32,000 nt of DNA, taken from contig JAUIDC010000001.1 of assembly GCA_030429145.1 (NCBI GenBank), positions 300,001 through 332,000 of the forward strand, in the 5' to 3' direction. The notes beneath the pieces are model-generated. The model had not been told where the DNA came from, did not search any database, and saw nothing but the letters and a program-made list of their open reading frames with translations. Origin of the DNA: Candidatus Saccharimonadota bacterium (GTDB taxonomy: Bacteria; Patescibacteriota; Gracilibacteria; Absconditabacterales; Absconditicoccaceae). This document shows positions 1 to 32,000 of the stretch, piece after piece; position 1 is the first letter of the stretch; each line of letters starts with the position of its first letter. Both the position numbers and the translations under genes were made by a program.

Positions 1-82
1 TTCAGCATGCTTCTCTCTAACAGGTAAATAATACGCTTTATCTATACCGAAAACCACCCCTGTATGCAATGCTAACTCACTC

Positions 83-110
83 TTGTATTCTTTTATTTAT
101 TTCGTATACT
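83..110 (+). promoter_or_regulatory. Predicted sigma70-type promoter of the cold-shock gene
   Basis: TTGTAT (83-88), 16-nt spacer, TATACT (105-110), about 50 nt upstream of the ATG at 163. Motif match only. Confidence 0.3.
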
Positions 111-162
111 TGATAGTAAGGAGTTATTATTCTCCAGGTTTATCTATTATACTTATAAGTTA

Positions 163-429
163 ATGCAAGGTACTGTAAAATTCTTCAACGTTACAAAAGG
201 TTTCGGATTCATCACTGACGAATCAAACCAGGATCACTTCATCCACATTTCTAACATCCCTTCAGGAGAAGCTCTTGAAGAAGGACAGGTTGTATCTTTC
301 GAGATCCGCGAAGGTAGAAACGGTAAGATGGAAGCTTACGACGTAACTACTGGTTCTGCTGGTGTAGAAGGAAACGTTGAAATCAACGACGGTTCAGACG
401 ATGATATGTCTGATGACGACGCTGAGTAA
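163..429 (+). CDS. csp: Cold-shock domain protein (CspA family) with acidic C-terminal tail
   Basis: MQGTVKFFNVTKGFGFITDE...DHFIHIS carries RNP1-like KGFGFI and RNP2-like FIHIS motifs. 88 aa, TAA stop, followed by an intrinsic terminator. Confidence 0.9.
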   Translation: MQGTVKFFNVTKGFGFITDESNQDHFIHISNIPSGEALEEGQVVSFEIREGRNGKMEAYDVTTGSAGVEGNVEINDGSDDDMSDDDAE

Positions 430-484
430 TCACGCTCTTAAAAAACTGATTATATACTTCTAGTAAATAAATGCGGTTTTGAAT

Positions 485-510
485 CTCTGTCCTCGGACAG
501 AGGTTTTTTT
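485..510 (+). terminator. Rho-independent terminator after csp
   Basis: Stem CTCTGTC / GACAGAG with a 4-nt loop, followed by G and T7. Confidence 0.7.
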
Positions 511-518
511 GTACAAAA

Positions 519-549
519 AATGCCACAGAACAGATAATTCTGTGGCATT
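519..549 (-). terminator. Hairpin terminator for the minus-strand gene ending at 569
   Basis: AATGCCACAGAA / TTCTGTGGCATT 12-bp stem. The A-run on the plus side is a T-run on the minus strand. Confidence 0.5.
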
Positions 550-568
550 ATGTATCAAGTATTTTGCC

Positions 569-1042
569 TTAGTCATGGCTCATTGCAGCTACAAATTCAC
601 CACTTAATCCTTCATTGGACATATACCAGCTACCCTCTACTATGAGTGTATCATTATTTATATGACCGGTATATACGATTATAAGGTCATGAGGTGGATT
701 CTTCCCTTTATATTTCTTGAAGAATATAAGAGGAGGAAGAGGATCTTGTTTATCATCTGGCAAGTATCCTCTCCAAACGATATCAAATTCTCCCAAATCA
801 TCGCTACCATAACCCGTCTTAACAGAGTTGGCGAATTTATTATGCTCAGCCTCCGTCAAAAAGGCTAAAACTGTTGGGCTTCCAGTGAGAAGATGTCTTA
901 TTTTCTCCAGATCATCAACTTCTTTTAACCACTTGACCGGATAGTGTTCATACCCTGGGGTCAGTGTCATCTCAAAGCTAATAATTTTACCCTCTTCTGT
1001 GAAAGTGCCTTTTATGAATGTTTTTTGTATTGCGGTTTCCAT
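569..1042 (-). CDS. Hypothetical protein (157 aa)
   Basis: Track ORF 569-1189 trimmed to METAIQKTF..., because the upstream 49 codons span the rpsI terminator hairpin. No in-frame TGA, TAA stop, no family recognised. Confidence 0.55.
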   Translation of the reverse strand: METAIQKTFIKGTFTEEGKIISFEMTLTPGYEHYPVKWLKEVDDLEKIRHLLTGSPTVLAFLTEAEHNKFANSVKTGYGSDDLGEFDIVWRGYLPDDKQDPLPPLIFFKKYKGKNPPHDLIIVYTGHINNDTLIVEGSWYMSNEGLSGEFVAAMSHD

Positions 1043-1094
1043 GTCATTATATTTTGTGAAACACAATAATATATTTTTTACAGAAAGAGTCAAT

Positions 1095-1123
1095 AAAAAA
1101 ACCCTGCCGGTGCATCGGGAGGG
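1095..1123 (-). terminator. Rho-independent terminator after rpsI
   Basis: CCCTGCCG / CGGGAGGG stem (one mismatch), 6-nt loop. The A7 run on the plus strand is a T-run 3' of the stem on the minus strand. Confidence 0.6.
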
Positions 1124-1192
1124 ATTTGCGTTTCTCTCTGAAAATAGAATTGCTTGTTTGATATGAATTTCATGCACGAATGCAAGCATATA

Positions 1193-1621
1193 TTAACGCT
1201 TTGATCGCTTTGGTTTCTTTCTCGCTTTCTTGAGACCTGGTTTCATACGCTCTTTAGATCTTGGATCTCTCTTGAGGAGACCGTATGGCTTAAGTTGTCC
1301 TCTGAGCTCAGGATCCCATTCGATAAGTGCTCTCGCAAATGCAAGTTTGATAGCATCTGCATGTCCTGCGATACCACCTGACGTCAATTTGATTTCAGCG
1401 TCAAACTTATTCACGTTATCCTTTCCAGTTACCACAATTGGAAACATAGCAAGATCATGAAGGTACTCATTACCTCCAAAGTACTCTTTCATGCTTATAC
1501 CATTCTCTCCTTTCTGGATAGTATAGTTACCTTTACCATTTGGGAAAAGTTTCACTACAGCCGTAGCTACCTTTCTTCTTCCCACAGCATATTTATAGTT
1601 TGCTTTCTTTGCAGCTGTCAT
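1193..1621 (-). CDS. rpsI: 30S ribosomal protein S9
   Basis: 142 aa. ...GGGIAGHADAIKLAFARAL...LLKRDPRSKERMKPGLKKARKKPKRSKR is the typical S9 core and basic C-terminus. Lies immediately after rplM. Confidence 0.95.
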   Translation of the reverse strand: MTAAKKANYKYAVGRRKVATAVVKLFPNGKGNYTIQKGENGISMKEYFGGNEYLHDLAMFPIVVTGKDNVNKFDAEIKLTSGGIAGHADAIKLAFARALIEWDPELRGQLKPYGLLKRDPRSKERMKPGLKKARKKPKRSKR

Positions 1622-1623
1622 GA

Positions 1624-2079
1624 TTAGTCGATACGTGTAGGATGTAAATTATCGTATTTTGCTGTCTCAGTCGTGAAGAGCTTCAATCTCTTCATGCGTC
1701 TGTCTCTGAGCTTATTCTTAGGAAGCATTCCTCTTACAGCAAACCACAATGGGTCTGTAGGCTTCTTCTGGAGCAATGTGTGGAGTGTCTTTGACTTCAC
1801 ATTACCCTTGTAACCGCTGTACGTATAGTAGAGCTTCTGTAGCAATTTCTTGCCCGTAACCTTTACCTGGTCAGCATTCTCAACTACCACAAACCCACCG
1901 GCATCCCGGAAGTCAGAATAGCTAGGATTGTTCTTTCCCATAAGCAAGTCTGCACAGATCACGGCAAGTCTTCCAAGAGTCTTCCCCTTAGCGTCTATCT
2001 TATACCATTTTCTGTTCTTTTCCAGAACCTCAGGCTTAGTATAAAGTGTTTTATTGAGATCGTTTTTCGTAAATGTCAT
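1624..2079 (-). CDS. rplM: 50S ribosomal protein L13
   Basis: 151 aa. RKWYKIDAKGKTLGRLAVICADLLMGKNNPSYS... is an L13 signature. Conserved rplM-rpsI pair. Confidence 0.95.
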   Translation of the reverse strand: MTFTKNDLNKTLYTKPEVLEKNRKWYKIDAKGKTLGRLAVICADLLMGKNNPSYSDFRDAGGFVVVENADQVKVTGKKLLQKLYYTYSGYKGNVKSKTLHTLLQKKPTDPLWFAVRGMLPKNKLRDRRMKRLKLFTTETAKYDNLHPTRID

Positions 2080-2101
2080 CGCAATTGAAAACTATAGTTA
2101 A

Positions 2102-2494
2102 TTAAATAAGTCTCACGAGTACTTTTTCAGCACCGTCTCCTACTCTGTATCCTAGTTTGTAGTCAGCTACAAAACCACTCTTCTTACCTTCAGCTTTGTA
2201 TTTTGGAAGGAGTTCATCTACGACCTTCTTCCCCTCAGCATCTGTAAAGATAGTAGCTTTTACTATTCTGATAGCCTCTCTTCTCACATCCTTCTCATCT
2301 TGGTATTTATCAAACAGACCTAAGAGTCTACCGAAAAATCTGTCAGCTTCTGATTTGATGACTTTCGCACGCTTACTTGTGGTTTTCATCTCACCTGATC
2401 TGATAAGATTCGTCAGCATAGTTCTGACCACGTTTGATCTTGTCTGATGTTCACCTGTTGTGAGTTCGATCAGCTTATTTTGCTTGTGTCTCAT
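2102..2494 (-). CDS. rplQ: 50S ribosomal protein L17
   Basis: 130 aa, MRHKQNKLIELTTGEHQTRSNVVRTMLTNLIRSGEMKTT... Lies downstream of rpoA as in the alpha operon. Confidence 0.9.
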   Translation of the reverse strand: MRHKQNKLIELTTGEHQTRSNVVRTMLTNLIRSGEMKTTSKRAKVIKSEADRFFGRLLGLFDKYQDEKDVRREAIRIVKATIFTDAEGKKVVDELLPKYKAEGKKSGFVADYKLGYRVGDGAEKVLVRLI

Positions 2495-2536
2495 TGTGGT
2501 AACTTATAGCAATAATAAATAGTGTATAGTCTATGA

Positions 2537-3532
2537 TTATCCGGCAAGTCCTTTTCCGATATTCTGGAGAGAAACAACGATTTCATCAATTGCTTTCTTT
2601 CCAAGCCCCTTCATACTCAAGAGTTCAACCTTTCTCTTCTTCTCGAGATCCTCAACATAAAGGATTGAGTTTTTAATAAGAGCGTTTCTTGTTCTTTCAC
2701 TGAGTGGAAGTGCATCAATAGGCATAGTTTTGATATTCATTTCCTCAGGAAGAGTTGTTTTCTCCTCATGAAGTTCTTCATACTCAACAAGCATATTTGT
2801 ATCGATATATGCCTCATCAAACACAAAGAGTTTTGCATATGACGCCAATACCTCACCGGCAAATGACATAAACTCCTTTGGAGATACAGATGGATATTTC
2901 GACTGCACCTCGATGATAAGATTGTCTTTCAATGCTCCTTGGAAGTCATCAATAACCTCCTCTACCTCATATCTTACATACTCAACTGCCTTAAAGTCAT
3001 TGTCAACAAGGAGAAGATTGATGTCACTTTCTCCAAGTTTTTCTTCTCTTCTTCTTAGCCAATCAATACTGTAGTATCCGTATCCTTTTTCTACTCTTAT
3101 GTCAAAGATAAGCTCTGTTCCTGGGTCTGATATCTCGCAAAGATATGCATCCTCATCAAGAAGTTCTACACCAGAAGGAAGTTTCAGATCTTTTGATGTA
3201 TATGTACCTGTTCCTTTAAATTTTTGTGATACCCACTGCAAATCCTCTACCTTATCTGAAATATTGAAACGTAGAGCCTTGAAGTTTTGAATAATATCAA
3301 CCACTGATTCCTTTACTCCATCAACTACATGGTACTCGTGAGGAACACCTTTAATTTTCATACCAGTGATTCCACCTCCTACATTGTAACCAAGGATAAT
3401 TCTTCTCATTGCATTTCCGATCGAGTGACCGAAACCTCTTGGTAGATAATTTACTTCAAATCTCATAGTAGTCTCATTGACTGTGTGTGCTTTAATCTTC
3501 GGCGCACCGATATATTTTTGTATATCCAACAT
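2537..3532 (-). CDS. rpoA: DNA-directed RNA polymerase alpha subunit
   Basis: 331 aa. N-terminal domain ...RGFGHSIGNAMRRIILG..., C-terminal domain ...IDALPLSERTRNALIKNSILYVEDL. No in-frame TGA. Confidence 0.95.
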   Translation of the reverse strand: MLDIQKYIGAPKIKAHTVNETTMRFEVNYLPRGFGHSIGNAMRRIILGYNVGGGITGMKIKGVPHEYHVVDGVKESVVDIIQNFKALRFNISDKVEDLQWVSQKFKGTGTYTSKDLKLPSGVELLDEDAYLCEISDPGTELIFDIRVEKGYGYYSIDWLRRREEKLGESDINLLLVDNDFKAVEYVRYEVEEVIDDFQGALKDNLIIEVQSKYPSVSPKEFMSFAGEVLASYAKLFVFDEAYIDTNMLVEYEELHEEKTTLPEEMNIKTMPIDALPLSERTRNALIKNSILYVEDLEKKRKVELLSMKGLGKKAIDEIVVSLQNIGKGLAG

Positions 3533-3586
3533 CCTGCGTGACGGGATAAAATATAAAAAGACTTACTAGTTGTTTAGCCGTAGTTA

Positions 3587-4204
3587 TTATGCTCTCGCGT
3601 AGAATTCAATTACTTTTAGAATATCTACAGGAAGCTCCATTTCAGATACATCTGGAAGATCCAAAACCTCTATTTTTTTATCTCATTTGATTACTTTGAG
3701 CCAAGCTAACTTAGTTTCTGCATTGTCAAATGCCTGTTGATAGAGAGGACTATTTGCAACCTTTTCTCTTACAGTGATCACATCCCCCGGTTGTACATAG
3801 TACGATGGCACGTTGTGCTTATGTCCATTGAGTTCAAAATGACCATGTGTTACCATCTGTCTTGCTTGCATGATAGTCTTTGCAAGTCCTGCTCTTAGGA
3901 TAACACTGTCCATTCTTCTTTCAAGAAACTGTACAAGCGCCTTGTCGTGGTCTGTACCCTTATTTTTAGCATATCTCAGTGAAATATTTGATACGAGCTT
4001 TCTAAACTGCTTCTCTGACATCAAGTACATTCTTTTTAGCACCTGTTTGTTTCTCAGCATTTTTCCATACTCAGAAAGTCTCGGCATATTTGCACCGTGT
4101 TGACCAGGAACACCTCTTCTTTTCTTCACGTCATATTTTGGCGTACCGAAAAGATTGAGTCATTCTCTTCTTGCTAATTTAAACTTAGGTCCTGTGTATT
4201 TCAT
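3587..4204 (-). CDS. rpsD: 30S ribosomal protein S4
   Basis: Track ORF 3683-4129 extended through in-frame TGA 4160-4162 (MKYTGPKFKLARRE-G-LNLF) and TGA 3683-3685 (...AWLKVIK-G-DKKIEVLDLPDVSEMELPVDILKVIEFYARA). 205 aa, TAA at 3587-3589. Confidence 0.9.
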
Positions 4205-4245
4205 GTGTAACTACATTGCGTTATAAAGAGTAAAATATATGTGTG

Positions 4246-4644
4246 TTACATTCTCTTTGGTCTAATTCCTTTGCACCCTCCGAACTGAATAGGCGTCTCT
4301 TCTTTGATATACATGATATCAATAAGACCAAGATCATTGATAGCTTTAAACACACCATCTCTTCCCATTCACGCTCCTCTGAATATGATACCAACTTGCT
4401 TCAATCCCATATCATCTCTTGCTTCTTTCATAACGTTTTTCGTCAAAACCTCTGCAGCATACGGAGTGTTCTCCTTTGCTCCCTTGAAGCCAGCACTTCC
4501 TGTTCCGCTTCCAGAAACCTTGTTTCCTTTTTCGTCAGTAAGTGTTACTATGGTATTGTTCTCTGTTGTTTTGACATACAGGATACCAGAAGAGATCTTC
4601 ACTCCCTTCTTTTTCTTTGTCTTTTCCTTTGTAGCTGTTGCCAT
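4246..4644 (-). CDS. rpsK: 30S ribosomal protein S11
   Basis: Track ORF 4369-4644 read through TGA 4369-4371: ...IIFRGA-G-MGRDGVFKAINDLGLIDIMYIKEETPIQFGGCKGIRPKRM. 132 aa, TAA at 4246-4248. Confidence 0.9.
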
Positions 4645-4693
4645 AAGTAATGATAAGCAATAAATATAAATTAATACGATATATTAATGAGTG

Positions 4694-5068
4694 TTATTTT
4701 TTGAGAATAGGTCTTACCTTTGCTCTACCCATAAGTCTCTTTGCTGTACGAGCATTCTTTCTTGTTGCCTGACCTCTTACTGGTAGACCAAGATTGTGTC
4801 TCATACCTCTATAACACTTGATTTCTTTCAATCTTTTGATGAATGAGTTTACCTCACGTCTTAGATCGTTCTCCAAAAGATATCCTTTGAGCTCTTCATT
4901 GATCTGCTTTTCATTCTCTTCAGTAATATCTTTCACTGAAGTCATTGGATCAATACCGATCTTCTCCAAAATCTCTTTAGATCTAGCTCTTCCGATACCA
5001 TACACGGCAGTCAGACCAATCCAAATGTTCTTATTTTCTGGAATAACGTGTCCTTGAATTCTTAGCAT
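4694..5068 (-). CDS. rpsM: 30S ribosomal protein S13
   Basis: MLRIQGHVIPENKNIWIGLTAVYGIGRARSKEIL... Start set at the second ATG of track ORF 4694-5080 to match the usual S13 N-terminus. Confidence 0.9.
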   Translation of the reverse strand: MLRIQGHVIPENKNIWIGLTAVYGIGRARSKEILEKIGIDPMTSVKDITEENEKQINEELKGYLLENDLRREVNSFIKRLKEIKCYRGMRHNLGLPVRGQATRKNARTAKRLMGRAKVRPILKK

Positions 5069-5108
5069 TATACTATGCAAGTAATAATTAAATGAAGATT
5101 ATGATAAA

Positions 5109-5222
5109 CTACCCCTGTCTTTGCTTATGTTTTACATTTTCACAAATGACACGGATTTTCCCGTTTCTCTTGATGATTTTACATTTGTTACAGATCTTTT
5201 TCACAGATGCTCTTACTTTCAT
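5109..5222 (-). CDS. rpmJ: 50S ribosomal protein L36
   Basis: [37 protein letters not shown], 37 aa. The internal ATG of track ORF 5109-5324 is used as the start. Confidence 0.9.
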
Positions 5223-5251
5223 TGGAGTAATGATGTATGATAGTAAATAGT

Positions 5252-5518
5252 TTATGAAGTCGTATTTGATGAATCCTGTGGTGGTTTTGGCTTTGATTTT
5301 CCGTGTCTGTAGGTAATGCGTCACTTTGTCGGTTCATAAGGACTTAGTTCAACATCTACACTGTCTCAAGGTAAAATGCTGATCTTAAATTGTCTCATTT
5401 TTCCTCCGACGGTAGCCGTAACGTCAAGACCCAATTCTGGCACTCTGACAGCATAGCCACCAGGACCGAGGTTTTGCATCACTTCACCTGTTACTACAAG
5501 ACCGTTTTCTTTAGCCAT
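5252..5518 (-). CDS. infA: Translation initiation factor IF-1
   Basis: Absent from the ORF track because two TGAs split it (5366-5368, 5321-5323). [74 protein letters not shown]... 88 aa, TAA at 5252-5254. Confidence 0.85.
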
Positions 5519-5831
5519 TCAGCGCGACGTCTTTAATAAGTAAAGTTGTCTGCATAGGTCTGAAACCCTTATTTCTTTCGTATCTATTCTTTCTCTTAAA
5601 TTTCAATACATTAATCTTCTTTCCTTTTCCTGACTCTACTACATCGGCTGTTATTTTTACTTTATCAAGCGCCGGCGTACCAACCTCTACCTGTTCTCCA
5701 CTTTCATTGAAGAGAGCAAGCACAGAAAAATCAGTAAACGTTTTCTCATCTGTATCAATGAAATCAACGACGAGCTGCGTACCAGCCTGTACGATATATT
5801 GATGTCATTTCAGTTCTACTACTGCTAACAT
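5511..5831 (-). CDS. rplU: 50S ribosomal protein L21
   Basis: Track ORF 5511-5723 extended upstream through TGA 5805-5807: MLAVVELK-G-HQYIVQAGTQLVV...VLKFKRKNRYERNKGFRPMQTTLLIKDV. 106 aa. The 3' end overlaps the infA start by 8 nt. Confidence 0.85.
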
Positions 5832-5860
5832 AGTTTTTAGCTTACATTAATATGAATAAA

Positions 5861-6124
5861 TTAGACAATTTTACCAAGCTGAGCAAGCGTGTTGTATTTC
5901 GCCTTGTTCTTCTTATATGCTCCTGATACGATCGCTTTCAATCTCTTGTATCTTCTCGCACTTGGGAATTTATACTCGATAAATTTTCTGTACCATTTAG
6001 TACCGTAGTGCTTTTGCTTTTTAGCCTTATCAAGAATATGAGAAGCCCAAAGCTCTTTCTTGTAGAAAGCAATCATCCTTTCATTTGTATTGAGATCGCC
6101 TGTTCTATAAACAACAAAACCCAT
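5861..6124 (-). CDS. Small basic hypothetical protein (87 aa)
   Basis: Track ORF 5861-6280 trimmed to MGFVVYRTGDLNTNERMIAFYKK..., because the upstream part overlaps tRNA-Leu. Lys/Arg-rich, no family recognised. Confidence 0.45.
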   Translation of the reverse strand: MGFVVYRTGDLNTNERMIAFYKKELWASHILDKAKKQKHYGTKWYRKFIEYKFPSARRYKRLKAIVSGAYKKNKAKYNTLAQLGKIV

Positions 6125-6158
6125 TCTGTATATGATAAGTAGAAGATTAAAAACATTT

Positions 6159-6247
6159 TGGTGCCTGGAACCGGAATCGAACCGGTACGGGTGATTAAGC
6201 CCGGCGGATTTTAAGTCCGCTGCGTCTACCAATTCCGCCATCCAGGC
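6159..6247 (-). tRNA. tRNA-Leu (anticodon UAA), type II with long variable arm, CCA encoded
   Basis: RC reads GCCTGGATGGCGGAATTGGTAGACGCAGCGGACTTAAAATCCGCCGGGCTTAATCACCCGTACCGGTTCGATTCCGGTTCCAGGCACCA. Anticodon loop is CT-TAA-AA. Confidence 0.9.
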
Positions 6248-6288
6248 ATGGAAATCCCGGACGTCGGGACGAGTTGGCAACGCATATA

Positions 6289-6636
6289 CTACGCCATAAC
6301 GGCCTCATATATCTTGTCGAACACTTCAGGATATGCCACAGCAATGTTTGAAAGAACCTTTCTGTTGAGTGTTATACCCTTCTTTGACATCTCTCCCATA
6401 AAGACACTATATTTTGTCCCTTTTGATGTAAGAGCTGCATTGATTCTTTCGATCCAAAGTTGTCTCATATCACGCTTCATCAATTTTCTCGAAACATATT
6501 CGTGCTGACCCTGTTTTACCAAAGCAAGTCTCACCTGCTTGTAGAGGTTCTTTCTTCCAAGTCTAAACCCCTTTGCACGGTCGATATATTTCTTATGTCT
6601 TGCGTGTCTTTGTAAACCGTTTGATACTCTAACCAT
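6289..6636 (-). CDS. rplT: 50S ribosomal protein L20
   Basis: 115 aa, MVRVSNGLQRHARHKKYIDRAKGFRLGRKNLYKQVRLALVK... Part of the infC-rpmI-rplT unit. Confidence 0.95.
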   Translation of the reverse strand: MVRVSNGLQRHARHKKYIDRAKGFRLGRKNLYKQVRLALVKQGQHEYVSRKLMKRDMRQLWIERINAALTSKGTKYSVFMGEMSKKGITLNRKVLSNIAVAYPEVFDKIYEAVMA

Positions 6637-6638
6637 TG

Positions 6639-6842
6639 TTACCTAACATTGTGAGGAAGTAAAGTTTTGATTCTCGCCTCCTGTGTTTCCGATAGTGTTC
6701 TACCAGTTTTGGCATGTTTTGTTGCTCTTCCCTTATTGGTGAGCAAGTGGCTTTTTTGTGCCTTATCGTGAACGTACTTGTTTGTCTTCGTCACTCTAAT
6801 TCTTTTGGCAGTGCCTTTGTGTGTTTTTAGCTTTCCAGCCAT
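6639..6842 (-). CDS. rpmI: 50S ribosomal protein L35
   Basis: 67 aa, MAGKLKTHKGTAKRIRVTKTNKYVHDKAQKSHLL... Lies between infC and rplT. Confidence 0.9.
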   Translation of the reverse strand: MAGKLKTHKGTAKRIRVTKTNKYVHDKAQKSHLLTNKGRATKHAKTGRTLSETQEARIKTLLPHNVR

Positions 6843-6847
6843 CTGTA

Positions 6848-7351
6848 TTATTTACCCTTAGGGAATAAAATCATACTATATCAATTATTTTCTTCTTTTA
6901 CTCACTGTGATTTACTTGCGTCTTTCAAAGCTTCTTCAACGAACTTCAACTTCTCTACTACCTTATCTGCATATATTCTTTCTCTTCCTTTCAATCTTAC
7001 TGCCAATCTTACATTATATCCATCACTGAGGAACTCCTCCGCTTTCTTTATTTTCATCTGCAGATCGTTGTCTCCGATCGTATAACCAAATTTCACTTCT
7101 TTCATACCTTTTGACTTTTGTGTCTTCTTTTTCTCTTTTTCTTCTTTCTGCTTGTTATACATATATTTACCGTAGTCGACCATCTTTGCAGTACATACCA
7201 TCTCTACAGGATTGTATGCCATCTGCACAAGGTCAAGACCCTTTTCTGCAGCCATACGAAGTGCGTCGTCTCTTGCAAATGTTCCAAGATTTCCTCCATC
7301 CTCATCTACGATGACAATACGAGGAGCTTTAATCATTTCATTCGTAAACAC
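6848..7351 (-). CDS. infC: Translation initiation factor IF-3
   Basis: Track ORF 6902-7351 (GTG start) extended through TGA 6902-6904 and 6881-6883: ...ALKDASKSQ-G-VKEENN-G-YSMILFPKGK. 167 aa. N-terminal ...NEMIKAPRIVIVDEDGGNLG is typical of IF-3. Confidence 0.85.
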
Positions 7352-7575
7352 TTGTCTTTGACCTCCTTGCTGTCAGCCACGAAATTGTGATCATCCCGAA
7401 CTTCTAGCACCTTGCGCAGGACGAGGTCCTTGCGGGCGAGATCCTTGAGGACGGTTTCACTGAAACTGGCCTTGTGGTCTGTTCTGTCCTCATGTCGGAC
7501 GCGATCATGTCGAGCGCGATCATGTTGGACGTGGTGATGATTTTCTAATTTCTGACATACAATGTTTATGAACAT
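7333..7575 (-). CDS. Small ORF (80 aa) with atypical GC3-rich codon usage, function unknown
   Basis: MFINIVCQKLENHHHVQHDRARHDRVRHEDRTDHKASFSETVLKDLARKDLVLRKVLEVRDDHNFVADSKEVKDKCLRMK. Third positions are mostly G/C (GTC CTC AAG GAT CTC GCC CGC AAG GAC CTC GTC CTG CGC AAG GTG). Starts 9 nt after tRNA-Glu and overlaps the infC start by 19 nt. Confidence 0.3.
   Translation of the reverse strand: MFINIVCQKLENHHHVQHDRARHDRVRHEDRTDHKASFSETVLKDLARKDLVLRKVLEVRDDHNFVADSKEVKDKCLRMK
7491..7535. repeat. Three imperfect 15-nt tandem units
   Basis: CATGTCGGACGCGAT / CATGTCGAGCGCGAT / CATGTTGGACGTGGT, in frame with the GC3-rich ORF (His/Asp/Arg-rich repeats). Confidence 0.5.
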
Positions 7576-7583
7576 AAAACGTA

Positions 7584-7660
7584 TGGCACTCCCGGCGGGA
7601 TTCGAACCCGCGATCTCCACCGTGAGAGGGTGGCATCCTGGACCACTAGACGACGAGAGC
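7584..7660 (-). tRNA. tRNA-Glu (anticodon CUC), CCA encoded
   Basis: RC reads GCTCTCGTCGTCTAGTGGTCCAGGATGCCACCCTCTCACGGTGGAGATCGCGGGTTCGAATCCCGCCGGGAGTGCCA. Anticodon stem CCACC/GGTGG, loop CT-CTC-AC. Same architecture as E. coli tRNA-Glu. Confidence 0.9.
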
Positions 7661-7672
7661 GTCGAATATATT

Positions 7673-7746
7673 TACCCCAGCATGGACTCGAACCATGAAC
7701 CTACAGCTTAGAAGGCTGTTGCTCTATCCAATTGAGCTACTGGAGC
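7673..7746 (-). tRNA. tRNA-Arg (anticodon UCU), CCA not encoded
   Basis: RC reads GCTCCAGTAGCTCAATTGGATAGAGCAACAGCCTTCTAAGCTGTAGGTTCATGGTTCGAGTCCATGCTGGGGTA. Loop is CT-TCT-AA. Confidence 0.9.
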
Positions 7747-8063
7747 ACAAAATGTTTTTGCCAATAATAAACAAAAATCCACACAATTGTGGTTTTACAA
7801 CACGCGTGAGCATTTCCATGTTTCATTAAAGATCTACCTTCCTCAGTCGCCAACAAATCAAGGCTGACGTACCTTCTATGCACATGGCTAGCACCGAGAG
7901 GTCACTGAAGCAAGTGAGCGAACTATTTCGCATCCAGCAGAGAAACTATAAGAAAGTCAGATACAATTGCAAGAGATTATAAAACTATTTGCAATGCTCC
8001 TCCCACATCTATATGATAGTAGCACGCAAAGACGCGTTATCGTTAACAAAAAAGATCTTTAAC

Positions 8064-9188
8064 ATGGCTCAAAAAGAAAAAAGGAGAAATCTGAAGTTCC
8101 CGGAAGTGGGACCCGATAGTTTTCACAATCTGGTAAAAAGAAGAGTGGACGAGTACTTTGCATCAAACAACATTGCAAAAACTGGAAATAAGGCACTCTA
8201 TCTGAAAACCATTTTTTGGTTTTCCTCATTTGTTATCGCGTACGTAGGTATTATCACTATTCCATACCTACAGATCGAATCAAACTTCGTTTTGTTTTGT
8301 CTCACTATGGTATGGTATGTCGCACTTGGTTATATCATTCCTGGCATAGGCATGGGAGTTATGCACGATGCGGCACACAATAGCTATAGTCAGAACAAAA
8401 GGCTCAACAAAATCATCGCTTTTTGGAGTGGAGACGCAATGGCAGCAAGCATGGTATCATGGCGCATTCAACACAACATTTTGCATCATACTTTTACCAA
8501 CGTTGATGACCAAGACAGTGATATTAAGAAATATCCGATGTTTCGATTTAGTCCGCATCATAAATGGCTCAGACATCATCAGTATCAACACCTATATGCA
8601 AGAGTCCTATATCTTTTCTTATCTATCTCATGGATCATCAATGATTTCACTCGAATACTCATTACGAAAAACATCTCGGGTAAAGAAATTAAGATCAGTA
8701 AGAAACAGATTCTGGAAATGCTTTTAGGGAAAGCTATACATTTGGGGCTATTTACATTCCCCCTGTTTATCCTTCCTCATGCTTGGTGGGGTATTGTAGG
8801 GTTCTTTGTGATGCATTTTATTGTCGGCTATATATTAGCCATTACGTTTCAACTCGCCCACGTGGTGGAACCTGCTGAATTTTTACAGGAACCAGAAGGA
8901 ACAGATGAGCTTGATATGCCATGGAGGGAGCATACGATGAGGACAACCGCAAATTTTGATCCTCACAACAAGCTTCTTACCTGGTATGTTGGTGGTTTAA
9001 ACTATCAGATAGAACACCACCTATTCCCGCAAATCTCTCATGTGCACTATCCAGCAATCAGACAGATTGTGAAAGAGACTGCACAAGAATGCGGACAGCC
9101 TTATCACGAATTCAAAACAAAGAAGGCTGCAAAACAATCTCACTTTGGACACCTTAAGCTATTAGGGCAAGCCCCTAAAGCCGCTTAG
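8064..9188 (+). CDS. Membrane fatty-acid desaturase, front-end (delta5/delta6/sphingolipid) type, no cytochrome b5 domain
   Basis: Histidine boxes HDAAHN, HNILHH and Q-type third box QIEHHLFP, with hydrophobic spans between them. Start set at MAQKEKRRNLKF (8064) inside track ORF 7989-9188. 374 aa, no in-frame TGA. Confidence 0.85.
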   Translation: MAQKEKRRNLKFPEVGPDSFHNLVKRRVDEYFASNNIAKTGNKALYLKTIFWFSSFVIAYVGIITIPYLQIESNFVLFCLTMVWYVALGYIIPGIGMGVMHDAAHNSYSQNKRLNKIIAFWSGDAMAASMVSWRIQHNILHHTFTNVDDQDSDIKKYPMFRFSPHHKWLRHHQYQHLYARVLYLFLSISWIINDFTRILITKNISGKEIKISKKQILEMLLGKAIHLGLFTFPLFILPHAWWGIVGFFVMHFIVGYILAITFQLAHVVEPAEFLQEPEGTDELDMPWREHTMRTTANFDPHNKLLTWYVGGLNYQIEHHLFPQISHVHYPAIRQIVKETAQECGQPYHEFKTKKAAKQSHFGHLKLLGQAPKAA

Positions 9189-9213
9189 GTTTACATCGAG
9201 AAAGTTAATAATA

Positions 9214-9243
9214 AAATCCCGGTATTGTCCCGGGATTTTTTTT
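9214..9243 (+). terminator. Rho-independent terminator after the desaturase
   Basis: AAATCCCGG / CCGGGATTT 9-bp stem with a 7-nt loop, followed by a T-run. Confidence 0.7.
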
Positions 9244-9249
9244 GTGATC

Positions 9250-9282
9250 AAAAAAACACTAACCCGAAAGTTAATGTTTTTT
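9250..9282. terminator. Second hairpin flanked by A-run and T-run (possible bidirectional terminator)
   Basis: AACACTAAC / GTTAATGTT stem (one mismatch), 6-nt loop, A-run 5' and T-run 3'. Lies 50 nt from the 3' end of the minus-strand gene at 9329. Confidence 0.4.
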
Positions 9283-9328
9283 GGTGGAGTTAAATTATAT
9301 GGATTAGAATTTGAGATTTTTAAAGTTT

Positions 9329-9733
9329 TTAGATGCTTTTTTCATTAAGTCATATAGCTAATTGCTCCATATCGTCCATTCTCCCCTCCAATGAACCATA
9401 ATATGTGTCATCCATATACCAAAAGTATTTTCCTACGTTAGTTATGGTCTCTTTATACATATCAGGAATTTTATCTGCTCCTTTTGATCTCATAATAAGA
9501 TAAAATCACATAACATATTTCACCAATCATTCAGTAAGAATCCTTTTACCAGCATCGTCTATTCTATGGATTTCAGCTAAAAGTCTTGCCATATCAGACA
9601 ACTCACGTTTGATAGCCTGATCCATAGTTTCGCTGTTTTTCTCTCAGCGATGTATAAGTCCATGTTCTACAAGTCATTCATTGAATGCAGTTAACCCTTG
9701 TAGCATCTTCTCATTGAATCCACAGAGCGCCAT
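9329..9733 (-). CDS. Hypothetical protein (134 aa), five in-frame TGA
   Basis: Absent from the ORF track. Under code 25 there is an uninterrupted 135-codon frame: MALCGFNEKMLQGLTAFNE-G-LVEHGLIHR-G-EKNSETMDQAIKRELSDMARLLAEIHRIDDAGKRILTE-G-LVKYVM-G-FYLIMRSKGADKIPDMYKETITNVGKYFWYMDDTYYGSLEGRMDDMEQLAI-G-LNEKSI, ending in TAA. Confidence 0.55.
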
Positions 9734-9859
9734 TTGTGTAATATATACGAAATAAATCTATAAGAATTATAGAAACAGAAGGATTAAAAATCAATTGAAA
9801 TAATAATTTTTGTGAATATATTATGTATATACAATAATTTACTATTCTCAGAATAAATT

Positions 9860-10675
9860 ATGCTATTTCCAAAACCTATCTACGATGAGATTATCAACGA
9901 GCTCATTGAACATAAGGACTACTCTATCCAACAATTACATAAGGTAGTATCTTCTCGCGAAAAAACATCTCTTCCGTATTTTTATACAATTATTAATGAT
10001 CTCATTGAGAAAAGGATATTATTTAAAGAAAAATGAAAATTAAGGCTTCACTCTACTCGAGTAATAGCTTTTCTAGAAATGGCAGAAAAGGTTAACAAAT
10101 CGTATATCAGGGAGAATGATTTTGTCATTAATCTTAACGACGGAGAACAAAAATCATTTTATGCACAATCACTGTATGATCTTGATCATATTTGGGTCAA
10201 TATATTGAGCAATATAATACTACAATCTCCACAGTCTGATTCAATATATGTGTATAACTCTCATCCTTATTCCATGATTTGAATGGAAAATTATGACACA
10301 CAGCTTATATGACATCTGAGAAATCAGATTAAGCATATGTATTTTCTGATTGGCAACGACACCCTGCTTGATAATTACTGAGCAGATCTTTTACGTATGC
10401 AACAATGACAAGTCGCAATAAATACAGAGACTTCTTTTATGAAAGAATGATATATGGTGAATATCGTATGAGATTATATTATAGAAATGGTTCTACCCTT
10501 AAATATAAACTCATACTTTAATGTTTTCTTTCATTCTACCAAAAACCTTAAGGAGTTTAATAGTTCTCTTTTTCAAGAAATATTTAAGATGAAGGCCGAA
10601 TGTAAATGTACAGTCATTCACTCTCCTCAACAAGCAATGGCTATGAAGAAAGAGATTATGAAATCTTTCAAATAA
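9860..10675 (+). CDS. Hypothetical protein (271 aa) with winged-helix-like N-terminus, seven in-frame TGA
   Basis: Joins track ORFs 10079-10282 and 10487-10675 (same frame) to the ATG at 9860. N-terminus is MLFPKPIYDEIINELIEHKDYSIQQLHKVVSSREKTSLPYFYTIINDLIEKRILFKEK-G-KLRL. Family call is by eye only. Confidence 0.6.
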
Positions 10676-10707
10676 TAAAAAAACACCAAGCCGAAGCCTG
10701 ATATTTT

Positions 10708-10784
10708 TGGTGGACCCTAGGAGATTCGAACTCCTCACCTCCTCGGTGCAAACGAGGCGCTCTAGCCAAATGAGCTAAGGGCCC
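10708..10784 (-). tRNA. tRNA-Ala (anticodon UGC), CCA encoded
   Basis: RC reads GGGCCCTTAGCTCATTTGGCTAGAGCGCCTCGTTTGCACCGAGGAGGTGAGGAGTTCGAATCTCCTAGGGTCCACCA. G3:U70 identity pair is present. Loop is TT-TGC-AC. Confidence 0.9.
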
Positions 10785-11056
10785 ATAGATGTAGCACTTA
10801 GAATTTCTGTTTTGATTCTTCTTATTGGTTCTATTTTCAATACCTCCTCAATTTCCTGTATTCTTGCTGCAATAGGACGTAATCCTTGCAGGATGTTATC
10901 TGCTTCTTTTCTAAGGGCATTGCTTGATGCTCAAAGCGTATCTGCTATCTCTTCTGCATATCTTTTGTGCTCGAACCAGCTAGCCTTGTCAATTGACCGC
11001 TTATCACGCAATTGACTCAATTCTTCTTCTAACTGTTTCCTTTCAGCCTTTCTCAT
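10775..11056 (-). CDS. Small coiled-coil-like hypothetical protein (93 aa)
   Basis: MRKAERKQLEEELSQLRDKRSIDKASWFEHKRYAEEIADTL-G-ASSNALRKEADNILQGLRPIAARIQEIEEVLKIEPIRRIKTEILSATSMGP. The TAG stop lies 10 nt inside tRNA-Ala, which lowers confidence. Confidence 0.35.
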
Positions 11057-11075
11057 ACAGTAGATAAGAGCAAAT

Positions 11076-11158
11076 TGGGAAGGGAAGGATTCGAACCTTC
11101 GTAGACTTTCGTCGGCGGATTTACAGTCCGCTGCAATTGACCGCTCTGCCACCTGCCC
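11076..11158 (-). tRNA. tRNA-Tyr (anticodon GUA), long variable arm, CCA not encoded
   Basis: RC reads GGGCAGGTGGCAGAGCGGTCAATTGCAGCGGACTGTAAATCCGCCGACGAAAGTCTACGAAGGTTCGAATCCTTCCCTTCCCA. Loop is CT-GTA-AA. Confidence 0.9.
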
Positions 11159-11178
11159 ATATGATCTACTGTGTATGG

Positions 11179-11406
11179 TTACTTCAATTGTAATCATGTT
11201 GGATCTGGCTGGACAAACTGTCCTCCAAAGATCATCATGATACCAATGACGATGATAATGAACCCAAGGATAATGATTCCTTGCATAGTGCCTCACAGGT
11301 TGTTCTCTGCTCGTGCTCGTCTCCCGAACATCTTAGTGAGCGATGACGAATAGAATATCATAGCGACACCTATACCTGCTACTAATAGCCCTCCAATGAC
11401 ACGCAT
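11179..11406 (-). CDS. Small two-TM membrane protein (75 aa)
   Basis: MRVIGGLLVAGIGVAMIFYSSSLTKMFGRRARAENNL-G-GTMQGIIILGFIIIVIGIMMIFGGQFVQPDPT-G-LQLK. Two hydrophobic helices. Only open under code 25. Confidence 0.45.
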
Positions 11407-11441
11407 CTGTGTTCATAGATAGATAAAGACATGTTTATATC

Positions 11442-11515
11442 AGCGAGCAACGGGACTTGAACCCGTACAGGCAGAGCTGAATTCTGCCATGCTACACCAA
11501 TTACATCATGCCCGC
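11442..11515 (-). tRNA. tRNA-Gly (anticodon UCA), the UGA decoder
   Basis: RC reads GCGGGCATGATGTAATTGGTGTAGCATGGCAGAATTCAGCTCTGCCTGTACGGGTTCAAGTCCCGTTGCTCGCT. Anticodon stem GCAGA/TCTGC, loop AT-TCA-GC. G1:C72, C2:G71, G3:C70 and U73 match bacterial glycine identity. 74 nt, normal cloverleaf (7-bp acceptor, 5-bp T stem), so not tRNA-Sec. Confidence 0.85.
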
Positions 11516-11536
11516 ACGCTACAGCACTGTTAGGCA

Positions 11537-11564
11537 ACTATAGTAAAGTCGCATCCGTTTTCAA
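11537..11564 (-). promoter_or_regulatory. Predicted sigma70-type promoter directly upstream of tRNA-Gly(UCA)
   Basis: Minus strand TTGAAA (11559-11564), 16-nt spacer, TATAGT (11537-11542). The -10 element ends 21 nt before the tRNA 5' end. Confidence 0.35.
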
Positions 11565-11570
11565 GGTATT

Positions 11571-12332
11571 TTAATCCACAGCAACTCACCCATACGCACG
11601 CAGTTGTTCTCTGATCTGTATAAGTCTTTCTAGATAACTGTCTCTGAAAAGATCTACATTTGCAATGATGATATCTTCATTGCTTTCCAAAAGTGTTTGC
11701 AACTGAGTCAATGCTGTTACATATGCTTGTAGTCTCACTATAATAGCTTGATAGGCGTTCATGGAAATTCTCGCCTTTGTCTCACATGATCAAGCATCAA
11801 GAGAACGAGCGAGCCCCCTCTCCATAAGTCCACCATCGGCATCAGCAAGACCTTGAAAGAACTCATTGTCCGCCGCTGTTTTCTCAGCAGCACACTGCTG
11901 GTAGTCTTGCGATGCAGTCTCGCGATCGAGTTGCAGATCGGCTATAACCTGTTCTCATGCAAGTACAATTTTATTGACATTTTTGACATAGGTCTGCAGC
12001 GCTAGTCTCTTATTCGACGCATTTTGCAAATAGGCAACAACATTGTTTGCAAGCACTGCTTGTGCATCTGATAAAAGCTCTGTCGCTTGATTGAACGAGA
12101 TATTTGTCGCCACGCTCCTCTCTGTCAGCTCAAGATGTAACATCGTCACACCGATGACCGAATCATCGACAAGCCCCTTCTGCTGATAGACAGTAGGAGC
12201 AACCTGTTTCTGTGATGTCCATACGCCAAGCCACGAACCACCCTCTGCTGAGCGTGCTGAAAGTATAAGTGCAACGCACCCACCCAGCAATACCAGATAG
12301 AATAAAGGATGACTCACTACTTTACGTAGCAT
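11571..12332 (-). CDS. Bitopic membrane protein of unknown function (253 aa), last gene of the pilus-like operon
   Basis: Track ORF 11955-12332 extended through TGA 11955-11957, 11790-11792 and 11586-11588 to TAA 11571-11573 (every codon checked by hand). N-terminal TM is HPLFYLVLLGGCVALILSA. The rest is helical and Q/L/A-rich. Confidence 0.65.
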
Positions 12333-12359
12333 AACATAAATATAATGTAATTAAATTTT

Positions 12360-13466
12360 TTATCCACCCGCACCGATAGTATTTACCATATCGGCCATTG
12401 GCAAGAAGATAGACGCCACGATCACACCAATCACTACCGCAACTGATGCAAGAAGGATCGGCTCGACCAAACTCATCAGTGTCTTTATCTTTGTGTCTAA
12501 CAGATCGTTGTAGAACTGCGACATCTTTTCAAGGACCGTATCGATATTACCCGTACGCTCACCAACCAGTACAATCTGCACCAAGATCGGATCAAAAAGC
12601 TCTGACCCTTCCATACTATCCGAGAAGCCAAATCATGCTTCTAGGTCTCTTCTAATATCGAGTACTTTCTTTTTATAGTGATAGTTTGCCATAATAGCGG
12701 CAATCTGCTCAAGTGCTACTGTCGGGCTTACTCCAGCCTTATAGAAGTCACCGAGAAGCTTTGAAAATCTATACAGGTAGAATGTTTTGATTGCATCTTT
12801 TGCTGCTGGTATCTTCAACACAAGATCATCGATAAATATCTTGAAGAGAAGCATATTCTTATACAAGAATCTATAGAGCATAACTAAACCAAAGATAAGA
12901 AGCCCTATCCATCGCCATGAGACTTTCATAAAATCCGATGCTGCGATCACAAATTTTGTTACCGACGGCAATAGATCTGGATCGGGGAAAAGCGTTACAA
13001 TAGACGGGATCACCTTTACCAATAGAACCGCCACAGCAATAATAGCGAAGATCAAAAGGATAATCGGATAGGTCATTGCACTTTTAATCTTATTTCTCGT
13101 CTTCTGATAGTTCTCCAACTCCTCTGCAATATTGAGCAAAATTTCTGGCATATTACCAATCGACTCTGAAGCTCTTACGAGTTCTATCTCATCATTTCCA
13201 AAGAAGTGACGATATCTTTCCATCGCTGTCGCTAAACTAATACCTTCATTAATCTGTTCGAGCAACCCTTGGATGATAATCTTCATACCATAATTTCTCT
13301 CCGAGTGTAGGATAGAGTTAAGCGCCTCTTTCAAACCGAGTCACGCCTTTTGAGATACAGACAAAAGCCTGAAGAATACTGTTTTATTCTTCACTGTTGC
13401 ACGATTGAGACTAATCATCAATCATTCTAACATACTTGGCTTATTGCTCATCTTTGTATCAGCCAT
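12360..13466 (-). CDS. pilC: Type IV pilus / T2SS platform protein (PilC/GspF family)
   Basis: Joins track ORFs 12360-12614 and 12633-13334 and an N-terminal extension through TGA 12633-12635, 13341-13343 and 13422-13424. ...FFRLLSVSQKA-G-LGLKEAL... and a duplicated GspF-type domain with three TM spans. 368 aa. Confidence 0.9.
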
Positions 13467-13490
13467 GGCTGTATAATAACATTAAATAAA

Positions 13491-14813
13491 CTATTTTTCT
13501 ACGTCTTTATGTTTTATCAGTCTGTAGAGTTCTTCCAGAGTAATCATTCCTTTTATCACCTTATAGATACCATCTCTTTCCAGGTTTGACATTCACTTAC
13601 TCAATGCAAATTTTTCTATCTCAAACGCTGTCTTTCCTTGCAACAACATGTTCTTCACATCATCAGTATACTCCATCACCTCAAAGATACCTATACGTCA
13701 CTTATATCATGATCCTCCACACACTGCACAGGTCTCTCCTGTCTTTGGATCTTTTCCTGAACCTACATGTAGTTTTCCGTCGAGGAAGTTTTGCCATTGC
13801 TCATTAGTGATACTTCTTTTTTTCATTTCATTGACAAGCGTATCTTTCGGTATACGAGAGATCTCCTCTCTTGCCCAGAAGTATTGCTTATCACTCTTCA
13901 TATCTACACTATGTCCACAGTTATGACATACTCTTCTTGAAAGACGCTGTGCCATTACGAAGTTAAATGTACCAGCAAGCATAAATGGCTTTGCACCTAG
14001 ATTGAGTACACGGGTAATGGTTTCTGCTGCTGAGTTCGTATGGATCGTAGAAAAGACCAGATGTCAGGTCATCGCCGCTTCCATCGACATTTCAAGCGTC
14101 TCCTTATCACGAATTTCTCAGACCATGATAATATCCGGGTCTTGACGCAGTGCGGCACGAAGACCTTGGGCAAAAGTATATCCAATATCTGCTCTCACCT
14201 GTGACTGAGAAAGACCGTCCATTTTGTTTTCCACCGGATCTTCATAGGTGATAATATTCACATCAACTTTGTTGATATGATCCAAAGCAGCATAGAGTGT
14301 CGCTGTTTTACCGGAACCGGTAGGTCCGGTATTAAGAATAATACCGTTTGGATAGTCTAGCTGACGTAGGATTTGCTCTTCAATCGTTCCCTCGATACCG
14401 AGTTCATTAAGTTTTTGTGTTTTTTTCGACTTATCCACAATACGCATCACGAGCTTCTCTCACCATACAGTTGGAAGTGTTGACGCACGAAGGTCGATCT
14501 CCTTATTGGTCAGTGTGATAGTAGAAACACGGGCATCCTGTGGCACACGTTTCTCATCGGGACGCATCTGCCCTGACTCAATCTTGAACTTCGCGATGAC
14601 TGACTCGTGAATATTTTTCGGATACTGGATAAGCTCAAAAAGTAGACCATCCACTCTCAGTCTTATTCTTCCGAAATTTTCAAACGGCTCAATATGGATA
14701 TCCGATGCTCCTTCTTCTACAGCGATCGTCAAAAGGTTGTCGAACAACTTAATCGTGTCCGCCTGTATGATCGACTCTTGTAGATTCTTCTTAAACTGAG
14801 CGATATCAGCCAT
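13491..14813 (-). CDS. pilB: Type IV pilus assembly ATPase (PilB/GspE family)
   Basis: Joins track ORFs 14460-14813, 14118-14450 and 13707-13982 through TGA 14460, 14118, 14064, 13707, 13698 and 13593. Walker A GPTGSGKT, Walker B DPDIIMV-G-EIRD, His box MT-G-HLVFSTIHTN, tetracysteine CHNCG...CAVCGGS-G-YK-G-RIGIFE. 440 aa, TAG at 13491-13493. Confidence 0.9.
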
Positions 14814-14842
14814 AGGTAAAGATTGAACGTAAAAGGTAAATA

Positions 14843-16255
14843 TTATTTGACGCCACAGAGACCTGCATCATCAAGCATTCTGTGGAGCTCAAAGAGCTTC
14901 GTTGTTTGTCTATATCTTGGGTATTGTGAGTATTCTGACTGTACATCTTCGAAGAGAAGTGCTAGGTCTGTAAGGTCCTTACTTTTTTCATTACTGAGTG
15001 TTGCGATACTTCCAAACTGCTTAGTATTTTCTTGCAGATATGAAAGTGCATTGTCTGGACTCATCGCCCTATCAGCAACAAAACAGTCTTTTCCAAGAGC
15101 CATAGCGATCTCATTGAGTTCTTGATCAGTGATAGCTCTACCGAACACGTCTATCTGAATCTTTCCGATGTATTGATCAGCATTACCCAATGTTCCAGCT
15201 TGTTTTTCAAACGAGAACTGTTTCACATTGATCACAGGAGGAAGATACTGAAGGAATGCTCTCAGCTGTCCTGCTGTATTGTTACCAGGGAAACCAAGGG
15301 TATATGCAAGTAGTGGAATAGATCTAAATTTCTCTCTAAACTTGAAGTAACAGAAAGCAAGATTGTTATCAGAACATCCTACTGTAGAGAGAACTGCATT
15401 ATCGATCATCGTTTCTGTTATTTCGATAGGTGTCTGTTCTGTCGAACCTTCCATCCAAAGATAGAGACTCTTTCCAATAGCTTGGTCTATATTTTGGCCA
15501 GTGTATGTTGGTTCATTTCTGAGCTTCAACTCCTCCCAAAGATTGTAGAGATACTCATTGATGAGAGAAATATTTCCTCTGTTTGACGTGATAGAGAGCT
15601 TATCTACTAACATCAGGAATGAACGCTTATTGCTCGAAGAGAATGATACATTGATAGGGATAACAAACGATCCATTTTCATTTTCAGTTAACGTACCGAT
15701 ACTAATATCATTGATTTCGTTATACTGTGTATTTCTACCAATATCTCTAAAGAAGTCTGTTCGGTGCGAGATCAGATTGTTATCAATATATGGGTTCTGA
15801 TCGAGGTATTTCTGACCTACAATCGAGAGGTCTATAGTGTCAGAGTATCTATCCTTCCAGATGTTCATAGAAGGGAAAAGGATGTATTGAAGGAAATATG
15901 CATATGGCTTTTGCAGTCTCTCAAAATAGTCGATAGAGATATCTTTTTCTGTCAGCGCCTCCTTATGGATAGCGATCAGATCATCTATATCTGTTACATC
16001 TTGCATAGCCTCTGCTGTCAGTGGATTGGTTTTCAATCCTTGCAGATTATAGAGTGATATGTCTGTCAGACTGCTACTCATAGCATTGAGCGATCTAAAG
16101 TTTCTTACAGCAACGCCCACAAAGAAAATTGCAAGAAGAATCGAAATCACCAAAATGACTTTTGCTATCCTCAGCACAGTAGTTTTTTTGAGAGAGAAAG
16201 AGAATTTCTTCTTCTCGTCACTGCTCTTGGCTTTAAAGATATTAAGTGATATCAT
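14843..16255 (-). CDS. Large bitopic membrane protein of unknown function (470 aa)
   Basis: Uninterrupted 470-codon ORF. Short cytoplasmic N-terminus, one TM (IAKVILVISILLAIFFVGVAV), about 420-aa external domain. Ends 30 nt upstream of pilB. No family recognised. Confidence 0.8.
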   Translation of the reverse strand: MISLNIFKAKSSDEKKKFSFSLKKTTVLRIAKVILVISILLAIFFVGVAVRNFRSLNAMSSSLTDISLYNLQGLKTNPLTAEAMQDVTDIDDLIAIHKEALTEKDISIDYFERLQKPYAYFLQYILFPSMNIWKDRYSDTIDLSIVGQKYLDQNPYIDNNLISHRTDFFRDIGRNTQYNEINDISIGTLTENENGSFVIPINVSFSSSNKRSFLMLVDKLSITSNRGNISLINEYLYNLWEELKLRNEPTYTGQNIDQAIGKSLYLWMEGSTEQTPIEITETMIDNAVLSTVGCSDNNLAFCYFKFREKFRSIPLLAYTLGFPGNNTAGQLRAFLQYLPPVINVKQFSFEKQAGTLGNADQYIGKIQIDVFGRAITDQELNEIAMALGKDCFVADRAMSPDNALSYLQENTKQFGSIATLSNEKSKDLTDLALLFEDVQSEYSQYPRYRQTTKLFELHRMLDDAGLCGVK

Positions 16256-16285
16256 GGTAGTAATAATAAGAGATAATAAAGTATA

Positions 16286-17866
16286 TTATTGCTGTGTTTG
16301 GTCAAAGTCATAGATTTCTCTTTGCGCATTCTTCTGTAGTGGAAGCGTGAAGTCAAATGCTGAGTTGTTTACCACGTACTCTTGGCTACCTATTCTGAGT
16401 TTCTTTTTGTTTACTTTTAGCGTCTGGAGATTGATTGGATCTGCCACAACGAACTTACTTTCTCTCAGGAGATTGATAATCTTCGTTGCAAGATAGATAT
16501 GAGGATTGAGGATACCTTTGTTCAAAAGCTGGAGCTCATCCTCTTGGAATGTATTGATATCAATACCAAATGAGATGTTGTTCTGTAGTGGATCAAAGTT
16601 TCTAATGTTGATTGCTAGACTTGGAAAGTCACTGTCCTCAAGCTGAGCGTCAAGGTAACTCATCAATATTGGGAAGACTCTTCTATCGATAGACGCATTC
16701 GCGTCTACATATGTATAGTAGTTTGAAAAGTCGTTCCCCTGAGGCATGGTACATGTATCAGCATTTACATATGGATTGAAGTAACATGTAGTAAGATAAT
16801 TTTGTATATCCTTTTCACCTCTACTTCTATATGCAGTGAGCATAGCCTCTACCTGTGATGTTGGAAGAGATATAAAGCTACCGAACTGCTGGATAAATGT
16901 ATCAAGATTGGTAAAGAACGTCAGTGCTGTTGAAAATCTAATAGCCTCTACCGCAATCAATGATTTCTGCAATGAGTTGTCCATAAAGGTTGACTCTGCA
17001 AAAAGCTGTACATCCTTCGGGAAGAAACCGTATCCTCCGATATCTTGCTTGATCTCATCAAGTTTCTGATATTGTGTAGCTGTGCTTCTTGCAAGCTGTT
17101 CTACACTCCTGTCAAGCACCTCTTTCTTAATAACATAGCTCAGAGACTTGTCGCTCACGATGGCATTGAGAGACATCTCTGCATTTGCTGTAGTAAGACT
17201 ATCAATACCATATGTATCAGGATTTTGTCCAATAAGAGTACTAATAGTCGAATATGACTTATCTATCGTTGGCATGTAGTAGTCAACCATGTTTGGTACG
17301 CTCTTTCCTTGGATGTGACGAAGATATTGTTGGAACACATAACCAACAAACGCGATAAGAAGAAACACGAGAGTGAGCATCACTACTCTAGTCATCCTCT
17401 TGAAAAAGAGTCTTTCGAAAACTGCTTGCTGCATCGCCTTATCTTTTGCAGAATCTTGTTTCTCAACCTTGAAATCTATCTTACTCGCCTCTTTTTTTGT
17501 CGCAGTGAAAGAGTCTACCGCAGCCGTCAATCCTGACAGATCCAAATCGTCATCACCAGTTGCTTTCTCCTCTGCCTTTGCATCTGCTTCTTGTGAGTCT
17601 GTTTTTTGTAGTTCAGCATTGTCAGCTTTTTCCTCTGAAGCCTTAGCCGCTGGCGCTTCAGCCGCTTCGTTTTTTACTGGCGTCTCATCTGGTCATGCAA
17701 AAAGCTTTGAAGATGTTTCCTGTAGACCGTCTGAAGCATTTTGTGCTTCAGCAGTCTCAGCCACATTTTCGTTTTGTTTACCACCTGCGATATCATCGAG
17801 AGAACCAAGTGTTCCCTGTGACTCCTGTGGTGTGTTTTGGTTTGTGTTTTTTGTATTTTCTGCCAT
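16286..17866 (-). CDS. Large bitopic membrane protein of unknown function (526 aa) with acidic low-complexity N-terminus
   Basis: Track ORF 16286-17545 (TTG artefact start) extended in frame through one TGA to the ATG at 17866. MAENTKNTNQNTPQESQ...AEAPAAKASEEKADNAELQKTDSQEADAKAEEKATGDDDLDLSG..., then a TM (VVMLTLVFLLIAFVGYVF) and about 350 external residues. Confidence 0.7.
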
Positions 17867-17901
17867 CTGATAGAGATCAGCATATAAAGATTACACCTAC
17901 A

Positions 17902-17930
17902 ATGATACGGAGCGCTCGAAATTAATACAA
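17902..17930 (-). promoter_or_regulatory. Predicted sigma70-type promoter of the pilus-like operon
   Basis: Minus strand TTGTAT (17925-17930), 17-nt spacer, TATCAT (17902-17907), about 35 nt upstream of the ATG at 17866. Confidence 0.3.
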
Positions 17931-18012
17931 ATTTTGCCTCTCCTCTCTCCTATGCTGATAGATTTTCACTAGACAATTTCCAAAAAATAATTCTAATAAA
18001 TAAAAAAGAGGA

Positions 18013-18453
18013 CTACTCCTCTCTTGTCTTCAATGCGCGCTTAATATCACCTATCCTATATCATTTCTGCGATATCTTTGCGATAATATCGAAACCATCT
18101 AGTCCTTTTTTCTTTAATTTATCAATCTCTTTTTGGATACGAATGATGATCCCCTCATTGATATCCTCTTCCAGCTGACGATAAATCTTTTCCACGAGCT
18201 GCTTATCAACTCACTTCTGGATGAGTTTTTGCTTAATCGCATATGGCGGTTTTCATTTTTTCACTGCCTCTGACTGAAAATAAAGACGAGTAAATTGCTC
18301 ATCATTGACCCATTTCATTTGCTTCAGCCGTGCTATGGTATGATCTATCTCATCTTCATTATAGTGCTTGGTCAAAAGCTTCACTCTGAGCTCTTGCTCG
18401 GTTTTTGGATAACGATGAATATATTTGAGTGCGTAATCTTTACAAGATGCCAT
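18013..18453 (-). CDS. recX: RecX-like regulatory protein
   Basis: Track ORF 18253-18453 extended through TGA 18253, 18211 and 18061 to TAG 18013-18015. MASCKDYALKYIHRYPKTEQELRVKLLTKHYNEDEIDHTIARLKQMKWVNDEQFTRLYFQSEAVKK-G-KPPYAIKQKLIQK-G-VDKQLVEKIY... shows the repeated three-helix RecX pattern. 146 aa. Confidence 0.6.
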
Positions 18454-18595
18454 GAAAAAGTGTTGTATTATAAATATGTCGTGTCACATATAGTAATGAT
18501 TTTATAAGAGTTTTCCATGAGAAGAAACATCTTTATCTTGTAAAAGAGTAGAAATATCATATCCATTATTTAGATAGTTATTATTGGTTTTTTTG

Positions 18596-19141
18596 ATGTA
18601 CGTAGTGTTTCGCAAAAAAGTGGCATTTACCCTCATTGAGATGCTTATTGTCATAGTGATAATAGGCATTTTGGCGGCGGCGCTTGTGCCAAGACTTGCT
18701 GATATCCAGTGAAGAGCAAGAGATACAAAAAGAAAAGCAGATCTTAGTAGTATGGTAAATGCTCTCGAGATATATTTTGCCGATTACGGTAGTTATCCTT
18801 TGCAAGCAGACAACACATATAGAGCAAGCTACCAATCTCAACCATGGATAAGTGAGTTGTCTGGTATCATGACCTCTCTGCCTGTCGACCCTATAAACAA
18901 TGGCTTTGGATGATGGCCAGCAATATGAGCCACGGGACACAAATATTTGTATTCAAATGCACCGTCAACCACTAAAGTATATGCGCTCTCTTCACTCTTA
19001 GAGAATACGAAAGACCCAGAAAGATGCAGTCTCCAAACAGGAGCCCCTTACAAATACTTATGGAATGGCACTCGGATAAATCGATGTGGACAGTATAGCA
19101 GTGGCGTCTATGTTGTCTGACCATACAGATTCGGTCAGTAA
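18596..19141 (+). CDS. Type IV pilin / pseudopilin (181 aa), class III signal peptide
   Basis: Absent from the plus-strand track (four in-frame TGA). MYVVFRKKVA-FTLIEMLIVIVIIGILAAALVPRLADIQ-G-RARDTKRKADLSS... is a prepilin N-terminal methylation motif with Glu at +5. Two Cys near the C-terminus. Confidence 0.8.
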
Positions 19142-19186
19142 TAATTACAATTGTTTTCATAGCACACATACATACACTATGAAATA

Positions 19187-20620
19187 ATGCACGATAATTA
19201 CAAACAGCTTATTGAAAAGATACTTCCTGACCCTCACGAATGTGAGGAGTTTTTTGCATGTTATCATGAGATCCTTCCGAGAAGCATCAAGATTATCGAG
19301 CACAAGATCACTGCTGAGGAATTTATGTCATATACAAAATGATTGGGTTGGAAGCTACAACCCCCCGGTTTTAGTAGTGACAATGACAGTCGATATATCG
19401 AAAGAGAAGATGAGTCAGAAGCCTTGGGCAAACACTGGTTGCATGCCGATGGATTCTTCTATATCCAAGAGGTTGCAGCATCATTGGCTGTGCATGCCTT
19501 GGATATTCAGCCAGGAGACAAAGTGCTCGATATGTGCGCCGCACCGGGCGGGAAATCAGTTCAGATAGCTGACGAGCTTTTAACAGCCGGTGCGGCATCG
19601 CCCTGACTGGTCGTCAGCAATGAAGTGAGCGGCACAAGGATCGTAGCTCTGCAAAGCAATCTCAACAGAACCTGATCATACAATACAGCTGTCACTCAGC
19701 TCGACGGCGCACAGTTCGGCAACCTCACTCCCAATTTCTTTGACAAGGTACTTGTTGATGCTCCTTGCTCAGGAGAATGAACAGGATTCAAGTCTGACGC
19801 TGCAACTAAATGGCGAAGAGAAGAAAATGTCCAAAAGATAGCAAGGCTCCAATACTCTCTTCTGACATCGGCCATCAAAGCGTGTAAACCATGAGGCCAG
19901 CTCATCTATGCAACATGCACTCTCAATCCTTGGGAAAACGAGTGAGTGCTCGTTAAAGCACTCGAAGAATTTTCTGATATTATCACACTCGAGCCGGTCA
20001 ACCTACACGATAAATCCATCGGACTTACAACATTTGATGAAGAGCCTCTACTTACCAGTTCAGATGCTCAGAAAGTTGCTCGTTTCCGACCGCATCGCCA
20101 GCACACATGATGATTCTTTATAGCAAAATTGCACAAGCATCAAGAGACATCGGACAAAGCAAAGAAAGAAAAGAAACCTATCAAAAAAAACAAACTCGAT
20201 ATCTCCCCATGACTGCAAAAACAGATCACGAAAATGCTTGCTGACGACTTCGGCATCACCGTCGACCCCGACAAACATTTTTTTGCATCGACCAATAAAC
20301 AGGTCTATCTTCTTACCCCCCTCTACAAGGAGCTTGAAGAAATCTTATACGTGGAAAAAAGCGGCGTCCCTATTTTCAAACGACACAACCCCACCAATCT
20401 GCACCCTGTACACGGACTTGGCGTGACTCTTGGTCACTTAGCGACGAAGAACACCATACAATTGACACCCGAAGAGTGCCAAAAATACAGTGAAGGCTTT
20501 GATCTCACCACCAGCGCTGAGGTTTCAACGAAGCACAAATACGCTATTCTCAAACGAGAACACTATGGATTTTCTGTCGGGAAAGTGGTGTGAACTACCT
20601 TAAAAAATAAGTTTCAGAAA
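19187..20620 (+). CDS. rsmF: NOL1/NOP2/Sun-family rRNA m5C methyltransferase, RsmF-like architecture
   Basis: Joins track ORFs 19343-19606 and 20234-20593 to the ATG at 19187, with ten in-frame TGA. SAM motif [10 protein letters not shown], catalytic DAPCSGE-G-TGF (TGA 19778-19780), [21 protein letters not shown] (tandem TGA 20108-20113). 477 aa, TAG at 20618-20620. Confidence 0.85.
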
Positions 20621-20636
20621 TAGATTCAATTCGTGA

Positions 20637-21815
20637 TTAATAGTTCGACTTTATATTAAATGTCGTTTGTAGGTCGTAGAAAATATTTCCTAGAACAAGC
20701 GTGCTACCAAGTTTTGTCAGCCATGAAGGCGCATAGAGGTGGGTAGAAACGAACAGTTTGATGTGTGGATTAATTTGCATGTCATTTTCCGACCAGGCGT
20801 AGACAGGATCCTTTATTGGATAGATCTCCATTCTCCAGTTGCTCACAGTAATGTCTCCTCCAAAAAGATTAACCCATCAGTCATTTTCATCAGCTGGCAA
20901 GTTATATCCGCTATAAATAGCCGGATTCACGCCGGTACCGTTACAGATAAACCCCTTCTCGTAGTCACATGCTCGCGTGTCGGTGTAGCCATCATACATG
21001 TAGAGATTTTCCGAATCTCCTGCATCAAACGAGTGCTTTGCACCAGCATCAAACCCCCTTAGCTGAAGCATCTGTACTACATAGAGTTTCTCGTAGTCTT
21101 GATATGTACCATTGTTATTGACGTCTGTCTGCTCCACCAACTTTCTTCTCAGCAATAGCCTTGATTTTTTATCTTTCGAGATCAGATACAGCTCAGGGAT
21201 ATTCTGATTGTCAGCAATAGCTACAGGTCATTTTCCGACATCGGTATCATCGTCATCACCAATAGGTGATGCAGTTTCATCAGCATTGTCTTTCACATCG
21301 ACAAACTGTCGTCTGTATTCACCGAATGATTGTGGTTCACCTGCAACCACACAGCCTGCCCCAGATGCTACGTCAGCATTCTCATTGACGAATGATTGTG
21401 TACTGTCACTCGAGTATGGATCCACGCTCGAACAGCGATACGGGATATGCCACCCACTATTGGTAAAAGAACTACCCCATGTCTGTAGTGTATTGAGGGT
21501 ATTTTGATTTCCATATGCAGAAAAAAGAGAACAATATCCTGTTGTCCCCTGAGACCAGCCAGTCATCAAACCTGCTGAGGTACAACCGTACATTCTCCTA
21601 TTGAAATATTCTTCATAGTCTATGGTATAATCTCTCAATAATATATTGAGTTTTTCTACCATCGTATAGGTAGTGGTCAACAAATAACTTCTCGCATCAA
21701 ACTCTCTTTTCACATTGATCATCCTTGTATAGATGGTCATCACTGCAGAAAAAAGCAATCAAAAAATCACGAGCGCCACAACCATTTCCAGAACCGTAAA
21801 TGCTTTTCTTTTCAT
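20637..21815 (-). CDS. Large pseudopilin / minor-pilin-like protein (392 aa)
   Basis: Joins track ORFs 21228-21758, 20877-21155 and 20637-20846 and the N-terminus MKRKA-FTVLEMVVALVIF-G-LLFSAVMTIYTRM (TGA 21759-21761 inside the hydrophobic helix). Prepilin-type N-terminus with Glu at +5. Confidence 0.75.
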
Positions 21816-21859
21816 AGATACAAAAACTATACAAACACAAACTATATGACGAAACACTC

Positions 21860-21888
21860 TTGTAATTGCAAGTTCTTTTTACTATAAG
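21860..21888 (+). promoter_or_regulatory. Predicted sigma70-type promoter of clpP
   Basis: TTGTAA (21860-21865), 17-nt spacer, TATAAG (21883-21888), 33 nt upstream of the ATG at 21921. Confidence 0.3.
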
Positions 21889-21920
21889 TAGTGCATATTT
21901 ACTCTTTTTATGCAGTTCGT

Positions 21921-22529
21921 ATGACACTTATCCCTACTATCATTGATAAAACGCCACAGGGAGAGAGAGCCTATGATATCTACTCTCGCCTCCTTGAGGA
22001 TAGAATTATTTTCGTGAGTGAACCTATTACAGATCACCTAGCTTCGACAGTGATTGCTCAGCTCCTCTATCTTGAAAAAAAAGATCCAGACAAAGATATC
22101 ATCATGTATATAAACTCTCCGGGAGGAAGCATCACTGCAGGTATGGCGATCTATGATACGATGCAGTTTGTGCACTGTGATATTCAGACGGTCTGTGTGG
22201 GTATCGCTGCAAGTATGGGAAGTATCCTGCTTATGGGAGGACACAAAGGCAAAAGATTTATCCTCCCAAATGGAGAAGTTCTCATCCATCAGCCGCTTAT
22301 CCAAGGTGGCGTTGGTGGCCAAGCGACAGAAATTGAACTAATCGCAAAACAGATGGTTAAAACGAGAGAAAGACTGAACCATGTGATCGTAAAACACACA
22401 GGTCAGCCTTTCGAAAAGGTAGAGAAAGATACAGATAGAGACTACTGGATGATCGCTGAAGAAGCGGTCGAATACGGCATTATCGACAAGATAATTACCG
22501 AAAGACCAAATACTAAAAAGAAAAAGTAA
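21921..22529 (+). CDS. clpP: ATP-dependent Clp protease proteolytic subunit
   Basis: [31 protein letters not shown]... Catalytic Ser in GIAASMGS, His in LIHQP, Asp in DTDRDYWM. Start trimmed from track ORF 21891 (GTG) to the canonical N-terminus. Confidence 0.95.
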
Positions 22530-22654
22530 TTACCCTCGGATAACAGAACAAATGCCAGCCACTCCAAGAACGAAAAGCGATCCGTAAATCATGAACATTG
22601 TCTTCATGGTTGTACGCATAAGAAATAAACAATAAAATTATCATATATTAATTA

Positions 22655-22687
22655 AAAAATCTGTCAATTTTTAAGACAGATTTTTTG
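22655..22687. terminator. Bidirectional hairpin terminator between clpP and the convergent pilin gene
   Basis: AAAAATCTGTC / GACAGATTTTT stem with a 9-nt loop. A-run 5' and T-run 3'. Confidence 0.6.
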
Positions 22688-22718
22688 TATCTAGTAGATG
22701 TCTTTATTCAAGAAAGAA

Positions 22719-23417
22719 CTAGTAGAGCATGTCACCTCTGTAAAAGAGGCGCAGAAAAAGCTTACCACTACTATCCAACCCTTGAGCAAGCTCATTTTGT
22801 ATATTAAGATAGGCGTTATACTTTCCGTATGCTCACCATTGTCACCACTCATAGTAGTTATTGCTCCAGAAACACGCATGATATGCTCATGTCCCCTCTA
22901 CTCCTCCATACGAGTTTATTGAACCATCATTTTCCATCTGTGCTCCTACCCATGCGTAGTCGCAGTTTCCATAGGTAGCACAGCTAGCATACATATACCC
23001 ATGAAATGCCATGCTATAATAGTAACGATGCGCACCCGTTCCATAAACAGACTCTACGTCGTAAAATCACGAACTCGTGTACCCGCCAGCTAGAAGCGGA
23101 TCTGTTCCTCGTCACCCTGTCCAAAATGCACATGGATGTCTTGCAGAAACTTGTGGATCACTTGGAATAGTCGTCATAATATTCCCCGTCTGCAGGAAAG
23201 CCAAACTTCTCGGATAGTCCGCATGATCTGTGTAGTATATCCTTATACCATTGGTCAGAGTCGTTATATCTGCCTTCCTTTTTACATTACGCGCTCTACT
23301 CTGAATATCTGTCAGTCTTGGCACGAGAGCTGCGGCCAAAATACCGATAATCACGATGACTATCAGCATTTCGATCAGCGTAAATGATTTTCGTTTTTGT
23401 AAACGACTATAAGACAT
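22719..23417 (-). CDS. Type IV pilin (232 aa), paralog of the 18596 pilin
   Basis: Track ORF 23112-23417 extended through TGA 23112, 23067, 22887, 22842 and 22833 to TAG 22719-22721 (codon by codon). MSYSRLQKRKS-FTLIEMLIVIVIIGILAAALVPRLTDIQSRARNVKRKADITT... The C-terminal half is Gly/Tyr/aromatic-rich with four Cys. Confidence 0.8.
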
Positions 23418-23437
23418 AACTATGGGCGAATGAAAAT

Positions 23438-23932
23438 TTAATCGTCTTCTCTTGTTTTAATCAACAATGGATAATGAATTGCAAAGAGGATAAGCGCTAT
23501 AGAACCCCAAACGAGACCTCCTATCACGTTCTGTTTTGTCTCATAGCTTCTTTCTGCGATAGCATTTGTTCTTGCTTTCTCCTCACACGCAGCTACTTCC
23601 TCCTGTGTTGGCATAGCAGGCTCCTCACCTTCTCTCGCCATAGAGTATTTCGGCTGCTCGCACACATCAAGCTGGTATCTTACACCTCTACCCGTCAAAT
23701 ACTCATCATCTGAGATAACAGCAGACTGAATACCAGCATAAATAGCAACTCCATAACCGATTGCCATACCGATAACACCTACAAGTGAAATCACAGTAAG
23801 ATAGAGCTTCAATAGACTAAGTTTGTTTTTCATGAATAACCAAATAATAAAGGTAAAAACTATCAATAGAATCATCCCGGGTATCGCCGGCGTATCAAAT
23901 ATCATGTCTTCAATGTATATATAATAAAACAA
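23438..23932 (-). CDS. Hypothetical membrane protein (up to 164 aa)
   Basis: Three hydrophobic spans and a central acidic, Cys-containing loop. No in-frame TGA. The true start may be the internal MIFDTPAIPG. Confidence 0.6.
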   Translation of the reverse strand: MFYYIYIEDMIFDTPAIPGMILLIVFTFIIWLFMKNKLSLLKLYLTVISLVGVIGMAIGYGVAIYAGIQSAVISDDEYLTGRGVRYQLDVCEQPKYSMAREGEEPAMPTQEEVAACEEKARTNAIAERSYETKQNVIGGLVWGSIALILFAIHYPLLIKTREDD

Positions 23933-23949
23933 ATAACAATCCCATTATA

Positions 23950-24462
23950 TTATTCTCCAAACAATCATACCTGACCACGCACTTTTTCTCTTATGTTCTT
24001 TTCATTTACCGGTAGAACTATCTTAGGCTGCTTCGCAGCCGCACTACGTGCCAACTTATCTACTCTATTATTGAGCTCGTCATCTGCATGTCACTTTACC
24101 CAATGTCGCTCCAATGTGAAGAGAGGCAATAGCTCATTGAGCTTCTCCCAGAGATCTCTGTTTGCAACTGGCTTTTTATTTGCCAGTCTTCGTCCTCTCT
24201 GTATTCGATATTTCAATCTTTCTACTCCCTCTTTTACATATTTACTATCCAAATGTATATGAATATTTTCATTCGGCGCTCCTTTTTCTTTGAGATAGTG
24301 CAATCATTCGATAACAGCCATAAGCTCCATTCTATTATTTGTCGTCAACGGCTCTCCTCCAGAAATCGACTTTCTCTTTCCTTCAGCAATTATCAAAGCT
24401 CCTCGTCATCACTGACCAGGGTTTCCCAAACTACTTCCATCTGTATAGATCTGTATCTTCAC
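23950..24462 (-). CDS. rnhA: Ribonuclease HI
   Basis: GTG start at 24462. [59 protein letters not shown]...[23 protein letters not shown]. Tandem TGA at 24406-24411. 170 aa, TAA at 23950-23952. Confidence 0.85.
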
Positions 24463-24643
24463 TAATTTCGTAGTTACCTTGTAAACTGCTTCACAATATA
24501 TACATATAAAACTAATAAACAACTCATATCATCCTTTAACTACGAGCTGTGTGGTATAGGTCATATCCGGCATGTGGTATTACTATTTGTAAATAGTCAT
24601 ACCGAAAATCTCTATAGTTCTACCAGCAACACACACCCATCTC

Positions 24644-25453
24644 ATGCATTATATTCTTCTCATCCTTATTAATTTACTTGCTCTTAACTTCTGGCTTTGG
24701 CTCTTTCAAAGCATCTTTCATCGAAAACAACACAAGCTTTTTCTCTTTTCAGTCGTCCTAATTATGGGGGTAATCAGCGCAGGATCTCTGCTCCTCTACC
24801 CAACACTTCTTCGTTATTTTCCTGTGGAGACATTTACCGCCGTCACATTAACACGACAGAACATCGCTTTCTTGATAGGCTACGTAGGCATCATTTGACT
24901 AATCTTACTCGTTCTCGGAAGGAGAGCGACTCTCACACACAAAGTAGTCATTCGGCTCCTTGCTTTCGGAGGACTCGCTACTTGAGTTGCTCTTTGATAT
25001 CTTACTCTACCAGTCTGAGTTGCACTTTATTTTCTCTGTATCGCCTGAGCAGAAGAGTTTCTCAAGCTTAGCGTCTGACAAAGTTTCTTCTCCCAATACA
25101 AGATCAGCAAGAAAGATTTACTGCTCTTTGCGATACTCTCTGCCATTGGATTTTCACTCATAGAAAATGTTATCTATCTCTTTACCAATCCAAATATCGG
25201 TCTTGCTGTTTCGAGAAGTCTCACCACAGTCATGATGCACATCATTTTCACTGGAAGCATCGCCTATCTTATCTCTACTCGCCAACACAAATGACGATAT
25301 GTCGTCGCATTTCTCCTGGGAATGGCACTACACCGATCATACAATACTTTCGTGAATTATAATAACTCATGGTTTACAGCTCTATTGATACTATGAGGTT
25401 ATTTTGTAGTAAGTTATTTCTTGTATAAGAGTGATAGATTATATTTGAAATAA
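24644..25453 (+). CDS. PrsW/CPBP-like intramembrane metalloprotease (269 aa)
   Basis: Track ORF 24644-24898 extended through eight TGA to TAA 25451-25453. Polytopic, with motifs AEEFLKL (EExxK), FSLIENVIY, MMHIIFTG and ALHRSYN (HxxxN). Family call is from motifs only. Confidence 0.6.
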
Positions 25454-25470
25454 AAAAATGTCCCAGCAAA

Positions 25471-25944
25471 CTAGGACATAATTCTTTTTCGAAAGAAGCA
25501 TTGTACTACCAACCTATAATACTCTCTAGATATATTTATAAGGACAAATATTCCTATCAAAGCTATGAGAGCGATAATAATCAAGCCTACCTCAGTAGAA
25601 CCAGATTGAGACATGTTTTTATACTGGTCAGGATCAAACACTGATTTACCATAACTAATCAAGAAAGGAGTAGCAATTGCAAGAACCGGCATAAAGAAAG
25701 TGTAACTATTATACTCTATACTACACTCAAACTGCACTCTCGTTGGATCTGACCAATCATTTTTTCTCATAACTAGTGACTCAATCAAAGCAATTAATAG
25801 ATTAAGACCAATGAGATATGGCAGATATTGAAATGCTGAATACCAGTTAGCAAAAATTACAGTATAAAGTAGTATTAATAGGTAGCCTGTGGTCACGCGG
25901 ACAAATCTCATTCTTTGTTGTTTTGATGTTTCTTCTTGTTTCAT
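25471..25944 (-). CDS. Hypothetical polytopic membrane protein (157 aa)
   Basis: Intact ORF with about four hydrophobic spans. No family recognised. Confidence 0.6.
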   Translation of the reverse strand: MKQEETSKQQRMRFVRVTTGYLLILLYTVIFANWYSAFQYLPYLIGLNLLIALIESLVMRKNDWSDPTRVQFECSIEYNSYTFFMPVLAIATPFLISYGKSVFDPDQYKNMSQSGSTEVGLIIIALIALIGIFVLINISREYYRLVVQCFFRKRIMS

Positions 25945-26033
25945 TACATTGTGATTTATGTTTATCTGTATATTGTAATCCTATTATTTAATAAGTCAAC
26001 AACAATTAATTAACCAATTATTTCTCTATACAG

Positions 26034-26056
26034 AAAAAACCCGCATTATAGCGGGT
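26034..26056 (-). terminator. Rho-independent terminator ending the rRNA operon
   Basis: Minus strand ACCCGC-TATAAT-GCGGGT followed by T6, about 140 nt downstream of the 16S 3' end. Confidence 0.7.
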
Positions 26057-26195
26057 CTTTTCATGTATCGTATAAGGATATATGAACATTTGGACTAATA
26101 GTATAGCAAAGAGACTAGTCAGAATAAGTTTGGGTTCTCTATGAAAGAGATGATTCTACCTCGATTGGTAGGTTTAATTAATTTATTCCTAATGT

Positions 26196-27681
<1,486 letters not shown>

Positions 27682-27772
27682 ATAAAAAATCCTGACTAAG
27701 TCTCTTTGCTATTCTATCAGCTATTAATGTTCATCATCAGCTTACGCTGACGAGCAGGCTATACCTACTAAA

Positions 27773-27888
27773 GGTGGCATCAATCTACTTTCCCAGGGCC
27801 ATTGACCCAAGTATCATTGACCGGATAAGGCTTAACTTCTGTGTTCGGAACGGGAACAGGTGTTTCCCTCATCCGCATCGATACCACC
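27773..27888 (-). rRNA. rrf: 5S ribosomal RNA
   Basis: RC reads GGTGGTATCGATGCGGATGAGGGAAACACCTGTTCCCGTTCCGAACACAGAAGTTAAGCC...CCTGGGAAAGTAGATTGATGCCACC. The terminal helix closes the molecule. Confidence 0.9.
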
Positions 27889-27946
27889 ATTGGTAGACAT
27901 AACTACTAATCCCATAGTGCAGACAAACATATCATATTTTTAAAAG

Positions 27947-30896
<2,950 letters not shown>

Positions 30897-31077
30897 GTCT
30901 TTTAAAAATATGATACGTTTATCTGTTAATGGTCCACATCTGCATCGCTAACATTCTAAAGCATAGAAAAGTCAGACACCCCTATATCTATTGCTAGGTA
31001 GAGAGGCCATCTGACCTTGTTCTCGTTAAAGAAAATCCTACGATTTATCTTGTTAGTTTTCTCGAGCAGTGACTACG

Positions 31078-31105
31078 AGTATAGAGAACCCCACTGCCAT
31101 TTCAA
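31078..31105 (-). promoter_or_regulatory. Predicted sigma70-type promoter of the rRNA operon
   Basis: Minus strand TTGAAA (31100-31105), 16-nt spacer, TATACT (31078-31083), about 180 nt upstream of the 23S 5' end. Confidence 0.35.
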
Positions 31106-31278
31106 GAGATTTTTTGACTTTTTTCATACCACGTAAACAAGCCTCCCACCTAAACGCTCGAGTTTTGACCATACTTTTGTGAAAAAAATGTTGAGAGTTT
31201 TTACTCTGCACCTAGGGTCTTTTCGATGTGAAAATGTTTTTATTGCAATTGCAGCGCGAGTTTATACTCTCACTAACA

Positions 31279-32000
31279 ATGATGACAAAAAAAACAGCCT
31301 TCGTACACGACCGAATAGCACAGGAGTGAGGCGCTGAATCAGTACTCAGACATCTCATCACTCAGGACCGTCACGACGAGTGAACTCTTTTTGTATTCTA
31401 CAGCAAACAGACGCGGCGAAAGGTAAACGACAAAACATACCGCATCGTTACAGCTCTTCCGCGCTGGCTCAACAACTGGTTCATCACCTGCAACACGAGA
31501 AAGTTTTTCCTACTCTCTACGCTATTCGATTATAGAAACCTTATGTTTTGGTTTCCTCTCCTCACTCGAATACTTTCACGCAAGATAAAAAAATACAAAC
31601 CTGATCATATTATTATCTCATCATTTGCTGCTGCAAAAAATATCAATACATCTATCGCACCAACAACGCTCTATCTCCACTCACCGATGCAATACATCTG
31701 GGAGAACTACTACGACAACCTTCATAAACTTCGCTTCCCTATCAAGCAGCTCTATCAGTTTGCTGCACAATATCTGCGTCCTTGGGACAAGAAAAAAAGA
31801 CAGTACAACACCGTTCTCTTCAATAGTGAATACACACAATCTATTGCAGAAAAACTCTATGACATGTCATGAGAAGTACAATATCCGCCGGTCGATAAAG
31901 TGTTCGATGGATGATATTCGCCCGCAGTATGACATCAGTATTTTATTTTTGTATGAAGAGTGGTAAGGTACGTGAGAGAGATAGATAAGATTATTATGTT
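31279..32000 (+). CDS. GT4-family (GT-B) glycosyltransferase, 5' partial (runs off the window)
   Basis: Joins track ORF 31543-31872 to the ATG at 31279 through TGA codons. MMTKKTAFVHDRIAQE-G-GAESVLRHL... is the typical HD..x..GGAE opening, and ...YFIFV-G-RVVRYVREIDKII is the typical F.GR...K motif of the C-terminal Rossmann half. Confidence 0.8.

Follow-up and report, generated by a model that had tools for sequence, protein, structure and literature searches.

What does a tRNA with the anticodon UCA insert into protein, and at which codons? The question is raised by a 74-nt gene on the minus strand of a 32,000-nt stretch of contig JAUIDC010000001.1 (assembly GCA_030429145.1, positions 300,001 to 332,000; the whole of this stretch is called the window here). 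A preliminary description, made from the letters alone, had taken the gene for the physical decoder of a UGA-to-glycine reassignment, and this claim withstands scrutiny: TGA codons occupy conserved glycine positions, the glycine identity set of the tRNA is retained, near-identical tRNAs occur throughout the lineage and the literature describes the same system. We conclude that the window gene is almost certainly a genuine tRNA-Gly(UCA) of genetic code 25, serving to read UGA as glycine in the Absconditabacterales/SR1 branch.

The tRNA gene and its neighbourhood

ARAGORN, run on the window, identifies six tRNA genes, all on the minus strand, of which one lies at 11442-11515 and has the anticodon tca. 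The general tRNA model of Rfam (RF00005) places a hit at the same coordinates (53.7 bits, E = 4.8e-9) and is the winner of the clan competition, so that two methods agree on the 74-nt UCA tRNA that had been proposed. A degenerate pattern written for this tRNA has one match in the window and none in 100 shuffles. The gene and its surroundings comprise the following features.

13491..14813, minus strand: PilB/GspE-type assembly ATPase with six in-frame TGA codons (PDB PilB 3jc8, E = 2.5e-90)
12360..13466, minus strand: PilC/GspF-type platform protein with three in-frame TGA codons (Pfam T2SSF, PF00482, E = 1.5e-50, two domains)
11571..12350, minus strand: last ORF of the pilus-like cluster, ~253 aa, three in-frame TGA codons, stop codon 55 nt upstream of the tRNA; no match in Pfam
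11537..11564, minus strand: candidate sigma-70-like promoter, TTGAAA-16-TATAGT (consensus scan, 10/12)
11442..11515, minus strand: tRNA-Gly(UCA), 74 nt (ARAGORN and Rfam RF00005)
11179..11406, minus strand: small ORF, 75 aa, two predicted transmembrane segments, two in-frame TGA codons; no family match in Pfam
11075..11159, minus strand: tRNA-Tyr(GUA), 19 nt downstream of the small ORF (ARAGORN and Rfam)
10708..10784, minus strand: tRNA-Ala(UGC), last gene of the tRNA islet (ARAGORN; Rfam, 62.4 bits)
10679..10708, minus strand: terminator-like hairpin and T-run directly after tRNA-Ala (pattern scan; 13-pair stem, T-rich tail)

The location had been given as downstream of a pilus-like operon, and the PilC/T2SSF protein and the PilB-type ATPase are indeed found upstream; the tRNA-Tyr and tRNA-Ala genes with which the tRNA was said to form an islet both lie downstream of it on the same strand (ARAGORN). 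Three N-methyl pseudopilins are encoded elsewhere in the window (Pfam).

Read 5' to 3', the first half of the tRNA is GCGGGCA-UG-AUGU-AAUUGGUGUA-GCAU-G-GCAGA-AUUCAGC, ending in the anticodon loop AU-UCA-GC, and the second half is UCUGC-CUGU-ACGGG-UUCAAGU-CCCGU-UGCUCGC-U. This folds into a cloverleaf whose acceptor, T and D stems measure 7, 5 and 4 bp and whose variable region has 3-4 nt; no CCA is encoded at the 3' end. Direct reading of the sequence confirms the glycine identity set that had been claimed (G1:C72, C2:G71, G3:C70 and U73), alongside G4:U69 in the acceptor stem and A32, U33, G37 and C38 in the anticodon loop. Positions 26 and 44 form a G:C Watson–Crick pair that extends the anticodon stem to 6 bp.

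Conservation among relatives

To place the tRNA among its relatives, we scanned GTDB species representatives with a pattern combining a Gly-type acceptor, a UCA anticodon and a T arm. This gave at least 119 matches; among those listed, the great majority belong to Gracilibacteria, Absconditabacteria, SR1, 'Peribacteria' or Patescibacteria, and they fall into two families, one of 74 nt (family A; 30 loci and the window) and one of 76 nt (family B; 69 loci) characterised by A37, C32 and a D loop without GG. All eight records named Absconditabacter*, SR1 or Vampirococcus among the matches listed have the 74-nt type, and a single MAG (L039) is intermediate, combining a D arm of family A type with an anticodon loop of family B type. 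Gly-like UCA tRNAs also appear sporadically in standard-code phyla, with records from Gemmatimonadales, Alphaproteobacteria, Akkermansia and Archangium.

Within the 74-nt family, six GTDB species representatives among the matches listed carry a tRNA identical to that of the window; that of Ca. Vampirococcus lugosii (L041) is identical at 73/74 positions and that of an SR1 MAG (L056) at 69/74. The surroundings recur too: the succession of pil operon, tRNA(UCA), small ORF, tRNA-Tyr and tRNA-Ala is seen in many relatives, with the order from tRNA(UCA) through the ORF to tRNA-Tyr and tRNA-Ala kept in L001, L002, L041, L055, L062, L082, L086, L108 and L114, and in some relatives tRNA-Arg, tRNA-Glu and tRNA-Leu follow further along. 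Identical and near-identical tRNAs, synteny and a CGA-to-Trp signal in the window (see below) all point to a place for the organism in the Absconditabacterales/Gracilibacteria clade (GTDB class JAEDAM01). At nine loci (L002, L024, L062, L086, L108, L114, L160, L164 and L236) the tRNA is 100% identical while the flanks are only ~67-79% identical, with ~72-79% in the best relatives, and the tRNA must therefore be under strong purifying selection.

To analyse the fold across the family, we counted base pairs in 20 distinct members. When both families were aligned together with MAFFT, the length difference fell within the anticodon loop, and pair counts were therefore restricted to a gap-free alignment of 74-nt sequences. 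In this alignment 99.5% of cells are paired and 10 pairs show compensatory changes; none of 500 shuffles reaches these values, and in slid controls pairing drops to 39-47%. The 26:44 pair is G:C in 10 of the 20 members, A:U in nine and unpaired in one (the intermediate MAG mentioned above). Since positions 26 and 44 both pair and covary, a 6-bp anticodon stem is a feature of the 74-nt family; the tRNA-Ala (G26/A44) and tRNA-Arg (A26/A44) of the window are without this pair.

Because the initial pattern prescribed positions 1-5 and 70-73, among them the very positions at issue, the census was redone with the D arm and the anticodon as its only anchors. In metagenomes this returned at least 120 contigs and 115 full-length copies. 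Among these listed copies, with the acceptor unconstrained, G1:C72 is present in 115/115, C2:G71 in 114/115, G3:C70 in 112/115 and U73 in 115/115, whilst the pairs 4:69, 5:68, 6:67 and 7:66 covary freely. Such constancy is the signature expected if selection preserves the glycine identity set. One metagenomic copy (L182) has the same tRNA body with a non-Gly acceptor, U2:A71 and C3:G70. In the anticodon arm of the same 115 copies, G37 and C38 are found without exception, the 26:44 pair is A:U in 103, G:C in 11 and G:U in one, and position 32 is C in 103 and A in 12.

These data bear on the possibility that the gene is an opal suppressor or a pseudo-tRNA, derived for example from a mobile element or phage, in an organism where UGA is still mainly a stop. 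The sporadic Gly-like UCA tRNAs of standard-code phyla lend this some colour, as do phage-borne suppressor tRNAs, which are known (bioRxiv 10.1101/2021.08.26.457843). However, the locus is chromosomal, lying between ribosomal-protein genes, the pilus operon and rRNA genes; many species have it in a syntenic position; the tRNA stays 100% conserved where the flanks stand at ~70-79%; and all gene models in the window can do without TGA as a stop. A scan of viral contigs for a phage copy gave four matches, one with a UCA anticodon and none belonging to either family. We therefore regard a suppressor or pseudo-tRNA as very improbable.

UGA codons in the window

Further evidence that the gene is a tRNA-Gly(UCA) comes from the codons that it is proposed to read. 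Under translation table 11 about half of the genes break up at TGA codons, but with TGA treated as sense the fragmented ORFs become a dense set of full-length genes. TGA then makes up 80/7201 codons in the window and 80/501 Gly-type codons (16%). Of the 29 ORF models, 22 have TAA as their stop and seven have TAG, a distribution that follows in part from the way in which ORFs were defined. No prfB gene (encoding RF2) is present within the 32-kb window, which is a small part of the genome.

To establish which amino acid UGA specifies, TGA was translated as X and three proteins were aligned to homologues of solved structure. In PilB, all six TGA positions face glycine in three homologues (fGEKvV, IMiGEIRD, LTGHLV, GYrGR twice and rlGM). 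In RNase H, three of four do so (the GNPG-GG pair and VKGHA), the fourth facing alanine in a variable column. In RsmF, glycine stands opposite TGA at CSGE-G, at the nrt-G position, at the second of two adjacent TGAs (EG-FF) and at the position following the motif-I loop, and the other TGA positions lie in variable columns. Among the ~20 aligned positions in these three proteins, neither tryptophan nor cysteine is found opposite TGA. A check within the lineage gives the same picture: at conserved glycine columns of the small ORF that follows the tRNA, orthologues alternate between TGA and GGN. Where tryptophan is conserved in RNase H and RsmF, the codon is TGG or CGA and not TGA; this CGA-to-Trp signal has been predicted for Absconditabacteria (PMC8629427).

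Could the tRNA instead be a tRNA-Trp(UCA) of a code-4 organism, as found in Mycoplasmatales, Hodgkinia and several insect endosymbionts, among others? Much is shared with such systems: a UCA anticodon that makes UGA a sense codon, a small, AT-leaning genome in which TGA is read through, and termination presumably left to UAA and UAG; moreover, code 4 is often the choice of gene callers for contigs of this kind (PMC3812714). What separates the two is the amino acid. The Trp rule needs G73 (PMC8629427), which accompanies the other Trp determinants in code-4 tRNAs, whereas the window tRNA has U73 and G1:C72; and at the aligned positions TGA faces glycine wherever the column is conserved, tryptophan being encoded in other ways. 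The absence of Trp identity noted in the preliminary description is thus upheld, and we give the tryptophan reading next to no credence.

Similar reasoning applies to cysteine. U73 is common to the glycine and cysteine identity sets. A change of G34 to U in a tRNA-Cys(GCA) could yield a tRNA that decodes UGA as cysteine, the meaning of this codon in the nuclear code of Euplotes. At first sight this is plausible, since tRNA-Cys has U73 and UGA belongs to the Cys/Trp box; UCA is a single substitution away from GCA. Yet no TGA position aligns with cysteine, the C2:G71 and G3:C70 pairs of the acceptor are the glycine pattern, and the tRNA-Cys(GCA) bodies of the lineage differ from the window tRNA (best match 49/74), leaving a cysteine decoder with a negligible chance of being correct. 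A tRNA-Sec (selC), inserting selenocysteine at a few UGA codons by way of SelB and SECIS elements, has in its favour the anticodon UCA and the ARAGORN label 'tRNA-SeC', but the anticodon alone sets that label, the general tRNA model rather than the Sec model wins the Rfam clan, and none of the bacterial tRNA-Sec features (8+5 acceptor and T stems, a D stem of 6 bp, a long variable arm, G73, SECIS/SelB dependence) is found in a tRNA with 7-, 5- and 4-bp stems, a short variable region and U73, as had already been pointed out for the acceptor and T stems and the variable loop; UGA codons that are spread over most genes and fall at glycine positions also fit poorly with rare SECIS-directed sites, and this reading scarcely merits consideration.

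Comparison with known tRNA-Gly(UCA) systems

The reading of UGA as glycine by a dedicated tRNA-Gly(UCA) corresponds to NCBI table 25. SR1 bacteria were shown to possess near-identical tRNA(UCA) genes and to use tRNA-Gly(UCA) as an additional glycine tRNA (Kantor et al. 2013, PMC3812714), and the SR1 tRNA is reported to be glycylated by GlyRS (Campbell et al. 2013, PNAS, as summarised in PMC13293708). Shulgina and Eddy (2021, PMC8629427) called such tRNA(UCA) genes glycine-specific by the rule G1:C72, C2:G71, G3:C70 and U73, and V. lugosii uses the same code 25 (Moreira et al. 2021, PMC8080830). According to a 2026 review, the UGA-to-Gly reassignment dates to the common ancestor of the lineage (PMC13293708).

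Set beside the SR1/Absconditabacteria tRNA-Gly(UCA), that of V. lugosii included, the window tRNA agrees in its 74-nt body, its identity set and its G37-C38, and the tRNA-Tyr, tRNA-Ala and pilus operon around it are shared as well. Nothing of substance differs, the window merely having the minority variants A32 and G26:C44 and a G4:U69 wobble. Since the reassignment and its dedicated tRNA have been known since 2013, identification of the window gene is a correct rediscovery of an already described code-25 decoder, ordinary for its lineage; indeed, the tRNA-Gly(UCA) of code 25 has been in diagnostic use since that year. The practical consequences are that genes on this contig are to be called with translation table 25 and that CGA, probably together with CGG, is to be treated with caution as a likely tryptophan codon.

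The 76-nt tRNA(UCA) of BD1-5-type Gracilibacteria (family B; Rinke 2013; Hanke 2014, PMC4032931) has the same role of reading UGA as glycine. It shares with the window tRNA the UCA anticodon, C38, U73, a U13-G22 wobble in an A/U-rich D stem and the potential for a 6-bp anticodon stem, as well as the acceptor start GCGGG, which was imposed by the search pattern. Its body is otherwise differently built, with ~51/76 identity: position 37 is A rather than G, position 32 is always C, the D loop (AAAAGAGTGA) is without the G18-G19 doublet, and the molecule is longer by a nucleotide ahead of the anticodon stem and by another in the variable region. The neighbourhood is often different too, with tRNA-Arg(GCG).

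Candidate promoter and proposed transcription unit

The tRNA had been assigned a promoter of its own, a TTGAAA-16-TATAGT element ending 21 nt upstream. The element is there (-35 hexamer TTGAAA at 11564-11559, 16-nt spacer, -10 hexamer TATAGT at 11542-11537, with 21 nt from the end of the -10 hexamer to the 5' end of the tRNA), inside the 55-nt gap that follows the last ORF of the pilus cluster. As a match alone it is weak, 10 such matches occurring in 2 kb against 4.2 +/- 2.0 in shuffles. Its position carries more weight: a match of at least 9/12 ending 15-35 nt before the tRNA is found at 19 of the 31 listed family A loci, compared with a mean of 4.2 (maximum 12) in 500 shuffles and four with a displaced anchor, although kinship among the loci inflates this statistic somewhat. 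The TTG and TA core is kept at 20 of the 31 listed loci, mostly with a 16-nt spacer; in three relatives the tRNA(UCA) instead directly follows a tRNA-Lys gene.

The description of this promoter as dedicated to the tRNA is overstated. The tRNA and the start of the 75-aa ORF are 35 nt apart, and no terminator lies in this interval. At 27 of the 30 listed family A loci with enough downstream sequence, orthologous ORFs (66-83 aa) begin 12-61 nt beyond the tRNA, sharing the motif ...YxS...(F/M)GR..(R/W)AE..L(G/x)(G/x)T... A gap of 12-61 nt cannot accommodate both a terminator and a promoter, and it is therefore doubtful that the promoter serves the tRNA alone. To judge from this arrangement, the promoter probably also drives the small membrane-protein ORF, co-transcribed with the tRNA. 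The likeliest transcription unit would consist of the promoter, tRNA-Gly(UCA), the small ORF and possibly tRNA-Tyr and tRNA-Ala, and the hairpin after tRNA-Ala, the first strong one, is a candidate for its end.

We also considered whether the small ORF might act as a TGA-rich 'sensor' or leader responding to the supply of tRNA-Gly(UCA). This was rejected, as TGA is not enriched: it accounts for 43% of the glycine codons in the small ORF and for 44% in long ORFs from the same loci, with p < 0.05 at one of 29 loci tested.

For expression, the structure of the transcript, glycylation by GlyRS, the absence of RF2 and the avoidance of UGG by U34 we draw on inference or on the literature, and the pathway that we envisage for tRNA-Gly(UCA) is a proposal. 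The sigma-70-like promoter in the gap after the pilus cluster would direct transcription of the tRNA, which would probably extend through the small membrane-protein ORF and perhaps as far as tRNA-Tyr and tRNA-Ala. The tRNA would be released by RNase P and by processing of its 3' end, and CCA, not being encoded, would be joined post-transcriptionally. GlyRS would then recognise U73, G1:C72, C2:G71 and G3:C70 and charge the tRNA with glycine. According to work by Giege and colleagues from 1998, C36 is reportedly an anticodon identity element for E. coli GlyRS; with A36 in its place, recognition by GlyRS must tolerate the change. On the ribosome, U34-C35-A36 would pair with UGA, in-frame UGA would therefore be read as glycine, and termination would be left to UAA and UAG only.

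Origin of the tRNA

Where might such a tRNA have come from? In a comparison of whole-sequence identity with 328 other tRNAs (from the window and related loci), Leu, Tyr, Ser and Gly(GCC) tRNAs alike score ~50-55/74. The tRNA-Gly(GCC) of the lineage, at ~50-51/74, is no better a match than tRNA-Leu or tRNA-Tyr. Overall similarity is thus uninformative, and the glycine identity of the tRNA rests on its determinants and on the codon evidence. A blastn search with the 74-nt tRNA against all complete E. coli genomes gave no match, the query being too short and too divergent for such a search.

A more specific proposal, that the tRNA arose by simple anticodon mutation of a glycine isoacceptor, finds no support. 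The D arm of the family combined with an NCC anticodon is present in none of the metagenome contigs, compared with at least 120 for UCA as positive control. With no NCC copy of this body in the metagenome collection, and with Gly(GCC) no closer than other tRNAs, a recent anticodon mutant of a present-day tRNA-Gly(NCC), formed by duplication followed by anticodon change, is unsupported. An ancient origin from tRNA-Gly(UCC) is possible, the comparison having covered the GCC genes of the lineage.

Possible discrimination between UGA and UGG

A tRNA with U34 faces a difficulty in code 25 that it would not face in code 4. A code-4 tRNA may read UGG along with UGA through U34 and do no harm, whereas in code 25 the reading of UGG would place glycine where tryptophan is required (PMC8629427), and the wobble ambiguity of U34 between UGA (Gly) and UGG (Trp) was flagged by Shulgina and Eddy (2021) in the same paper. 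The features singled out in the anticodon arm of the family are the invariant G37 after A36, the invariant C38 opposite A32 or C32, and the covarying 26:44 pair. G37 and A32 had both been suggested to matter for avoiding UGG: G37 proves invariant in the family, but A32 is not conserved, position 32 being A or C.

G37 is unusual in a tRNA that reads a codon starting with U, and TrmD normally requires G36-G37, so that A36-G37 would not be a canonical TrmD substrate. Position 32 is said, in work of Lustig and colleagues from 1993, to tune third-base discrimination in tRNA-Gly(UCC). Anticodon stems of 4 bp loosen UGA decoding by tRNA-Trp(CCA), and the 6-bp stem of the present family would be the mirror image of these shortened stems; the literature that we searched makes no mention of a 6-bp anticodon stem in tRNA-Gly(UCA). 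We offer only tentatively, and as an idea more apt to be wrong than right, that the anticodon arm of the Absconditabacterales tRNA-Gly(UCA) is a specialised device that lets U34 read UGA and refuse UGG (Trp).

It is in the mechanism of UGG avoidance that the residual value of this locus lies, and this mechanism can be tested concretely through the invariant G37-C38 and the covarying 26:44 pair. The BD1-5 tRNA, with A37, is differently built, and the two branches may therefore have solved the UGG problem differently.

Two designs of tRNA(UCA)

Within the code-25 clade, the tRNA(UCA) genes of the loci compared (among the matches listed) fall into two plainly distinct designs of 74 and 76 nt. The 74-nt design, to which the window copy and the other family A loci belong, has G37, a normal D loop with GG and a covarying 26:44 pair, whereas the 76-nt design (loci L003-L117) combines A37 and C32 with a D loop that lacks GG. 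The sole intermediate form among the matches listed is locus L039, which joins a D arm of the 74-nt type to an anticodon loop of the 76-nt type and whose tRNA(UCA) gene encodes the CCA. A metagenome copy (L182, contig PDWI01006410.1) carries the 74-nt body on a wholly different acceptor stem, GUCUUUG/CAGAGAC; its pairs U2:A71 and C3:G70 lie outside the glycine identity set, and U73 is still present.

Among the matches listed there are also tRNA-Gly(UCC)-type genes from standard-code phyla that have either a UCA anticodon (L032, L095, L009 and L023) or an anticodon loop one base short, the 6-nt CUUCAA (L064, L089, L094 and L118); a further locus, L072, is grouped with them. The record titles include Gemmatimonadales, Alphaproteobacteria, Akkermansia, Archangium, Ramlibacter, Bradyrhizobium and others, and most of these genes adjoin a tRNA-Tyr gene within a Thr-Tyr-Gly-Thr cluster. 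Errors in assembly or in homopolymer runs could account for them, or the genes could be naturally occurring suppressors of opal codons or frameshifts.

The small ORF downstream of tRNA-Gly(UCA)

Directly 3' of tRNA-Gly(UCA) in the window lies a short open reading frame:

11179-11406 (-), small protein with two transmembrane segments (TM)

An ORF of this kind, encoding 66-83 amino acids with two TM, occupies the same position in 27 of the 30 family A loci with enough downstream sequence among the matches listed. The protein has no family match in Pfam, and across these loci it shares the motif ...(F/M)GR..(R/W)AE..LGGT... At the glycine columns of the orthologues TGA interchanges with GGN. The TGA share of the ORF's glycine codons is the same as that of the genomic background (43% vs 44%).

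TGA usage

The mean for the window is 11 TGA per 1000 codons, spread highly unevenly among its genes. Each highly expressed housekeeping gene of the window (the ribosomal-protein, rpoA and clpP genes) and each of the following three genes has 0-1 TGA; other window genes have 6-10:

14843-16285 (-), long uncharacterised pilus-cluster gene, 470 aa
16286-17890 (-), long uncharacterised pilus-cluster gene, 526 aa
7983-9188 (+), fatty-acid desaturase, 391 aa

One possible reason for this unevenness is that highly expressed genes avoid TGA, another that some genes were acquired recently. Across the family A loci (GC 0.23-0.42), the TGA share of glycine codons rises steeply as GC falls, from ~16-22% in the window (GC 0.41) to 75-84% in relatives at GC 0.23-0.29, such as Ca. 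Vampirococcus lugosii.

CGA codons at tryptophan or other aromatic positions

In protein alignments, CGA codons of two window genes fall at columns where homologues have conserved tryptophan or another aromatic residue:

23950-24579 (-), RNase H
19163-20623 (+), RsmF

For RNase H, the aligned pairs are LE[CGA]HWVKxH and E. coli IKWEWVKGH, QRG[CGA]RLANKKP and KRGWKTADKKP, and Gxx[CGA]GA and GGYGA; in RsmF, ARF[CGA]PH lines up with RIWPH and RLWPH. Arginine at conserved sites of both alignments is written with codons other than CGA. The window has 26 CGA and five CGG among 7201 codons. At the sequence level, the CGA pattern matches the CGA/CGG-to-Trp reassignment predicted for Absconditabacteria (Shulgina & Eddy 2021; PMC8629427).

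Order of the rRNA genes

The rRNA genes share one strand (26196-30897, -) and run in the order:

30897-27947 (-), 23S rRNA
27888-27772 (-), 5S rRNA
27686-26196 (-), 16S rRNA

The 16S gene therefore lies downstream of 5S rather than upstream of 23S, and it is absent from the 1.1 kb of the window upstream of 23S. This order, known here from the window alone, is out of the ordinary.

Follow-up and report, generated by a model that had tools for sequence, protein, structure and literature searches.

Here we describe a genuine type IV pilus (T4P) assembly operon of a UGA-recoded SR1 (Absconditabacterales) bacterium, located in a 32,000-nt stretch of DNA (the window). Two conserved modules are fused in it, the gene pair hyp526-hyp470 (module A) and the trio pilB-pilC-hyp253 (module B). 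In the reading that we favor, to which we assign a probability of roughly 55%, it is the T4P core operon, with hyp526-hyp470 as a lineage-specific replacement of the alignment complex PilMNO. Such machinery is of interest in these tiny predatory or epibiotic bacteria, which are thought to rely on pili for host attachment.

Five minus-strand genes make up the cluster, in the order hyp526 (16286-17866), hyp470 (14843-16255), pilB (13491-14813), pilC (12360-13466) and hyp253 (11571-12332), and the gaps of 30, 29, 24 and 27 nt between them are compatible with a single transcription unit. Open reading frames called with table 11 are broken up across the region, whereas table 25, in which UGA encodes glycine, yields intact genes, with one in-frame TGA in hyp526, three in hyp253 and none in hyp470. 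The table-25 calls reproduce exactly the coordinates and order of all five genes in the original prediction for this locus. The code was verified against ~60 orthologs: at eight of the nine TGA codons that lie in frame in pilB and pilC, these carry GGN or TGA and never TGG. Downstream, the operon is bounded by a gene for a UGA-decoding tRNA with anticodon UCA (11442-11515, minus strand; ARAGORN and Rfam tRNA), for which a separate promoter-like site lies at 11564-11537. Upstream of hyp526, the proposed promoter TTGTAT-17-TATCAT is indeed present on the minus strand (17902-17930), but as read from the sequence it is weak: it agrees with the consensus at 8 of 12 positions, is absent from the promoter scanner's list, and belongs to a class of sites that is not enriched in the region over shuffles (28 vs 22.5 +/- 4.6).

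The assignment to the T4P class, already made in the original prediction, was confirmed by Pfam, which identified PilB (T2SSE, 3e-113), PilC (T2SSF, 1.5e-50, in two stretches) and three pilins with the class III signal/N-methylation motif (N_methyl, PF07963). PilB is a 440-aa extension ATPase of the PilB/GspE type, with a Walker A motif at aa 163, an Asp box at 227, a His box at 251 and the tetracysteine motif retained as CxxC pairs at aa 296 and 362. As expected from its short length, it lacks the N-terminal N1/MshEN domains, aligning solely to positions 175-564 of the NCBIfam PilB model and to the GspE model from position 97 on; its scores against these models (5e-131 and 3e-129) do not reach the equivalog thresholds, since ~170 aa at the N-terminus are absent. 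Orthologs of pilB, at 64-86% identity, were found in 80 metagenome loci. PilC, the polytopic platform, contains two T2SSF domains and is matched over its full length by the GspF, PilC and ComGB models of NCBIfam. The pilin genes encode products of 181 aa (18596-19141, plus strand; N_methyl 2.5e-07, T2SSG 9e-4), 392 aa (20637-21815, minus strand; N_methyl 7.9e-05) and 232 aa (22719-23417, minus strand; N_methyl 3e-08). The N-terminal helices of the 232-aa and 181-aa pilins are almost identical. The large 392-aa pilin-like protein carries an NCBIfam prepilin N-terminal domain and a weakly ComGE-like N-terminus, and its gene has an ortholog at the matching relative position in locus L001.

Profile scans with Pfam and NCBIfam recognized no PilM, PilN, PilO, PilD, PilT or PilQ in any ORF of the window, bearing out the earlier remark that PilM/N/O/Q are not visible; nor was PilM found among the neighbors listed for L001-L005, L068 and L069. 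No prepilin peptidase PilD stood among the scanned ORFs of the window, which comes from a ~0.94-Mb genome, and the sole polytopic protease there is PrsW-like. CPR bacteria normally lack PilQ (PMC6744442). PilM/PilN/PilO, by comparison, are present in most CPR, for example in T4P loci 1 and 2 of Saccharibacteria TM7x, and normally co-localize with pilB/pilC (PMC6744442), as they do in TM7x locus 2 (PMC11623550). In the sister class JAEDAM01, which is also UGA-recoded, only pilB, C, D and T have been recognized (PMC11393006); by its published description, this class likewise has a contiguous pilB-pilC bordered by conserved genes without known function.

A natural point of comparison is the ComG competence pilus, made in Firmicutes from the ATPase ComGA, the platform ComGB and the pilins ComGC-GG, which is likewise of monoderm type, with a short ATPase devoid of long N-terminal domains and with neither PilQ nor PilMNO. 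PilB and PilC do match the ComGA (1.2e-68) and ComGB (2.1e-41) models, but PilB scores far better on PilB/GspE models and, unlike ComGA, keeps the tetracysteine motif. Furthermore, PilT is found in related genomes, and the SR1 operon adds three conserved envelope proteins that ComG operons are without.

These three proteins had been described as lacking recognizable family motifs and as possibly lineage-specific, and both points stand: hyp526, hyp470 and hyp253 have no match in Pfam, NCBIfam, PHROGs, PADLOC or PDB sequences, and all matches to the three families carry SR1/Absconditabacterales-type labels, with none clearly found in BD1-5 Gracilibacteria. Clear matches to unrelated families, named beforehand as counting against the prediction, were obtained for none of them. 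The three are not paralogs of one another, and hyp526 and hyp470 share no detectable similarity. The single topology ascribed to all three applies to hyp526 and hyp470, both N-in bitopic proteins, but not to the hyp253 family, most members of which begin with a classic Sec signal peptide.

hyp253 itself is a signal-peptide or signal-anchor protein with an extracytoplasmic domain of ~200 aa that, from its sequence, is probably helical. Its family comprises 34 distinct members at 80% identity, in which His66, Cys147 and Cys183 are invariant, the two cysteines probably forming a disulfide; neither Pfam nor PDB returned a match. Where the sequence beyond pilC extends far enough, hyp253 follows pilC in ~59 of 63 loci, many of them redundant, so that pilB-pilC-hyp253 is a near-universal trio.

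hyp526 is predicted to consist of an acidic low-complexity cytoplasmic region, one TM helix at ~aa 157-182 and a 345-aa ectodomain. The Ala/Glu/Lys-rich acidic tail noted earlier exists, but it lies at the N-terminus (aa 1-152; nt 17411-17866; net charge -16) and not at the C-terminus. Across the family (30 clusters, without Pfam match or name) this tail is disordered, acidic and variable, ranging from 30 to 185 aa, with short conserved motifs 20-30 residues before the TM helix. The AF2 model, of moderate confidence (pLDDT 69, pTM 0.47), shows an ectodomain built of a helical region and a C-terminal core of two alpha-beta-beta units (H290-304/E309-318/E323-333 and H348-362/E377-385/E388-403); Cys361 and Cys372 are invariant in the family.

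hyp470, also predicted to be bitopic, has a short Lys-rich cytoplasmic N-terminus and a TM helix at ~aa 27-50 that runs on into a long helix. In its AF2 model (pLDDT 83.9, pTM 0.72) the ectodomain comprises two alpha-beta-beta units (H158-170/E180-186/E196-207 and H327-336/E342-352/E361-373), parted by a helical insertion of ~110 aa and followed by a C-terminal helical bundle. The family contains 61 clusters, with 249 representatives at E<=1e-3 and four invariant cysteines (294, 302, 391 and 467), and no PDB entry matched hyp470 by fold or by sequence.

The likeness of this pair to PilN/PilO, raised in the original prediction, holds for topology and secondary-structure order. In common with the PilM/PilN/PilO alignment subcomplex of type IVa pili (P. 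aeruginosa, M. xanthus, T. thermophilus), two adjoining genes beside pilB/pilC encode N-in bitopic proteins, in which a TM helix leads into a long helix and then an alpha/beta core of alpha-beta-beta x2 order. In hyp526 and hyp470, the hydropathy, the positively charged N-terminal side and the AF2 models together indicate an N-in bitopic protein with a single TM running into a long helix, and the alpha-beta-beta x2 order recurs in both models, as in a PilN/PilO-like layout. PilO is, moreover, the sole T4P-machinery protein among the Foldseek matches and turns up for both models. These matches are non-significant (3jc8_Oa, E 0.84, prob 0.57, TMt 0.35; 5uvr, E 0.3, TMt 0.38), with nothing at E<=0.001 for either model, and for the hyp526 C-domain, in a model of pLDDT 69, phage tail-terminator folds score above PilO. 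The predicted difference in size was borne out: hyp470 and hyp526, at 470 and 526 aa (family range ~400-780 aa), are 2-3 times larger than PilN/PilO (~150-220 aa). The SR1 ectodomains also differ in carrying helical insertions and conserved disulfide cysteines, and hyp526 has its long acidic disordered tail in place of a short PilM-binding peptide.

Homology of hyp526/hyp470 to PilN/PilO is unproven. Were the two true but extremely diverged PilN/PilO homologs enlarged by helical insertions, the machine would be a canonical PilNO one and not a replacement. PilN carries an INLLP-type PilM-binding N-terminal peptide, and in pilB-linked clades the extreme N-terminus of hyp470 resembles it (MISLNIF..., MVTIGI[VL]PE[RK]), but this motif is not conserved family-wide. 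At the level of sequence, no match to PilN (PF05137), PilO, HofO, T2SSM, T2SSL or an NCBIfam model was obtained for the full-length proteins at E<=1 or for the excised cores at E<=10, although Pfam models do detect the divergent E. coli proteins HofN (PilN model, 8.9e-11) and HofO (HofO model, 1.4e-25). This silence is weak evidence, since even E. coli HofN and HofO, used as queries, did not find the solved PilN/PilO by sequence. With the topology and the recurrent PilO matches on one side, and the poor Foldseek scores, the protein size and the lack of a visible PilM in the window and listed neighbors on the other, we regard such a canonical machine as unlikely.

What argues for a pilus role of the pair is its genomic context. 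In ~60 of 62 genome loci, homologs of hyp526 and hyp470 adjoin with order and strand conserved, a pairing seen in practically all SR1 genomes surveyed. The pair abuts pilB, which lies downstream, in 11 of the 62 loci and pilT, which lies upstream, in two more; this PilT is bona fide (TIGR01420, 383.7 bits vs cutoff 319). Any T4P motor gene in the vicinity of the pair adjoins it directly, on the same strand, with no intervening gene and a spacing of 23-218 nt. The pilB-adjacent arrangement is found in the window clade and also in the deepest-branching lineages, L068/L069 and L061, where the other flanking genes differ; in L068/L069, at 25% GC, hyp470 is 727-741 aa long and the hyp526-family matches have E values of 5e-28 and 3e-13. 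Its presence in the deepest branches makes the pilB-linked arrangement look ancestral, and suggests that the pair and pilB form an ancestral, selected operon.

The synteny of the unknown genes with pilBC, proposed earlier as a check, therefore proved uneven, near-universal for hyp253 and restricted to 11 of 62 loci for hyp526-hyp470; even so, a lack of conserved linkage, which had been named as counting against the prediction, is not what was found. In ~49 of the 62 loci the pair adjoins no T4P motor gene, so its association with T4P is not universal and could be historical. This leaves some room, though we are doubtful, for the pair being a general SR1 envelope module (for example in wall, division or surface-layer anchoring) with no specific role in pilus assembly, in which case its pilB adjacency would be inherited synteny and hyp253 would be the only pilus accessory. 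The universality of the pair, its solitary position in most loci among housekeeping genes (ileS, femAB-like, yebC-like, recX) and the fact that no family or fold assignment links it to T4P all fit such a role, as does the view from pilB, where the pair lies upstream in the closest relatives only. Against it, same-strand adjacency to pilB has been kept in the divergent L068/L069 while all other neighbors changed, and in another clade the pair directly adjoins a second, different motor gene, pilT. Independent adjacencies of this kind are hard to ascribe to drift in fast-rearranging genomes of ~1 Mb and, together with the ancestral-looking pilB linkage, support a pilus scaffold.

As such a scaffold, hyp526 and hyp470 would form a heterodimer around the platform, filling the role of PilM/PilN/PilO, with their large ectodomains and invariant cysteines spanning the wall zone and aligning the machine. 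The acidic disordered tail of hyp526 may serve as a docking site for the motor ATPases (PilB, PilT) or for an unrecognized PilM, and hyp253 would act on the outer membrane face with PilC or incoming pilins. Compared with PilMNO systems, no PilM is recognizable here, and in most SR1 genomes the pair stands apart from pilBC. GspL/GspM of type II secretion offer another parallel, being a bitopic inner-membrane pair with ferredoxin-like periplasmic domains, in which a sizeable cytoplasmic region of GspL docks the ATPase. In GspL, however, this region folds into an actin-like domain and binds the N1 domain of GspE, whereas the hyp526 tail is disordered and acidic, PilB has no N1 domain, and neither SR1 protein has a T2SSL/T2SSM profile match.

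VirB8-like proteins of monoderm type IV secretion systems (PrgL, TraM, TcpC) are N-in bitopic proteins with an alpha/beta ectodomain too, and one could therefore suppose that the pair supplies missing, diverged VirB8-like parts of a Patescibacteria T4SS and not of a pilus. VirB4-like, TraG/VirD4-like and faint T4SS_pilin genes do occur no more than 10 kb from the pair in ~16 of 62 loci, in several clades, and class Gracilibacteria is reported to have no detectable homologs of VirB8 and VirB6, presumably because these have diverged (PMC12102498). We nevertheless hold this to be very improbable. The T4SS genes never adjoin the pair, virB4 included, but lie 2.2-7.9 kb off, with 2-10 unrelated genes between and often on the opposite strand, and a common nearness to the replication origin, suggested by contig positions and by PMC12102498, could explain the co-location; the pair adjoins T4P motors instead. 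The window has no T4SS genes, and among the Foldseek matches listed for either model there is no NTF2-like fold and no VirB8, TraM, PrgL or TcpC.

Beyond the operon lies recX (18013-18489, minus strand), whose product has the tandem three-helix RecX repeats (RecX_HTH1, 1.1e-12; RecX_HTH2, 5.7e-08; Pfam). The earlier placement of recX immediately upstream of hyp526 is right in strand and position, but the genes are 146 nt apart and a terminator-like hairpin (18025-18004) overlaps the recX stop codon, so that recX is probably a separate transcription unit outside the operon; the 181-aa pilin gene diverges from its other side. With pilB, pilC, a recombinase gene (recAX in TM7x, recX here) and a pilin, the window resembles TM7x locus 2. 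The connection drawn earlier from recX to DNA uptake is a weak one, and we think it improbable that this is primarily a competence pilus. Such a function would accord with the proximity of recX to the hyp526-hyp470 pair (0.1-2.5 kb) in 8 pilB-linked and 17 other loci, with dprA convergent with pilB in L068, with the recAX operon at T4P locus 2 of TM7x (PMC11623550) and with the wide proposal that CPR pili work with ComEC (PMC8080830; PMC6744442). However, neither comEC nor comEA is in the window, and recX, apart from having its own hairpin, shows no conserved orientation: in relatives its partner is rsmF, and in most of them it is oriented divergently from, or convergently with, the hyp526-hyp470 pair. 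In TM7x, mutants of the recAX-adjacent T4P-2 retain wild-type competence and show a host-binding defect instead (PMC11623550).

The type IV pilus (T4P) operon described in the original prediction is real, and its accessory proteins, hyp526, hyp470 and hyp253 (envelope proteins named by their length in amino acids), represent uncharacterised lineage-specific families. The predicted coordinates match exactly the ORFs obtained with genetic code 25, in which UGA is read as Gly, all on the minus strand: hyp526 (16286-17866), hyp470 (14843-16255), pilB (13491-14813), pilC (12360-13466) and hyp253 (11571-12332), with intervening gaps of 30, 29, 24 and 27 nt in that order. Under the standard bacterial code (table 11) the region falls into fragments, pilB alone giving several ORFs. 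Code 25 was verified with ~60 orthologs, in which eight of the nine in-frame TGA positions of pilB and pilC are GGN or TGA, never TGG. Because TGA aligns with GGN codons in this way, the minus-strand tRNA with anticodon UCA (11442-11515), situated 55 bp downstream of hyp253 and labelled 'tRNA-SeC' by ARAGORN, is most likely a tRNA-Gly(UCA) that implements the code. The tRNA gene has a separate promoter-like site at 11564-11537 (TTGAAA-16-TATAGT). Public protein predictions of these families (P0062, P0092-P0098 and others) are often artefactual, either cut off at TGA (table 11) or carrying Trp for the lineage's Gly (table 4), e.g. SARSAKWGSWLG in the database versus SARSAEGGSWLG in the window. 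The TTGTAT-17-TATCAT element noted ahead of the operon is a promoter element that exists, though it is weak, and comparison with shuffled sequences showed no enrichment of promoter-like sites. No Shine-Dalgarno sequence is obvious in the 40 nt 5' of each start of the five operon genes or recX (11571-17906, minus strand), and the leaders are AT-rich.

Pfam and NCBIfam confirmed PilB (T2SSE, 3e-113 in Pfam), PilC (two T2SSF domains, 1.5e-50 in Pfam), RecX and three pilins with an N-methylation motif. PilB aligns with no more than the last ~390 positions of the PilB and GspE models and is therefore an N-terminally short form, as had been predicted; Walker A, the Asp box, the His box and two CxxC pairs are all retained. 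The same databases gave no match to PilM, PilN, PilO, PilD, PilT or PilQ among the window ORFs, in agreement with the predicted lack of a visible PilM/N/O/Q. PilM/N/O occur widely in CPR, co-localised with PilB/PilC, and PilQ is lacking throughout CPR (PMC6744442), so the missing PilQ is ordinary but the missing PilMNO is not. In the Saccharibacteria strain TM7x, T4P locus 2 comprises PilC2, PilB2, PilM2/N2/O2, recAX and one pilin (PMC11623550), a composition that closely parallels the window, except that PilMNO take the place of the three unknowns. For the sister class JAEDAM01 the recognised genes are limited to pilB, C, D and T, with conserved hypothetical genes flanking pilB-pilC (PMC11393006).

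Our preferred reading, to which we assign a probability of about 0.55, is that hyp526 and hyp470 would form a membrane scaffold doing the job of PilM/N/O in this lineage, a functional proposal that draws on gene context and an unconfirmed fold resemblance. Type IV pili are considered a key means by which CPR/Patescibacteria fasten themselves to their hosts, move over them and feed on them; cultured members of the SR1/Absconditabacteria include the 'vampire' predators Vampirococcus and Absconditicoccus. To our knowledge, CPR pili have been genetically dissected only in Saccharibacteria, which have the canonical PilMNO set. If the SR1 scaffold is lineage-specific, annotation pipelines miss essential pilus components clade-wide, and non-homologous alignment modules can serve the T4P core of PilB, PilC and pilins. 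The analysis supplies concrete, testable candidates for the basal-body parts still missing from SR1 pili, namely two universal gene families and one linked to pilBC.

Searches with the three unknowns gave zero matches in Pfam, NCBIfam, PHROGs and PADLOC, and none among PDB sequences, also when the four family alignments were searched as profiles. The hyp470 family comprises 61 clusters (90% identity) and 249 representatives (50% identity), the hyp526 family 30 clusters, and the hyp253 family 7 close clusters, extended to 34 distinct members from the loci fetched. An exhaustive HMMER search with the hyp470 profile enlarged the family, 700-780 aa forms included, and reached no annotated family. 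Labelled relatives of all three are SR1/Absconditabacterales-type MAGs or bear generic or doubtful labels; each unknown belongs to a lineage-restricted family, and we found no description of the three families in the literature. Paralogy among them was ruled out by hhalign probabilities below 2%. A Pfam scan of 20 hyp253 relatives one by one produced only scattered coiled-coil noise, and PDB profile matches of hyp253 to Vipp1/PspA (E 0.4-2) were dismissed as such.

Invariant residues occur in all three families, four cysteines in hyp470, two in hyp526, and one His and two Cys in hyp253, and these conserved features point to extracytoplasmic folded domains. Two of the described features required correction. 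For hyp253, assigned a cytoplasmic N-terminus, we find a signal peptide or signal anchor and no real cytoplasmic domain, and the protein may act at the outer face as a partner of PilC or the pilins. The acidic tail of hyp526, described as about 110 aa long, is its cytoplasmic N-terminal region (aa 1-152, with a net charge of -16). Across the hyp526 family this tail spans 30-185 aa and almost always has a net acidic charge, and 20-30 residues ahead of the TM it contains short conserved motifs of hydrophobic-acidic type; as the first alternative start codon comes only after these motifs, the long tail of the window protein is real. It is plausible that the tail serves as a docking element for motors without N-terminal domains. 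A fuller proposal, which we advance only tentatively, is that the Absconditabacterales replaced PilM/PilN/PilO by an unrelated set, in which two large bitopic proteins with stabilising disulfides pair as a heterodimer and a third protein, small, secreted and probably helical, is dedicated to PilC, with the acidic disordered tail of one bitopic protein recruiting N-domain-less PilB and PilT via a short linear motif. If true, this three-protein replacement would mean that an ultra-small predator or episymbiont builds its T4P on a basal body of new architecture.

AlphaFold modelled hyp470 with confidence (pLDDT 83.9, pTM 0.72): a long helix extends the TM helix, two alpha-beta-beta units follow, separated by a helical insertion of ~110 residues, and a helical bundle forms the C-terminus. 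For hyp526, modelled as residues 108-526 (table-11 sub-ORF P0062), the model is of moderate confidence (pLDDT 69, pTM 0.47); here a helical domain follows the TM helix, and the C-terminal domain has the alpha-beta-beta unit twice. This doubled order is that of the PilN/PilO/GspM cores, so the predicted PilN/PilO resemblance fits at the level of secondary structure in the models. It did not extend to significant matches: Foldseek searches of the two models against PDB, and of hyp526 also against BFVD, returned nothing at E<=0.001, with PilO among the PDB matches of each model (3jc8_Oa, E 0.84, prob 0.57; 5uvr, E 0.3, TMt 0.38). The excised alpha/beta cores of hyp470 (insertion removed) and hyp526 matched nothing in Pfam. 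As a calibration, E. coli HofN/HofO, searched by sequence via PDB, do not retrieve the solved PilN/PilO, but the Pfam PilN and HofO models do recognise them; the SR1 proteins and their excised cores go unrecognised by these models. That the pair are diverged PilN/PilO homologs, rather than analogs, shares the favourable secondary-structure order and faces the missing profile matches, and we judge it unlikely. Phage tail-terminator-like folds outscore PilO for the hyp526 C-domain (E 0.003-0.016, TMt <=0.42); this resemblance was rejected as a sign of phage origin, there being no PHROG match and no phage context.

Gene linkage was surveyed in both directions. Scanning species-representative genomes with the hyp470 profile yielded 62 loci, in essentially all of which a hyp526 homolog lies directly upstream on the same strand. 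The pair is directly followed by pilB in 11 of 62 assessable loci, and a bona fide PilT (TIGR01420, 383.7 bits, above cutoff) directly precedes it in two others. Long-form lineages (hyp470 homologs of 727-741 aa, 25% GC, UGA-recoded) keep the order hyp526-like, hyp470-like, pilB, although every other neighbour of the trio differs. On a rough NJ tree, loci with pilB next to the pair are found in the deepest branches and in the window clade, which suggests an ancestral pair-pilB operon that later came apart in derived clades. The main rival explanation makes the pair a general envelope module and its pilB adjacency historical; it would accommodate the loci in which pilB is elsewhere and has to contend with this branching pattern and the PilT-linked loci, and we consider it rather doubtful.

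In the reverse survey, 80 metagenome loci, many redundant, were fetched with PilB (64-86% identity). Their near-universal unit is pilB-pilC-hyp253, with hyp253 following pilC in ~59 of 63 loci having enough sequence downstream of pilC, and the hyp526-hyp470 pair is upstream in the two closest relatives only. The five genes thus represent two conserved modules fused into one operon, and of the three unknowns hyp253 has the closest ties to the pilus core; the proposed synteny with pilBC holds for hyp253 and only in part for the pair. Several lineages have a further conserved same-strand gene (~394-403 aa) after hyp253 (L080, L099, L104-L107, L114, L129, L132, L146, L147, all loci of relatives), missing from the window, whose product is N-terminally anchored, helical-looking and without a family match.

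Where T4P motor genes are near the pair they are always directly adjacent, unlike T4SS-like genes, which occur within 10 kb in ~16 of 62 loci, 2.2-7.9 kb off with 2-10 genes between, and are never adjacent. A VirB8-like T4SS role for the pair, to which this co-occurrence might point, is largely rejected on that distance and appears very improbable. Both the T4SS-like cluster and the pair may simply lie near the replication origin. The T4SS-like set includes a VirB4-like DUF87/TraG P-loop protein, a TraG-D_C coupling protein, a faint T4SS_pilin and a GH25 hydrolase (L003, L004, L005, L015-L020, L041, L046, L048, L049, L053, L055, L066, L069).

The predicted recX neighbour is on the same strand, but 146 nt away, with a terminator-like hairpin (18004-18025, minus strand) overlapping the recX stop codon. 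Across relatives (L001, L007, L010-L066) recX is ~0.1-2.5 kb from the pair with switching orientation: most pilB-linked loci have it divergent, accompanied by rsmF; in the window and L007 it shares the strand of the pair; and in 17 loci without pilBC it is convergent and downstream of the pair. A competence role, suggested earlier from recX, is unsupported and judged to be of low probability. Mutants of the recAX-containing TM7x locus 2 lose thin pili and host-binding efficiency yet keep wild-type competence (PMC11623550); recX adjacency is thus poor evidence for DNA uptake and should not be taken as such. In the long-form locus L068, dprA (DNA_processg_A, 9517-10515, minus strand) is convergent with pilB directly past the trio.

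Two of the pilins, of 181 aa (18596-19141, plus strand) and 232 aa (22719-23417, minus strand; unusually Gly-, Tyr- and Trp-rich), both with the N-methylation motif, have a near-identical N-terminal segment (FTLIEMLIVIVIIGILAAALVPRL...) and unrelated C-terminal domains, which suggests recent duplication or recombination of the N-terminus. Genes for ClpP (21921-22529, plus strand), RNase H (23950-24573, minus strand) and a PrsW-family intramembrane protease (24644-25453, plus strand) are interspersed among the pilin genes; the same layout in L001/L002, at 40% identity, means that neighbourhood synteny reaches past the pilus operon. The rRNA genes on the minus strand, LSU (27947-30897), 5S (27772-27888) and SSU (26196-27686), are transcribed in the order 23S-5S-16S, versus the canonical 16S-23S-5S, with only ~85 nt between 5S and 16S.
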